Positions 1 to 64,000 of a stretch of 64,000 bases of DNA are shown one piece after another. The DNA comes from Trichosphaerium sp. ATCC 40318 (Eukaryota > Protista > Tubulinea), in assembly GCA_038496445.1 (NCBI GenBank), contig JALMLS010000150.1, positions 100,326-164,325 of the forward strand, read 5' to 3'. The stretch's first letter is position 1. Each line of letters begins with the position of its first letter. The translations under genes and the position numbers were made by a program. The notes under the pieces were generated by a model, which did not search any database, was not told where the DNA came from, and saw only the letters and a program-made list of their open reading frames with translations.

Positions 1-880
1 CCAGCATCCATAATAGCGGTTTCACGTTGTGAATAGCGAAAAGTACCTTAGCGTCAGGCTATTGTCGAGTGCAGTTTTTGTTCTTTCTTACTTTTCTTTT
101 CAAAAGGTTCTGAAACTCCAACGCGAAAATAAAGCCTTGTCAAAGAAATTAGCGCAAAATAAATGGCGTTTTTCGCGTGTTCACAAGCACAAGGATCTTG
201 CTTTATGGTTCGATGATAGATGCGTTAGATTATTTGGTCACAGCATCTGTACTTATTTTTTTTCTTTTGACAAATCAGCCAATGTTCACTGATCCTTGTC
301 TTCTAGGGAGGATGATTTACGTTAATGGCGATTTTTGGGGTGGCGTACACCATGTTGAATACAGGTAAAAAATTCTAGAATAGAATACGTTGTTACCCTT
401 TTTTATTTTGAACACGTGATACGAAAGGGTGTTTTGAATTTCGTTCAATTTGGCAATTGTTGGACGACTTAGTTTGCTTAGGATAGATGTAATAGGTGCT
501 TATATGGTGTTTGGTGTTATACCTTTTGACTTTGGAGACGCAAACGAATACACTGGGTATCACCTTGGAGAGAAAAAGTTGGCAAAAGGTATTGGCTTAT
601 ATTCAAGCAGTGGAAAGGTTTTCTCGAATGACACCCATACACCAACCAAAATCAAACCATTTAAAAGATGTAAGTACTACAAAACATACGTAGTATTCCT
701 AAAAATCTTGTAGGCGGATCTGTTGGTGTTACACTTGATATGCCCAAGAAAGAAGTAAAATTCAGTGTATTTGGAGTTGAATCTCAAGGTTTTAAACTGT
801 CGGCTAGCTGCTACAAGTTTGCTGTGTGCATACCAAGCAGAGGCGACATAGTAACTTTACTTGAAGAAAAATGCTACTAG
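1..880 (+). CDS. SPRY/B30.2-like domain protein, 3' part (5' end outside window; spliced)
   Basis: Spliced exons read GRMIYVNGDFWGGVHHVEYR/IDVIGAYMVFGVIP...GIGLYSSSGKVF...GSVGVTLDMPKKEVKFSV...YKFAVCI; VGVxLD..K.V.F pattern typical of SPRY; TAG at 878-880. Confidence 0.55.
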
Positions 881-1135
881 TCGAATGAGTTGTTCATTAG
901 TACAACTTTTGTAATGTTTAAACGGTAAAAAAATTTTGTTTGCCAATTATAAAAATGATTAGAATTGGAACTAAGGACATTTCTGAATAGTTGTTTAGAA
1001 CCTTTCAATTCCATTACAATGACTGTCACTCGGACATTCAAACACACTTTACAATCAAAATGTTACTGCATAAAAAGCTACGTATGTCCTGTAGTGTTGG
1101 ATTGTCTATCCGTGAAACATTTTGAAAAACTTTCA

Positions 1136-2053
1136 TTAAAAATAAAGTGGACGTGTATCTTTTTTAGCCAAATAGTCATTGATGTGTAAGGCCCTACCCC
1201 AGGTTATACCTAATTCCTCAGCTGCTGCTTCTGTTATTTGTGTATGTTTTCCGAATACATATTTATCATCGATTGTAATGCTTCTAAGAGACTTCAAGTG
1301 TTTCAAACAAGAGTTCGTAATTTTAATACAACTATCAAGTTTCAGGTGTTCAAGATTTGTCAGGTGCATCAAACCTGAGTCTGTGACCATGTCACATTCC
1401 CTTATAAGAAGCTTTTTGACATTAGTCAGCAATCTGACACCATCATCTGTCATCATCCTTGGGTCTTGAGGTATTATATGAACTGAGTGTACACTCACAA
1501 GTTGTTTTAGCAGTTCTTCTTTTGGCTCAGAAAATGTAATTTGGTGGACGTTCTTTAGTTCACGTATCCCATCAACAGTAATGTTCTCACAATAGCGGAT
1601 ATCAATTGTATGTACGTATTTGAGTGCCTTCAACGAAATATCTGTTATAGGCGCAGACATCAAGCAAATGTTGTGAAGGCTACTTTTATCTAGCAATTGT
1701 ATATCCTTATCCGTAGTATTTGTAGGTAGAATTATAGACTGAACACCAGATAGACACTCCAAGTCCCTCTTTGATAGTTTACGTATTTCAGATAGAAAGA
1801 TAAGGAAACAATTGATTGTGGTGTTTTTAAGCAATGGACTTCCTTTTATAAATGAAAAATCTGAAGGTTTTTCTAATGTGATTCTATCAAAGCCAATATT
1901 ATTGCGAATGATATTGTTGAACACGTGGGAAACTGTGGTAGCCCTTATACGCTCTTTCTTTTCCAGGTAGCTTAAAATATGTGTTAACGTCTCTGGTGGG
2001 AGCGTTCTAAGCAAATAAACATGTTTTTCTGGCTTCCGACATTCTTGCGACAT
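1136..2053 (-). CDS. F-box/leucine-rich repeat protein (intronless)
   Basis: 305-aa ORF; F-box LRTLPPETLTHILSYL; Cys-containing LRRs (ITDISLKALKYVHTIDIRYCENIT, VTDSGLMHLTNLEHLKLDSCIKIT). Confidence 0.85.
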   Translation of the reverse strand: MSQECRKPEKHVYLLRTLPPETLTHILSYLEKKERIRATTVSHVFNNIIRNNIGFDRITLEKPSDFSFIKGSPLLKNTTINCFLIFLSEIRKLSKRDLECLSGVQSIILPTNTTDKDIQLLDKSSLHNICLMSAPITDISLKALKYVHTIDIRYCENITVDGIRELKNVHQITFSEPKEELLKQLVSVHSVHIIPQDPRMMTDDGVRLLTNVKKLLIRECDMVTDSGLMHLTNLEHLKLDSCIKITNSCLKHLKSLRSITIDDKYVFGKHTQITEAAAEELGITWGRALHINDYLAKKDTRPLYF

Positions 2054-2305
2054 TTTGGCTAACGCAAGGCAAAAGAACCACGTGACATGAACTAAACAAG
2101 AAGGAGATTGACTACATTGGACTCACGGTTTTGCTTATCATTAGATTTGCTCAGTTTTGAAATACCCTATCCCATTGTGAAATTGATCGAGACCTTTTTG
2201 CCACACGTGCAAACTCTATCAAAGTTATTTTCATTCGTAACAATTTTTTTTTCTGTTATTTTCAATTATTTTTGTTTTATTAATTACGATCATGCCATAC
2301 AAACT

Positions 2306-4561
2306 CTACACTCTATCCATTCCTCTCTGCTCTCTTTCCATCTCCTGCCATTTTATAAACATCCTCAGAGACTCCTTAGTATCTATAGAAGTCCTATTCG
2401 ATTTAAATACAGCATTTCGCTCATGTAAGAAAGCGATACACTCTGATTCGTTCTCAAAGCCCAGTTCTGTTGATATAAAACTAACAGGCATATCTGGGCG
2501 GTATGCGGATGACATCATTTTCAATGTAAGTAGTCGGTGACCAGGCACCACAAAGTCTAGGAGGTATTGGCCCATGTTGGGCGTTGCATTGTAAAGTTTG
2601 AAAAATCGGTGGTAGTTTCCGGTCATAAATGTTTTGCGTACCTAAGCGGTCAGCGAGGGGCACAAGGGAGAAGAAAAATTAAGCAAATTTAAGAAAATTG
2701 TAGAGTAGGTTTTTAGTTTTTTGTTGCATAAAAAAGGCACTTGCACGTAAAGCATGCACAATAGCAGGTTCTTCCCTTAATTCCTTTGATAGTCCAGTAA
2801 TCACTTTATCCATCTCTAATCACAAGTAAGTACACCCCACTACGCGTAAAATACTTGCGTACCTGTAAGGTTATTTTCAACCAGCGTATACAATACACGG
2901 TATGCTGTAAACTCGATTATACTTCCGTTTGTACCTTTTTGATACATCGCAAATAATCGAGTTTGGCACTGATTATACTCTCCAAGGTCCATCTACATCA
3001 GGAACATTAATAACAAGCAAACAAAAAAGCAATTGCACTACGCGGTTTTTTGTAGCGTACGTTTTCAAGGCATAACCTAGCGTTGGTTTCATAGACCTCG
3101 ACAGAGAAGTCATTCTTTATATTTTGAACCTAACAAATTGTTAACAAAACGAACTACCAACTTAAACAACGCACTGTTAAGTCCTGTCGAACGGACTTGA
3201 GTTGCTCTCTGCAATAGCTCCAATCTTCATTCTGACTCCATTTCCTCTTAATCATCACCAAAGACCTCTTAAGTACACGCTCTGGCCGTATTGTAGATGG
3301 TTCAGGCACCTTTAGTATTATTAACAACGCTACTCGAAGCTAAAGCACTGTAAAAGAGACACTTACCGAAGTGAGTCTGAAATACTTCTTTTCTAACGTT
3401 TCCATTGTACCTTGTATAGTCAAACTATCCCAATCAATCCTTTCCGCATTAAACATAACATTACCATTGACTACAGTTCGCTTTAAGATTCCACGCTTCT
3501 TCTTTTTTGGCTTTGTTGTTGGTGTCTCTTTTACAGCAAACCTACGCATACGCGATGCTAGCATAGCGCCTTGCTTCTGATGAAACGCTAGGTTATCGGA
3601 TGGCGTAGTCACAGAGGCAAAAGAAAACTTGTCTTTTTTCTTCTTCTGTTTCTTCTGCTTCTTACCGCCAGGTGCCCCAAGAGGTTTTTTAGCAGTCCAA
3701 TTTGTAGTCCAGAGCTCATTATTCTTTATAGCTTTTGTTATAATACTCTTTAAAGCTGTTTCAATATGCGTTTTATGTGCTTGGGCTAAAACGTGACGTT
3801 AGTAACGAGGTAGACTGGACTTTTCAAAAAAACAGAAATTTCACAAAGAAATAAACATAGCACAACTCTTTGCACTTTCGATGGTTAAAACGTACTCGTA
3901 GCAGTTGCAAACGATCTCTCAACGTAATCTTTAAGTGAATTCGGCCAAGTACTAGGCTTTGATGCGTCACCACCGCTTTGTATATTACTACCAAACGACG
4001 TTCTCTTCTGACGTTTTACTGCCACCGGTTGGTTCTGTGACACTTTGCGTTTCTGATTGAAGGAGTTTGTAGTTGCTGTGGTGGGAGCTGTTGGCTAGAG
4101 AAGGTTAATGGGAGTTGTAATAAACAAGACGTGTCAAAGAGTAAAAAAAAGGCGTTGCTTACTCCTGGTGTTGTTTGAGGGGCCCCAGGCGCGGTATAAT
4201 ACCACGACGCGAAATGTTGAGGCTGCGATGCATTACTCCCGTTCCATTGCGCAGCTGGTTGTTGCGTTTGCGGGGTGTTGTAACCATAGTTATATCCGTA
4301 GCCCTGATAGCCATAAGGGTAACCATAAGATCCGTATTGTTGTGTTTGGGCGTATTGTTGGGCCCACGGTGCTGTCTGCTGTGATGGTGCTCCAGGCTAT
4401 AATTATTAGCTTCACAGGTTCGATTTAACTAAATTACAAATACAAAAAATGTATTTAAGCATTTTGGCGCCGGAATATGCGCATTACAATACCCTGGCCT
4501 TGAAAATTACATAGTAAAACACAAAGAGTCCTACCTGCTTGGGTTGTCCACTGGGATTCAT
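2306..4561 (-). CDS. SAC3/GANP/THP3 (LENG8-like) PCI-domain protein, multi-exon
   Basis: GTMETLEKKYFRLTS, TIRPERVL, QLKSVRQDLT, GNYHRFFKLY, MMSSAYRP motifs of the LENG8/Thp3 family; Y/G/Q-rich N-terminus; ATG 4561. Confidence 0.85.
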
Positions 4562-4753
4562 CTTAAAATAAGCTTCAAGCAATACGAGATGTTATCTTCG
4601 AAATTAAACGGTCATTGAATAACCTTGAAAAGTAAAACTGTTTCAAGGCTTTAAAAACAGAGAAAACCCAAAGGCTTACAGTTTACGTGCGTATAAACCG
4701 TAAGAGCGTTATTGAGCTTTTTGTAGTTAACTGTAACATTCCGTTCCTACAAA

Positions 4754-7297
4754 ATGCTCGCACGTTTCTCCCGTCATGGCTATAGAGCCTCTATGCGTAC
4801 AACATCGAATGTACGGGTAAATAAGCGGATTATACCCAATCGGCGCTTCACAACCTCTGTGTTGCGTTTAGACAATAGGAAACAACCTATCGAGCGTACA
4901 GAAGGTGGCGTGGAACAACCACAGTTAGGGGGTTATCATGATGATAAACGACAAGGCAGATACGACCCAAGTACGAGTGCCAGCGTAGTTAAACATGACA
5001 GCGCAAAAATAAAAATGACACTAGCTAAAAACGCAACTAGTGAGCCTTATGCATGAGGAAGTAAACAAAAAGAGGGAGTTTGCCGAGAAGCTCAGATCTA
5101 ATAGTACGACAGGGTGCGCCTCTGCTTTGTATTAAACTCTATTTGCAGGGGGCTTCATGGCCAATACCTTTGGTAGCGATTGGAGGTCATGGGCTCTTAT
5201 TTTGTTTCTTTTTGGAATAATTGCGTGGAAAAGGTACTCTTCGCACTAAACCGATGCTACCTCACGCTCTAAACTTTTTATTTTCAACTTCAAATACATC
5301 TGAACCGATTCCAAAATTGACAACTTCAAGGGAGAAGAGAGACAACACAATGGTTGGTGGGATCAATAATGATGATAGGGCACTCTCAACTAATACGGTA
5401 TGACTCTATAAAGTCTTATGTAAAGAAGAATTCTGGTTATTACTATGTTTTCAAAAAACATTTTTTAACGCACTTCAAAAATTTCTCCACGTGCAGCAGT
5501 ATGCTTCAATAGCTCCATAAAATTATTATCTAATCATTTGATATTAGATTAATATCCTCAAAAAAATACCAACACGCTACGGCTCATATCTTTGGGGAAA
5601 ATTTGCTCACACTGAATTTCCTTATCCTATTCAACAATCAATCATTAGCATCTACGCTTGGTTATTTAGTTGCAAGTACGAAATATCTACGATGAATGAA
5701 TGAACTCACAAAACAGACATACCATCTTGAAGCAATAATGTAACTCTTTTTCTTCTTTAGCCTTGATGAAATGCTTGAACCTAAGAGCAGTTACAAAACG
5801 CTTAATGCATTTTTTACTCGATCATTGAGACAGGACGTCCGTCCGATTAGTCAGATTCCTGAAGCTATGGTAAGATTCCCATCGTTGCACACTTCGCCGA
5901 GGGTCTTACTAAGATGTAATAGGTTAGCCCTTGTGATGGTAAAATGGTTCATTTCGGACTTGTTAGAGGAGATACTGTTGAGCAAATCAAGGACTTAACT
6001 TATTCTTTAACTGACTTTCTTGGTCCAGTACGTACTTGTAAAACATTTTACTGCATTCTGGTTTTATTCTTTTGCACTACACATCATGTGACTGCATGAT
6101 ATTGATAATACGGCTTAGGAAAGTGCGTTTAAAGAGAGTATTCTAGTTCATCAAAAAATCATGGATACAGCCGGTTTTATTAATACTGCTGCGCATGATT
6201 CATGCTTATACTATTGTGTTCTTTATTTGGGACCTGGAGATTATCATGGTTTCCATTCACCTGTTGATTGGACAGTAAGTGAACAACGACACTTCCCAGG
6301 TACTTTTTTTTCGATTAAAAAAACCGAATGCAATACTTCTCCTTCTTTGTCTGTTTGTAGTCATTTGCTATTTCTCTTTGTTTTAAAACTCTATGTTAGG
6401 ACATCTGTTTAGTGTATCTGGACTTGCATTCAGGATGATACGTAATTTGCTTGTAGTAAACGAGAGGTAGAGGGTTTTTTCTTGTTTTTTTTTTCCTTTA
6501 ATTGACGTGTTGCGTTTTAGAGTCGTGCTGACTGGAGAATGGTTGTGGGGTAACTTTGCGTTTGCGCCAGTTGGTGCATATAATGTAGGATCGATTGCCC
6601 TTCGACATGACGCACAACTAGAGACTAACAAACAAAACCAAGTTCCTGAGGCTGGTTTTCAAAAAAAACAACTAAACAACATACCTTACATCAAAGGTCA
6701 ACAAATAGGTTCATTTAACCTTGGATCCTCTGTTGTACTAGTATTTGATAGCCCAGAGTTTGCTTTCACTGTAAAACGTGGTAAAAAAGTGAAAGTAGGA
6801 GAACCTCTTGGTGTGGTTGTAACTTCTAGATTCGCAGAAGAATTTGGCGAATTAAAGGCCAAATGGCATGTCCAAAAGGTAAATAGAGTATTGTCTTACA
6901 CAAGAAGGGCGGAGGAACACTTGAAAAGAAACCCAGAACTAGCTAAGAGGTACGTTTTTTTGTTTATAAACAAGTCGCCCTGTTGGATAACAGTAGCTCT
7001 TGGGTTTGTACTACACGTCGCAAAATTACCGATATTTCAAGAAATCTCTTCTTTTTGGTGACCTTTTGTACAATTTTTTGCAGAAAACAGCTCATTTTTT
7101 AGTAAATTTAATCGGGCTGTACTCAATTTTGATTTCGAAAAGTAGTTCATTGCTGTAATTATTCAAAAATATGTCGTTTGAATGTATATCATTTTTTCTC
7201 ACTTTTTTTTTTTTCAAACAATAGAATTGAAGAAGCACGACAACATAAAAAAGAGCAAAGTTTGGCTGACGACCCTAGAAACGTACCTCTACCTTAA
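4754..7297 (+). CDS. PSD1: Phosphatidylserine decarboxylase proenzyme, mitochondrial type, multi-exon
   Basis: Arg/Ser-rich presequence; [54 protein letters not shown] self-cleavage motif; C-terminal extension to TAA 7295-7297. Confidence 0.92.
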
Positions 7298-7731
7298 AAC
7301 GATTTAAATATCTTGTTACATAAAAAACGGGTTGTGGTGTTTAAATTATACTAGAACAACATTGTTGATTTTTCTCGAGAAAAAAAAAATATTGAGAAAA
7401 AATTGTCAACAAAACATTGCGTTAGAGTGAAAAAAATGGCCCTGCACCAACCCCTGACTAGAGAAGAAATTGTCAAGAATATACGAAAGCAGATTTGGAA
7501 ACAAAGTCTGGAAATACGAAAAAGAGCTTGTCTTTTGAATCACGTGTTCTTTTTCTTCACAAAAGTCTACATTATTTATTTCGGCGCCTTATACTTTACA
7601 TATCTCTTCATTTAAGTGTCTGCTATAATATTTCAAGGTTAAACCAGCGAAATGTTTCCTACAATCTTGTGTGCACTACTTTCAACATTAAGGCTTAATA
7701 TAATTACTATAATTCGCAAACCAAACACAGA

Positions 7732-8480
7732 ATGAAGCTCTTCCTTATTACCCTCTTCGTTGCTGCCGCGTATTGTATACTTAACAATGTGGTAGTAGAA
7801 CGACAATACACTGATGAAAACTGTATGAACGCGATAAATCCCTTCTCCGAGTTCGGCAACCAGTGTTTTACTGGCTCCAAGTGGTTTTGTTACGGCGTAC
7901 GGCAAACTTCTATTTTTTTTCGAAAACAACCCTTATTTAACAATGACACTGATACAACATTAGAATTTCTTCTTTCGCATCACGTGGGAGAACGCCGATT
8001 GTACTGGTTCAGCACAAATCAAGCACTTCACAGCAACTGACTGCTTCAAAGACGAAGATACTGCCTTCTACTCAAAGCTAACATGTGCTAACGGTACGCC
8101 AAGCTTTAGTTTTTACGTCATAATTTGTATTAAATTTTTTCAGGCTTCACACCAATCCCTACCTATGGAAGCTCACAGTCTGCCGATGTATGGAGTGGCG
8201 CAGGATGTATGGGAACACCAATATTTTCCGCACCACCACAACAGACACTCACATGCACCCCTCAAACTGATCGTAATCAACTTGTTGGTTGTAGTTCGTC
8301 AACAGTGCGTCTTACCTAACTATTTCCGAAGTTTAATTTTTTGTTTTTTAGTATGTCAATGCGCAGTATGCTCTGAGCGATACAACATGTTCTCAACCTA
8401 TAGCTCAAGTAGTAGATCCAAGTGTAGGACAGTGTATTGATTTGAACGGTATATCTAATACGATTACATGCACTCCGTAA
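7732..8480 (+). CDS. Small secreted Cys-containing protein, unknown function
   Basis: Signal peptide MKLFLITLFVAAA; spliced exons give repeated Y-x2-3-C...C units; TAA 8478-8480 followed by AATAAA. Confidence 0.6.
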
Positions 8481-9143
8481 GCTACTAAATAAAAAAAAAA
8501 AGCTGTTGACAAGTTCTTCAATCTGGTATTTACAAACTTGTGGTCTAGTTATTCTCTTACCATTACTAATTTGTGTTGAAAACTGCAGTGGTGTCTACAC
8601 AATACACTACTACTAGGACGCATAATAAGTGCTTTTCAGAAAGGTGGTGGTAGCGTATTAGCCCGCCCATGAAGAAAGTGGGAAACCCAGTGCTCGACAA
8701 ACTATTAGAATGCTGTACACTATCTGGTAAAAAAGATGTTAACATAGTAATTGAAATATTACAGTTTTGTGACAACCGTGTTGTCACTGTTAATTGTTCA
8801 ACACTAGAAATTCGGCCTTTTATGGAAGTTGTTTTTTGGTGAGTTGTTGTGTATTCAAATAAAACGGAAACCTTAAGTTTTCGGCGTTTTCAGCAGCAGG
8901 TATACCTACTCTAACAAGCACGTTGATATCATTTACCCCTAGTTGTACGGCTCTTTATTCTGACGAGATATTCACACTAATTTAGTACCAAACTTTACAA
9001 GTTGGACCTTGTATTTCGAGCAAAACAGTTGTATCTTAGGAACACAACATATCGACAAGACAACAGTGAACGGTTTCACGTTTACTTAACAATTTTCTCA
9101 TATTTTCGAGATCCCAACCATTTTCCAAAGAGCAACCTACAAA

Positions 9144-10772
9144 ATGCGTATCTTATTTGGTAAGTAACGTTTAGACGCACGTGACGTGACTTTTTTTGTT
9201 AATAAAAGGGGTTCTGTTATTCATTATTTCAACCGTATCAGCAAGTCGACAAGTTGACTGCACGTCATTTAATCGCCAAATAGACACTCAAGAACTTGAA
9301 CGTTATCTTGTCGGTTTCAGCAACTTTGAAGAAACTGATGCGTCCAACAAAACAACGCGTGAAGGAAGGAGTTCTATACAGTTCGAGGCGCAACTAGCCT
9401 ACGCAATGGGTGGTACAGGTGGAGTAGACCTAGCCGAGTTCATGTACGTCGTATGAATCTAGTATTACTCTAATTGGCTATAGTTACGCAGTTAGAGTAC
9501 TCGAAGAGGAGGTTGATGCCGTTTCAGTACCCTTGAAAGTTGTCACAAACACGTGGCAACTACAATGGAAAGGAATCGCTGATAGACATGCTTCAAGCGG
9601 TGATACTCAAGCCTCTAATGGTAGAATGCGATTAGCAGCGAAACACTATCACATGGCGGCAACTTATTATCAGATTGCTGAACGATTCGGTGATCACATG
9701 GATCCTGATAATCTTGATCTTTACTCGATGTCAGTCGCTTTGTTTACAAAGGCTGCGAACATCTCTCATGGATGTTCTTCGGTGCAAGTTCCTTATGACA
9801 ATACAACTCTACCAGCTTATTGGTGTACTGGAAAACACCTGCAAATGCCAAGCATTATCATTGTGAGTGGTTTCGACTCAAGCAATCTTTTCTCTTTTCA
9901 CGGAGTAGCTATAGCCGCACTTGAGGAAGGATACAATGTATTGATATTGGAAGGACCTGGACAAGGAAGCGCGAGTAGATTCCAAAATCTAGCTTTTATA
10001 CCAAACTTTGAAGCAGCAATAACTCCAGCAGTTGATTGGATACAAACTAAGTATGGTAAGTCCGGTTCCGTTTCTTGTTCTTCCGTCAGCTTCTTTTCAA
10101 CATCAAAATCACGTGCATCATTGATAGTTACAAAGTACCGTTTCCTTTAATCTTGTCATTGCCAAATACATGTTCTACAGGTGCCTGGATATCCTTACTC
10201 TTCTTGTTCTAGGTATGAACATGAAAATAGCTCTTTGGTGCCATTCTTTTGGAGGTTACTTATGTGCAAGAGCATTCGCTAAAGAACAAAGAATAGCAGC
10301 TACAATTCTAGATGGAGGCATTCTTGACTTCTACCAACTCTTAATCTGTGACCTTCCTGCGAACATTCGTGACTTATTCTTCAACAATAGACCAGCTTTT
10401 GACAACTTAATGGGTGAGGCGATGCCATACTCATACAGTCTTCAATTCCTTCAATACTGGGGATCCCTTGGCTTCCAAGTATCGACTATAAGCCAAGCGC
10501 TTGATAAAGCTCAAGCTTTTATTATGGGTGATGCTATTGAAGGTTTTGGTTCAAGGCCTGTGCTAGTTGATGATCCAAAGCTGGATACTTTGGCGAAGAA
10601 TGCTTCTGTTTTATTCTTTGATGCTTTACCAAGACCTTTGAATATGCACTCAGAGATTTACTCACCTAGTGTTGATAGTGGGATGGCTCTACATTCGGCT
10701 GCGTCTTCCACACAGAACGCAAATGCTTATTACTTATCTTGGCTTGAAACCGTTTTGTATGGAAAAAAATAA
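9144..10772 (+). CDS. Secreted alpha/beta hydrolase (FrsA/DUF1100, 2,6-dihydropseudooxynicotine hydrolase-like)
   Basis: Signal peptide; AATYYQIAE, VPYDNTTLPAY, SGFDS, EGPGQG, FIPNFE, nucleophile elbow CHSFGG, C-terminal GMALH. Confidence 0.8.
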
Positions 10773-11436
10773 AAACCTGTTCAGTTAATGAGTTGTTGTG
10801 ACTTTTTGAATCAGACTCTGAATGACCACACTAAAATATCTGGTTTTTGGTACTGTTTTCAACTATATACAAAGTATAGGAGGTACACTAGTGATGACAT
10901 CTGCGACAAAAACCACATTTGTTTGGGTTTTTTTCCAGTAATTTTATTCACTTCAATCCTGTGTCAAAAGTTCGATATTCTGGTTGGCTTCAGCCTCCTC
11001 CATAGCACGAATATGTGTAACATCATTTTTGAAGAAAGATAACCACACAGTCAAAGAGAAAACTGCAAAAAACAAAAAACAAGGAAGGCTATTTTACTAC
11101 TTCTGAATTTCAATTTCGCCGGATAATTAGTTAGACCCTTAGTACTGATGAACAATACACCGCAAATGCACTTGTCAAGCATACTGGTAAATGATTTCAT
11201 AAGACCAACGTTGCTTTCTGTCACAACCAAAAAAGCAAAAAAAAACAGTTTTCGCTGCCACATTTTTCTGTATTGCCAACAAACCTTTTTTAGGATTCTA
11301 CTGTACCGCCCCTAGAAAGTACTTACAACAGGACAATTGAATTCAGTCTACCGATCACTTTAGTGTAGTGATTGTTAACTGCGTGAAGCAAATTTTTTCG
11401 TTATTGTTTCCTTTTTTGGTCTACAGTGGTGTATTA

Positions 11437-12154
11437 TTACAGTTTACGATGCAGATGTTTTCTGTATCGGTTTTTAGAGAAGATACGCTTGTGCTTTCTC
11501 TTTTTTGGTACAAGTTGACGGATGAATGCCGTTAGCAATTCAAGTATCTCGCTTAGGCATTTCTAAGCGTAGTTGGTTCGTTTTACGCTGAAATAAGCTG
11601 TAAACGTTCTGGTACAACGTTTTCGTATATTGCTCTATCTCCTAGCACTGCATGAGCGTTTATGATATTTTTAAAGGTATTTGAAGAGTTTTGTACCTGG
11701 ATAAGGTGCATACGGAACCCTTTCTGCTGCAAGTCTCGGGATGACTCCCGAAATCATTATAGAGTTATGGTTAGACAGTTCCGCAGAGGCAATTACAAAA
11801 ATATGCCCAAAACACTTCTAAAGACTCCGAATGTCAGAAAAGCAGATCTAGACACTTTGCTTCTTGTACGCACATTACTTGGACATCTCAAATAGTAGTC
11901 TATTACTGTTTGGTCGTGGTTTGAAGATATCCAGCTACGCGTGTTTCGTTAGACACTCAATAAACGCTTAAAGCTTTGTTTCTAGACACATACTTGTATT
12001 TCTTTAGTGTTTCTGGGCTTACAAGCCATACGCGACCACAGCGCTCACAAGTGCATTCGCGCTTCCAATTGGCTTTGTCACGTCTTCCTATACTTGTTTA
12101 GGTGCTGGATTTGTGTACTGCTAATTGGCTGGTACGTTTTGCGAAAAAGGCCAT
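11437..12154 (-). CDS. Hypothetical small basic multi-exon protein (absent from ORF track)
   Basis: GT-AG splicing joins MAFFAKRRRDKANWKRECTCERCGRVWLVSPETLKRIQ/LDIFKPRPN.../KCLSEILELLTAFIRQLVPKKRKHKRIFSKNRYRKHLHRKL*; middle junction uncertain. Confidence 0.4.
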
Positions 12155-12594
12155 TGTCTAACTAATGATTAAATTTAATGATGGTTCCTTGCAAGTTGCA
12201 ATGATAGTGTTCGTAATATTAAAAAGCACTATGAACCTAAAAAGGAGCAAGAAAAGTCGTAAAATTTCTAACTTCCGTTTTTAGAAGTAGTGACTTTTTT
12301 TTTGCTACGTAGATCTACACGTCACCATGAATCACTCCTTTGTGTTGGCATTATGTACGCGCAACGAAAGAGTAGGTAGAATTGATGATATAACGACATA
12401 ATTAACGGAACAACTCCAGTAACGTTTTTTTTTGAACTTCTGATAAAAAAAACAGCCGTTGGTGTTGTAGGTCGGTAGTTAGTACCCTTAAAGGTCAAAT
12501 AATATCCTAGACTTTGATATAACGTAAAAAATGTATGCATCATGATAATGATTTTGATGGTGACATATCGGTTATGTCGTGTCACTTTTTTATT

Positions 12595-13882
12595 TTAGCT
12601 TTCTTCATTTGTTTGAGATAGTTTCTGTATTTTGATGTCATTATCATGTATATACTTTACAACACTTGGGAACGTTAAGTGAGATATATCTTTTCCTTCT
12701 AATAAAAGGTTTCTGACGGCAGTTGAACTTACATCCGTAACTCCGTCTTCGATTTCAACAAGGAAGAATTCTGTACCGAATTTTTTTTCCTTTATCTTGT
12801 CTAACTCAACGCCTAGGCGTCCTATGGCCACACAACCGAAAGGATATCTTGTATAAAGTAAGTCATTACGTTTTGAGGCACTGAGTGATACTAAGCATAC
12901 CTTTGTTTCCCAGCATAAAGAGTTGCATCAAATGCTAAATCAGTACCACATACAAAAAAAATACTGAATTCTTCTTTGGGTATTTGCTCTTTTATAAACG
13001 ATAAATGAGCATTTACGACGGATGGGAAATTGACAAACGTTGGTTGAGAGCATTCCCACGATGATACCTAAAGCCAGTCAATCGTACAGAGAAAGAAAAA
13101 AGCATAGAAACAAACAACTGCAGAAAGTACATACTTCTAGCCATTCAGATGAACACGTGACTGACCGTATCATCTCAATACGATGCTCTGCATCTATACA
13201 CGATATACCCCTCCTTCGCATTTTACCTGAAACGTATACATCATGTGAAGGCGATAAATATCTAAAGCTTGGGTTACAAATCATTTACGAATTTTTTTTA
13301 ACCTACCCTGCCACAACTTTGCAGTCAGTCTCGCTCTCAAGCCTATCCTTTGCTAGACTCATCATCCGTACATGCATATTGTGTACTGGACACATCGCAC
13401 CAGTTGCCACAAGTACAACCTAGTTTAATTCAAAGGTCAGGAACTGACATACAATCTGCTAAGGTACTTTTTTTGTTGAAGTTGCTTTTTTTAGATTTGC
13501 TTGTAGTTTGATTAATGGGATAAGATCGGTTGGTTTCATTCCCTCAAAGTATTTTGATAGAGGCTGAAAGTGTTAGCTCGATGTTTGACCACTGTTGGGA
13601 CAAGTACCTTTATTTCTTCTCCATACAAATCATAAAGCTTGCCTTCTACTTCAAGGACGCTTATGTCGTCCGTTTCAAGGCTTGGTTTTAGTCTAAACGC
13701 TTCAGACGTTAACGTACGTTAAACATGCAATAATTTACCACGTTTATAGTATCTAACGGCGCCCATCATATCACCAGACGACTCTAGACGTTTTATTATT
13801 ATTACTATACTTTAAACGCCATAATCAAACCTGCGCGTACTGCCGCCAAGTAGTACCACTCAGCTGATTTATTTGCTTCCAT
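12595..13882 (-). CDS. NMNAT: Nicotinamide/nicotinate mononucleotide adenylyltransferase-like protein with N-terminal TPR-like helices
   Basis: VVLVATGAMCPVHNMH, YLSPSHDVYV, HRIEMI, WLEV, FFVCGTDL, DVSSTAVRNLL..G..IS.LTFPSVVKYI. Confidence 0.8.
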
Positions 13883-14140
13883 ACAAACGCTAGAGATGTT
13901 GTACAAGGCAACCAAATCAAATAAATTTCATAACTTTTTCTGACATTTGACTGAAAAGACATTTCGAACATCCGTTCTTTTTTGTGGCAGTAAGGGATAA
14001 AAGAAAATGTACTCTTTGTTGGAGGGGTATATTTTTACAGTTTAATGTTGACATTTGTTGTTTACAAGGGTTTTTGTACATTCGGTTATTTACAAGATTA
14101 AGAAAAATTGGTTTTGGTTGGTGAACATTTCGCGGTTTGT

Positions 14141-15129
14141 TTACGCTTTGATCCACTTGTGAGATAATATTTCATTGCAATTAGGTCTCTTTGAAGGATT
14201 TTTATGAAGCATACTTCTGATAAGGTCTTTTGCTTCATTCGAAATGGATACGTCTTCAGGGAACCTCAAACTTCCCATTTGGATTCTTCTTAGCATATCA
14301 GGTATACTTGTTCCAGGCCAAGGGAAGTTTCCTGTTAATAGCCTGTAAAGTACGATACCTAGAGCCCAGATGTCGGCTTTTCGCGTATCATACTTTTTCT
14401 CCAAAAGAATCTCAGGAGACAAGTATAGGAGCGTTCCTCTCATGAATTTCTTACATCTTGTCTCTGTTTTCTGACAAAGTCCGAAATCTATCAATTTTGC
14501 TTCGTTATCAGCTGTAAGCACTATATTACGCTCTTTAATGTCTTTGTGGCTATATCCTTCATCGTGAATGTATCCAAGTGCTTGTACGAGCTGAGAAAGC
14601 CAAATTCTTGTTTGACGTTCATCAACTCGCGTGTCTTTCTCAAGTGTTTGTTCGAGAGTGAGTCCAGGGATCAGTTCAAGGTAAATATATGCTTTATCAT
14701 CCTTGACATGGAAATGTTCAAATTTCACTATGTACTTATGGTGCAACGCCTCTAAAGCGGCTACTTCGCGTCGAATTTGTGATCTATAAAGCGTTAGACA
14801 ACTTTAAGAGGAATAGAAGACAACAATTTAAACTTACTTGAACTTTAGATCAATTATTTTTACGGCGTATCTTTTGCCTGTTTTCTTGTTCTTGGCAGTG
14901 CGGACAACTCTAGTAGAGATAAGAAAAGCGTTTACGGAAGAAAGATTTAACCGGCAAAATTGTAAATAACACGAGAAAGCTGTTGTACGTACCCAAACTT
15001 CCCTTCTCCGAGCGTCCGAGAGCGTGGTTTGAAGTTACAGTCATCAGAACAAGGTCTTTTCTTTAAAATGTCCTTAGAGTGTGAGGATAGTCTTCTTTTT
15101 ATTGTATCAACTAGTGTTGGTGTCCCCAT
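14141..15129 (-). CDS. Ser/Thr protein kinase (CAMK/AMPK-like group)
   Basis: LGEGKFG, YAVKII, HKDIKERN, DFG, GTLLYLSPE, DIWALG. Confidence 0.92.
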
Positions 15130-15855
15130 GATGCTTTGTACAGGTTGGGTTTTTGAATAATCGGTTTTTTAATTACGCCGATTTTTATCAAATTTATTAT
15201 GGGATAAACAAAAGCCCCGCATTCACTTGTTTTTTGTCCTAGACAAAAACTAACCCCTTACAGTAATAAAACAACACTGTCTACACGGTCGGCGCTTATG
15301 GTGCTATTGGACAAATATAAGTATAAACATTTACCCGCATGTTTGTCCCCGCGGATTAATCACATCTAGCACTATGAATTGATACAAGATTATTCAGTGA
15401 CGGGGAAATGGGGTAGCTTCAGAAAAAAGTAACCACGTCTTCTCCTTTTTTTTATGATAGCATGTAGTTACTCCAGCTCTTTACGTAATGCAGTGAACTC
15501 AGACACGTGGAAGCGAAAAGTCGCAGAAATAGGGAAAACAAAATCCACCGGCAAGTAGTGTTCGTACAAAGAAAAGACAGAAAGTAATCGGGCTCCGGCG
15601 TAAATTGAAGATGTTGCGGGCATTTTTTTTAAGCGAGTGAACATTGTTCACCAAAAAATTGGGAAGTATTCTCTGCGAAATTTCTTCAACCCATGACAAT
15701 AACGTCATTGATGAATTCTCTTTTAGCATTTACAAATTTTTTGTTGTTTATTGTCGTTTTAGTAAACGTACGTAGGTCTAGTTAACTACATACAAGTGTT
15801 CAATTATCGTCGATAGTGGTCCGGGTTAATCTTTCCTCTACATAGGATTTATTCT

Positions 15856-17303
15856 TTAATAGCCCTGAGCTTGGCTGTCATAAAAATTCTCAGTTTGCTC
15901 TCTTTGTTGCAAAACTTCATAAATTGCTGTCTTGAACACCAGCTCAACGTTCTTATCTTCCTTAGCCGAAGCCTCTACGTAGCTATAACCCAGACTATCT
16001 GCTTTTTCCTAACATGACAGTAAACCCTACAACCTCGACTAAAACGTCAAAGAAAAATTGAAACAGTTTTTTGCTTATTTAGGAAAGTTTGCTGTCGTTT
16101 GAAATCGCGTCAAACCTTAAAAAATCAAAATCGATGAATTATTTTCTCTACAATACCTTTGCATCATCTTCACTAATAATTCGCTCTGCGGATAAGTCCT
16201 ACGCGTTATAAGTCATAATTAATCAAGAAACATTGCAGTTAATAATTTACCAGTTTGTGACCACAAATAAGCAATTGCGTTGACTCTCTTCCAAATTTAC
16301 GAACTTGGTCTATCCAGTAATGTAGCTTATCGAAGGTATCTTCCTTTACATACAATTAACCTTATAAAAACGGCGATTCTTTCTTGCTTTGTCTATAATA
16401 TCGTTTGGCGTACATTGGTCAGGTCAAAAACAACAATTACGACATCAGCACCACGATAAAAACTGGCAGTGATGGTTGAGAACCTATTTTAGAATTGTTA
16501 CAAAACTTTAATTTTCCTACCACTTCATATTGCGTCTAAATCGACTGTACGTACCTCTCTTGACCACCTAAAATCGTAAGTTAATAAAATAAATAAGTTT
16601 GACGCGTTTACGAGTTGTCAGTTGCCAACAATTTCAAAAAACGTGGAAGACCAAAAAAAACCCAAAACAACAAAAAAAAAACGTGCCTGTGTCCCAAATT
16701 CTGGCCTTTACTTTCACTTCGTTTAGATCTACTTCGCGCTCTTTCTATAATGGATTTAGATGAAGCGTTGGTTGATGACAATCAAAATTCCTTTTTTTCT
16801 TTTTTTTTTGGTTTTTGGTTTTGGCTTTTCTAGCGTATCAGTGCGATAATTGTTAGGTTTTGGTTGAGAAATAAGCCTTCGGCACTAAAAGGGAAATTGT
16901 GGGCGTTAAAAATCATAAAGTGCTATGTTATGTATTTAGAGTGCTAATAAATATTTAATTACCGCGTCCATGCCAATTGTTGGCGTTTCCTCTACAAATT
17001 CGCCATCGACAAACCTCACTGTAAAATTCGTTAAAACGCGAACAAGAGTAACTCCAAGTACCAATTAGACTGGTTTTACCAACTCCTACAAAAGATTAAT
17101 TTCAACGCTTTGTTGGGTGTAAACTTTACCTATTTCTCCTAGTAATAGCAGTTTCACTGGCCTAATCTATAATGAGCGCTTTTTGGTAGTAACTGGTAAC
17201 CAACTTACGCTGTGGGTGCCTTTGCTTCATTGTTAACGCCGCCAACGACGGTAATACCTCTAGTTTGTCTTGTTTTTTCTTTTTTTGAGTGTTTGCACCC
17301 CAT
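15856..17303 (-). CDS. Rab-family small GTPase with N-terminal MGC acylation motif and no C-terminal cysteines
   Basis: About 10 small exons: MGCKHSK...KLLLLGEIGVGKTSL, WDTGGQERFSTITASFYRGAD, GHKLD, EASAK, ends NFYDSQAQGY*. Confidence 0.85.
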
Positions 17304-17841
17304 TTACAATATTGGCTTTAGGTATTATGCATGGGATGTTTTTGGTATGGTTTTAATAAAAAAAACTGCTTATCAACGACTCAAAAAATAGCACAAGTCT
17401 CGTTTACGTCAAAACACCTGTGCTCGATCAATAGTCTCCCTACGGCTTCTAACCTTCCCTAAAAGTATCTACGTGCGTTGCTAGTCTGTACGAGAGCCTT
17501 CCAAAGTCGAACAAAGTTGACACTAAGGCCATTTTTGTCTCATACCCACCTGTAGCGCGAAAACCTATGCACATGCTACGAAACTGGTTCAAAACGTAAG
17601 ATAGTTTGCCAGATTTCTGTCTGTTTCAGTGATTATGTACTTGGTGAGATCATTTATTGAGAGTAGCCTAGGAACCATCGGATATGTTTGTTACGAAGGT
17701 TACCACATCATGTAGAATATAGCCTTCTTGCAAAGGTGCTGAATAATCTCAAACTTACGCCAATTTTACGTAACTTTCGATTCAAATTATTCAATTTACA
17801 ACACCTTAAAAGCAACACGGAATAGCGAATAGAGATATACT

Positions 17842-19183
17842 ATGCTTAAACTAACTCTTCGTACAAGGGTACGCGCATCCTATGGATACCAACATATATA
17901 GCGTAATTTATTCGCTAATTGTCTTTAGCTTGCTGCTACGCCAGTCTTAGTAGCGAAAAGGACGCGTTTTACCCAGCAGAGATCTTTTAGCGTGTTAAAA
18001 TCGCAAAACAAAATGAAGAAAACGTCATTCAGAACAAAACTCACTTCCACTACCATGTACAAACGCTGGTATAACATTGATGAACGTGTCAGTTATGCTT
18101 ATGAACATAACCACAAACCCAGCAGTTTTGTTAAAGATGTACGAGTTCTAGACTTCATTTTTTGATAACATTTAGTGAACTTTGGAAAAAAGACTTCGCG
18201 TTCTCGTTTGCGTTTGAGGTAATAATGTATTCCCGTAGGTCAAGAGAGGACCTCCATACACTGACGTACAAAAGCTAGAAGGTGAATTCAATGACCTTGT
18301 AACAGCACACGTTGAGCCTGTAACAACTGGAGATAAGGTACGGAATAACTTTTTAGCTTCTTCAGAAAATATTCTCGAATAAAGTAACCAAGTCTATTTT
18401 ATGATCCCTGACACGTGATAGGTCGCTCTTACGCTAGTTAACATGGTTAAACCATTCAACCACATGTTTTTTAGAGATAAATACACACATCACGCTGTTG
18501 TACTAGAGACAGTAGCGGCAGTTCCCGGAATGGTATGTTAAAGCCAAGCAGAGCTAAAAGAAACGTGTTTTTTTTGACCAAAGTTCAGGTTGCTGGTATG
18601 ATGCGCCATTTCAAGAGTTTACGTCACATGCAGCGTGATCACGGATGGATACACCAACTTATTGAAGAAGCAGAGAACGAGCGAATGCATCTTCTCACAT
18701 GGATGCAGGTAACTAACTACCTAGAAGCTAGTATTGTCTCATGTACTTTAGCTATGTCAACCAACTTTTCTTGAACGCATACTTGTAGTCGCTGCACAAT
18801 GCATATACACACCCTTCTATGCTTTCTTGTATACTTTAACACCAGCTGTTGCTCACAAGTACCACGCAAAAAAGACTTTAGGCAGTACTGATCGAATTTC
18901 TAGGTTCGTTGGGTACTTGGAGGAAGAAGCTTGTCTCCAGTACACGCTTATGCTCAAAGCTATTGATGAAGGCAAAATAGAAAACGTAGAAGCTCCTGAT
19001 ATTGCCAAGGAGTACTGGAATTTGAAGCCAGACGCACGTCTTCGTGATGTAGTGTTGGTATGTTTTCTTCATCCATTGTTGGTTTCGGAGGCTGACATTC
19101 TATAGGTTATCAGAGCTGATGAAGCTATGCACAGAGATGTGAATCATAGGTTCGCAGATCGAGCGAAACACGGCATGTATTGA
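17842..19183 (+). CDS. AOX: Alternative oxidase
   Basis: [49 protein letters not shown] diiron motifs; mitochondrial presequence. Confidence 0.95.
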
Positions 19184-19337
19184 CACGTTTTCAGTTCACA
19201 TTTTTTTACCAAAAAGCCGATTGTAAATAAACCTTGTGATGTGAAACAAAGTCCGCTTATTTCAAGCTGCTACTAAAAGGATAACAACCTTTACTTCTGC
19301 TTATACACAACGTGTTCATGTTTAGTAGCCCGGTAAA

Positions 19338-21188
19338 ATGTTAATTTACACACGTGATATTTTTTTTGTATGGGTACTAGCTCTTTCATTGATAACTGCT
19401 GTGAAGGTACTTGGACCTGATGAAGACCTGTACGTTTGAACTTTGCCAACAAATATTTCCATGGCCGTTTGTTAGCGACGCCTTCCCTGCAGCAGAGTTC
19501 CACATGCTTTGTGTTATAGATATTTTGGACTGGTTTTTTTATCGTTTCACGCGAAAATAGTAAATCCTGTTTTTGACAATTTGGGACTGACTTTGTTATT
19601 GTTTAGCGAAGACGAAAAAGACCAGGCTTTTGGTGATGGTACTGTGAATTTTCAAGTTGCTTTTTCGTTACATCTACGCACCATAGTAATGTGTTTTAAT
19701 AAAGGTAACAAGTATGGTGACGCTAGAAAAGAATTGGAAGATTTGGGTCACGAAATAGACGCTACAAACAGGATAACTACAACCAGATTAAACCGCAATG
19801 ATATGTTTATATCAGGTGTTATAAAGACAGAGAATGATTTGGGAGAAATTCTGTCCTGGGTTGAAGATGGTAACTGGCTGTGCTCATATGTGATAAAAAG
19901 GGTCAAAGCTACTGTCAAGAATTAGAAAGTACGTTTGGTAATTCTATGCTGCAGTCAAGTTTGTCAAAATTATCAACCAGTTACAGCTATGAGTAGTTTC
20001 ACCAAATATGTTCTATTCTTATAACTGACAATAATAGGCGAAGGTATAGAGGCTGTTGATACTTGTGCTGAAATCCTTGATCCCATGATGATGACTATCG
20101 AGTGCGAAGATAAAAAGGAGCTTTATGTTCGTGAAAATCCGAGTTCTTTCTAAAGCTAAAGTTTTTGTTTTTAGACAAGCAACGAGGCTCCTGGTCATCC
20201 TCTAATGAAAGATCTTGTTTCCTTTGTAGGGTTCTAGCAGATTATGGTACACCAACACAAAACATGTTATTTAAAATGACCACAACCAAAAGTACTATTG
20301 GCGTTACAACCAAAGTACCCAAATAACTTTGATAACATGATAGTTTTCACTAGTTTCTGCGACAGCCGCTTGTGTTAGGTCTTTTCTTCAGTCAAAACTC
20401 TTGAGAGCGCTGTAGCAAAAGGTCATATTTTGCTTAATTTGTCTATTTTGATATTATTTATAAAGGCTACTTTGGTTGAACGCACAATAACATTCAATTT
20501 ATAGCCGCATGGATTGATAATCCGCCAATTTCACCTACAGCGATGCCAATTACAAAACCGCGGGTAAGTACTGTGCAAAGTATATATTAAGCTAACCTAT
20601 AATTGTAGCCAAATATCGTTGTTGTGGATAATTTAATAATTCAACAGAACCAAACCACAGTCAAAGGTAACCTTGCTATTTTAAGTAACAGTACGATGTT
20701 AATAAGTGTGGAAACTGTTGTTACGGTACAAGGTAAAACAACAAACTGACATCAACCATTGCCTAACACATTAAGGTTGCTTGGTGATACTAGACGGAAA
20801 CTTAGATATAAAGCTTGATAGTGTACCAATTGATGGCAAAGTCATCGATTTAATTCGGTACACGTGCCAAGAATCGACATTCAATCAAATAAACGTGGTA
20901 CAAAATGATACATGCAAGAACGTTGTTATCAAAGAGCAAACATACTCTGATAGCTCGCTATCAGTTGTATTCGGCGTCACAGATGGTTGCAGCTCCATAT
21001 CCGGATCACTTGAATGGTGGGCATATTTTTTTATAATTTTGGCAGTTCTCATTGTTGTGATTGCCTTTATGTCTTTGGCTACTGTACTAATCTTCAAAAA
21101 ATGTACATAAGGTTATAAATATAATAATAACGGTTATTGCAATTGGTGTCTGTTTTTGGAATAGATGGAAACTTTGCAATGTGGTAAA
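19338..21188 (+). pseudogene. Decayed tandem duplicate of the 22232-24798 surface-protein gene
   Basis: Near-identical blocks (19555-19935 vs 22483-22868; 20860-20990 vs 24334-24465); 1-nt deletion near 19875 (ggtaactggct vs ggtaacttggct); internal deletion near 20232 creating TAG; PT stalk largely missing. Confidence 0.75.
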
Positions 21189-22231
21189 TGATCCTTATAA
21201 ATGGGTACTACCCAACGCACCTAGCCAACTTAAGGTGTTTTCTGGTAAACGTATTCTAAACGAATGCGTAACCGAAACTGAATTTATACCCTTAAACTAC
21301 GAACTGGTAGCATACTGTATATTTCATAGTTGACATCACGAGTGTTTTTACTGTATTAATATAATTTTAGATTCATTTCATAATTCACGAGAGCTGGTAA
21401 GTAGTGTACTTGAGCTGTTTTAAACTTTACGTTGCTAACATAAAATCCAAATAAGCCTTGTGGATATGTGACTGGCGTGAAACGTTTTTTAAGTTGTAGC
21501 AAACTCTCACTAATTACCTATTAGTCAACGTGCTGTTGTCCCGGAAAAAAAAAAAATAATAATGACAGTCTGTGTACACTGTTGCAATTCAATATACTAC
21601 GGCGAACGGATACAATTTAAGGAACGCTCTACTACAAAGCTTTTTGTGATCATCCTTAAAATAATACCCATTTGAAGAAGGCACAGCACTTTCCCAAGGA
21701 GTTCAACAACTCTAAAAAACTATTTCTTGTCACCATTGATCCGTCTGTACTATTGCTTTGTTTATGTTGCTTATCGTGTAAATATGCGTCCAGATATGAA
21801 AGCAATTTTGAAACATCATATTATGCTTTAAGAAATAGGTCACTTATATAAAACTCTCACCCAAAGACAGCTATGACAATGAAATTGAACTAGAATAAGC
21901 ACTCTTCTTCCAAAGTACCACTTACTGCCAAACATAGATGAATCTAGCATATAAAGTCGGCCCAATTTGGCTTGCGCCACCTGTCTTTAAATACTACTTA
22001 TTTGAGTAACCCTTTGGTGTGACTTAGTACCGTTACATTATTGCCTCAATTAGGGAGTGGACCTGGACGGAAGTCAACAACTTAATATGAAATCCGAAAA
22101 TACTTTAAGTCGTGATTAAATTTCAAGTTAAGTGGAAGGAAACAACGCTTTCCTTTTAGAACATTTCCTAATATCGTTGTTCAAAGCTTAATTTACCCCT
22201 CTGAAAATACAACTCCGTTGGCGGGGTTAAA

Positions 22232-24798
22232 ATGTTTATTTGCGCACGTGAAGCTTTTTTAGTATTGATATTGGCTGTATCGTTGATAAATGCCATAAAA
22301 GTACTTGGACCTGATGAAGACCTGTACGTTTTAATTATGTAACTGATATTTCCGTGGCTTTTTTTATGGCGCTTGCCAGTAGAATTTATAACTCTTTCAT
22401 TCTTTTATTTAATAGTTATCACGTGACGCAAAAACCAAACCGTCACGATGAAAACGTTTTTTCGCTTTTTTTTTTTCGTTACACGCGAAAATAGTAAATC
22501 CTGTTTTTGGTAATTTGGGACTGACTTTGTTATTGTTTAGCGAAGACGAAAAAGACCAGGCTTTTGGTGATGGTACTGTGAATTTTCAATTTGCTTTTCG
22601 TTATCTACGCACCATAGTAATGTGTTTTAATAAAGGTAACAAGTATGGTGACGCTAGAAAAGAATTGGAAGATTTGGGTCACGAAATAGAATCTACAAAC
22701 AGGATAACTACAACCAGATTAAACCGCAATGATATGTTTATATCAGGTGTTATAAAGATAGAGAATGATTTGGGAGAAATTCTATCCTGGGTTAGAGACG
22801 GTAACTTGGCTGTGCTCATATGTGATAAAAAGGGTCAAAGCTACTGTCAAGAATTAGAAAGTACGTTTGTAAAAAGTCCGATAACCCGTTGCAGTTTTTC
22901 AATTAAGAAAAAATTTTCCTCCCAATGCTCTCCTTGATTACTCAAAAGGTGTTCGAAAAAAAGAAAGAAATGTACAAAGACAATTTTGTTACCCTTTTCG
23001 TGTGAAAATGTCATTGTTCGTTCTTTGACAACAATAATAGGTGAAGGTATAGAGGCTTTTGATACTTGTGCTGAAATCCTTGATCCCATGATGATGACTA
23101 TCAAATGCGAAGATAAAAAGGAGCTTTACGTTCGTGAAAATTCGAGTTCTTTCTAAAGCTAAAGTTTTTGTTTTCAGACAAGCAATGAGGCTCCTGGTCA
23201 TCCTCTAATGAAAGATCTTGTTTCCTTTATAGGATTTAGAATTAAAAAAGATGTTGGTATGTTTGTTATCACGTGATACTTATTGTTGACGTTTTTTTTA
23301 TCAAGTTGAATTTACAGTTCAAGGGCCACATACAGTTTTAGGCAGAAATGAAGGCGGTGGAGCAATTGTTGTACTCGTACCTAAAGGTAATAATTCAATT
23401 TAAATTCGTTTGACCCTCATGGTATTATCCTATTCTAAAATCAAGCAAAAGGAAAGGGATACTTGGTGTTAATGGGTGATGCTTTATCCCTTCAAGATGA
23501 TGGACTAAAACAGGGATCGAATCCTCGCAATTTCTTGCGTAATCTAGCAGATTATGGTACACCAATACAAAACATGTTATTTAAAATGACTACTAACATT
23601 CAATTTATAGCCGCATTTATTGATATCATACCACCTACCACATTACCACCTACGCCACTTCCTCCCACTATTCAACCAACAACGTTACCTCCTACGACAC
23701 TTCCACCTATTGCGCAAGGTTCTACACGTGCGCCAACAAACGTACGGCTTTAAACTATTTCTAATCCTGAGAACAATTGATATATTTCTGTTTGTGGTCG
23801 TACTGATACAATTAAAAGCCACCCACAACAATGAGTCCTACTGTTTCTCCTACAGCAATTCCAACTACACAACCAACGATGAGTACTGTAAGTAATGTAT
23901 TTAGTGAGAAACTTACTAACACTGATTAAGACGGCACCAACTACTGCAAGTATCATTATTTTGGATAATTTCACAATTCAACCAAATCAAACCACAGTTA
24001 ATGGCGACTTTGCTATTTTAAGTAACAGTACCATTTCACTAGGAGCTGAAGCAGTAGTTACCGTGCAAGGTACAAAGTCAATATAACGTTGAACTAGTTT
24101 GCGTTTGCAATCAAGCCATTCGCCATTTATTCTCGTTCTTGTTCGAAAAGTGTTTTAGTGTTGGAAAATGTTTCAAAAGAAAAACCAAGCATACTAACTT
24201 GACTGCAGACTAAGGCAACTGTATTTCTCTAACACAATTTTGTTTAAGGTTGCTTGGTAGCAGTAGACGGAAACTTAGATGTTACGCTAGATAGTGTACC
24301 GGAAGACGGTGAAACCGTCGATTTAATACAATACACGTGCCATGAATCGACGTTCAATCAAATAAACGTGGTACAAAATGATACATGCAAGAACGTTGTT
24401 ATCAAAGAGCAAACATACTCTGATAGCTCGCTATCAGTTGTATTCGGCGTCACAGATGCTTGCAGCTCCAATAGCTCAGGATCAGGATCTCTTAAATGGT
24501 GGGCTTACTTCCTTATGCTTCTGGCACTACTCATTGTTGTGGTTGCCTTTATAGTAGCGTATACTCTTTCTGAAGTATGTAGTTATTACTAATATTATCT
24601 AAATCTCGTTTTAGACAGTCAGAAGGATAATATCTCCGTTCAGCAAAGGAAGTACTGTACGTTTTAAAATCAAAAACACTGTTTTGTGTTTTGGGTTCAT
24701 TTCACAATTTCTGTTTTGAACAACCCCTTCTGTTATCTTATTATTACTATTAGAGGCTCCATGAAAAATCAGAGGACGATAGTAGTCAGAGTGTATAA
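22232..24798 (+). CDS. Type I surface protein: signal peptide, class-I-GATase-like (DUF4350/GIFT-like) domain, Pro/Thr stalk, beta-rich module, TM helix
   Basis: MFICAREAFLVLILAVSLINA signal; YGDARKELEDLGHEI, ILSWVRDGNLAVLICD, GKGYLVLMGD...NFLRNLADY; PPTTLPP repeats; TM WWAYFLMLLALLIVVVAFIVAY. Confidence 0.7.
23631..23710 (+). repeat. Coding 15-bp-period Pro/Thr mucin-like repeat
   Basis: PPTTLPPTPLPPTIQPTTLPPTTLPP. Confidence 0.7.
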
Positions 24799-25468
24799 TA
24801 CAAGAGCGTCCATTTCTAACTATAAAACGCATATTCACGAAATGAATCCTACACAATGATATTTAAAGAACTGTATCAATAAAACGTGTGGCTGTACTAT
24901 TTGGTCTGTACGTTTCGGCACTAAAGCCGCATTGTCTGTCAAAATATTATACGATTAGGAATACGTCAACGTGTAGTGATGAGTGGTGAAATGCGTAAGG
25001 CCTGGTTTTTAAAAATGGAAAAAAATGACAAGGCGATTTTTATAGTGTACTAATAATAATTCATCACGTGTACTTTGATAGCTCGTATTAATACAAAAAC
25101 ACATTGTCTACAATGCTTAGAACAGTTCTACTCGTTCTAAAAGGCGTATAAAACAAAACCAAGGTCACCACCAAATAGTCCATTTCTCTCTTTGAACAAA
25201 ATCTTTTTGCTTTGAAAATCTCTGTATAAGACAATAGTACGATGGATGTGTGATTGGAATATACCTTTATTGGTTGAAGATACCCCGCAACCGTAACTAT
25301 CGTTTATACGAAATTACGTTAGAGTTATGCCATCGTACCACGTGCATTGATACATTTAACATGTGGAAATTTTTTGCAGTTGATGCACCACCAAAGTACT
25401 GCAAGACTAAGATTTTAAAAACGGCGATCGTCAGTGAGCCGTCTGCTAAGCAAGGAAACAACCTGGAA

Positions 25469-27491
25469 ATGAAGGAACCGCACATGACGGATGTACCTAG
25501 CGCTACCGTATCGGAGAATTGGGAAGTTTTTTGCTTGTTTGTGAACAAAATAGCTCAAAAATCAAACAAGCCCACAACAGATGAAGCTACTCAAGAAACT
25601 CAACAAGCCTCAGAAAAAGGAGCAACCACGTGATGGGCGTGTAGTCCATGAGGATAAAAAGGAGACTATTAATCCTATACGACGTCATTCTTCTCGAAAG
25701 CTTGTACGAAGCATCACTGCGCCAGTTTCCCTCGCATGGGCTAGCCCAGGTTTGTTTTGGTTTATTTTTTGATAAGTTTTTAACGATTTGTCAGTTAAAC
25801 AAGAGCAAATGAAAGCGGAGGCATCTAAAATACGTAATATACAATCACGTGCGTATTTGTTAAGTTTTTTCAGAACGGGGTTTTCTCGTATAAACATTAT
25901 ACGAGACTACCTTTTTTTTCTGATATTTTGCAATACTCAACCCTTGTACTTACCTGTATGTAGTACAAACATATGTCACTCTTTTTATGGAGGCCTTGGA
26001 CGAAGTTATACAAGTGCACGATCTATGTGAAGCCCTTAACGAGGTAGGTAGTTCAAAGTGCTTATTTTCTTAACATAGTGTGCAGGAAAACAAAAAACAT
26101 TTCGTTAAAATCACAGAACCTCCTCTGTGCTCCCCGGATCTAACGCCAAAGCATCGTATACTCGCAGACGCATCAAAAGACATGTACGGGTTTGTGCTAG
26201 ATGCCGCACAAACCCCAGTGTGGAACTTATACTATAAGAAGTTTTTGAGAACAACACAAGTACGTTGGCTTAACTTATACTGTGTCACGTGATTAACCTA
26301 TTTTTAGGAGAAATCAACTGCTTTCTCATACGAAGTAACAAGTGGTATAGACGTAAGGAAGTTGGTTACAAAGGGTATACCGCCTAATCAACGTGAATAT
26401 GTACGTGCGGTACAAAAATAAATTTGGAAAAAAGTTTACGTACATCGTTTGGAGTTCCTTACTAAATAGCTATCTAGTTTTGGCGTGTTTTCTTAAACGT
26501 GCCAACGAGTATTTCATATTTTCCGGAGGAATATAATACTCTTCAATTAAAGACAAAAGAAGAAACAAACACAACATTTGATCAAATCGGAAAGGTAGGG
26601 TTTGTTACCTGAAAAAAAAAATAACGCTCACAATTGTCACACAGGATATAACGCGATCATTCAAGTCCGCTCACTCTCTTGACGAACCTTTCAAACAAAA
26701 ACTTACTAACGTTCTCCGGGCATACGCACTGAGAAACCCTCGGGTTGGTAAGTCACAAATGATCCAATAAACTCCTTCTCCTAATTTTGTTTGAAAGGCT
26801 ATTGTCAAGCTATGAATATGGTCGCTGGTGGTCTATTGGTATTAATGCAATCGGAAGAAGAAACATATTGGGGTCTTGTCCATATAATAGAACATATTTG
26901 TAGCCTATACTACATTGAGGACGGACTTATTGGAGGTAAGTTAAGCCAACGTTTTATTCGCAAAACTTAATTTTTTGTAATAGTTAAGGTGGACAGTACA
27001 ATACTTGGCGAGTATATAGAAGAGTACCTACCAAAGATTTCAAAACACTTTAAAAAGACAGATTTCAACTTGATACTGCTCGCATCAAGCTGGTTCATGA
27101 CATTATTTATTAACCACCTCCCTGCTGAATGCTCGTTTCGGATTTGGGATGTACTTTTTGCAAATGGTCCTTGTGTTCTCTTTGAGACTGCTCTGGCTGT
27201 ATTATCCATGTTTCAAGATGACATAATCAAATGTTCTGATTTAGCAGATATTTATACACTCCTTAAACAACGGATGAGGCTGATATTTGACTACGACGAT
27301 ATTTTAAAGGTAAATAAAAAATGGCAAATTTCTTCAAAAAAAAAAACACGTTTGACGTTTTTCGCGCTAACCATGACATTTCATAGGCAAGTGTCACAAA
27401 AATAGATCCATTAGACTTAAAAATGAGACGAGAGGTATGGAGAAATATTGCTATTGAAGATAGAAATAAGCGGAAACAAACCGCGAAATAA
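25469..27491 (+). CDS. TBC-domain Rab GTPase-activating protein (start uncertain)
   Basis: DMYGF, LVTKGIPPNQR, QIGKDITRSF (IxxDxxR), GYCQAMN (YxQ), SWFMTLF, RIWDVLF. Confidence 0.88.
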
Positions 27492-27622
27492 TCGAACAAT
27501 GTAACGTTGTTTTGTACCATAACGCGCCATCGAAGGTTTCGCTGGTTGCAAGGCTTGTTGTAAATTACAGCAGCCTCTTATTTAATTAAAACCAAGACGT
27601 TTAAATCTATTTGTTGAAGTTT

Positions 27623-27644
27623 GACTTTTTGGCGCCAAAAAGTC
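27623..27644. promoter_or_regulatory. Perfect 22-bp palindrome containing overlapping E2F-like sites (TTTGGCGCCAAA)
   Basis: GACTTTTTGGCGCCAAAAAGTC, about 80 bp upstream of ATG 27725; matches the TTTSSCGC consensus on both strands. Confidence 0.5.
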
Positions 27645-27724
27645 TGTGATTCAAAAAACAATTATTCAGTTTTTACAAACAAGACAGCTTAAACGGAACT
27701 GGTATTTTGTTTCCAGGTTATAAA

Positions 27725-28350
27725 ATGGCTGGCGCTTCTCCACAACAAAGAGGCAGGACTCCAACGACAAAAGCAAAGAAGCTTGTAAAAAAGTACACCG
27801 ATGAGCTGAAAGAAGACTACAATACCTTACAAGTACGTACAAAAGCGGTTTTAGGCGATCTGGGTTTGTTTCGCTCTGCGAATGGTACGGCCGACGCGTA
27901 TGGACCGAAACATAACCCAGGCGCCTTTAAACTTAGGTTTTTTATTGTTTTTGCTTCAAAATACTTCAAGAAAATGCAAACTCTGCGAACGGTACGGCCT
28001 ACGCGATATGAGCCACTGCACTAATTTTTTTGAGTGTTTAAAGCGGATTCAACCAAAAAAATCGCAATCTTTTGTAGTGGAGAAGAAGTTCTTTACCATT
28101 CTCACCGCGTATCTAGGACGCTGTATCTGTAAAGATGATGGCAATGGCAGAAAAGATAGTATCCTTAGAAGCACAACTAGCAGCTCAAGAAGGCACAAAA
28201 CGCAAAGCCGACGCACTACAACTTGAGAATAACGAACTGAGAAGAAAAATTCAGAAAATAAGCAAATCCGTTATTCTAGCGGCTGCACCTGGACTCTCCG
28301 ACAATCAACGTCGTGAATTAGATGATATACTTCTCATTGCATCAACATAA
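27725..28350 (+). CDS. Small coiled-coil protein, two exons
   Basis: MAGASPQQRGRTPTTK...LQ/DAVSVKMMAMAEKIVSLEAQL...LQLENNELRRKI heptads; GTACGT...TAG intron. Confidence 0.7.
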
Positions 28351-28632
28351 ATCATTGTAACATATACTGTAAGCCTTTGGCAAAACAAAAGAAATAAACT
28401 TGTACTCTAGAAATCTTGACAGTATTAATTTCTTCTTGAAGACGTTCATCAAGCTGGATTAGGCTCAGAGTTTAGTATACTTAGATGACCACCACTTGTG
28501 TGTTCGTTGATAGAAATATATCCTTGTAAAAGTGACTTTAAGATGACTGTCACGTGGCGATTTACAGCACACAAGAAAGAAATGAAAACTGCAAGTAATA
28601 CTTCCCATCAACGTGATTTACTCCATTTTGTT

Positions 28633-30213
28633 CTAGTTTATAATTGTTTGTGGAGTAGCTTCTCTAAAATTCCAAGGCAATACAGCGTGTCTGACACTTG
28701 GTACAACGAATGCAATCAACACAAAAAGCAAAGTAACCTTTTAACACAATAAGTAAAAACAAAGAATCATTAAACAATTATTCACGTGCCGCGACTACTG
28801 CACCAACTGTCGCTCCTACTATGATGCCAATATTATTATTAGAGCATTGGTTTGTAAGCATTAATACGTCGAGCCTAATATAGACGTTAGAATTAGTGAA
28901 GAAAATAAAGAGGTACCCTCCGGCATGTTGTTCTTGCACGATTTCAGTGCACTCGTTTGGATTTATTACAGTAACACTGCCATTAAAACAAGGCGATGAA
29001 ATAGCATTGAATCTCCTGTCAGATGATGTATCAATGTTCGAGACATCAACTACTATTGAGCTGTTTGACATCACAACCAAACAACCTAAACAAAGTTATA
29101 AAGCCAAGCCTCTCACAAAGCGAAATTACCTGATACATTCAGCGACGCATTTGTATCTGTGTCAAGAACTAGTACAATAGTGCCACCAGTTGTCATGTCC
29201 CCATTTATAACTGTTCGCTTTGTTATTGTCAAAGAGACATTATCAGGAATCTCGTAGTCTCCATCAACAGTACAAACTGTCACTATACCATCACATTGAA
29301 GACAGGAGCTATCCGCGCACAATACTATAACCAACTTTAGAACTTTAGAACGTAATCTTCACATTCAAAGTAACGTACTTGTGGGAGTTGTGGGAACTAC
29401 AGTTGGTGGAGCAGGTGGTGGAGGGGTGCAAGAACATGCCTTTACCATTACAAGAATACCGCCAATGACACCAATATCCAGTAATTTGAAGCTCAAAATA
29501 TGGCTTCCAGCAGGTATAGTCATGTTGAAATCAAGAGCAAGGTTGTAAGCTACGAAAAATTCATTCCACGTATAAAGAACATCAACACCATCCAATGCTA
29601 CCGCTGACACTTCATTATCTGCCCACGTTTGGAATGTTAAACTGCATTCTATTTAATGATGTTTGTACATAATAGAAGACTTTGTAGACCCTTACCGTAC
29701 TCAACTTGGATCGAAGTAGAAAAGGTTAGGTTGCCTCTAATAAGTTTAAAATCTCTCCCGCCTAACCAAAAACTCTGTATCGACATTAGACACGTGTTTA
29801 TAGCTCAATAGCAAACTAAATGCTGGTGTCGTACAGGAGTGAACCTCGCATCACTAATAGGATTTACCCACGGAAAACAACACTCCGTTGGACTGTATGA
29901 CGAACAACAACCTGTTTGACTGTCTGGAGGACCATCACCGAAGCAATTTGAAAACTTATCAGATGTACTTTCGCATATATTCCAGTGAGTATCGCGTATT
30001 GGAGGGTCTTGTGTAGGTAAAGGCAAAAAAGAATCGTCTACACCTAAATAATTATTAATACAATTTGACAACGCCTAAAAAAGGATTTTGAGATGTACCT
30101 GTTGGGTATAAGCCAATATTACTCAAACATTCTTGAACTTCCGGTTCGAACGGTGTAAAAGCTACAGTAATACTTAAATAAGCTATTAAACCCAAAGTGA
30201 GTGTGTATTGCAT
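28633..30213 (-). CDS. Type I surface protein (Cys-rich N-terminus, beta-sandwich, Pro/Thr linker, beta-rich module, TM)
   Basis: Signal MQYTLTLGLIAYLSITVA; PPPPAPPTVVPTTPT; TM IGIIVGATVGAVVAVTLLFVLIAFVV completed across a GC-AG intron. Confidence 0.7.
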
Positions 30214-31140
30214 TGTTAGAAGGTGTGAAAATATTGAACACTTTTCAAAAAAAACCCACAATCTGTTCGTAAAAACTAGTAATCACGTGTGATTTTCCAC
30301 CATCAAAGAAATAAAGGTGATGAAGCGCACTCCTTGTCAAGTATCTAAAGACTAGACGTCAAAAGTGAGCAGACGACACTTTCTCCACAAAATATGGACC
30401 TCAAGTGCATTATTTGTATTCCCAGTTGTAGTTTAACACTAGCGATACGCATTCGACTCGGTGCGTCGTAGAAGTGTTCCATTTAATTTTTTTGAATACA
30501 AACTTCTGCATGTTTGGACTTTTTACAATGTAGATATTAGTTTAGTATTTTCACTCAACTTCTTGGCGACTTTAAATCACAATCTCGAATGCGATTACAT
30601 CAATTTTTACAATACCTTCTCTTTCAACATACAAAGCGTTGTTACTAGAAGGATTGTATCCGAGACTAAGAGCGATTTTTAGTAAGCTGTTCCAGCTCTG
30701 GATACGCTAATACATGTGGTAAACACGGTCTAAGCGTTCTTTTTGTTGTTTATGCATACTAGATGTGGCGGTAGAAAAGTTGTTTGATTTTAAACAGAAC
30801 TATTCGACGTGCCGAGTTGACTGTGTATCGCATGTTTTTTACACGTTTCATACTCATGGAGATACTTATCTTGTGGTTTGGGACAGTCTTATTGGAAACG
30901 GAAGGGTAAGAAACTGCAAACAACATTTAATGGTTGCCGTGTTAATAATCCTAGTCAGGTACTTCTATCGCAGAAGCTGCAATCGAACGCTTCTCCAGAT
31001 TATTATTATCTATTATACAGCCACATGTTACACAACCATTCATTTTATGCTGTGCTAGAGTCCAAAAAGGGACTGAATATGGTATACATATACCTCCTAT
31101 TAGATGTCTATTTTCTTGAGTTGTGAGCTCATTGGTCGAA

Positions 31141-34100
31141 CTAAGAATGATCTATCTTCAATATATCCTGCACTTCGTTTGTGATAGTAATATTCTTGTA
31201 TGTTTTTCTTAGGTAAAGCACGTTTGATGTATTGTCTAGCAATTGTTAACATTGGACACAGCCATAAAAGATAGCGTACTACAAAAAACAACAATAGGTA
31301 TTTTAGTCCATTTCTTGTTTTGCCTTATGCTTTTCACTAATATCTCTGCTGCTAGATCGTCTCCATCGCCTTTACGATAAGTGTTTGTGATTATACATAA
31401 CCTGTTGGTGTAGAATCCTCTAAACTTATGAAGCCATGCTAAAATCTCAGATGACGACTTCATAACCAACACCTTTATAAACTTTGTAAGTACAAATTTT
31501 TTTTATGATTTTCTCCAACCTCCGTCTTCTTTGGCCTTTTTTGTAAGAGCTTTACAATCTCCCTGTTCTCAAAAGAGATTTTATCGTCAACCCATAGGAC
31601 CATACATTTTGCTTCTCTATACTTGAGTTTATATTCATCCATATTGGTGCTATTTGTGGCTTTGTAATAGACAAGATATCTTGGAAGAATCTAACGGTTT
31701 AACAGTTGAAAAAATAATGTAAACAAAGGTTTGTACTTGGTTTTTGGAGAATAAAACAATCTCATCATAATCTGGTTTTATGTTGTAAGCGCAAGGATAT
31801 CCAGTGGATTTGTTTGTAATGACATAGTGTGAATCAAATCCTTTCTTAATATAGCATTAGCCTCATAGTTTTAATGTCATGATATTACCATGCATCCCTT
31901 CCCAAGTAGGCTTTTAGGATCGCCTGGAATAGGTTTTTCAGTAACTGGATACGGTTTTCCCAACATCAGCCATGATATTAACATGCATGGATTTTCTGGC
32001 GGGTCACCCCATTCAGCGTACTTCTTACCGAAAGAAACCTTTCAGTCAAAGAACTTTTATATCATAGGACAATATACCGCAATCAGGGTATTGAGTAAAG
32101 TATATACCATTTCCTGTATTAAAGCAATATCAGTTATACTACAATAAGTATTTTTATCATTGTACCATAGTACCCTGGATCTTTCTTGTTTTGAGTCTCA
32201 TGTGGCTCCCTAAAATTGCTCCATGCAATTTTATAGCTATTCTCCTTATAAAACATTATCAAAACAACAAGATTCCCAGTTTCCTTGTACCTCTGTTGTA
32301 CCATGGAATCCAGCAAGAAGATTGATCTGTTCATTTCCAGAAACACGCATTACATATCTCTTCAAATGATTCAAAGTCCATTCCTGAGCTTTGTGTGTAT
32401 CTTCATCTATTGCTACAGACTCAGTATTTTTACGCTCTGTATAAAAAAAATTAGAAATAAATGGGAAAAGGATGCTATACTTGCTTGGATCTTCAGAAAA
32501 AAGTTTTTGTACAAGTAATTCATATGTCGATTTAAAGTTAGCTTCAAGTTTTTGATTGTCAAAGAAAACTATCTTTTCTAATTCATAAAATGAATCGCTG
32601 TTAGTTCCCATAAACTTGTAAAACATATTCCTAGCCCTTAAATATTCATCATAACGTTCCTTCATTACATAAGAACTGACCTAAAACCATGCACTTACCA
32701 ATGTCTTCTCGTTACTTGTAAGTACAGTACAATACAACCCGGGATAGTTTTTATGTACATGCCATTTACCATGCTTAAAAAATTCTGCTCCATGCAAGCT
32801 GCTCCACAATTCATGGTTCTTCTCTTTCAACATAGGAAAGCCTTTTATCAAATGTTTTGCACTGACAACTACTTCTTAAGCAGAGTCAACTCAAACACTC
32901 TGTATTAAAATACTCACTTGTTCTCTTGCACTGATATGGAGTTTTTGGAGCATTAACAACTTGGCCGCTCTGTATCTTAATAGGACACAGCTGAATCGGT
33001 TTAATTTTCAATGGTTTTAAATATGGGTCAAGACTTTGCTGAACAAAAATTAACTATTGTTAATTGATACAAAAGTACCGTCCATAGCCATGGTGCTGTT
33101 CCTCTAATCACTACTACAATTTCATGGTTTATGTAGTACAATATAATGAGGTTGCCATAAAAATCATTCAACACAATTAAGTTTGAAAAGAGCCGGAAGT
33201 CTTTGTTCTGTAGTTCTATTTGGAAAAAAAAAAAGTAATTAGTATTGCTTTGTACTGGGTTAAACATACTCCGTAATCTTCTTTGAAGGTCATTAAAGAT
33301 ATCTACAGATATTTCTGGTGATATGAACTTATATGCTAAATACCTAGAAGCATGTGGCATGTGCTGATATGCACTAGGAAGTGACTAAGAAACTGAGTTA
33401 ATACAAGAACGTGATGTACTGCAGTACTATTTTTTGGCCATTCTCCTGTATAATAGTCTCCAAAATTTTGGTTGAGAATTTAGCCTTATTGGTTTGTACG
33501 AGAGACATTATTTTCCACGTTTTTGTTGATGTAGCCAAAGAATAAATGGCGGGTAGGTCAAATTGGCTTTTCTTTTTTCTTTGAACTAAGCTGACATGTT
33601 GTTCATGTCCAGTCAAGGGCGGAAAGTACAACATATCAGCCCTTGGTAATAATGATATAATGATATACCCTCCAGAGCCGTAAATCATCTAGAAAAACTA
33701 ATGAATGGTTTGGAGAAGTAAAGTATAAAAATGTAAAAAAAAAAATGAGTACTTTTTCTTCTTTGGTCAAGCGAACACAAAACGACATCTTCACCAAGAA
33801 CTCCATAGCTTGCTTCACTTCAGATGGAGTACACTTTGGAAATATCTGAGATATTCGGTAGTTGACCTCTGTGTCAGTGAATACAGCACAATGATTTTGA
33901 CAGTTCTTTTTATACAATCTTTCCAAATGTTCTTTAGGTGCTAAAAACGAGCTCATAATATGAGATACAACTGGAGGATCTAAACACAACATATACGAAC
34001 ACTAGGTAGTATACTATTAGTTACTTTTTGGAGAAAGTAGTACCTCATCAAACATTATAGTGCCAATAGAATGCAGGTAGTTCAAAGACGCAACCAGCTC

Positions 34101-36350
34101 TATGGGAGCCATTTTACAAAATGAAGGTAATAGTTCAATCACTTGCTTGCTATTATAGAAGTTATTCAGGTCATAAATCTATACTTACACTGATATGATG
34201 ATATCCTTTAGTCTATTTTTTTGAACTACAATGTTTTCAAGAGCTGTTTTTATGCTGATGTATAACGTTGGCACTTTTGGGTATTGAGACTTCATATATT
34301 TTGATTGCAACTCCAATATTTTTACAAGAGCAGAAATACCTAATTACCAGGTTAAGAATTTAGTAATTGGGTACTACGTACCTTCTATGCACAAAGTACA
34401 ATAAAACGATGGTTTAATTGAGCGTAAGAGTTTTTCATTGGCTTGTAGATCTCCAACAAAGGCATCCCGTTTAGATCCATAAGCAATCACAGAGTAAAGC
34501 TTCGGATCTTGTCCTTTTAGAACATTACCGAGAGTTTTAAACCAGTGTTCTAACTGCTCTTGTTGCTCCGCAATTGACAGAGACAAGTCAACCTACACGT
34601 TAAACTTGGTAAGTAAATAAATCCAAAACTGTGAAAACGTACAACAATGATATAAATAGCAAGTTGCTTAGTGAAAAAATACTTATGTAAACCCTTGTAC
34701 TCTATCTGTCCAGCAAAGTCCAATACTGTGTACGTAATACCACCAAACCTAGAGTATCTAAATGTATTCCTTTCATACCTTTCACACGCACGTGAGATAG
34801 GAAGTATCAAAACCTACTGTTGAAACAGTGCTGACGTTTTTTTCACCTGCCAAAGACTTTATCAGTGTCGTTTTGCCTTTTAAAAATGAGTCATCGAAGT
34901 GTTTACACTGTCTAAAGTACCTGATCCGCCATGGCCGACAACTAATAGTTTTGCGCCCAATCGCTTGATGTAATCATATTTCTCGCGATTTATTCCGTCT
35001 ACAATCAGTGGTAGCTTACTAGTAGACAAGCTATGACCAGACCAAAATAATGTTTGAAAACGTTGTTTCGATAGCTGGTGTATTTTTACTGATATCACAC
35101 GCATTCCTGAAACATTCCGTGCCATGTTAGTGACTAAAAAAAGTTATAAGTAAGTAGTACTTCTAGGGAGATAAGTGAAACATACCATGATGCAATGATA
35201 TTTCACTATCGTTTCTACATAGATCATATACAAAGAGAATATCACATGTGCAATTTGATATGCAGTTATCCCGATGTTGTTTAATCCATTTAAAGACTTT
35301 TTGGTAGTGTTTTTTAGAATAAACTTCAAAAACTAAAGACATTCCACAATGAGATCTTAGTCTAAGTCTAATACGCTCTGCTTCTTGTTCATCGACAATA
35401 AACTTTGTTTTTTTTCCAAAACAATCATTTAGGTTTTTAAAATATTCAAAATCTTCTGAATATACCCATACTTTAACATCCTTACAGGAGATCTTAGGCA
35501 AAGCGGGTTGGATATTATCAATATTGATAAAAAAAGAAGCTTGATCAGGCTTCCCAGCGATGCAAGTCTTCTGTTTAGTGCTGAGAAACTGACCTCTTCT
35601 AAAGTACCCAATGTACTTACTACCGTCTGGCCAATAATACTCTCCAGCACCATGACGCTCACCGCCTAAGAAGCTACCTTTATACCTGCGACCATCTGGC
35701 CAACTTTTCTCTCCAATACCACAAAACTCGTCGTTCATAAACTGTCCCTTGTATTTACGACCATCTGGCCAATAGTACTCCCCAGTGCCATGAAACTTAT
35801 CCGCCAAAAATAGGCCGACATACTTAGTACCATCTGGCCAGCGGTACTCTCCGGCGCCATTAAACTTACCATCCAAAAAGTCTCCTTTGTATCTACGGTC
35901 ACCTGACAAAAACTTCTCTCCACTGCCAGTCATCTTGTGATCTATGAAATTACCTATGTACTTGACACCGTCAGGCCAAGTTAACTCTCCAATACCATGA
36001 AAATTCCCATCCAAGAAGTGACCGACATACTCGGTACCATCTGTCCAAGACTTTGTTCCTTTGCCTGTCATCTTATTATCCACAAATTCTCCTTTGTATT
36101 TGCGACCGTCACTCCAATAATACTCACCTGTGCCGTTAAAATTGCCATTCAAAAAGGTTCCTATGTATTTATTTCCATTTGGTAATATTAGGCAGCCTTT
36201 ACCACTTCTTTCGCCGTTTTTAATAGTTCCCTTGTATAAACTGCCATTTGGAAGCGTTGTTTCTTCTAAAGAGCATCACATTGCTAATCACTGTATCTGT
36301 TACTTACTGTAGTCACTATTGGTAATATCCGCGATCAAAGCGTGAGACAT
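31141..36350 (-). CDS. Roco-family protein: MORN repeats + Roc-COR + PARP-like ADP-ribosyltransferase + pseudo-receiver domain (multi-exon)
   Basis: 9-10 MORN repeats; Roc KLLVVGHGGSGKTT, STVG, DFAGQIEYKGLHKYFFT, GSKRD; COR LNYLHSIGTIMF..LCLDP; ART FHGT, DPGYYGNGIYFTQ, LMLGKPYPV, GFDSHYV, YDEIVLF..QILPRYLVYY; REC-like VLWVDD..IITN..IPIVVFC. Confidence 0.8.
35590..36245 (-). repeat. MORN repeat array (23-aa/69-bp period)
   Basis: YxGxFxxGxxxGxGxxxWPDG repeated nine times plus a partial unit. Confidence 0.92.
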
Positions 36351-36934
36351 GGATGGAGACTAAAGAAATGGCTAAAGCACGTGACTTTTTGCTGAAACAA
36401 AACTAGTTAGCTAAAATTGTATTCATACATACAAAACCTAAATCTCGTATTGTAGCGCCTCTCTTTTGTCAGCTGTTTACTTGCTACAGGCATGTAAATC
36501 ATTAGTCGAGCTGGTTATTTATTTGCGAACATCACGTGGTTCATAAAGTGGAAGATGGCATCTTTTCATAGAAGTAAGACCCACAAACCTTCGACGTGCA
36601 CCCATAAGTTCGGTGGGAAATGGCGTAGAAACTCAGCCATTCCCAACGATTTCGTGGCGCTAATCACCGAGTTAAAACTGTGTAATAGCACCAATAAACT
36701 TGTCTGTTCTCAGTGTTGCATAAAGTAGTCAATGACGTAACGGTACAAATGCAGGTAGTTTGTTATGTGAATAAAATGTACAGTGGAATACACTTTTTGA
36801 GATTTTCAACGTTTTACATTAAAGAGCTGTTCATGCGACACTGTAGTAAATATTCACTAATCAGAAAAGGAGTTGACTTAAAGCTCCTTAAACGACGGTT
36901 ACTAAAAATACAAACACAACTCTACAACACAAAC

Positions 36935-38033
36935 ATGACAGCCATGGCAGAGTTTCCTCCTGAGATATTAAACCATATTTTTTCTTTCCTAGATGCTCAT
37001 TCAATGCTTTCGTACGTACAGGTACAGAAATGATTGAAAAATCAATCAATAACCCAACTAAACAGGTTTCAGCGGCCTTCAACGTCATAGATAACCCCCA
37101 CACATGGAGAAACGCTCACGAAGCGCGTTTCGGAGTAATAAAAGACGCAAGCGCCGAAACAAACTACAAAAAGGCGTATTGTACCTCTAGTACGTTTACT
37201 ATGGCGTAAAAAAGTGGTGTTTACGCTTTACATCGGTTTCCTTATTCCTAACGAGAACCGTTATTAATCGCGTTGTAGGTGACCCAAGATTACCAGCAGA
37301 GAAGATGTGGATAGTTCACTTGGGTAATAATAACTACTGGACTATAAACGAAGAAAAAACAGCGCTGTCTGGTAAAGCAGCACGCCTGAATACTGTTTGT
37401 TGGGTTCAATTCGAAGGAGACAAAAATGGCATTGAACCAGGTTAGTTTTTTCATTTTTTCCAAATCTCTGAATGTACGCTCATAATTTACGTTATTAAAT
37501 GGTCGTGTAGGTGTCTATGATGTAGTTTATAGAATGAAATTTGATAACAGAGAATCAGGAAACTTGGACTGCACATGGAAAGCAAAGCCAACACATGGTA
37601 ATAGTCATACTCATTTTTTCTTATTTTTTTCGCTTCTTGTCGCTTTACAATTGTTGTTTTGATGCCAACGGCGTTTATGATGATTGTGTTATATACCTTA
37701 ATTTAATGACTATAAATAGGTACTGAAATGGTACGCAAGGTGGCAAAGTATGGATACAAATTAAAAAAACAAGATTATAAAGACTGGTTTTATTGGCGCC
37801 CTGGTCAAATCACTGTTACAAAGACTAGCAGTGTCCATTTTGCCAACTTGGGCAATCAACCCTACTGGGTCTCAGGCTGGGTATGTATTACTTTAAATTT
37901 TGTTGTGCAAATGACTTTACCCACTAAGTTCTTTTCTTCGTTATTATTTGGCACTCAAGCAATCTGTTTTCTGACTTTGTTTTTAGCTTGTAGACTATGT
38001 AGCACTTGTAACTCCAGGTTTGTTACACAATGA
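36935..38033 (+). CDS. F-box protein with PP2/Nictaba-like lectin domain
   Basis: F-box EFPPEILNHIFSFLD; MWIVHLGNNNYW, AARLNTVCWVQFEG, PGVYDVVYRMK, terminal GWLVDYVAL match the phloem-protein-2 pattern. Confidence 0.75.
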
Positions 38034-38274
38034 TATCACTCCTGAAGATAACCGCATGCTCAAATATACAGGCGGAGTGTGGAATAGAGCTGGTAAAGCT
38101 AAGACGGGCAAAAAAGCTGAAACAACCGAAGCCTTTGAGAGTGGCGATTCACCTTATGCAGAATAAACATTGGCCTATTTCGTACTAGTACCAAACAAGC
38201 ACATTGAACGTAACTCATAAAATCATTATTAAAGAACAAATCAAAACTGAAGACATGATTATCTTTATTGAGGT

Positions 38275-39616
38275 TTAACAGTCGTGCCAAGTTACTTTAG
38301 ATACAGCTCTGTTCGATAAGTCAACATAAACGCTTGCATATTCAAACTCGCGAGTGTAAACCCACGTGTTAGAAACACGTTTTGCTGGACCTTTTGGAGC
38401 GCCAAGTTTACAATGTAAGTGAGGATAAAAGTTGTCTGGACAAGTATGATCTAGTCCATATGGGATGTAATCCGAGATTTCCCAAAAGAGGGAGTATCCC
38501 CACCAGTGGTTCTCCTCGGCAATGAGTAAAAAGTAAGATAAAGCGTTATTAAACTGGTCAGCCATCATCTGTCGTAATCCATTAGTCGTTTTAGGGATAG
38601 TATTGTTAGGCCAAGTCTTAGGATGAATAATTGGTCCAGGCCAACTTTTTATCTCGATAGTGCGATTTTTGTTTAATGGAGAACCTATTATTTCGAATAA
38701 AAGGTGTTGCATCGCGTCAGGAATCATTTTTCCAGTATCACGCTCAAGAAACTCTAGAACGGCGAAGTGATCAACCATTGAAGCTGCAGCGCTTTCTACA
38801 TGAAGATTCAGTCCGTAATCAGTATCTAGAGCGTTCATTATAGCTTTTTGGTTTTCTCCAAATCCGTCTAGTGATTCTTGCAATTTTCTTATCATCGCCC
38901 CTTGCGCTTTGTTGTGAGCCTCATTTTCAGCTTTTGTAAGGTTACGTATTCCAGTATCATATTTTGGTACACCGTCGAGGAAAAAACCGTCGATTAATAC
39001 CTTTCCATTACTGAGACGTTGTTTGGCAATGTCCACTAAGTGACCAACCCAAAAGTCAACAAAATCTTTGTTAGTTGGGTCAAAAAATGGCGAGCCTAGT
39101 GAAGTAGTGAGTATACTAATACTATTACGTTATAAAGCGTACCGTCGTTGGAAATTATGTTGCCCTTATCATCGCGAAGAGACCATTTATCTTGATTTTG
39201 TAACCACGTTTTAGAAGCGGTAGAACACTTTATAATTTGTCCTGCAAAACTTGATTTAAAGTAGAAAATTACTTTAACGTCCGGATTAACCGCCTAAAAA
39301 ATTCGTTAACCTTTTCAGTTTACACGTGATTATTTACCTTCAATTCAGTAGCAGCTTTTAATACAGATTCTTCATCTGTGGTGCCATACTTGAAAGATCC
39401 AAAGCAATTTCCAAACGTGATTATTTTGTAGTTTGATGCCATAAACTTTACTTGAGCATCTGTTACCACACCGCTCGCGTTACTGCCGTGCATATAGACC
39501 ATATCTGCTAATGTATCCCATGTATGAACCCACGGCTTAGTAGCTTCGCAATTACAGAGTAATATCGAAGAGAAGCAAAGAATAAAGCAATACAGGAGCC
39601 TTGTCATTGTTGCCAT
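38275..39616 (-). CDS. Secreted putative glycoside hydrolase (GHL15-like TIM-barrel family)
   Basis: Signal peptide; FMASNYKIITF, NPDVKVIFYF, WSLRDDKGN, DGFFLDG, KLGAPKGPA..WVYTREFEYASVYVDL. Confidence 0.7.
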
Positions 39617-39893
39617 ATAGAAAAGACTGCGCTCTGACTTGTATCCAATTGTCCACAAAAACAATGTCCACTGGCTAAAATGAGCTGCGAAACGCTAAGA
39701 TCACGTGCCACATAACCAATATACATGCCACAGGGCTTTTTATACAAACGGCATTCACATTAAACTTTAAAACCAAGTTCGCATTCACTTAACCTTTTGT
39801 CTGAATAGTAACGATATTATTCCAAATAAGGCAGATAGTCATCTCAACTTTCTACGAATCATCTGTCTGAACTCATAATGGCATCTTCAGCGA

Positions 39894-41426
39894 GTGTATA
39901 GTGCGTTGAAAGTATTGAGTGTACTCTTTAATGTACCTCCTAGTGTCTGTAGCTGTTTAATCCTGCTTATGTCAGTACTGTATTGCAATGCGTCGTTTTG
40001 CTCTGGACAAGTGAATTGCATGGGCTGTTTGCAAAATAGCAGTTGTGTTTGGTGTAGCGACCCGCCAACTTGCTCTGACGCCTTTAAACCATCTTGTTCA
40101 TGCAATGGAGGCTGTAAAAACTGTTTAAGACAAGATATTTCCGAATGCCCAGCAAACTACAAGCAATGCTCTTCATACACAAATTGTGAGTCTTGTGCTA
40201 ACGACACGGCATGCGGATGGAGCGTAACTGATAGTAAATGCACTTACGGGGATAAAAATGGAGCATGCGATTACTATTACGGTGGTAAATGTGACGGCAG
40301 CGCATCACCAAGTTATTCATGGCAGTATGGGAAAAATGCCAAATGCCCAAGATCCAACGGAAAGTGTAGCCAATATCTCAACTGTTTGGGTTGTACAGAG
40401 GATCCAGCTTGTGGATGGAATGTAAATACTGTAGAATGTACAGCTGGAAACTATTATGGAGCTTGTAATTCAAACGATGATCATCAATGTAGTGGAGGAG
40501 CTACTCCGATTCACTATTGGCAGTATGTACGTCTGCTTCAATTGTACATTGTTCAAAGTAGTCTTATATCTTTGCAAGGGACCAACGGCTATTTGCCCGA
40601 AAAGCTACAGCAAGTGAAAATAAATTTAAGAGTCTGTATTAATGGTAGTGCAATAGGTAGTTGTGATCAATATCTAAACTGTGGTGATTGTGCAAAAGAT
40701 GCTGCTTGTGGTTGGAACGTTGTAGGTAAGTGTACACGTACTCCGACAACTTGTTGTTTCAAATACCATAGCACAAGTTTACTTAATGCCTAGATGAAAC
40801 GTGTATGTCAGGTGATGTAAATGGATCTTGCGTTGCAGCAAATGATGAAGTCTGCCCGGGAACAGGTATGATTGTAGAACGAGTTCAATATTCTTAAAAG
40901 AACTTTAGCTGGTAAAGGCTACAACTGGCGTTTTGCAGAGTCACAATGCCCAAAAAATAATCAACCATGTTCTCAATATTTTGACTGTCAGTCTTGTGCT
41001 GAAGACAACTCTTGCGGATGGAACGTTTTCAGTAAGTATTTTTGTTGACATTGTTAAACTATGTTTATAACATTGAAATAGAGCAAGCATGCGTAGAAGG
41101 AAGCTCTAAAGGTGCATGCGTGCAAGACGATCACTGTACAGGTACACGTGATATTATTAGTATGTTATACTAACCAGAAGAATATAGGATCTGCGTCAGA
41201 AAACGCTTATTGGCAGCAAGGCATTTTTGCAATTTGTCCAAAGAATCATGGTACTTGTCAACAATACAATAGTTGTTCAAGTTGCACTAAAGATATTGCT
41301 TGTGGATGGAATTCACAGACTTCTGTATGTTTATCTGGAGACTTTAAAGGTGCTTGTAATGCCTATACTCAACCAGATGCTAAACACTGGTTCTTCGGTT
41401 CCTGTGATGCTACTTCAATAATATAG
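39894..41426 (+). CDS. Secreted Cys-rich PSI-repeat protein (start uncertain)
   Basis: About 6 repeats of CSxYxNCxxCxxDxACGW...C; no TM; TAG 41424-41426. Confidence 0.8.
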
Positions 41427-41780
41427 CATGTTGACAAAACCCAAATACAAGTTCTGTATACTACATTTTTGATGCTATCTCCAAAATACGGCATTGCGCC
41501 AGCTACTTGTAGCCAATACATTCATTTGTGCGTGTGAACGATTGTTAGGATGACGTCAAAATAGTGTCATCTGAAGTTGTCGTCTTTTTTACAAGCATCG
41601 CATTATACGTCTTCAAAGTATCAATGTTATACATCTTTTTAACAATAGGTTCTATGCACTTTTCTACAAGCTTATTCGCTAAATTCTAAAGACCATAGTG
41701 CCTTAGAATAATACCCAAACTATTACAGAAATCCGTTTTCATTAGTTATGTCAATAGATTAAGGTGGTTTTTTTTTAGTG

Positions 41781-42627
41781 CTACAAAGTCAGACTTGCAA
41801 GCATATTTACAACATCATTTACATCATCTGGAGTAGATACATTATCAAGCTTCTGCGTGATACGTTCTGATTGAGCTTGGTAACCACACTTGCTCATGAA
41901 TTTTGCTTTTTTTTCACGTGAGTTTTTGTAAAAAAAAAAAGGAAAAAACAAGCGTACTGATGCTTTGAATGATAGCAAGTGCATCAATTCGATATTTTTG
42001 AGCTGTTCCCCAGTGCGATCTGTATAATGCGTCACGTAAGAAGCCGTGTGAAGGTTACAAAAAAAAAAGAAGTCTCTTTTTTAAATTGGCTTCAAAGTGC
42101 GTACACAACGTGCTGTAATCTACTGCGCGCGAATTTTATTGCCTAGAGGTGATTTTGGGATTGTTGTAGAATGAATAGTTAACGGACCTTTTCAAGATAG
42201 TCTTGTGGTGGTTCTACAGGCAGTAACGGTAAGTTAGGAGCGGCTGACATAGGTTTGAGTACGTATTTGAGTCGGTGCCTCAAGTAGAAGTCCAACAACA
42301 GCTGTATGGCCTGAAATAGCTGCCAAATCAAGCGGCGTGTTATTTTTCGAGTCACGAACGTAAGGATTAGCGCCTCTTGCGAGTAATTCGTGTACTGCTC
42401 TAAGATTGCCTTTTACCGCCATTATATGTAAAGCTTGTACCATTAGTAAATCTCATGGCCTCTCTTAGAGTACCTGTTATGTTATTCTCATCTCCCTCAT
42501 TAATATCGAATCTAGCATTACCAGCCGTACTAAAAAACTCAGCTAACAAACCTTGCCTTGCAAAATCAGGTAATCTGAGGCCTTGAACGAAGGTATTAGC
42601 CATACAAAAAACCCGTTTGTGACTCAA
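41781..42627 (-). CDS. Ankyrin-repeat coding exons (5' end unresolved; may be part of the upstream transcription-factor gene)
   Basis: DINEGDENNIT/ALHIMAVKGNLRAVHELLARGANPYVRDSKNNTPLDLAAISGHTAVVGLLL. Confidence 0.7.
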
Positions 42628-43196
42628 GTCAAAATTAAATCAATTCAGCAACTAAACTGCTTATTCGGGAAGCCAGATATGCCTTGAGGTACACAAAGTA
42701 AATAGGCTTCCAAAGAGCTTACATTTAGGAGATATAAAGACACTTGTGGTATTTGATTTCGTTTTTTTTTGTTTCAAAGTACAACTGCTTATAAAATACA
42801 ACGTCTGCTTCTATGCGTTTGCAAGGCAAGACAGAGGGGCACTACGATTTGGCTCCAAGCTTTTTTACCCTTAGTGTACAAACCCCAATCCATCAAAGTT
42901 CTGGTGAGTTCTTTGTACACACAAAAAGGAAGCGAGGGCGAAGGGTTTTGTTTGGAAGATCTCGATAATTTCTTTGCTGCGATCGTTTTGATGTTAGTGC
43001 CTCTATGACTACCTACTTTAGGAAAAATGACCCCTTTCTTTTTGTTTGTGAATGCTCATGATATTGCTCATATGTGTTGAGGAGCTTGTAGAGGCGGCTT
43101 GACCGCGGTTATGTCCTCTAAAACCCAGTGTTAAAACAAACATCTTCAAGCTTGTTAAAACAAACGTTGTACGTACTAGGTTTTCGTTGGGGTCGT

Positions 43197-45937
43197 TTAC
43201 GTATAGTAGAATTCAACGGATTGCCCACAAAATTCCTTGCCATCATTGCTTACACAGACCTTGACAGAAGTTCCTTTTGGTCCAGGAGGTGTAGAAACAA
43301 TGAGAGTCTTGGCTTCATGGAACTGAGCCGTTACTACGCGATTACCAAACCGGACGCGAAGATCAGGAGAGTTTACAAAATTGGCGCCTAATTCATTCGT
43401 AAGTGTTTGTTGAAGGGTGGTTGTAGTTTGTACCAAGTATAACGGAACGGGTTTGCCCTGATGCTGTACCATGTCTCGGGAAGATCTCAGTAACAGCAGG
43501 AGGAGGTACAGGATTGTTTTTACGCTCTTTTAGGTATGATACATGAGAATAAACTTCAATTGGTCCAGAGATGGCGCTAACACCTGGTATTGTCTCAAAT
43601 ACTGTTCCATTATATTTCTAAACGCGTTAGTGAAGCCAATAGTAAGTTTATAAATTTTAATTCGCTAAACAAAATAAAAACGCTTAACGCTCAGCAAAAA
43701 CCAATCAACTACGAAAATTCGGTACCTTTAGTGAGAATTTAAGCCTGAAAGGAGTTCCTTGCATTTTAGTTGTAGACAACACTTTTAGGCGCTTAAATGT
43801 ACCAAACTGCGTTGTAGAGATTCTAACAACGCGGTTTCCTTCAAGACAAAGTGGCAACATTTGTTCAGAATCACCGCGAACTAATTCAGCCTCAACAAAC
43901 AAATTATTTGCGTTCAAGTCCAGCGTAGGTACATTAGCTAAATAAAAAATCAGAACATACAAAGACGTTAATAATATCATCTCCTACGCACCAACAAGCA
44001 TAATAGTGGGATAAGGCTTCAATATTCTCTTGTATACAGTCTTATTTGGTGGTTGTCTAGCCACACGTAGCTGGTAAATAGGTTTCTGCGCTGGTACGCC
44101 AAATTGACCAGCCGTGCTCATGCCAACTCCATTTCGTATTACAGGTGCTAAACCAACAGCTGTATTGCGTGTGGTCGAAGCAGTTGGTGTTGTGATAACA
44201 ACAGGGTTACCACCCAAGCTTGGATCTGATTGAATCGATACAGGAGTAGTAATTGGCTAAAACAAAAAGGTTAACTTCATTCCCAAGTAAATAAAACACA
44301 AAAAAAGTGTATTTCTACTAGATTTTTGTAATTGAACCTACCTGTAACGCTGCATGAGTTACTTTTGGTTCTACGATCGGTTGCAGATCGATAGACTCAT
44401 TAAACATTGGAATAGGTAAACCATCGCTTGAAAGACCCAAAGGGAAAGCTCCTATAAAGTAAACGTTGAGAATTGATGCTTCAATGAATAGAAACCTGCA
44501 AGTGCAGCTATACTAAAAATTTAATCGTACCGACATCCATATCACCCATTGGATCATTCCATTGTAACTCAGGGTTCATAGGAGGCGCACCATAACCACT
44601 AAATAAATATTTAGCTATTACATGGTTTTGGTTGCATTCTATCGTACTTAGGAGAGTCCACTTGCATACTATGTGGATCGATTTTCTTATTACCATCTCG
44701 GTCACGTTTCTGACCAACACTTGGTGTTGACATCAATAACTCATCAGCAGATTGTGTCAAACGTCTGCGAATCTCTATTAACTCAACAGTACCCAATTGA
44801 AGTAAATTTACAAGAAGGATCAAGTGCGTTTTGGCCAACCTACAGAGGCCAATGTGAGTTTTTTTCATTTCATTTTGAACAATCTGAAAACGCACGGCGT
44901 AAACCACTGCTTAATAGACTCTACTTCATCCAAAGGTAGCTTAAAAACACCAAGCAATAATGGCATTAGACTTGCAGGTATCTAATAATATTAGAATGGG
45001 TTACAGAGCAAAAAACAAACAAAGGGTTTCTTTCAACAAAAAACGGTTGAACGCGAAAACTCATTTTAATAAAATAATGGCAAAAAGGGGTACCTCTGGC
45101 TCCAACTGAATGAGTTGTTGTCTCTCAGAATACTGGGGTGTCTGTAAAATCTGTGTGTTATAATGTCGTAGCGTCTGACGCGTCCAAGACTGAAAATACT
45201 CTTGCCTTCAAAATGCGTCAAAAAAAAAAAAGAAAAAGAGATTGCGTTTTTCTAAGCGTACATCTTTGACAGAGCGTTCAACTGAGCTGTAGGAGAATCA
45301 GGTAGTACATTATTAGTGAATTCGAGAAGCTGAGATAGGGACATGGCTTGTAGAAGCTGTTGAAGTTGACGAAGATCTAACAGCAAGCGAAGCGTTACTT
45401 CAGTCTCAGGTGGGTTCAAAACAACACTTTGTAGGTCAGGACAAGTGTCGATGAAGCCTGGTAGGGTCTCAAAAAGCTGCCCAAGCAAAGGTATCCTCAT
45501 GTTATTTGGTATCTTCGGTTGAACCACATGCGTTAAAGAAACTAGGTGTTCTGGAAGCTCCTGGCGTTTGAGAGTTAGTTGGTGGTTTAAACGCGTTTAG
45601 AATAATTATTGGTACGATAGAACGCGTTTGCGAGTCAGTTTTGGGTGTTTTGGGTGTTTTGGATCGTTTAGGGTGATAAAAAGTGAATACGCCCAACGCA
45701 ATATTAGATATTGTGCGAGCTAGCGTAGTTTTGTTTGACGGCGATAAAGGAATTTATAAATGGCTCACAAAACAAACAAAAACAAATGAAGACGCGTTTA
45801 TGGCGTACTTTACCGAGCGAATGAAGCCGCTCAATCAGTTCTATCAACTCTCTTCGAAGAGGGTCGTTTTTGGGCTCTGCTGGCGGAAACAGGTGTTCCA
45901 GCGGATAACTTGCTTGATTTCCTTGATTCTCAGCCAT
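43197..45937 (-). CDS. Putative transcription factor: Rel/STAT/CudA-like Ig-fold DNA-binding domain + IPT/TIG
   Basis: YQLRVARQPPNKTVYKRILKPYP, LEGNRVVRI, FKRLKVLSTT, FRLKFSL, ISGPIEVYSH; IPT GANFVNSPDLRVRFG..STPPG..VCVSNDG..FYY; NLS-like QKRDRDGNKK. Confidence 0.7.
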
Positions 45938-46319
45938 TTTCTTCAAGTGTCTGTATACTATCTCTGTTTACCGTAAACTACCTACCAATAGGTTTAGGAT
46001 TATACCAAGCTACTCTTTTTGTTTGCGCAGCGTGTGTACCTTACAAACGACACAGGTATTGCCTCAATAGAGGCGTGGCTTTAAAAATACTTAATTTTCT
46101 GTTTCAAGCACGTTCAACAAAGTCATTTGAAAGGACAAAATAGAAACTGTAAACAGTTTATTTTTATTCCACACTTTGAGGCCACACTCGGCTAGCAGTG
46201 AATTTTAAATCTTACAAAGAGCCTAGTAAACCTTTGCCGTCAAGGCACTCTTCCGTGTTGGCATATTTCTGGTGTATTCCAGAGTTACCACGAGAATACC
46301 AGCGTACACTAGATTCGAC

Positions 46320-46625
46320 TCATCCACTGGCCATACGTTCCCTGGAGTTCTCTGCCTCGTAACAAAAAGTGGGATAGCCTCTGTAGATACACTTTATCGT
46401 CAACTTTCCTCTGTTGTACAAGCCGAATTGAGCACCGAGAAAGGTTTTGCCAGCTACGTCTTCGCACTTTAGGTAGTTCCCTTCCACTACCCATCTTCCA
46501 GTACGTGGTACTGAATAGCTGGTGTCACAAGAAAACGCCAATACAATGGTAGCACATAGTGCAACAAGCAAGAGAAGCGTTGCAGAGTAGTTTTTAGATA
46601 AATAGAATAAAACAGGAAGTTGCAT
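46320..46625 (-). CDS. Small secreted protein, unknown function (3' end uncertain)
   Basis: Hydrophobic signal TLLLLVALCATIVLA followed by a Cys-containing domain; may extend to about 46212 via a short intron. Confidence 0.45.
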   Translation of the reverse strand: MQLPVLFYLSKNYSATLLLLVALCATIVLAFSCDTSYSVPRTGRWVVEGNYLKCEDVAGKTFLGAQFGLYNRGKLTIKCIYRGYPTFCYEAENSRERMASG

Positions 46626-46808
46626 TTGCTGAATGTAGTGAACGTCGTCACACGATCCATCACGTTATGCAACTTCATAAAATAGTTCTAATTGCCTTGT
46701 TACTTAGTGTAAGGCGCGATTTCACAAAGTACAAATTAGTCATTTTTGGATTTAAAGTTTCCACATTAACCAATAACGGTCGATCCGTTCGGAATTTAAA
46801 AGGACGCT

Positions 46809-48144
46809 ATGGCTCAGGATATACGTAGAGTGTACGATAGAGATGGTTGTTATGTAGTAGTACGCGCTGTCCAGGTTTTTGAACAAAAATCGTTAAATAT
46901 TGTAAGGAAAACCTACTGACACCTGAAGAAGTGCAAGAGATCAAAACTGAAATGTTAGAGGTACGCCAGTAACAAACATGTGTAATAAGCGACGTTAGAT
47001 ATGTAAGGCAAATAGGGGTGACATTGCAGGCGTTAAACCATGTTCTGACGAAGTTCGTTCGTTTGGTATTTAATTTGGACTATTAAATTGGTACAGGACA
47101 GCGACGAGGACGTGCTAAAGCGCTATTTAGCCATTCATTTTCCCCACAAAGCATGTCACGTGATTTACCTTTTTTTTTTTGGAATCTTCGCTAATCTCAG
47201 TAGATAAGTGACAAAGTCTTGGCTTTATTGAAAGACCATGAAAAAACCAACAGCATACTCAAGCAGCTAGTAGGACCTAATGTCAAGGTTATTCTATTCA
47301 CAGGTTATCTTTAATCTAACCAGGTATCTAGGCATTACAATCAATGATGTTCGTCAAGGTTTTCGAGAGCATTTGTTTGCTGTGAAATAATTTAAACTCA
47401 GGGTCCCGGTTTACCTGGTCAGGCTTGGCATCAAGATGAGCATTTTATTCCTACAAGAGATAGGTACATCTTCCATCCTTTGTTTGCAACTCAGTATCGT
47501 GTCAGGTCTCTAACAGCTACCTGGATTGCTATTGATGATGTAACTATTGAAAACGGTTGCCTGTGGATATACCCAGGGTCTCATAAGAGAGGTTAACTTC
47601 CTCGTAGAAGAGACTTTTATAGATAGTTTACTGTTTCACTAGGCGTTCTTTATCCCATGCGCCCTCACAAAGACAAACGCTATGACTTTGCAGATATTGC
47701 TTACGGTATGAAGTAATTGTATAGCTGTTTCTCAAGTTACTTAGGATTTGACTACAAGGAAGAGGATGCTGTCCCAGTGCCTCTGAAAGGTATGTTTGAT
47801 CGTATTGAGTTACATATCTTCAGTACTCACATGGCGTAGCTGGTAGTGGCGTTTTCTTTAATGGGTATTTGCTGCATAGAAGTCTTGGCAATGTCACTAA
47901 AGATAAGTTTCGACGTGCTTTTGCTAATCATTACTGCTCAATGGAGTCTCTTGTGCCTTGGAATTGGGATGGTAGGATCAAAGACTACGTAGCAGACAAC
48001 AGAGATATAGTACCAGTGATTGGTGAGGACCCATACGCGTACAAAGGTAAGTAACCGACTTTTACATCTCGGATTTGTTTTGAATAGCGTTTAGGTATAC
48101 AAAACCATCATTACCCTTATGTCAGGGCACGTAAGCCAGAGTGA
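46809..48144 (+). CDS. Phytanoyl-CoA dioxygenase (PhyH) family 2OG-Fe(II) oxygenase, multi-exon
   Basis: [18 protein letters not shown] (HxD), [34 protein letters not shown]. Confidence 0.9.
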
Positions 48145-48221
48145 GACACCAAATAAAAGTAAAGTTTGCTTAAACCAAAATTCTTAAGCCTTTCTCGCAG
48201 TGTCTGTTATAAAATAAATAA

Positions 48222-48478
48222 ATGGCAACGGAATCGTCATACGCGTGCCGGATTATAGACATTAAAGCCACAAAATCGAAACCTTTGAAAGTAGAAGGCA
48301 CAATAGAGCTTCTATCAGAGTTTATTGGCACAAATCAGGCTCCTCAACAGAATAAATTTGTACTAGACGCTATGTTAGAGCAACTTCAAGAAGGTAATAG
48401 CTTTTTACGCTATAATATGCTTTAATTAACGCCCATTAAGAGTTAGCAACACCAGACGATGATATTGCATCAACATAA
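48222..48478 (+). CDS. Small (~70 aa) two-exon protein, weakly RNA Pol I A14-like
   Basis: MATESSYACRIIDIKATKSKPLKVEGTIELLSEFIGTN...LEQLQE/ELATPDDDIAST*. Confidence 0.5.
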
Positions 48479-48881
48479 GCGTATACGCATGATAACGCTT
48501 CAAAAATACCTAAAAAATAACAAATACGCCTCCACCTATAACTTTGTACATAATCAGCGCTTTGTACCAAAAAAATACATCTGTAAAACGCAAAATCGTT
48601 TTCCAAGCCAACAACCATGCATTGCTAGTATTACAAACCGAAGTAGCTGTTTACAGACAAAAAGCCGGATAATCTTTTTTCGCCTTCTCCACTTGAGCAT
48701 TTTTGCGTTTTTACAGTGAGGGTGATGTTGTCATTGTGCAATTGTTCACTGTCATAAACAGCATGTAAATTGTTTAGGAAGCCACGTGCTCAATAAACGC
48801 TACTTAAAAGGAAGGATACTTCCGCGTTTGCCCGTCAAAAATCGAAATTGTTAGGGAACGAAGAACAACTTGTTAAAAAAA

Positions 48882-50864
48882 ATGCAGATAGCGTCCTCAC
48901 CGTCTAACAACTATGGTGGTAGCCCAGCTAACTCTCCAGTATTCTCACCCGATAGTTACATGCCATCGGCGCATCCTACACAGCTGTATTTCAACAGGAG
49001 GTATGTCAGTAGCGTTTCTATGTATATAACACCGGTTAGAAACATAAAGATCCTGTTGATGGAAAACATACACCAAAATGCCGTAGAGGCGCTAAAGAAG
49101 GAAGAGTTCAACGTAGAACACTTAACAGTAGCGTTAAACGGTCAAGAGTTAATCGACAAGCTTCAAGACGTTCATGTCATAGGCGTCAGGTATTCAAGTC
49201 TACAAAAAACAACGTATTGACACTCTCGTAAGGAGCAAAACAAAACTTACGGCAGAAGTCTTAAAAGCAGCGCCTAAATTACGAGCAATTGGTTGCTTTT
49301 GTATTGGAACAAACCAAGTAGACTTAGGAGTCGCAGAAGAGAAAGGAGTACGCTTTTTGTAGACAAACGAATAATTTTAAAAAACATTTAACAGAATTCT
49401 CCTTTTTGGTATTACCATTTTTACCAATAAGTATTCTAATCGTTTTGTATAGATTCCAGTATTCAACTCACCGTTTTGTAACAGCAGAAGTGTTGGTGAG
49501 TGACATCTTGATGAGAATCTTTTTTTAGTCTTAGATGTTCTTACTTTACTTAGCTGAACTTGTAATCGCTCAAATTATATCTCTGTCCAGGAAACTAGGA
49601 GACAAAAACAAAGAACTCCACAATGGAGTCTGGAATAAGGTGATTTTTGCTTTTGCCTTTTTTTTTCTCGTTTTTTTCTCGATTGATAACTAATACCCTC
49701 CTAGTCTGCTGTGGGCTGTTGTGAGATTCGTGGAAAGACATTGGGTATCATTGGGTATGGTCATATTGGGTCTCAGGTAATTAAATCGAATATTAATTAT
49801 TTTGTAACAAATGAAAGTTCTAACATTCCCTTTGCTTAGTTATCAGTTTTGGCTGAAGCTATGGGTATGAAAGTCATTTTTTACGATATAGACAACGTTA
49901 TGCCACTTGGTAACGCTGTTTCCAAATCCCTTGATGAAGTTTTGAGCCAGTCTTTCTTTGTTACTTTGCATGTTCCAGGTACGCTTTTTCTTCTTGTTTT
50001 TTTGGAAAATCATAATTCTTTTCTCTCTTTCTCTAATGCCTTGTAGAAACACCTGAAACAAAGAATATGATCGGAAAGAAGGAAATAGCAAAAATGCAGA
50101 AAGGAGCCATGTTATTGAATGCTAGCAGGTACTGTTTTTTTTGCGCTTTATTGTATTATATCCACTATTTCTGATTTTTTTTTAGAGGAACAGTTGTTGT
50201 TATTGATGATCTTGTTGAAGCCTTAAAATCTGGTCATTTGGGTGGTGCTTATATCGATGTTTATCCATCAGAACCTAAAGTCAGGTATGTTACCACTTTG
50301 TTCGACTAGGACGTACAAGCGGCTAACTTTTATAAAAGGAAGGACCCAAATTGGGTTACACCTTTGGCCGGTTGTCCAAACACAATATTGACACCTCACA
50401 TTGGTGGGTCTACCTCAGAAGCACAGTACGCATACACTCATAGCATATCTTGTAGTTATTGTACTTTTAGAGCGAGCATTGGACACGAAGTAGCAGCCAA
50501 GTTGTCTGATTACCTGTTATGTGGTAAAACAGCTTCTTCTGTTAATTTCCCTGGCGTGGATGTACCATACAATCCAAAGACTCATCGTATATGCAATGTT
50601 CATAAGAATACACCTGGTGTATTGAGAGAGATTAATAATATCTTGGGAGGATTCAATATTAGTTCTCAAGTCCTTAGAACAACGGAGGTGCGTCGAATCT
50701 CGCTTTTTTAAAGATTTTTTTTCAGCGTTTTTATTCTGCTTTTATTCACGTGTATGTAGAAAATTGGATACTTGGTTGCAGATGTTGATACTGCTGCATC
50801 TAAGCAAATTAAGCAACAAATCTCAGATATGGACTCAAGCCTTCATACTCGTATTTTGTATTAA
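48882..50864 (+). CDS. serA: D-3-phosphoglycerate dehydrogenase (SerA/Ser3 type with ACT domain)
   Basis: IGVRSKT, IGCFCIGTNQVD, LGIIGYGHIGSQ, LLNASRG, DVYPSEP, LTPHIGGSTSEAQ, HKNTPGVL, terminal TRILY. Confidence 0.95.
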
Positions 50865-51203
50865 ACCTATTTTGATAAATAAACAACAAACACTTGCAAA
50901 TGATTTTGACTCCTAGTTGTCGTAACACTGGTTAAGCTACAGTTTTTGCGCATGAAAGAGTAGGTTATTGAGATTTAACTTGTACCTACACGGCGATTGT
51001 TTTGATTGAGTTTACGAGGCACAGTCGAAGTATCTAACTTTAGTATTCTACTACGAAACTACACTTTTGTATTTGGTTGGATCAACCTTTTTCTTAAAAT
51101 GTGAATAACATGTGTAATATTACCAATATTGCGTATTTATTGTAATGTACATTTGTGACTGTTGGTGAAGTTTGTGGAAAAAAGAAGAACAAGAATAAAG
51201 ACT

Positions 51204-52041
<838 letters not shown>

Positions 52042-52657
52042 TTATATGTATTGAATAAGTGTTTTGGGGACTTGAAGTGTTCCTATGTTGCGATTTGGAA
52101 GATTTGTTTTGAACTATGTTGAAACCAGATTTTAGGATAAACAGCGACGTGGTGAAAAAATGCGAGTTTTCAGTCGTTTTGTTCACTTTTTTGGTGACGT
52201 CGGTTATTCTTACAAAACTCCCTGTTGTACCTTGCTAAATATACGTTGCTGCTCAATGTGTTTGAAAAGCACAAGCGGTTGTCTAACGGAGTTTCGCCTG
52301 AATTCTTCAAAGAAAACGCTACACTCATTTTCGTTTAAACGAAAACCCAGTTGTACCAAAACAACAGCACGCCGGTATGGTTTTCAATTTGTAGCAAGTG
52401 AAATAAAAAGCCAAAAAAAATCAGTTAGAACTCATAACAATGTGTTTTGAAAAAAAAACCTGAAGACTTGCAACCAAGTCGCTAGTAGCAATATTTGTCA
52501 TTGTGTGAAGGCAAAACCATTGTCGAAGGTTATCGTACTGTCTAAACAGTAAGTTGATAATATGCGCTGCTAGCATGCCGGAAGACAAAAAAACACAACT
52601 ATAGTGAAAACAACTAAACACATTTTTATTTTATTTTTGAATATTTTTGTCCACATC

Positions 52658-55600
52658 CTATAGTTTGTCTTGGATCTGTTTATGCAAGTGACACAAGTAC
52701 TCAACGTAATTCATCTCTGTAGGCTTTCTAGATTTTACACCATCTTCACAAAAGTGGCAAAGCATACGGCACTACAAACAACATAAACAAAAAAAAAAAC
52801 AAAAAAAAACTTCAATAAAAACTAGTTCGCAAGAAACTGTCATCGTACCTCGTTTCTATCTCCTTGAATGATAGGCCATACAAGTTGATAGTATGGTCTA
52901 TTGAATCTAATACCCTGAATCAAGTTATGGATCTTAGTGAGGAAAGAGGTTCCTTCTTTATCGTTGCCAGGAGGTGGTAAAAGTTTTAATACTGCAGGTT
53001 GATTTTGATCATTAAACAATTGAGTAACACCAAATAACTGCTCTATTAGTTCAACTGGAGCATTTCTATATAGAACGTTAGAGTCACAAGTAAATCATTA
53101 AGTAAAAAATAAAGCGAGAGCACAAAGCTCTAAAAGAACGAACGACAAAAAATAGTTTGTTTGTTTTTTCTTATTTTTTTTCGTACCTTCCAACCCAGAT
53201 GAAGATTTCGAATCCATTTTCGAATAAAAATATGCCTTGTGGCTTTAGAGATTCCATAGAAAGTCTAAGCATTCTTGGTAATCTTGATACACCCCATTTA
53301 TTCCTTACTCCATCCTATAAAAAGACCGAAAAAATCAGTACAAACTCAAGAAAAAAAGAAAACTTCATTTTTTTTTGAAGTTTATTTGTTGTCGTACGTG
53401 TTCACGAAGTTCATGCAAAGCAAACATTCTTGGATATATCATAGGAACAAGAACGTGTTGAGGACAACAAATATAAAAATTATGAAGGAAAGCTCTCCAA
53501 TCAGTCAAGTTATAGGTTGTAAATCCTTGTCGCTAAAAATAGAATAAGAGAAAACAGTTTTGTTTGTAATTTCCTCTTCTCTGTTGTATCCAAATACGTA
53601 CGTATTTATCTGGTGTGTATGTCATCAAACGACTCTTGATGAGCGCCAGAGAAAATACAGGTAACAACTTAAGACTATCAGGTAAGATCAATTGACTATC
53701 ATTACTGCTTTGAGCGCAGAATTTTCTGTACGCTGTAAGCATAGTAGCAACTGACGAGATGAGCTTTTTATGTGCTTGACTTGGTGACGATGTGATCCAA
53801 AACAAGCTCGCTAGTTTAAAAGCATAAGAAGCAATAAAACAAACATATACAATAAATAACAATGACCATAAAAACAGAAGCAATCGAAGAAGACTACTTT
53901 TTTTTTCATTGAAAAACTTCTGAGGGGTGTCTTACCTTTCTTCGTGAGAATGTTTAGAACAGTTTCAAGGTCTGCTGATTTGAATACAGTTCCTAGTTTA
54001 GAAGATATGTTCAACCTCAATGTATGTACTCTAACTCTGCATTCGCCACTTCTTGTAGTGTACAAAGTAGCTGATTGAAGGTAAGAGTGTTTGCCTTCCT
54101 CCAAAGAACCATCATAGTTCAGTGTAATCAAAATAGACTTATCAGAGTCCATAGAAGCAGCAGCGATATCAGTTTGATTCAATCCAGTGTAATTACCAAA
54201 ATACTGCTCAATATCAAGCCCTAGTCAATACAGGTAAGCACAAAACAAACAGAAAGACAAAGAATGTCAACAAAAAAAGTCAAGTAGTTGTTTTTTTTTC
54301 TTACCTGATGATGTTCGCAGACGCATCATCGTATCATATACTGTATTCCTCGTCATGTTATGTTTTAATTCATTATATAGTTTCTCCTGATGATGTACTG
54401 GAGAATACCCAGGGTAATAATAAAGATTACCTCCAGCTTTGCGAGGTAACTGAGCTATAAAAAGAAAAACACAATCAGTTCACTTATAGCATTCTTTCAC
54501 GCTTCACAAAGCTAGAAAGTAGTGTCACGTACCAAGAGTGGCAATATCAACATATCCTCTAGTAAAGAGGAACATATCGACTGTAATATACTTCTTAGTG
54601 CAAGCCTCACCAAAAGCAGTGTAGAAATTTGTTTGTGGTTTATGGAGAGTCTGTTCTTTATCTGTTCCAAAAACTTTTGGAGAATCACGTTGCTTCAAGC
54701 TACCAGGACCGAATACAGGAATAGACGACTGAAACAAGAAGACCTTACCGCCAGTACCATCCTAGTAAAGGTATAAGATATACGTATAGCATTGGTTATA
54801 TTAGATACGTACTAGGCATAACTGAGCAGCCTTAAGTGCTGCGCCGGCTGCGCTCATTGTCTTATTTGAGTTTTTAAACATTGTTGGTAGCATATCCAAA
54901 AGCGTTGTGAGTGATTCCTTGGCTTCAGGGTATTGTACAACCGTTGCCTCAGGTGGAAGCGGCTAATATTGAACATAAGATTATTGACTTACAAGTAGCC
55001 ACTGACGCTGGGAGTCAAGAGAATCCAAATAAAATAAATAAAATGGGATTTGTTTCTAAATTATTTAGATTGTCCGTACACAGAAGACTTCGTCTACGTT
55101 TGGTACTACCATCATTTGAGGCTTCTCAGATCCTTTCTGTAACAATAATATAAGAATAAAACAAAAAACGAGTGAGGAGTGGTTACACTTACAGTAAGTT
55201 TATAGAAATGAATAGAAGTATCGAAAGTGATAAATCCAACTCGAGTTCGTTTATCACCAACATAAAACTCCTCAAGTATGTGCTTTATACATGCAACAAA
55301 CGACTAAAGTATGTCAAGTTAATAAACAAAGCGAATACAGCAAATGAGTTGTAGGAATGATACTTACTTGAAGCATCCCAGTATGTGTTGATAAATTGGA
55401 TACATCAACAACGAACAGGTAATGTGGCGGTACAGGATCACGTTGTTTGTATTCTTTAGATGCTACGAAGTCTATGGACCCACGAGAGAGCTCATAACGT
55501 TCATTAATATCGCGTCTTTGGCCATTCATTTCAAGAGGAGCAAAATAAGGCTCAGGCACTAAAGAAAAGGTTTGATCATTAATACTGATGGTGTAAAGAC

Positions 55601-56768
55601 ATTTAACCATACCTTTGTTACCGAATCCACAGAAACAACAAACAAACTTTGTTCCATTCTCTATGAATCGAACGAAGGGATTAATGTACGCTCTACAACG
55701 TTGGCAACGAATAGGTCCACCTGGTAAATCAACTACAGGGATACCTGCCTACAGTTATTGTCAGTAAACATTACAATAATAACTTTGAAGAAAAAAAAAC
55801 TTACCTCTCCAGGACCTGGTTGAGCGAAAGGCTGTACAACAACACCAAGTGGTAACCCACCTTTACGTAATATCACCTTTGTTGTAGGTAGTGTATACAA
55901 ACTAGATCTCATGTATCTTGGAGAGCAATTTTGCTTTGTGTTAACGGTAAAATTAGAAAAACTCAGTGGAGGTGGCAAGTTGGAATCTAGACGGCATGAG
56001 AAGCAAATACATCAACAGTGGCCCAAAAATAAAAAAAAAGAGTATTTACCTGTGTCATATGAGGCATGCTTTCCAAGACGTAAGCCTGCAGGGCTGGGTA
56101 ATGCATTTGGGTTTAATTTAGATCCACCTCTTGGTTGTTTAGCGACAGGACGAGGTGCTGCAGCTCCAGGACCGCCAGCTGGTGTCATTGGCATTTGTCC
56201 TCCCATTGTTGGTTGTGTGTATTGAGGAGCCATTGGACCAGGCGCTACTGGACCAGGTGCTCTTTGTCCAGGCATTGTGTGAACAGGTTGACCTTTTGAG
56301 TGAATAAGAGCGGAAATCAAGCCGGGTTAAATGAAAGAAAATTGGGACTTCATGAGATTTGCGTGTTAACGCGTACCTTGTTGTGGAGGAGCGTAGCCTC
56401 GCTAGTGGGAGTGTTAAATTAATTGTTTATAAATCTGCTTGCCCGTTGGTTTGTATATTGTTGTTGACCGTTCATTGGTGCCTGTTGATGAGTTGGAGCA
56501 GCGTACATTGTAGGACCAGGTGCTCCAGGGCCAGGTGCTGGTGCTACGCCTCCTGGGTGACCACCAGGAGTCATGACATTTCCCTTGATCTATATAAGCT
56601 ACAGGCAGCGTTCCAAGGTTAATTTGTACCTGTTGTGCCTGATTTTGTTGTTTTGCCTGCATTTGCTGCTGCAATAACTTCTGTCGCTCATAGTTACGTC
56701 GCTACGTATAATTAACGCCAATTTACACTAATACAGCCTGACAGCTACTAATAAACTCTACATACCAT
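52658..56768 (-). CDS. SEC24: COPII coat subunit Sec24 (C/D type), multi-exon
   Basis: P/G/Q-rich N-terminus; NCSPRYMRSS, PIRCQRCRAYINPF zinc finger, RYELSRGSIDFVA, LYTTRSGECRVRVHT, LILPDSLKLLP, YVEYLCHLHKQI. Confidence 0.95.
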
Positions 56769-56913
56769 TTTTACAGAACCTTGTGAGATGTACTACCACT
56801 GTATGTGGTCTAATTTACTGTCCACGTTGCAGAGTGTGGGAAATGCTCGGGACCTTTATTGACTTGTTGAAGTCTGGGTTTACATTCTGCAACAGACAGC
56901 TCGAATAATAGCA

Positions 56914-58339
56914 ATGGCAAAGAACGAGTTAGGATTAGGAGACATGCTTCAGGGCACTTGGTTGGAAGAACTAACACCAATAATCACAGAGCAGGTTGTT
57001 TGTAGATTAGTCTATGTGGGTTAATTCAATAAGTAGGAAGGTGTCAATGATTATATTGGAAGAAAGCGCGATAAAGCTATAATACCAACGCGGGAGAATA
57101 CATTTGCTGCCTTTCGCCATTTAGACCCTAAAGACATCTCTGTCGTTATTTTTGGTGAGCTTTATACCGTTTTTCGTTTGTGCGTAAACACTAACAATGT
57201 GAATAGGCCAAGACCCTTATCCTCGTGCTGAAAGTGCTGTTGGCACTGCATTTAACGATGGTACGTTTTCTATTTATTCGAAAAGTTTTTCAAGAATGTT
57301 TCTCAACTCACGTGTTTCAACATTAATGTGATGGTGTTTAGGTGCAGTAAAAGCGTGGACTGATAACTTTTCTCCCTCATTCAGAAACATTCTCAAAAAT
57401 GTTCTACTAAGTCTAGGACACGTTGATATGTCTGCAAATGTTGCTGTTCTAAGAGAAGTCTGTCATGAAATTGAACTTGTTCCTCCACCAGGTTCGTTAT
57501 TTTTTATCTTACCCACATAACAGTTGCTGATATTCTTTAATTAGCTTGGTTTGACCATACTGTTGCAAACGCACGTGAATGAACTTGAAAAAAAACTTCT
57601 TTTGGGGTTTTGTTTGTTAACTTTCTAACTTCAAGCTAGGGTGTTTGCTGGCTCAATACATCTCTTACGTTCATCACAAAAAATACAACGGATCTCAAAC
57701 GCCACGTAAGATATTTGCAAGAGTTTACGAACAAGATATTTACTACGTTTTATTTAGGTAAAGTTTTGGCAACCAATCATTCACAAGGTAATACTTGTAC
57801 TTTTGGAATCAAAAAAAGAATTGATCCGTAGTGGAGAAAACAAAAAAGCCAGTACGCAATTGCTACCTTGAAACAAGAACCTTATCTATTTATTAGCCAT
57901 GATATTTGTTATGTGGGGAGGGTACGACAGTATTCACACTGAGTACTTGTGCTAATATGGTCTCTGTAGATACGCCAAAAAACTCAAGAAAGTAGTTGAG
58001 AAGTTAAACAAAAGCTCTGAACCACAACTTGATATTAAGTATGTCGAAGCAAAGCATCCCGCAGCTACAGGAAACTCGTAAGATAATGTTAATCACGTGT
58101 TTTTGTGTTCACCTTTTTTTTAAAGGTTTCATGAAGTGGAGACTTTCAAAACTATAGATGAACTTCTAGAGGAGTGTGGTTTGCCTACTATTGATTGGCT
58201 TCCAACAAACGAAACAGCAATGAAACCAAAAGTTATCAAAAAGGAGGCAAAATCTAAGAGTAAAGGAAGCGGAAAGAAAAGAAAGAAGGATTCACCAGAA
58301 AAGAAGGGAAAAAGCAAAAAGCGTAAAACAAAAAAGTGA
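56914..58339 (+). CDS. Uracil-DNA glycosylase family-1-like protein (atypical), Lys-rich C-terminal tail
   Basis: VVIFGQDPYPRAESAVG, GVCWLNTSLT, FVMWGG, KHPAA; basic NLS-like tail. Confidence 0.85.
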
Positions 58340-58614
58340 GGAACCTTCATCTCAGCTTTGCTTTAAACTACCTTAACACAAAGTTCTGTTCTTCGAGCAT
58401 AACTTGTGCACGTGCTGTAGTTTAGAGTGAATAAATAGCGCTGTTGTTAGTCTCACAAGACGTTAGACTTTGTGTCAAACCGTTTTTTTGTTTTTGTGGT
58501 GAGCTTTTAACCCAGGTTTGACCGAGCTTGATTCATAACCAAACTCAGTGCTTACCAACAGTTTATTTTTTGCGCTGTCAGCCCAGGTGTAGTGATTTTC
58601 TAACTGGATTTAAA

Positions 58615-59298
58615 ATGGGAGGCGCTGCAAGTACATCAGGTGGTCAAGACTTCAAAATTATGGTAGATCCATCGCTTACGCAACCTAATGGGGTAATAGA
58701 GGCTCCACCACCTGTACGCATAAAAAACGTGTTGAAGGTTACTCAAATTTATTCTAGCTCATACAAACGCTATCAAAAGAAGAAAGAGAAGCAATCGACA
58801 ACGCAATTGAAACAGACATAGAAAAAGCGTACGTAATCCACTCATATACGCTTGTAATCGCTTTATATACGATCAACGTCACTAAAAAGGCGAATTAAAC
58901 CACTTTCTCGTTAGAAAAAACAATTAGCTTCTAAAACGGTTTTTTAGTGTTAGAAATATATACAACGCTACAGAGCATAGAAGACAGAGGGATGCTGCAA
59001 ACCTCGCTGGATTAGTTAGTGATTTTGGTAAATACGTTGAAGAAAAGAGTCTTATAAAAGCACCTGGAAAGTAAGCTCCTAATGAACTAACCTATCACGT
59101 GGTACTCACATTTTTTTCTTAACTCTCCAGAGAAATATGTCAAGTTGAAGAAACAGCTGTTATTAATTGTATCAATGGCAATACTGATCTATTACAGTGC
59201 GCCAGTCTCATCAAGTACGTTTTATTTTAGAGAAATGTCAAATTTTTTTTGACGTTTGGTTTTTTTTTAGAGCGTTTGAAGAGTGTACATTAAACTAA
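58615..59298 (+). CDS. Mic19/CHCHD3-like protein (N-myristoyl motif, coiled coil, twin CX9C)
   Basis: MGGAAS N-terminus; C-terminal CQVEETAVINC and CASLIKAFEEC. Confidence 0.7.
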
Positions 59299-59515
59299 AA
59301 GAGGTCATAAATCCATAAACCAATTTCCATTTTTTCATACAAAAAAGGTAGTCAGTTATTCTATGCATGCGTTCGGGTTAAACTCACGTTTCTTGCTTTT
59401 TTTTATTTTACATTTGGTTTTTTTTTGTACATTTTCACGAAACACTTTTTGTTGCTCTTACGTCAACTCCGCGGCACGCGAAATATTTATATTTTGGTTT
59501 TTGTTTTTGGAGATA

Positions 59516-60090
59516 TCAAATAGGCATTATATTATGAACGTGTAATGGCGGTGTTCGCTCTTTTTTTGGCCTCATTTCGCCCTTCCTCCACTTTAGCCTG
59601 AAAGACACTTTTCTCAGACTAGTTTTACCATCAGGAGCCATCACTCTTACGCGTATATTATCAATACATCTTGAATAGATTTTGAGACTCTCTGGTGGCT
59701 TCAATACGAAAGCAAACGTGTTCAAGTTCTAAAAACAAATTTAACAACAAAAGTTCTAAACTTAGCCATCCCACGTGACTTCCAAATATTTACCTTTGAT
59801 GATAATGAAAGTGTAGCGCTTGATCTTTTACCCCAAGGTACATTACGGAACAAAACACTGAGTCTTTTCCCAATAAGTGGTGTGCCTGTATATGTTTCTC
59901 CTATTGCCAGAGTAAGAGTTGCGTTCTGGCTAGCCACAAAACTAGACGTACCATCTACTATAAGTCTGTATAATGTTGTGCTAGTAGCATGAAAGCCTTT
60001 GAGTTTCACGATACGAATGTTGTAGAGGCGCATTATTGCTTGTGTTGAATAAGATTTATCTCCGGTGCACCCGCGGTGTTTGGAGTCCAC
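59516..60090 (-). CDS. Hypothetical protein, 3' exons (5' exons unresolved)
   Basis: Two ORFs joinable in frame by a GTAAAT...TTTTAG intron (LSSK/NLNTFAF); no recognised domain. Confidence 0.35.
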
Positions 60091-60643
60091 GAAATGGAAT
60101 ATTTGAAATAATTAATGTGAATTCCGTAACAAACATATTAATGTTTTAGGTAATTTGCCAGCTTTTTTAGCTGACGAAGTTGTCATTAGAGTGCAGTTTA
60201 AGTAGTTCCGAAAAACTCGCAACCAATTAACATACGTCTTAAACTGTAGACACGTGCTAGGATAAGAGGTAAGGTCAATTTAGTGCAATTGGAGGCTTTC
60301 TTGGAATATCGAGTAATCCACTACAACAAATAGCTGCAAAAGCTTGTCCAAGATAAACGTTGTGGTTGACTTACGCAAGAAGGTGCGAAGGTCAAATATT
60401 CATTCTTTCATCAAGACTTACTGCAGTGTTCCGTTAAGGCATTGGAACTCAGTAAAAGCTGCCCAGACGCATCTGGTTTATCATAAACAACGTGGAGCAC
60501 TCCTGACTTCTCTCTAAAAAATTACTAGCGCACATGCCTAAACAAGAAAATTCATACTAGCACGTGGAAACGGAAAAAATCTAGTTGACTCTACTTTTTA
60601 GTTTTTACACCATCGTTATCAAAACAGAACCTCCCTAAATATA

Positions 60644-61273
60644 ATGTTGACGCCTAAAGCACGCAGAATGCAACTCTTCGGATTTGTTGTAATACTTTTC
60701 GTCGGCATCAATCTACAATCATGTATAGCTTCATCACTGGATATATCTGTATGCTACGGTAACGTTATTGAGATTGTTAGTTGTAACAAACCAGGAGAGA
60801 ACAAAAACCAAACGACATGCTCCGAACAGACACCTTTATACACAACAGACGTTTGTTACGAATCAAACATCAAAAAAGATGATAAGTTGGCGAGTAGTTT
60901 GAAATTTACAAAAGACGAAAATAATCGGTTTAAATACACCCTATACTCTTCAAAATCATGTGATGTGGGTACTGTGGTACATGCCTCAACTCCTTGCGCA
61001 TCTACAACGTATTGCAGCGCGTGGTTTCACGTGAGCGATAAGATGATTTACGGCTACATCCCAGATCCTGTAACGAGCGAGGAATGCTTTAACGTCTTAC
61101 CTACAAAGCCACCTAGAGCAGGACGCATTTATGGTAATTTTATGAGTTATTCTCTTATCGGGGCTCTTGTGGTTATTCTTATAGTAGTACTTGTCGCTAT
61201 AATATTGTATCAGCGTAAGAGAAGGAAGTACAACGAGCTTGTAAATAGTAATAGCGTTGAGTACAACTTGTAG
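60644..61273 (+). CDS. Single-pass type I membrane protein with Cys-containing ectodomain (intronless)
   Basis: Signal peptide; TM LIGALVVILIVVLVAIILY; RKRRK stop-transfer; YNEL/EYNL tyrosine motifs. Confidence 0.8.
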   Translation: MLTPKARRMQLFGFVVILFVGINLQSCIASSLDISVCYGNVIEIVSCNKPGENKNQTTCSEQTPLYTTDVCYESNIKKDDKLASSLKFTKDENNRFKYTLYSSKSCDVGTVVHASTPCASTTYCSAWFHVSDKMIYGYIPDPVTSEECFNVLPTKPPRAGRIYGNFMSYSLIGALVVILIVVLVAIILYQRKRRKYNELVNSNSVEYNL

Positions 61274-61423
61274 AAAAAATAATAATAAAAAAATCCTCAT
61301 CTTCTTTGGTCGTCAACTGAATGACTGGTGTACAAAACTTACCATAAATAACACACTTTAAGTTCCCAACAGTTTATTAATACAGGTAGGTAAGGTAGGA
61401 TATAAGGGTTGCATAGGCAATTG

Positions 61424-62552
61424 CTAGAAGGGTAAAAGTTGTTTGATAATCATAGATGCTAACATGATAAAAGTTTCTTCAACTAGTGAAACAATTATTA
61501 TGCTTGGATAGATTAAAGTTGTGCATACCATTTATTGAGTCTTTTGTTGATGTCTCTAAAAATTGAATCTCGTTTGCGTCAGCAAATTCCTGCAAGCAAT
61601 CAGTCAATAAGGTGATTCATTTTTTTGAATATTATTCTTACTTTGGCAATGTCGGGATCTATTACACGTTCATCTAATAGATCGCTTTTGGAGCCAACAA
61701 GTAGTACTTGTGTGTTTTCATGTGCATATCTTTTCACTTCTGCCAGCCAGTTTGCAACATTATCAAACGTCTCTTTTATGGTACAGTCGTATACAATCAC
61801 AACACCATGGCATCCACGAAAGGGAATATAGCAGTCAGTTCTAGTAAGTTGTTCAGGACCTTGCACAAATTCATTAGTACACTCAAACCCCTCTTGAAAA
61901 GTAAGATATGATACAGTGAGTAAATAAAATTGAAGATGCTTACCACAATCCCAAACTTGTAATCTTATCCTTTTGTCACATACATCAATAGTTGTTTGTT
62001 TCTATTCCAAGTAAGAAAAATCATGCGACTTCCATTTTGAGATATCATACACACTCAAGACCACAGACAGATATGTTTGCGTGCTTATCAAAGAATCTAA
62101 GTATTAGACTACTCTTTCCAACACCACCATCTCCTGCTACAAGAATTTTGAATAAGTGATCGCTATAAACACGTGTCAGTCAAGGATTGCCTTGAAGAGT
62201 ATTACTATTCTTTTGTGGATACGTTATCATCTATTGAGCATAAGTGACTACCACAAACAATAGTTCTAGCTCCGTCATACAGTGGAGTATGCCTGACATA
62301 ACTTCCGTCCTATAACCTGGCAGCAGGCTCCGTACTACAAGATAGTATCGTATCTGCATTCACTCTGTTCGTAGATGCCACCAGGAGTTTGTGACGCCTC
62401 CAAGTACTCTAATTTGTTGTAGTGCCCGCTACCAAGGTTTTAAAGTTGGCAGCGTTAATGTATACGAGTCTGGATACTTTGCTGTATGACGGAGCTAGTT
62501 TAAATTAACTTTAACATTTGCTCTGTTCCACTTTGCTGCTTTTACTGCCCAT
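61424..62552 (-). CDS. Divergent Rab1-like GTPase with N-terminal myristoylation motif and no C-terminal cysteines
   Basis: MGSKSSK...; [48 protein letters not shown], ETSTK, ends MIIKQLLPF*; N-terminal exon joins less certain. Confidence 0.78.
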
Positions 62553-62886
62553 TTTTCTGGGATGTGTTGCTACTTCAAATCCTCGTTCAATTGTGTGCCT
62601 ACTATTCAGAGAATTATGCGTAAGGAAGTCAATCAATACTGGTTAAGCCAAGTATTGTTATTCTGCAATTTACTCGTTATTAGCGTGTTGTGCGATAGTT
62701 GGGAACGGTACGTAATATAACGTAAAAGCGCTTTCTAAAACGCTATACGCTCATTCTACTTTATTTCCTTTGCTAGTATCGCGTATTACAAGCGTACTCA
62801 TAATCTAGGAGCTGTTTTTTGCGTGTTTGAACATGGTAGTGACTAACACACTTTTCTTTAGTCGCTTGGAGCAAACTACCAAGAGA

Positions 62887-63711
62887 ATGAGTTCTTCGAG
62901 TTTGCTTGATCTTCCTTGTGAGCTTCAAAAGTATATATGCACGTTCGACATCGAAGCATTCACAAAGTTCCATACACTTTCAAAAAGAGCAGCTTTCAAC
63001 ACGCATTTTGACGAAAGACTAGAACGAAAAGGAAAATGGATATCATGGTACAAAAGTGGAAAGGTATGTACCCATGAATACGTATGGAATGGGTTGAGCA
63101 CATCGTGGCATGAGAACGGACAGCTCATGGAAGAGACTATGATAGTTGATGGTCAACTCAATGGTGAAAGCAAAGAGTGGTATGATAATGGACAACTTAA
63201 GGTACATGCCATGTATGTTGATGATAAACGACATGATGAATACAAAGAGTGGCATGAAAATGGACAACTCAAAGAACATAGTTCATGGGTTGATGACAAC
63301 CAAACTGGTGCATTTAAAGAATGGTATAGTAGTGGACAACTGAAAACACAGAACACATGGGTTGAGGGTCAGCTCCAAGGTGATTTCAAAAAGTGGTATG
63401 AAAATGGGCAACTTGAGGCACAAAGCACGTGGGTTGATGATAGACGAAATGGTGAATACAGGAAGTGGTATGAGAATGGTCAACTTATGCTACGGGAAAT
63501 GTTGGTTGATGGCAAGAAAAACGGAGATTTCAGTGTGTGGTATAAACATGGGATATGTAAGGTAGAAAGTACATGGGTTAATGGTAAACAAAATGGTACT
63601 GAAAAGCAGTGGTATGAAAATGGCCAACTTGCTGTACAAAGCACATGGGTTGATGATAAAAGGAAAGAATATAAAATGTGGGATACAGAAGGGCGACTTG
63701 AATATCCTTAA
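62887..63711 (+). CDS. F-box-like + MORN-variant (YwqK-like) repeat protein, intronless
   Basis: LLDLPCELQKYICTFD; about 8 repeats of 24 aa WYENGQL...WVD...G.YKE. Confidence 0.85.
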   Translation: MSSSSLLDLPCELQKYICTFDIEAFTKFHTLSKRAAFNTHFDERLERKGKWISWYKSGKVCTHEYVWNGLSTSWHENGQLMEETMIVDGQLNGESKEWYDNGQLKVHAMYVDDKRHDEYKEWHENGQLKEHSSWVDDNQTGAFKEWYSSGQLKTQNTWVEGQLQGDFKKWYENGQLEAQSTWVDDRRNGEYRKWYENGQLMLREMLVDGKKNGDFSVWYKHGICKVESTWVNGKQNGTEKQWYENGQLAVQSTWVDDKRKEYKMWDTEGRLEYP

Positions 63712-64000
63712 AAATCGTAAAAGACAAAAATTGTAATGACAATATAAAGTACTAAAATAAAACTCAATCAAAAACTTTCACACCTAGTGCACTGGATAGC
63801 AAAACTCAACTGAGAACAAGTTTGTGGGTACCACAGCCAAAGTTACAAACGTCCTCGTGACATTTTTAAGTGTGCTGACATAGGCAGAATAAACCAGAGG
63901 TGTTTGTAGGAATATGACCTTGCAATGTATGTTTATTTGGTTCAAGTGCGGTTTAAAAGTTTACAACTGCAAATTGTACTTTGTCATCTCCACGTTGCAT

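Follow-up and report, generated by a model that had tools for sequence, protein, structure and literature searches.

A candidate Roco-family gene of Trichosphaerium that encodes a PARP-type ADP-ribosyltransferase domain in place of a kinase

Gene model and domain order

The window analysed here is a stretch of 64,000 nucleotides from Trichosphaerium sp. ATCC 40318. On its minus strand lies a protein-coding gene that appears intact and belongs to an intron-rich protist; a predicted splice model for it runs from 36350 to 31141. The start ATG (36350-36348) and the TAG stop (31143-31141) were read directly from the DNA. Splicing of 21 exons affords a single frame of 1,440 amino acids with zero internal stops. 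From the N- to the C-terminus, the predicted protein consists of a MORN array, a region of ~190 residues, Roc and COR domains, a helical segment, a PARP-type ADP-ribosyltransferase (ART) and a CheY-fold domain, at the following positions:

31141..36350, minus strand: whole gene; predicted splice model with 21 exons, 20 GT-AG introns (31-64 nt), 1,440 codons and a TAG stop
35586..36236, minus strand: MORN repeat array, aa 25-241 (Pfam PF02493, E 5.6e-40, 8 stretches; regex count)
34967..35585, minus strand: MORN-to-Roc region, aa 242-430 (~190 aa; contains intron 35134-35185; conserved among paralogues)
34254..34966, minus strand: predicted Roc G domain, aa 431-610 (G1, G3 and G4 motifs; BLASTP; homologues above the Pfam Roc cut-off)
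32873..34253, minus strand: predicted COR region, aa 611-980 (COR-A by hhalign, COR-B by position only)
32354..32872, minus strand: pre-ART segment, aa 981-1140 (Trp-rich stretch, then helices; ERYDEYLRARNMFY ... RVSGNEQINL)
31655..32353, minus strand: predicted PARP-type ART core, aa 1141-1300 (His1157, Tyr1192 and Glu1280; profile and homologue fold matches)
32024..32054, minus strand: shortest intron, inside the ART domain (31 nt, GT..AG; DNA read directly and compared with paralogues)
31144..31654, minus strand: CheY-fold pseudo-receiver, aa 1301-1440 (beta1 LWVDD, beta3 IITN, YRKGDGD, beta4 VVFC)

The first-pass annotation of this DNA had proposed that a dozen ORF fragments splice into one kinase-less protein with nine to ten MORN repeats, Roc, COR, a PARP-like ART with all three triad residues and a receiver-like end. 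All of its sequence landmarks were found where it had placed them, in the DNA and in the spliced frame. The 20 GT-AG introns of the splice model join the fragments without an internal stop, and the domain, profile and fold tests described below support its reading of every domain. LRR, kinase, death and WD40 domains were not detected by Pfam on single exons. The same searches gave zero matches for PARP, COR, Response_reg and kinase, but the exons of the window are individually too short to score, so these blanks are not evidence of absence. For PARP, COR and receiver, the identification draws in part on collinear homologues, and the fold tests were run on homologues at 24-30% identity. Because Roc-COR-PARP proteins from other organisms align collinearly with the spliced protein (BLASTP E 7e-72 and 9e-22), the open frame of 1,440 codons is far beyond chance. 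Very probably, then, MORN repeats, Roc, COR, a PARP-type ART and a pseudo-receiver are combined in one Roco-family protein.

Since P0021 and P0023 (474-485 aa) are stand-alone PARP-receiver proteins, the model could have wrongly joined two adjacent genes, one coding for MORN-Roc-COR and one for PARP-receiver. This explanation is hardly credible, because the exons from COR to ART are parted by introns of only 39-43 nt and form one continuous frame, because P0006, P0019, P0016 and P0043 each contain the Roc-COR and the PARP-receiver parts in a single ORF, and because the paralogue loci that were fetched whole keep the domains in the same order and spacing, with a few copies lacking some parts. 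The reading frame of the ART domain also hangs on splicing of the 31-nt intron, the shortest of the gene and the only canonical frame-preserving splice found at 32054-32024. This dependence, the broken members of the family and a fairly high family-wide dN/dS would fit a non-functional or unexpressed paralogue of a birth-and-death family that has kept an open frame. With 1,440 stop-free codons over 21 exons, GT-AG at every intron, and intact G motifs, H-Y-E triad and conserved receiver motifs, we consider such a dead copy unlikely.

Domain assignments

The MORN array comprises nine full units of 23 residues, of the YxGxW/F...GxG type, in strict period between aa 25 and 231, followed by a partial tenth (regex count). 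In the region between this array and Roc, the motifs IAGKPDQ, VFEVYSK, D-I/F-VFIYDLC..D.EISLH and T(N/T)MAR are kept among paralogues; searches of Pfam and of the Atlas with aa 242-430 returned no match. A degenerate G domain was considered for this region and rejected for this copy (hhalign against Roc, probability 0.07%).

The G1 motif of the Roc domain (GHGGSGKT, 34869-34936) is interrupted by a 44-nt intron (34920-34877; GHGGS/GKT). This motif, G3 (DFAGQ, 34706-34720) and G4 (SKRD, 34464-34475) are all intact. A single window exon of 35 residues matches Pfam Roc with E 0.004. The spliced model matches the bona fide LRR-Roc-COR-kinase protein P0046 (BLASTP E 6e-10) and, with E 2e-26, P0016, while the collinear homologues score above the Pfam Roc cut-off. 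Motifs and matches show the Roc G domain expected of a Roco protein.

Comparison of the family with bona fide Rocos, Roc excluded, identified a probable COR-A core at aa 654-747 (LNYLHSIG...CLDPPVVSHIMSSF; hhalign probability 87%, E 4.1e-6). Its counterpart in P0046 falls within the Pfam COR-A region. Searching the PDB with a profile returned nothing for COR. The AF2 model of P0016 (residues 365-985) matches LRRK1 with Z 21.5 over 391 aligned residues, LRRK2 with Z 20.9 and the RocCOR of M. barkeri Roco2 with Z 19.7. Overall, Z is 17.8-21.5 over 300-400 residues for LRRK1/2 and the archaeal or bacterial Roc-COR structures of M. barkeri Roco2 and C. tepidum Roco, whereas plain GTPases reach Z <=19.0 and match the Roc part only. 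COR-B was placed by position: it has low pLDDT in the P0016 model, a sub-threshold Pfam match in P0045 and no match by sequence in the PDB profile and hhalign searches. Profile and model together support a COR domain, as represented by COR-A, directly C-terminal of Roc.

Conservation of the pre-ART segment that follows extends over 70 genomic matches and to homologues from other organisms. An Atlas fold row for PARP11 hints at a possible WWE-like front part of this segment.

In the ART core, His1157 of FHGT lies at about 32303, Tyr1192 at about 32100 in a GYY/GNGIYF motif interrupted by a 52-nt intron, and Glu1280 of YDEIVLF at about 31762. A profile of homologues and window ART exons searched against the PDB matches the PARP4 ART domain (E 1.9e-9), with the three residues aligned to the HG, GIY and DEFVV motifs of PARP4. 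The homologues pass Pfam PF00644, and the AF2 model of homologue P0021 has a PARP fold, matching PARP1 (Foldseek E 3e-9), tankyrase 2 (Z 15.2), PARP10 (Z 15.0) and PARP4 (Z 14.6). Sequence and model point to a PARP-type ART fold with a complete His-Tyr-Glu triad, although the H-Y-E residues do not by themselves demonstrate catalytic activity or product type. The best structural matches of P0021 also include the pseudo-PARPs TASOR (Z 14.7) and PARP13 (Z 15.0), as might be expected if the ART were a pseudo-enzyme or an NAD- or ADP-ribose-binding module and the protein a scaffold. Pseudo-PARPs such as PARP13 and TASOR have lost His, Tyr and Glu. Conversely, all three residues are kept in the window protein and in the homologues of other organisms, and a survey of 26 paralogue loci (24 distinct) found the His in 26 and the Glu in 25. 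A pseudo-enzyme is therefore very unlikely.

The C-terminal domain aligns throughout to the receiver part of P0021. In the model of that protein, residues 360-485 superimpose on the receiver of PorX with Z 14.1 and rmsd 2.1 over 113 residues, and on dozens of response regulators with Z 12-14 and rmsd about 2.2 over ~113 residues. Pfam Response_reg gave no match in the window exons or the homologues. Like two-component receivers, the window C-terminus would adopt a (beta-alpha)5 fold, and the acidic pair after beta1 is present (LWVDD). It differs from them in the phospho-acceptor: in the window copy, the exon-bearing paralogues and the homologues, beta3 ends with a conserved Thr-Asn (I-T-N). 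Because Thr-Asn replaces the Asp, we file the domain as a pseudo-receiver instead of a response regulator; its sequence rules out phosphorylation on the canonical Asp. The ITN.YRKGDGD motif is kept in every paralogue that has the receiver exon. The pseudo-receiver is always joined to this type of PARP, even in the stand-alone PARP-receiver proteins.

Paralogues and relatives in other organisms

The window gene is one of about 40 copies of a partly clustered family. The receiver exon has at least 42 matches in the genome, spread over 26 contigs, with seven of them within about 127 kb of a single contig (C3). Some copies contain stops or are shortened. One copy is preceded by candidate transposase-like ORFs. 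Divergence within the family is greatest in the N-terminal parts. Their repeats vary from three to eleven or more MORN units within this genome, and are ankyrin repeats in other organisms. A rough Nei-Gojobori count, with codons aligned via the window protein and possibly distorted by intron read-through and gene conversion, gives dN/dS of 0.63-0.85 in the N-terminal parts and 0.44-0.60 elsewhere. No domain reaches a ratio of 1, so positive selection is not shown; these rough estimates support a claim of neither positive nor strongly purifying selection.

Public proteomes and metagenomes also contain the Roc-COR-PARP-receiver core, in unnamed proteins from Clydonella, from Mastigamoeba and from metagenomic eukaryotes:

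P0016, Clydonella sp. ATCC 50884 EP01094_P000974: Ank-Roc-COR-PARP-REC, single ORF of an assembled transcript
P0019, Mastigamoeba balamuthi m51a1_g10957: Roc-COR-PARP-receiver, single ORF
P0006, P0043, P0045 and locus L041, metagenomic or Logan: Roc-COR-PARP-receiver

These proteins are collinear with the window protein from Roc to the C-terminal receiver, pass Pfam Roc and PARP, and share with it the motifs SGNE.INL..G.HG, GIYFTQ, DSH and DEIVVF..Q.LPR. The alignment of P0006 (1,131 aa), for example, starts at Roc and reaches the final residues of the window protein (E 9e-22 and 7e-72). They differ from the window protein in their overall sequence (24-40% identity), in having ankyrin or no N-terminal repeats instead of MORN, and in that its MORN-to-Roc region was not seen in them. 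Among the few relatives found, the MORN front end was seen in the window genome only. The first-pass annotation had called the MORN-Roc-COR-ART architecture unfamiliar, and this holds for the MORN-fronted arrangement but not for the core, which other proteomes already contain.

A search of the literature outside subscription journals found no description of a Roc-COR-PARP protein. The accessible part of a Roco review lists three topologies only, LRR-RocCOR, LRR-RocCOR-kinase and the DAPK1 type, none of which fits the window protein. PARP, ADP-ribosylation and MORN are all absent from that part, in agreement with the earlier statement that characterised Roco proteins have other outputs than an ART. 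As in the Roco family (LRRK1/LRRK2, the Dictyostelium Roco kinases, and the Chlorobium tepidum and Methanosarcina barkeri Rocos), Roc is directly followed by COR; in contrast to that family, the window protein has MORN repeats in front, a PARP-type ART and a pseudo-receiver behind, and neither LRR nor kinase. Its ART is closest to PARP4 (vault PARP, Clade 5) by sequence and to tankyrase, PARP10 and PARP13 by fold. Unlike PARP proteins, however, it is fused to a putative GTPase switch, and BRCT, VIT, vWA, WGR, PARP regulatory and macro domains were not detected. The accessible parts of two PARP family surveys mention no fusion with Roc, a GTPase or a receiver; the amoebozoan Clade 5 expansions described there include fusions with 14-3-3, ubiquitin-related and actin domains, with Roc not among them.

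Proposed mechanism and possible roles

The best overall explanation, which we hold with moderate confidence, is a Roco member of 1,440 residues with a PARP-type ADP-ribosyltransferase output in place of a kinase. The rough dN/dS values, under 1 for all domains, are in line with it. How might such a protein work? LRRK2 and bacterial Roco proteins offer an analogy: the MORN array would bring the protein to a membrane or a partner, Roc and COR in tandem would cycle between GTP and GDP states with changing dimerisation, and this conformational switch would gate the downstream ART. The ART would in turn use NAD+ to modify itself or a target by ADP-ribosylation, with the pseudo-receiver as a putative regulatory or dimerisation module. 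On these analogies, GTP-gated ADP-ribosylation could be true or false with about equal probability.

Interest in Roco proteins comes mainly from LRRK2, and there is continuing debate over how Roc-COR controls the enzyme next to it. A Roc-COR switch wired to an ADP-ribosyltransferase would provide an independent natural system for asking what Roc-COR transmits. The PARP superfamily would gain a GTP-regulated member, GTPase fusions being absent from the accessible parts of the two PARP surveys. The value of the single locus is modest, as it is one of about 40 paralogues with relatives in other amoebae.

A more far-reaching reading is that the family constitutes a set of innate-immune or conflict receptors analogous to NLRs, in which variable repeats would sense a virus or an intracellular bacterium, Roc-COR would oligomerise, and the ART would deplete NAD+ or ADP-ribosylate invader or host targets. 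Several vertebrate PARPs are antiviral, and immune systems often employ effectors that consume NAD. The size and partial clustering of the family, its broken or shortened copies, the candidate transposase-like ORFs upstream of one copy, the variable kind and number of N-terminal repeats, and the highest divergence and dN/dS in the N-terminal parts are consistent with this reading. On the other hand, dN/dS by our rough method stays under 1 for each domain, and the better-known role of MORN repeats is in membrane or protein tethering rather than in ligand sensing. Dictyostelium has an expanded Roco family with signalling, non-immune roles. We regard the immune reading as rather unlikely.

The parallel with NLR/STAND receptors drawn in the first-pass annotation stands as far as logic is concerned: a repeat array, a nucleotide switch and an effector lie in one polypeptide, encoded by a large, partly clustered family. 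It does not extend to the switch itself, which is a predicted Ras-like Roc GTPase instead of a NACHT or NB-ARC STAND ATPase; Pfam matched neither of these in any window exon or homologue. The likeness is one of analogy. A Roco-based class of eukaryotic immune receptors that dispenses with the STAND ATPase, in which a diversifying MORN or ankyrin sensor would trigger GTP-dependent assembly and then PARP-type NAD+ depletion or ADP-ribosylation of invader or host targets, in amoebae facing giant viruses and intracellular bacteria, is in our view doubtful; if true, it would be a receptor class without a STAND module. Also against the immune reading, the PADLOC defence models gave a sole match, to the ankyrin repeats of the Clydonella protein.

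Gene model and evidence for a single polypeptide

The window belongs to a 70.3-Mb eukaryotic assembly and lies on contig C138 (~37% G+C). Between 36350 and 31141 on the minus strand, the DNA reads as a series of short open frames that shift in phase. Direct reading of the DNA places the start ATG at 36350–36348 and, after 43 coding bases, a 42-nt intron (GTAAGT..TTTAG). The stop is a TAG at 31143–31141, preceded by a final 44-nt intron. A splice model was built by enumerating GT..AG joins between adjacent frames, with ambiguous joins settled by the residues that paralogues conserve. The predicted gene contains 21 exons and 20 introns of 31–64 nt, GT-AG throughout, and would splice to one frame of 1,440 codons free of internal stops. 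The model admits alternative donors (34785 or 34791) and an optional extra in-frame 36-nt intron in exon 11, the effect of which is the loss of 12 residues and nothing more. The shortest intron, 31 nt within the ART domain (32054–32024), is the sole canonical frame-keeping solution found. The predicted introns at the COR-to-ART junctions are:

33078/33039, minus strand, intron
32917/32875, minus strand, intron

The main argument for a single gene comes from relatives in other organisms. Residues 436–773 of the predicted protein align with the Roc-COR part of P0006, a protein from a Logan assembly (E 9e-22), and residues 895–1436 align with the same protein from late COR through the final residues (E 7e-72). 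The two proteins are collinear across both blocks. Since the Roc-COR-preART-PARP-C-terminal domain module is one polypeptide in several organisms, the window exons most probably form one gene.

In one paralogue (L011:6363–6653, contig C206 of the same genome), the homologous intron between GIYFTQYPDCG and KYAEW lacks a GT donor in the right phase, and a 45-nt GC..AG intron would fit at this site. The corresponding intron of a second paralogue (L035) is located at another point. Intron positions and types thus vary within the family.

Domain content of the predicted protein

Exon 2 matches Pfam MORN with E 5.6e-40. Successive units begin at aa 25, 48, 71 ... 209 with a strict 23-aa period, followed by a partial tenth from aa 232, which bears out the nine to ten repeats counted in the first-pass annotation. 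MORN repeats are best known as tethers to membrane or protein. The stretch between MORN and Roc (aa 242–430) is conserved block-wise among paralogues; similarity to Pfam, the Atlas or the Roc profile was not found, and no counterpart was seen in homologues from other organisms.

The Roc motifs G1 (GHGGSGKT), G3 (DFAGQ) and G4 (SKRD) are intact. The P-loop, which a 44-nt intron interrupts, had been recognised from sequence at the outset. Searches of single window exons, which are too short for Pfam, gave at best Roc with E 0.004 and Arf with E 0.022, and no PARP, COR, Response_reg or protein kinase. The spliced protein aligns from Roc into COR-A with P0046, a bona fide LRR-Roc-COR-A-COR-B-kinase protein (E 6e-10); it also matches Roco proteins of Capsaspora (~1e-5).

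COR was not found by Pfam in the homologues at E 0.001, and a PDB profile search for it was blank. After removal of Roc, hhalign matched the family alignment to bona fide Rocos with 87% probability (E 4.1e-6). This match comprises window aa 654–747 (LNYLHSIG...CLDPPVVSHIMSSF...) and lies within the part of P0046 that Pfam assigns to COR-A. An AlphaFold model of residues 365–985 of the homologue from Clydonella (pTM 0.70) is good for Roc and COR-A and poor beyond model residue ~390. Plain small GTPases match it with Z 15–19, limited to the first 200 residues, whereas matches to Roco proteins comprise 298 to 399 residues. The family contains Roc and COR-A, and likely COR-B.

Structural matches of the Clydonella Roc-COR model (Z; residues aligned)
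LRRK1: 21.5; 391
LRRK2: 20.9; 399
M. barkeri Roco2 RocCOR: 19.7; 298
C. tepidum Roco: 17.8; 334

For the ART domain, eight homologues were aligned with the window's own ART exons. The common blocks are RVSGNE.INL..G.HG, DPG..G.GIYFTQ, LL.SW.L.G..YPV.E, DSH and DEIVVF.K.Q.LPR. A profile of this alignment matched the ART domain of PARP4 in the PDB (E 1.9e-9) and, more weakly, PARP2, PARP13 and PARP12. It aligns the His (HG), Tyr (GIY) and Glu (DE(I/F)VV) with the triad residues of PARP4. These are His1157, Tyr1192 and Glu1280 of the predicted protein, at the coordinates assigned to them in the first-pass annotation. Among 26 fetched paralogue loci (24 distinct), the His is kept in all and the Glu of (D/N)EI(V/I)VF in 25, the exception being a locus without that part of the exon. 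PARP3 and PARP4 contain the H-Y-E triad, yet they are mono-transferases, and for this reason a mono- or poly-ADP-ribose product is not deducible from H-Y-E alone.

The AlphaFold model of P0021, a stand-alone homologue (mean pLDDT 80.7), matched the ART of human PARP1 by Foldseek (E 3e-9, probability 1.00). An exhaustive aligner applied to its residues 97–342 gave the following scores.

Structural matches of the P0021 ART part (Z)
Tankyrase 2: 15.2
PARP10: 15.0
PARP13: 15.0
PARP4: 14.6

In an Atlas fold search, a cluster of PARP11, a WWE-PARP, aligned to residues 10–349 of homologue model m4241cdee8d9f (TM 0.50 by hit). A Trp-rich stretch before the ART (aa 981–1038, 32699–32872), which corresponds to residues 10–96 of the homologue model, was aligned in that search with the WWE domain of the PARP11 cluster. 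A Pfam WWE match was not found for this stretch. Judged from the model, it may be a candidate WWE-like ADP-ribose-binding module.

Residues 360–485 of the P0021 model (pLDDT ~85–95) superimpose on the REC domain of PorX (Z 14.1, rmsd 2.1, 113 residues) and match several dozen response-regulator receivers with Z 12–14. The C-terminal domain of the window protein aligns along its full length with this part of P0021 and contains LWVDD after beta1. Whereas beta3 of canonical receivers ends with the phospho-acceptor Asp, every copy and homologue contains Thr-Asn there, followed by a conserved YRKGDGD. This domain is a receiver fold unable to act as a canonical phospho-receiver; the earlier label "receiver-like" was right, and "pseudo-receiver" is more exact. 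The fold comparison proposed in the first-pass annotation, carried out on homologue models, thus matched PARP, LRRK-type Roc-COR and receiver folds.

Relatives in other organisms and a possible mechanism

A paralogue's pre-ART exon, searched against a set of 1.84 billion representative proteins, found 25 relatives with a best identity of 40%; a close copy was not among them. P0021 and P0023 are stand-alone preART-PARP-C-terminal proteins.

Relatives that combine Roc and PARP
P0006: 1,131 aa, Logan assembly; Pfam Roc and PARP
P0016: 1,508 aa, Clydonella sp. ATCC 50884, transcriptome ORF; Pfam Ankyrin, Roc and PARP
P0019: 1,065 aa, Mastigamoeba balamuthi; PARP passes its cut-off, Roc falls short (22.7 against 27 bits)
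P0043: further searches; Roc and PARP
P0045: further searches; Roc above Pfam cut-off, PARP and COR-B below
L041:2472–9625: ENA metagenome contig NODE_5233, ERZ15610571; ankyrin (737 aa), Roc (693 aa, faint) and PARP (860 aa) open frames

The three frames of L041 follow one another in the same direction on a single strand, next to SRR1, GILT and DG1062_N genes. They probably represent a single gene of the Ank-Roc-COR-PARP type in another amoebozoan, broken up at introns by the gene calling.

A Roco review describes three topologies and leaves PARP, ADP-ribosylation and MORN unmentioned. In two PARP superfamily surveys, many fusions are listed, none involving Roc, a GTPase or a receiver. A full-text literature search found no description of a Roc-COR and PARP combination. 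The core Roc-COR-PARP-receiver architecture is nevertheless already in public Amoebozoa and metagenome data, without a name, and the system is not near-unique.

According to the same Roco review, Roc-COR in LRRK2 and bacterial Roco proteins is a nucleotide-dependent conformational and dimerisation switch that governs an adjacent catalytic domain. By analogy, Roc-COR would control the neighbouring catalytic domain of the window protein, with the ART as the sole candidate output and the pseudo-receiver as a constant companion. The MORN array would provide membrane location. Because these three elements combine a switch, an output and a tether, we prefer to view the protein as a putative GTP-gated ADP-ribosyltransferase at the membrane.

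The paralogue family and neighbouring genes

The pre-ART exon has 70 genomic matches. The receiver exon has at least 42 (41 and the window gene), spread over 26 contigs. Contig C3 holds ten of these, seven within ~127 kb, and three of the matches contain stops. The window gene is, by sequence identity, a distinct lineage: it shares 75% with its best paralogue in the most conserved exon and ~35–60% elsewhere. MORN and the unassigned region diverge most between paralogues. Recognisable MORN units range from 1–3 up to 11 or more per copy, and a few paralogues lack the MORN region.

Rough Nei-Gojobori dN/dS by domain (eight independent paralogue pairs, codons aligned through the window protein)
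MORN: 0.63
Unassigned region: 0.85
Roc: 0.60
COR: 0.52
Pre-ART: 0.47
ART: 0.57
Receiver: 0.44

These ratios, which intron read-through and gene conversion may distort, are below 1 in every domain, rather high for enzymes, and peak at the N-terminus. Since the method is crude, we read them only as constrained and fast-evolving, with domain-wide positive selection not detected. A putative immune role would fit a family with a high copy number, clustered and broken copies and swappable repeat front ends, but the STAND module and a PADLOC match are both absent.

In one paralogue on contig C194, the MORN array is down to one unit. Upstream of it (L012:453–2620), in the place that MORN repeats take up in other copies, lie open frames that look transposase-like by eye in translation. 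On contig C590 (L007:2361–3370), just downstream of a paralogue with a frame that continues past the His motif, are two long open frames that begin Cys-rich and look DDE-like; they may be a mobile element.

Other genes in the window include:

1136–2053, minus strand, F-box-like gene
36713–37033, plus strand, F-box-like gene
39894–40793, plus strand, 299-aa Cys-rich open frame
62827–63711, plus strand, 294-aa open frame

One of the first two contains LRR-like repeats. The gene at 36713–37033 lies upstream of the Roco-PARP gene on the other strand, with its start ~360 bp away, and the two may therefore share a promoter region. The Cys-rich frame has a hydrophobic start and repeated C..C..D..CGW motifs (PSI-domain-like). 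The 294-aa frame begins F-box-like (LLDLPCELQKYICTF) and continues with about ten repeats of the WYENGQL type. These are MORN/YwqK-like, which makes it a second protein with MORN-kind repeats in the window, unrelated to the Roco-PARP gene.
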